DNA of 14,401 bases from positions 1-14,401 of the forward strand of contig NW_021825770.1 of assembly GCF_006345805.1 (NCBI RefSeq), in the 5' to 3' direction. Below, piece by piece: positions 1 to 14,401 of the stretch (its first letter is position 1; every line of letters starts with the position of its first letter). This DNA is from Octopus sinensis. Its lineage: Eukaryota. The notes under the pieces are model-generated. The model saw only the letters and a program-made list of their open reading frames with translations, made no database searches and had not been told where the DNA came from. The position numbers and the translations under genes were made by a program.

Positions 1-9969: not shown

Positions 9970-10024
<55 letters not shown>
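9958..10024. repeat. (TA)n microsatellite
   Basis: Direct reading. Confidence 0.95.
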
Positions 10025-10027
<3 letters not shown>

Positions 10028-10448
10028 ATACCCTAAGATTTATTAATTAATGATAAAAGGATTTTTTGGCTAATGTTGAAAGTTATATTTACTGCTGAAA
10101 AACCACGCGTGCGTGGTGGATTTTGAAAAGTTATAGCGCATATAAACTCGAGGCAAGGTCCTTATCGCCTCGTGCCTATATGTTAGCCTTGTCTTCCTGC
10201 TGAAGATGGCAACGCCATTTGTAAAGTAAATTAATTTTATTTTATTTACAATGATTACCGAAACTATGCATAGTCCAGGAAAGATAGGGTCACTTTTTTA
10301 TTTCTCTTTCCCATTCAGAATTACAACTAATAGTGGTTTGGAGTTTAACTGCTCTTTCTAGTGAGTCAGATGTCCTATTATGGTCATCTCTTATGTGTTT
10401 AAATGTATATATATATATAATTTAAGAAACACGATATATGTTTTTATG

Positions 10449-10620
10449 TGTTACTATTAGTTTCATGCGATGAAAACATACCAGAGAGTATTTATTGACA
10501 TGTCTGGTGTCTCAGCGCAATCGTCAGCCACTGCCCACGCAGCATTATCTACTTATGCCATGTGGGCAGTGCCTGAGATTGTGTCTGGCAACTTTTCATC
10601 GCATGAAACTAATAGTAACA
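10449..10620. mobile_element. MITE-like palindromic element with perfect 28-bp terminal inverted repeats
   Basis: 10449-10476 TGTTACTATTAGTTTCATGCGATGAAAA is the exact reverse complement of 10593-10620. An inner perfect 10-bp IR CACTGCCCAC/GTGGGCAGTG lies at 10529-10538 and 10562-10571. Confidence 0.85.
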
Positions 10621-10705
10621 TCTAAAAATATTTACTGTATTTATCAAATACTATTTATTTCTCTCCATATAGAGTACATTTTTGCCGATCTTACGGAACA
10701 GTACA

Positions 10706-10706
<1 letters not shown>

Positions 10707-10744
<38 letters not shown>
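10707..10744. repeat. (TA)n microsatellite
   Basis: Direct reading. Confidence 0.9.
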
Positions 10745-10745
<1 letters not shown>

Positions 10746-11405
10746 TAAGGTCAGTCAGCGCCAGCAAAGCTAGAAATAAGGAGTCACAACCCGTAGCCAC
10801 AGATAAGCACTTGTTTAATGACTGACAAGTGAGACAAGCTCCCTACAGCAAGCAAAAAAGACAAAGCCAGATTATCGATGATTTCGGATTTGATTAATCC
10901 TCATCAGTGATTCTCAGCCGGTTGCCAGGGTTGAAGTTAACTCACCTTGTCAGTTTATAGAGAACACCGTAGCGATCAGAAGCTGATACCATAAATGGTA
11001 AAAGTGGAAATTATCAATTATTAAGGAGGCTTATTCGCAATTTACAACCAAAAGGCATAAGTGTTAGACGTCGCTACAGTGACAAGGGTGCTATTTAGCA
11101 CCAACATTGCTAAAGATGAGAGTCAGAACAACTCTTGGCCACGGGGGAGCACTTATCTATTAACTGACAAGGGACACAAGCTCTCTACAGCAAGCGAGAC
11201 AAGGAGAGACAGTAAGCGGGAGCCTCGGCAACCGAGTGAGAGACATCGATGAGGATTAATGAAATCAGAAATCAAAGATGATCTGGCTCTCTCACTTCTA
11301 TAGGAAGCTTGTCTCTCTGGTCAGTCATTAGATAATTGCTCCCCGTGGTTTAGAGTTGTTCTGACCCTTTATTTCCAGGAATGCTGGTGCTAACTGGCAC
11401 CCTTA
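10746..11405. mobile_element. Old foldback/MITE-like element with ~180-bp diverged inverted arms and an internal arm duplicate
   Basis: 10746-10926 aligns by eye with the reverse complement of 11227-11405 (e.g. AGCCAGATTATCGATGATTTCGGATTTGATTAATCCTCATC vs AGCCAGATCATCTTTGATTTCTGATTTCATTAATCCTCATC). 11122-11200 is a further copy, inverted relative to 11288-11365. Confidence 0.7.
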
Positions 11406-11412
11406 TTCACCT

Positions 11413-11442
11413 TAGTTCCGAGCACCTTGGGCAACTTCTACT
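11413..11442 (+). mobile_element. SINE family A stub (founder of the tandem array)
   Basis: GCACCTTGGGCAA----CTTCTACT matches GCACCTTGGGCAAGTGTCTTCTACT (5250-5274) with a 4-nt deletion, and runs directly into the first array unit. Confidence 0.8.
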
Positions 11443-14401
11443 ATAGATTCGGCCCGAGCAAAATCTTGTGAGTGGATTTCGTAATAGATTCGGCCCGAAC
11501 AAAGCCTTGTGAGTGGATTTCGTAATAGATTCGGCCCGAACAAAGCCTTGTGAGTGGATTTCGTAATAGATTCGGCCCGAACAAAGCCTTGTGAGTGGAT
11601 TTCGTATAGATTCGGCCCGAACAAGCCTTGTGAGTGGATTTCGTAATAGATTCGGCCCGAACAAGCCTTGTGAGTGGATTTCGTAATAGATTCGGCCCCC
11701 GTGAGTCGGCCCGAGCAAGCCTTGTGAGTGGATTTCGTAATAGATTCGGCCCGAGCAAAGCCTTGTGAGTGGATTTCGTAATAGATTCCGGCCCGAGCAA
11801 AGCCTTGTGAGTGGATTTCGTAATAGATTCCCCCCGGCCGTAGCAAAGCCTTGTGAGTGGATTTCGTAATAGATTCGGCGTGACAAAGCCTTGTGAAGTG
11901 GATTTCGTAATAGATTTCGCCCGAGCAAAGCCTTGTGAGTGGATTTCGTATAATTCGGCCCGAGCAAAGCCTTGTGAGTGGATTTCGTAATAGATTCCGC
12001 GCCGCCGATCAAAGCTTTGTGAGTGGATTTCGTAATAGATTCGGCCCGAGCAAAGCCTGTGAGTGGATTTCGTAATAGATTCGGCCCGAGCAAAGCCTTG
12101 ATGGGGATTTCGTAATAGATTCGGCCCGAGCAAAGCTTTGTGAGTGGATTTCGTAAGATTCGGCCCGAGCAAAGCCTTTGTGAGTGGATTTCGTAATAGA
12201 TCCGGCCCGAGCAAAGCCTTGTGAGTGGATTTCGTAATAGATTCGGCCCGAGCAAAGCCTTGTGAGTGATTTCGTAATAGATTCGGCCCGAAAAGCCTTG
12301 TGAGTGGATTTCGGTAATAGATTCGACCCGAGCAAAGCCTTGTGAGTGGATTCGTAATAGATTCGGCCCGAGCAAAGCCTTGTGAGTGGATTTCGTAATA
12401 GATTCGGCCCGAGCAAAGCCTTGTGAGTGGATTTCGTAATAGATTCGGCCCGAGCAAAGCCTTGTGATGGATTTCGTATAGATTCGGGCCCGAGCAAAGC
12501 CTTGTGAGTGGATTTCGTAATAGATTCGGCCCGAGCAAAGCCTTGTGGTGGATTTCGTAATAGATTTCGGCCCGAGCAAAGCCTTGTGAGTGGATTTCGT
12601 TAATAGATTCGGCCCAGCAAAGCCTTGTGAGTGGATTTCGTAATAGATTCGGCCGAGCAAAGCTTTGGTGAGGGGATTTTTCGTAATAGATTCCGCCCGA
12701 GCAAAGCGTTGTGAGTGGATTTCGTAATAGATTTCGGCCCGAGCAAAGCTTGTGAGTGGATTTCGTAATAGATTCGGCCCGAGCAAAGCTTTGTGGATTG
12801 GATTATCGTAATGATTCGGCCCGAACAAAGCCTTGTGAGTGGATTTCGTATAGATTCGCCCGAGCAAGCCTTGTGAGTGGATTTCGTAATAGATTCGGCC
12901 CGAGCAAAGCCTTGTGAGTGGATTTCGTAATAGATTCGGCCCGAGCAAAGCCTTGTGAGTGGATTTCGTAATAGATTCGGCCCGAGCAAAGCCTTGTGAG
13001 TGGATTTTCGTAATAGATTCGTCGGCCCGAGCAAAGCCTTTGTGAGTGGATTTCGTAATAGATTCGGCCCGAGCAAAGCCTTGTAGTGAATTTCGTAATA
13101 GATTCGGCCCGAGCGCCTGTGAGTGGATTTCGTAATAGATTCGGCCCGAGCAAAGCCTTGTGAGTGGATTTTCGTAATAGAATTCGGCCCGAGCAAAGCC
13201 TTGTGAGTGATTTCGTAATAGATTCGGCCGAGCAAAAGCCTTGTGATGGTTTTCGTAATAGATTCGGCCCGAGCCAAAGCCTTGTGAGTGGATTTCGTAA
13301 TAGATTCGGCCCGAGCAAAGCCTGTGAGTGGATTTCGTAATAGATTCGGCCCCGAGCAAGCCTTGTGAGTGGATTTCGTATAGATTCGGCCGAGCAAGCC
13401 CTTGTGAGTGGATTTCGTAATAGATTCGGCCCGAGCAAGCCTGTGAGTGGATTTCGTAATAGATTCGGCCCCGCAAAGCCTTGTGAGTGGATTTCGTAAT
13501 AGATTCGGCCCGAGCAAAGCCTTGTGAGTGGATTCGTAATAGATTCGGCCCGAGCAAAGCCTGGTTAGTGGATTTCGTAATAGATTCGGCCCGAACAAAG
13601 CCTTGTGAGTGGATTTCGTAATAGATTCGGCCCGAGCAAAGCCTTGTGAGTGGATTTTCGTAATAGATTCGGCCCGAACAAAGCCTTTTGTGAGTGGATT
13701 TTCGTAATAGATTCGGCCCGAGCACAGCTTTGTGAGTGGATTTCGTCCGTAATAGATTCGGCCCGAGCAAGCCTTGTGGTGAGTGGATTTCGTAATAGAT
13801 TCGGCCCGAGCAAAGCCTTGTGAGTGGATTTCGTATAGATTCGGGTCGGGCGTGTCGGCCCGAGCAAAGCCTTGTGAGTGGATTTCGTAATAGATTCGGC
13901 CCGAGCAAAGCCTTGTGAGTGGATTTCGTAATAGATTCGGCCCGAGCAAAGCTTTGTGAGTGGATTTCGTAATAGATTCGGCCCGAGCAAAGCCTTGTGA
14001 GTGGATTTCGTAATAGATTCGGCCCGAGCAAAGCTTTGTGAGTGGATTTCGTAATAGATTCGGCCCGAGCAAAGCCTTGTGAGTGGATTTCGTAATAGAT
14101 TCGGCCCGAGCAAAGCCTTGTGAGTGGATTTCGTAATAGATTCGGCCCGAACAAAGCCTTGTGATGAATTCGTAATAGATTCGCCCAGCAATCTTTGTGA
14201 GTGGATTTCGTAATAGATTCGGCCCGAGCAAAGCCTGTGAGTGGATTTCGTAATAGATTCGCCCAGCAAAGCCTTGTGAATTGGATTGGGGGCCTTGGAG
14301 TGGATTTCGTAATAGATTCGGCCCGAGCAAAGCCTTGTGAGTGGATTTCGTAATAGATTCGGCCCGAGCAAAGCCTTGTGAGTGGATTTCGTAATAGATT
14401 C
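11443..14401 (+). repeat. SINE-derived 41-bp tandem repeat (minisatellite/satellite), ~72 units, open at the window end
   Basis: Consensus ATAGATTCGGCCCGAGCAAAGCCTTGTGAGTGGATTTCGTA, head-to-tail with no spacers. Matches 5275-5315 at 36/41. Confidence 0.97.

What the first reader, a model, noticed from the sequence alone, without database searches (positions are those of the whole stretch)
11413..14401. Satellite born from a SINE, with the founder stub still attached
Seen: the 41-bp unit matches SINE family A positions 5275-5315 at 36/41, with a 21-nt identical core CAAAGCCTTGTGAGTGGATTT. The array starts exactly in register after a SINE stub (GCACCTTGGGCAACTTCTACT|ATAG). The consensus carries five diagnostic differences from the SINE copy, shared by nearly all units. 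The old copy at 3301-3393 also has the TTCGTA variant. Inference: one diverged SINE copy underwent tandem amplification of an internal CORE-region segment to at least 3 kb, capturing a satellite-birth event.
Basis: partly seen in the sequence, partly recalled or inferred. Interest (0 to 1): 0.75.

Follow-up and report, generated by a model that had tools for sequence, protein, structure and literature searches.

The report
SINE-derived 41-bp tandem repeat array
A 3-kb run of about 73 near-identical 41-base units was copied from the middle of a common short mobile element (a SINE) of an octopus-like genome; this kind of repeat is already known in reptiles, and one window cannot show whether it arose at this spot.

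Summary
Bases 11443-14401 are a head-to-tail array of 73 units of 41 bp that runs off the window end. Its consensus matches an internal segment of the dispersed SINE (5275-5315) at 36/41, with a 21-nt exact core. A 21-nt SINE fragment (11422-11442) continues collinearly into unit 1. No unit shows the SINE base at any of the five differing positions.

The direction SINE to array is therefore well supported. This is a SINE-derived minisatellite or satellite of the kind described in squamates (sSats).

The reading "a birth event captured, with the founder stub attached" is only partly supported:
- Stub-bearing terminal units are the normal anatomy of sSat loci, which can number thousands per genome.
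- One "diagnostic" base (11C) already occurs in a SINE copy of another octopod, Argonauta hians.
- The far end of the array and the rest of the genome are out of reach.

Unit variation is mostly indels (141 indel bases against 44 substitutions), concentrated in short homopolymer runs. True homogeneity is probably higher than it looks, and the array length is uncertain.

No function is indicated. The 915-aa minus-strand ORF is an artefact of a stop-free unit. I rate it a new member of a known kind, of modest interest.

The parts
11422..11442 (+). SINE stub: 21 nt collinear with SINE 5250-5274, lacking GTGT, directly followed by unit 1
11443..14401 (+). Tandem array of 73 units of 41 bp (72 complete). 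It runs off the window end, so the distal flank is not visible
11443..11483 (+). Unit 1. It carries all five array-specific bases plus two private changes (AAAGCC to AAAATC), so it is no more SINE-like than the other units
11484..11685 (+). Units 2-6, an edge block sharing variant 16A (GAACAAAG). The same variant recurs singly in units 34, 53, 55 and 66
5205..5481 (+). Best-preserved dispersed SINE copy: tRNA-like head with a B-box-like GGTTCAGTTCC, body, TA/TG microsatellite, 3' tail. 5275-5315 is the segment homologous to the unit
9214..9604 (+). Second full SINE copy; its 41-nt segment (9302-9342) matches the unit at 32/41
7712..8122 (+). Older SINE copy; segment 7791-7831 matches the unit at 28/41
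3290..3543 (+). 5'-truncated old SINE copy; segment 3325-3365 matches the unit at 31/41 and shares TTTCGTA
10744..11416 (.). Context only: a foldback or TIR element abutting the stub, with termini ACTAAGGT...ACCTTAGT. The inner hairpin 11080-11416 folds at -77 kcal/mol (z = -9.7)

Best explanation
This is a SINE-derived minisatellite or satellite. A 5'-truncated copy of the tRNA-derived SINE that litters this octopod-like genome sits at 11422.

Inferred origin: a 41-bp piece of its body, downstream of the Pol III B box, was duplicated head to tail. The junction GTA|ATAG shows no microhomology. Ordinary tandem-repeat dynamics (unequal sister-chromatid or homologue exchange, replication slippage) then expanded and homogenised it to at least 72 copies.

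Shown: the array, its homology to the SINE, the collinear stub, and the fixation of five array-specific bases in every unit.

Inferred: the mechanism of the first duplication and of the expansion, that it happened at this locus, and that the array has no function. It is best read as neutral or selfish DNA. The units lack the SINE's internal promoter boxes, so any transcription would be read-through.

Much of the unit-to-unit difference is 1-nt indels in short homopolymer runs. These are probably long-read noise, so the array is likely younger or more homogeneous than 88% identity suggests.
For: - Period-41 array: 73 units with 1.5% substitutions against about 4.8% indel bases, 12 perfect units, 52 units with indels.
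- Unit against SINE 5275-5315 is 36/41. That is within the range of SINE copies compared with each other, 27-38/41.
- Stub plus unit 1 are collinear with the SINE, E about 1e-13.
- The 21-nt core has a chance expectation of 0.
- The SINE is dispersed, with six copies or fragments in the window. It is also present in another octopod, Argonauta hians. The SINE is therefore the older, widespread entity and the array is the derived one.
- Edge units 2-6 carry a distinct variant (16A), as expected for the poorly homogenised edges of an array.
- The same anatomy, a tandem sub-SINE unit with a longer terminal unit extending into the SINE, is documented for squamate sSats (PMC10702118).
Against: - Only one end of one locus is visible.
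- The stub is short (21 nt) and stops at a foldback element rather than at a SINE terminus.
- No SINE 3' remainder (GACGGAAACTG) is seen, because the array runs off the window.
- In-situ origin, copy number and array length cannot be verified.
- The indel-rich sequence could reflect a low-quality or partly mis-assembled region.
Confidence: 0.8

Rival explanations
1. This is one locus of an established, dispersed SINE-derived satellite family. The 41-bp repeat arose elsewhere or earlier and exists at many loci. The stub is the family's usual extended terminal unit, not a relic of a birth at this site. This rival shares the SINE origin with the best explanation and differs only on where and when.
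For: In squamates, sSat loci with a SINE-like terminal unit occur in tens to thousands per genome (PMC10702118). All five array-specific bases are already fixed in unit 1. The 11C state pre-exists in an octopod SINE copy. The stub does not reach a SINE end.
Against: No second locus could be found, but no search here could see the host genome. The metagenome, prokaryote-genome and viral collections gave only chance hits, and there were no protein-level hits. The absence is therefore uninformative.
Confidence: 0.35
2. This is a retrotransposed SINE variant with an internal VNTR (SVA-like). A master SINE already carried a few internal 41-bp repeats, inserted here 5'-truncated, and the repeats then expanded.
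For: 5' truncation at the stub is typical of LINE-mediated insertion. SINEs with short internal duplications are known (PMC10702118).
Against: None of the six SINE copies or fragments in the window, nor the Argonauta copy, has even a dimer of the unit. The 3' end, which should carry the SINE tail and a target-site duplication, cannot be seen.
Confidence: 0.1
3. This is an assembly artefact: the array, its length or its junction with the flank is a product of noisy long reads or a collapsed or chimeric contig end.
For: Indel bases outnumber substitutions 141 to 44 and cluster in homopolymer runs. There are messy 10-13-nt insertions and deletions (units 7, 59, 69, 70). The window ends inside the array.
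Against: Shared substitution variants (16A in 9 units, 23T in 8) and a clean, collinear stub-to-unit-1 junction are not what random error produces. Errors would not create a 41-bp periodicity.
Confidence: 0.05
4. This is a repetitive protein-coding gene on the minus strand (ORF 11407-14154, 915 aa).
For: the ORF listing reports a 915-aa ORF and several overlapping ones.
Against: The reverse complement of the unit has no stop in any of the three frames, and 41 is not a multiple of 3, so any such array is open by construction. About 14% of random 41-mers would behave this way (my calculation). Indels shift the frame repeatedly. The periodic peptide has no homologue among 5.8 billion proteins.
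Confidence: 0.01

Closest known systems
SINE-derived satellites (sSat1/2/3) of squamate reptiles (Vassetzky, Kosushkin & Ryskov 2023, PMC10702118)
   Same: Both are tandem head-to-tail repeats of a sub-segment of a tRNA-derived SINE. Both have a terminal unit that extends further into SINE sequence. In both, units are far more alike than dispersed SINE copies are, and subvariants occur in blocks. The proposed origin is the same: an initial duplication followed by unequal recombination and homogenisation.
   Different: The host here is an octopod mollusc, not a reptile. The unit is shorter (41 nt against 67 to about 215 nt) and lies wholly downstream of the B box, whereas the snake sSat3 unit includes box B. 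The stub does not reach the SINE terminus. The number of loci and the chromosomal position are unknown here.
Tandem-like SINE arrays in bivalves (PMC11481361)
   Same: Both are tandem structures built from SINEs with conserved central domains in a mollusc genome.
   Different: The bivalve arrays repeat whole or nearly whole SINEs, with or without target-site duplications, in 2-15 copies. Here a 41-bp internal fragment is repeated more than 70 times.
Octopus tRNA-derived CORE-type SINEs (OR1/OR2; Ohshima & Okada 1994, as cited in PMC4824008 and PMC4758252)
   Same: The parent element has a tRNA-like head with a B-box-like motif. It also has the ACCTTGGGCAAGT motif that I recall as the start of the CORE domain. 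It is found in octopods (Argonauta hit).
   Different: No reference sequence of OR1 or OR2 was available, so identity with either family is untested. The two cited papers disagree on whether OR1 or OR2 is the CORE-SINE.
Minisatellites or VNTRs inside retroelements (for example the SVA VNTR region)
   Same: The unit length (10-100 bp) and the kb-scale array embedded in or attached to a retroposon fragment are similar.
   Different: There is no evidence that this array is mobilised together with the element.

Membership tests
SINE-derived satellite (sSat sensu PMC10702118) | Head-to-tail tandem repeats, at least 4 units | tested here: met
   73 units of 41 bp
SINE-derived satellite (sSat sensu PMC10702118) | The unit is homologous to part of a SINE that is dispersed in the same genome | tested here: met
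   36/41 to 5275-5315, and 28-32/41 to three other copies. Six SINE copies or fragments lie in the window
SINE-derived satellite (sSat sensu PMC10702118) | A terminal unit extends into the adjoining SINE sequence, typically up to the SINE terminus | tested here: inconclusive
   The 5' end extends 21 nt into the SINE but stops at the equivalent of SINE position 5250, not at the SINE 5' end. The 3' end lies outside the window
SINE-derived satellite (sSat sensu PMC10702118) | Multiple loci, satellite-like abundance, subtelomeric bias | not testable with these tools
   The host genome is not in any searchable DNA collection
CORE-SINE superfamily (for the parent SINE) | tRNA-derived head with A and B boxes | tested here: inconclusive
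   B-box-like GGTTCAGTTCC seen at 5229-5239. ARAGORN and Rfam find no tRNA
CORE-SINE superfamily (for the parent SINE) | Conserved CORE domain of about 60-65 bp | tested here: inconclusive
No curated CORE model was available
CORE-SINE superfamily (for the parent SINE) | LINE-derived 3' tail | not testable with these tools
   A shared 3' module exists (5415-5481, 9555-9602, 8065-8122, 3033-3099), but no partner LINE is available
Classical satellite DNA | Very long arrays, high genomic abundance, heterochromatic location | not testable with these tools
   Only about 3 kb of the array (2,959 bp) is seen, and it is cut by the window end
Minisatellite / VNTR | Unit of 10-100 bp in an array of about 0.5-30 kb | tested here: met
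   41-bp unit, array of about 3 kb (2,959 bp) or more. Length polymorphism is not testable

The most novel reading that the evidence does not exclude
The 41-bp unit is not a one-off. It is a major genome-wide satellite of this octopod (for example subtelomeric or centromere-associated), born from the conserved body of the SINE family. That would be the first cephalopod satellite with a traceable transposon origin, and this locus would preserve the transitional SINE-to-array junction.
Probability: 0.12. Interest if true: 0.55.

Novelty: new member of a known kind. Interest (0 to 1): 0.3.

Why it matters
This locus gives a clean junction-level example linking interspersed and tandem repeats outside squamates. 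It sits in a lineage where SINEs make up more than 10% of the genome (11.6% in O. vulgaris, PMC13282606). I found no description of cephalopod satellites in the searchable literature.

There are also practical consequences. Repeat maskers will label the array as dozens of SINE fragments. ORF callers will report a spurious 915-aa "protein". The array probably breaks or degrades long-read assemblies.

If the family proves abundant, it could serve as a cytogenetic marker. It could also test whether satellite genesis from SINEs is a general process rather than a squamate peculiarity.

Tried and rejected
- Other loci through protein space: the minus strand of the unit is stop-free in all frames, so I searched the 123-aa periodic peptide against 5.8 billion proteins. 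There were no hits.
- DNA scans: the 21-nt core and a 25-nt SINE head motif gave 0 hits in metagenome contigs. Prokaryote genomes gave one 21-22-nt match in Adlercreutzia. Viral contigs gave one 16-nt match. Neither extends, so both are chance.
- Literature: a search for the core sequence string gave 0 papers. Searches on octopus or cephalopod with satellite or SINE terms found no cephalopod SINE-satellite report.
- Rfam and ARAGORN on the window returned only low-complexity miRNA-like noise and no tRNA.
- Extending the stub upstream: local alignment of the SINE head to 11331-11421 and to 10601-10743 did not beat shuffles. The apparent TTAGTTCC similarity belongs to the foldback's terminal inverted repeat.
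- SINE 3' remainder: GACGGAAACTG occurs only in the dispersed copies (3366, 5316, 9343), not in the array.
- Higher-order repeat: TRF reports only period 41, and variants 16A and 23T show no regular alternation.
- Coding reading of the 915-aa ORF: rejected.
- A gapped global alignment with cheap gaps gave meaningless alignments. I replaced it with ungapped counts.

Full report
**What is there**

TRF reports a 41-bp period from 11443 to the last base of the window (11443-14287: 68.9 copies, 88% matches, 8% indels; 14292-14401: 2.7 copies, 98%). A wrap-around alignment to the consensus ATAGATTCGGCCCGAGCAAAGCCTTGTGAGTGGATTTCGTA resolves 73 units, 72 of them complete. It counts 2845 matches, 44 mismatches, 70 inserted and 71 deleted bases. 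Twelve units are perfect, 9 differ only by substitutions, and 52 carry indels.

Indels concentrate in short homopolymer runs: AAA at positions 18-20, TT at 6-7 and 24-25, TTT at 35-37, and the A|A unit junction. A few units carry messy 10-13-nt insertions or deletions (units 7, 59, 69, 70). A 3:1 excess of indel bases over substitutions is unusual for natural satellite divergence. It is typical of unpolished long reads, although in-vivo slippage cannot be excluded. The units are thus probably more alike than the 88% suggests, and the exact length is uncertain.

Two substitution variants are shared and therefore real. Variant 16A occurs in units 2-6 next to the proximal edge and in units 34, 53, 55 and 66. 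Variant 23T occurs in eight units. Neither shows higher-order periodicity.

**Relation to the SINE**

The window holds six copies or fragments of one SINE family, all on the + strand:
- 5205-5481
- 9214-9604
- 7712-8122
- 3290-3543
- a head fragment at 3711-3804
- a 3' part at 2809-3099

The element has a tRNA-like head with a B-box-like GGTTCAGTTCC, a body, a TA/TG microsatellite and a shared 3' module.

The array consensus matches 5275-5315 at 36/41 without gaps, with a 21-nt exact core. It matches the other copies at 32, 31 and 28/41. The SINE copies match each other at 27-38/41. The array consensus is therefore no more diverged from the family than an ordinary copy is.

Immediately upstream, 11422-11442 (GCACCTTGGGCAA/CTTCTACT) equals SINE 5250-5274 minus GTGT. 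Stub plus unit 1 form one collinear alignment, 83% over 66 columns, E about 1e-13. Where the SINE continues GACGGAAACTG, the array restarts with ATAG. The junction GTA|ATAG has no microhomology, which I read directly from the sequence.

None of the 73 units carries the SINE base at any of the five differing positions. The only correction is that the SINE match starts at 11422, not 11413.

**Direction and origin**

The flank continues the SINE beyond the unit boundary, and the SINE is dispersed. A translated SINE peptide hits one annotated protein of Argonauta hians. Its locus holds a SINE copy 89% identical over 112 nt. The array is therefore the derived structure.

That Argonauta copy reads CTCGGCCCGACC, so it shares the array's 11C state. 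At least one "diagnostic" difference may thus be an existing SINE variant rather than a founder-private mutation. The hit also supports an octopod source for the window. The species remains unknown, and "octopod" is an inference from this single hit plus my memory of octopus SINE sequences.

**Surroundings**

The stub is 5 nt from the right terminus of a foldback or TIR element at 10744-11416, with termini ACTAAGGT...ACCTTAGT. Its inner hairpin (11080-11416) folds at -77 kcal/mol, z = -9.7.

No SINE head homology above chance lies between the foldback and the stub, or upstream of the foldback. The SINE fragment is therefore 5'-truncated, either at insertion or by a later event. The SINE 3' remainder is not seen because the array runs off the window.

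**How it most likely works**

The mechanism is inferred rather than shown. A 41-bp segment of a resident or ancestral SINE copy was duplicated once. The tandem pair then expanded and was homogenised by unequal exchange and replication slippage. The distinct 16A block at the edge fits weaker homogenisation at array ends.

The unit lies downstream of the B box and so lacks the SINE's internal Pol III promoter. Nothing indicates a function.

The 915-aa minus-strand ORF exists only because the reverse complement of the unit has no stop codon in any frame. Its periodic peptide has no homologue.

**Comparison with the known**

This is the anatomy of the SINE-derived satellites (sSats) described in 56 squamate genomes (PMC10702118). 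Those are tandem sub-SINE units of 67 to about 215 nt, with a longer terminal unit reaching into the SINE, unit similarity far above that of dispersed SINEs, and blocks of subvariants. They range from a few loci to thousands per genome. Bivalves show tandem arrays of whole SINEs (PMC11481361).

In sSat families a stub-bearing terminal unit is the rule at many loci. The stub here therefore cannot show that this locus is the birthplace. I put in-situ origin at roughly even odds against membership in a dispersed family.

I found no report of a cephalopod SINE-derived satellite. The recent O. vulgaris repeat annotation does not mention satellites.

The "CORE-SINE" label for the parent is plausible. 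Octopus OR1 or OR2 is cited as a CORE-SINE. That gave a 20/22 match at ACCTTGGGCAAGT, reached by 1 of 1000 shuffles, and it lies upstream of the unit.

**What could not be done**

No searchable DNA collection contains the host genome. Locus number, copy number, the distal flank, orthologous sites and polymorphism remain untested.

**Verdict**

The SINE origin is well supported, and the "captured birth event" is unproven. This is a new member, in a new host lineage and with a shorter unit, of a known kind of repeat. Interest is modest.

Noticed in passing
window 10744-11416: A foldback or TIR element directly abuts the SINE stub. It has an outer left arm (10744-10930), an inner left arm (11084-11212) and a right arm (11227-11416), with termini ACTAAGGT/ACCTTAGT. 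The inner hairpin is very stable (z = -9.7). Whether it truncated the SINE or promoted the first duplication is unknown.
   Followed up: partly
window 10411-10658: A MITE-like element with about 75-nt inverted ends (80% complementary). The core TIR is GTTACTATTAGTTTCATGCGATGAAAA / TTTTCATCGCATGAAACTAATAGTAAC.
   Followed up: no
window 4000-4561: A large palindrome: 4000-4191 is inverted against 4356-4561 (83%), and 4136-4326 is self-complementary. It is built around (TTA)n/(AAT)n tracts, and part of it also matches 2042-2191.
   Followed up: no
window 4716-4911 and 8176-8385: Another interspersed repeat family (83% over 210 nt), each copy lying upstream of a SINE copy. All SINE copies and the stub share the + orientation. 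This may reflect an old segmental duplication or an orientation bias inside a gene.
   Followed up: no
window 11407-14154 (minus strand): A 915-aa ORF and several overlapping ORFs span the array. They arise only because the reverse complement of the unit lacks stop codons in all three frames. This is a likely source of spurious gene calls.
   Followed up: yes
window 1-5900 and 9368-10744: Very dense TA, TAT, AAT, AC and AG microsatellites, several of them inside SINE copies between body and tail. They produce many sub-threshold Rfam miRNA-like matches (mir-297, mir-3149 and others) that are low-complexity artefacts.
   Followed up: partly
L002 10040-10151 (Argonauta hians BAAFZT010000006.1): A SINE copy annotated as part of a 99-aa 'hypothetical protein', so SINE-derived ORFs are being deposited as proteins. 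It is the only SINE copy in 20 kb there, against six in the first 11 kb of the window.
   Followed up: partly
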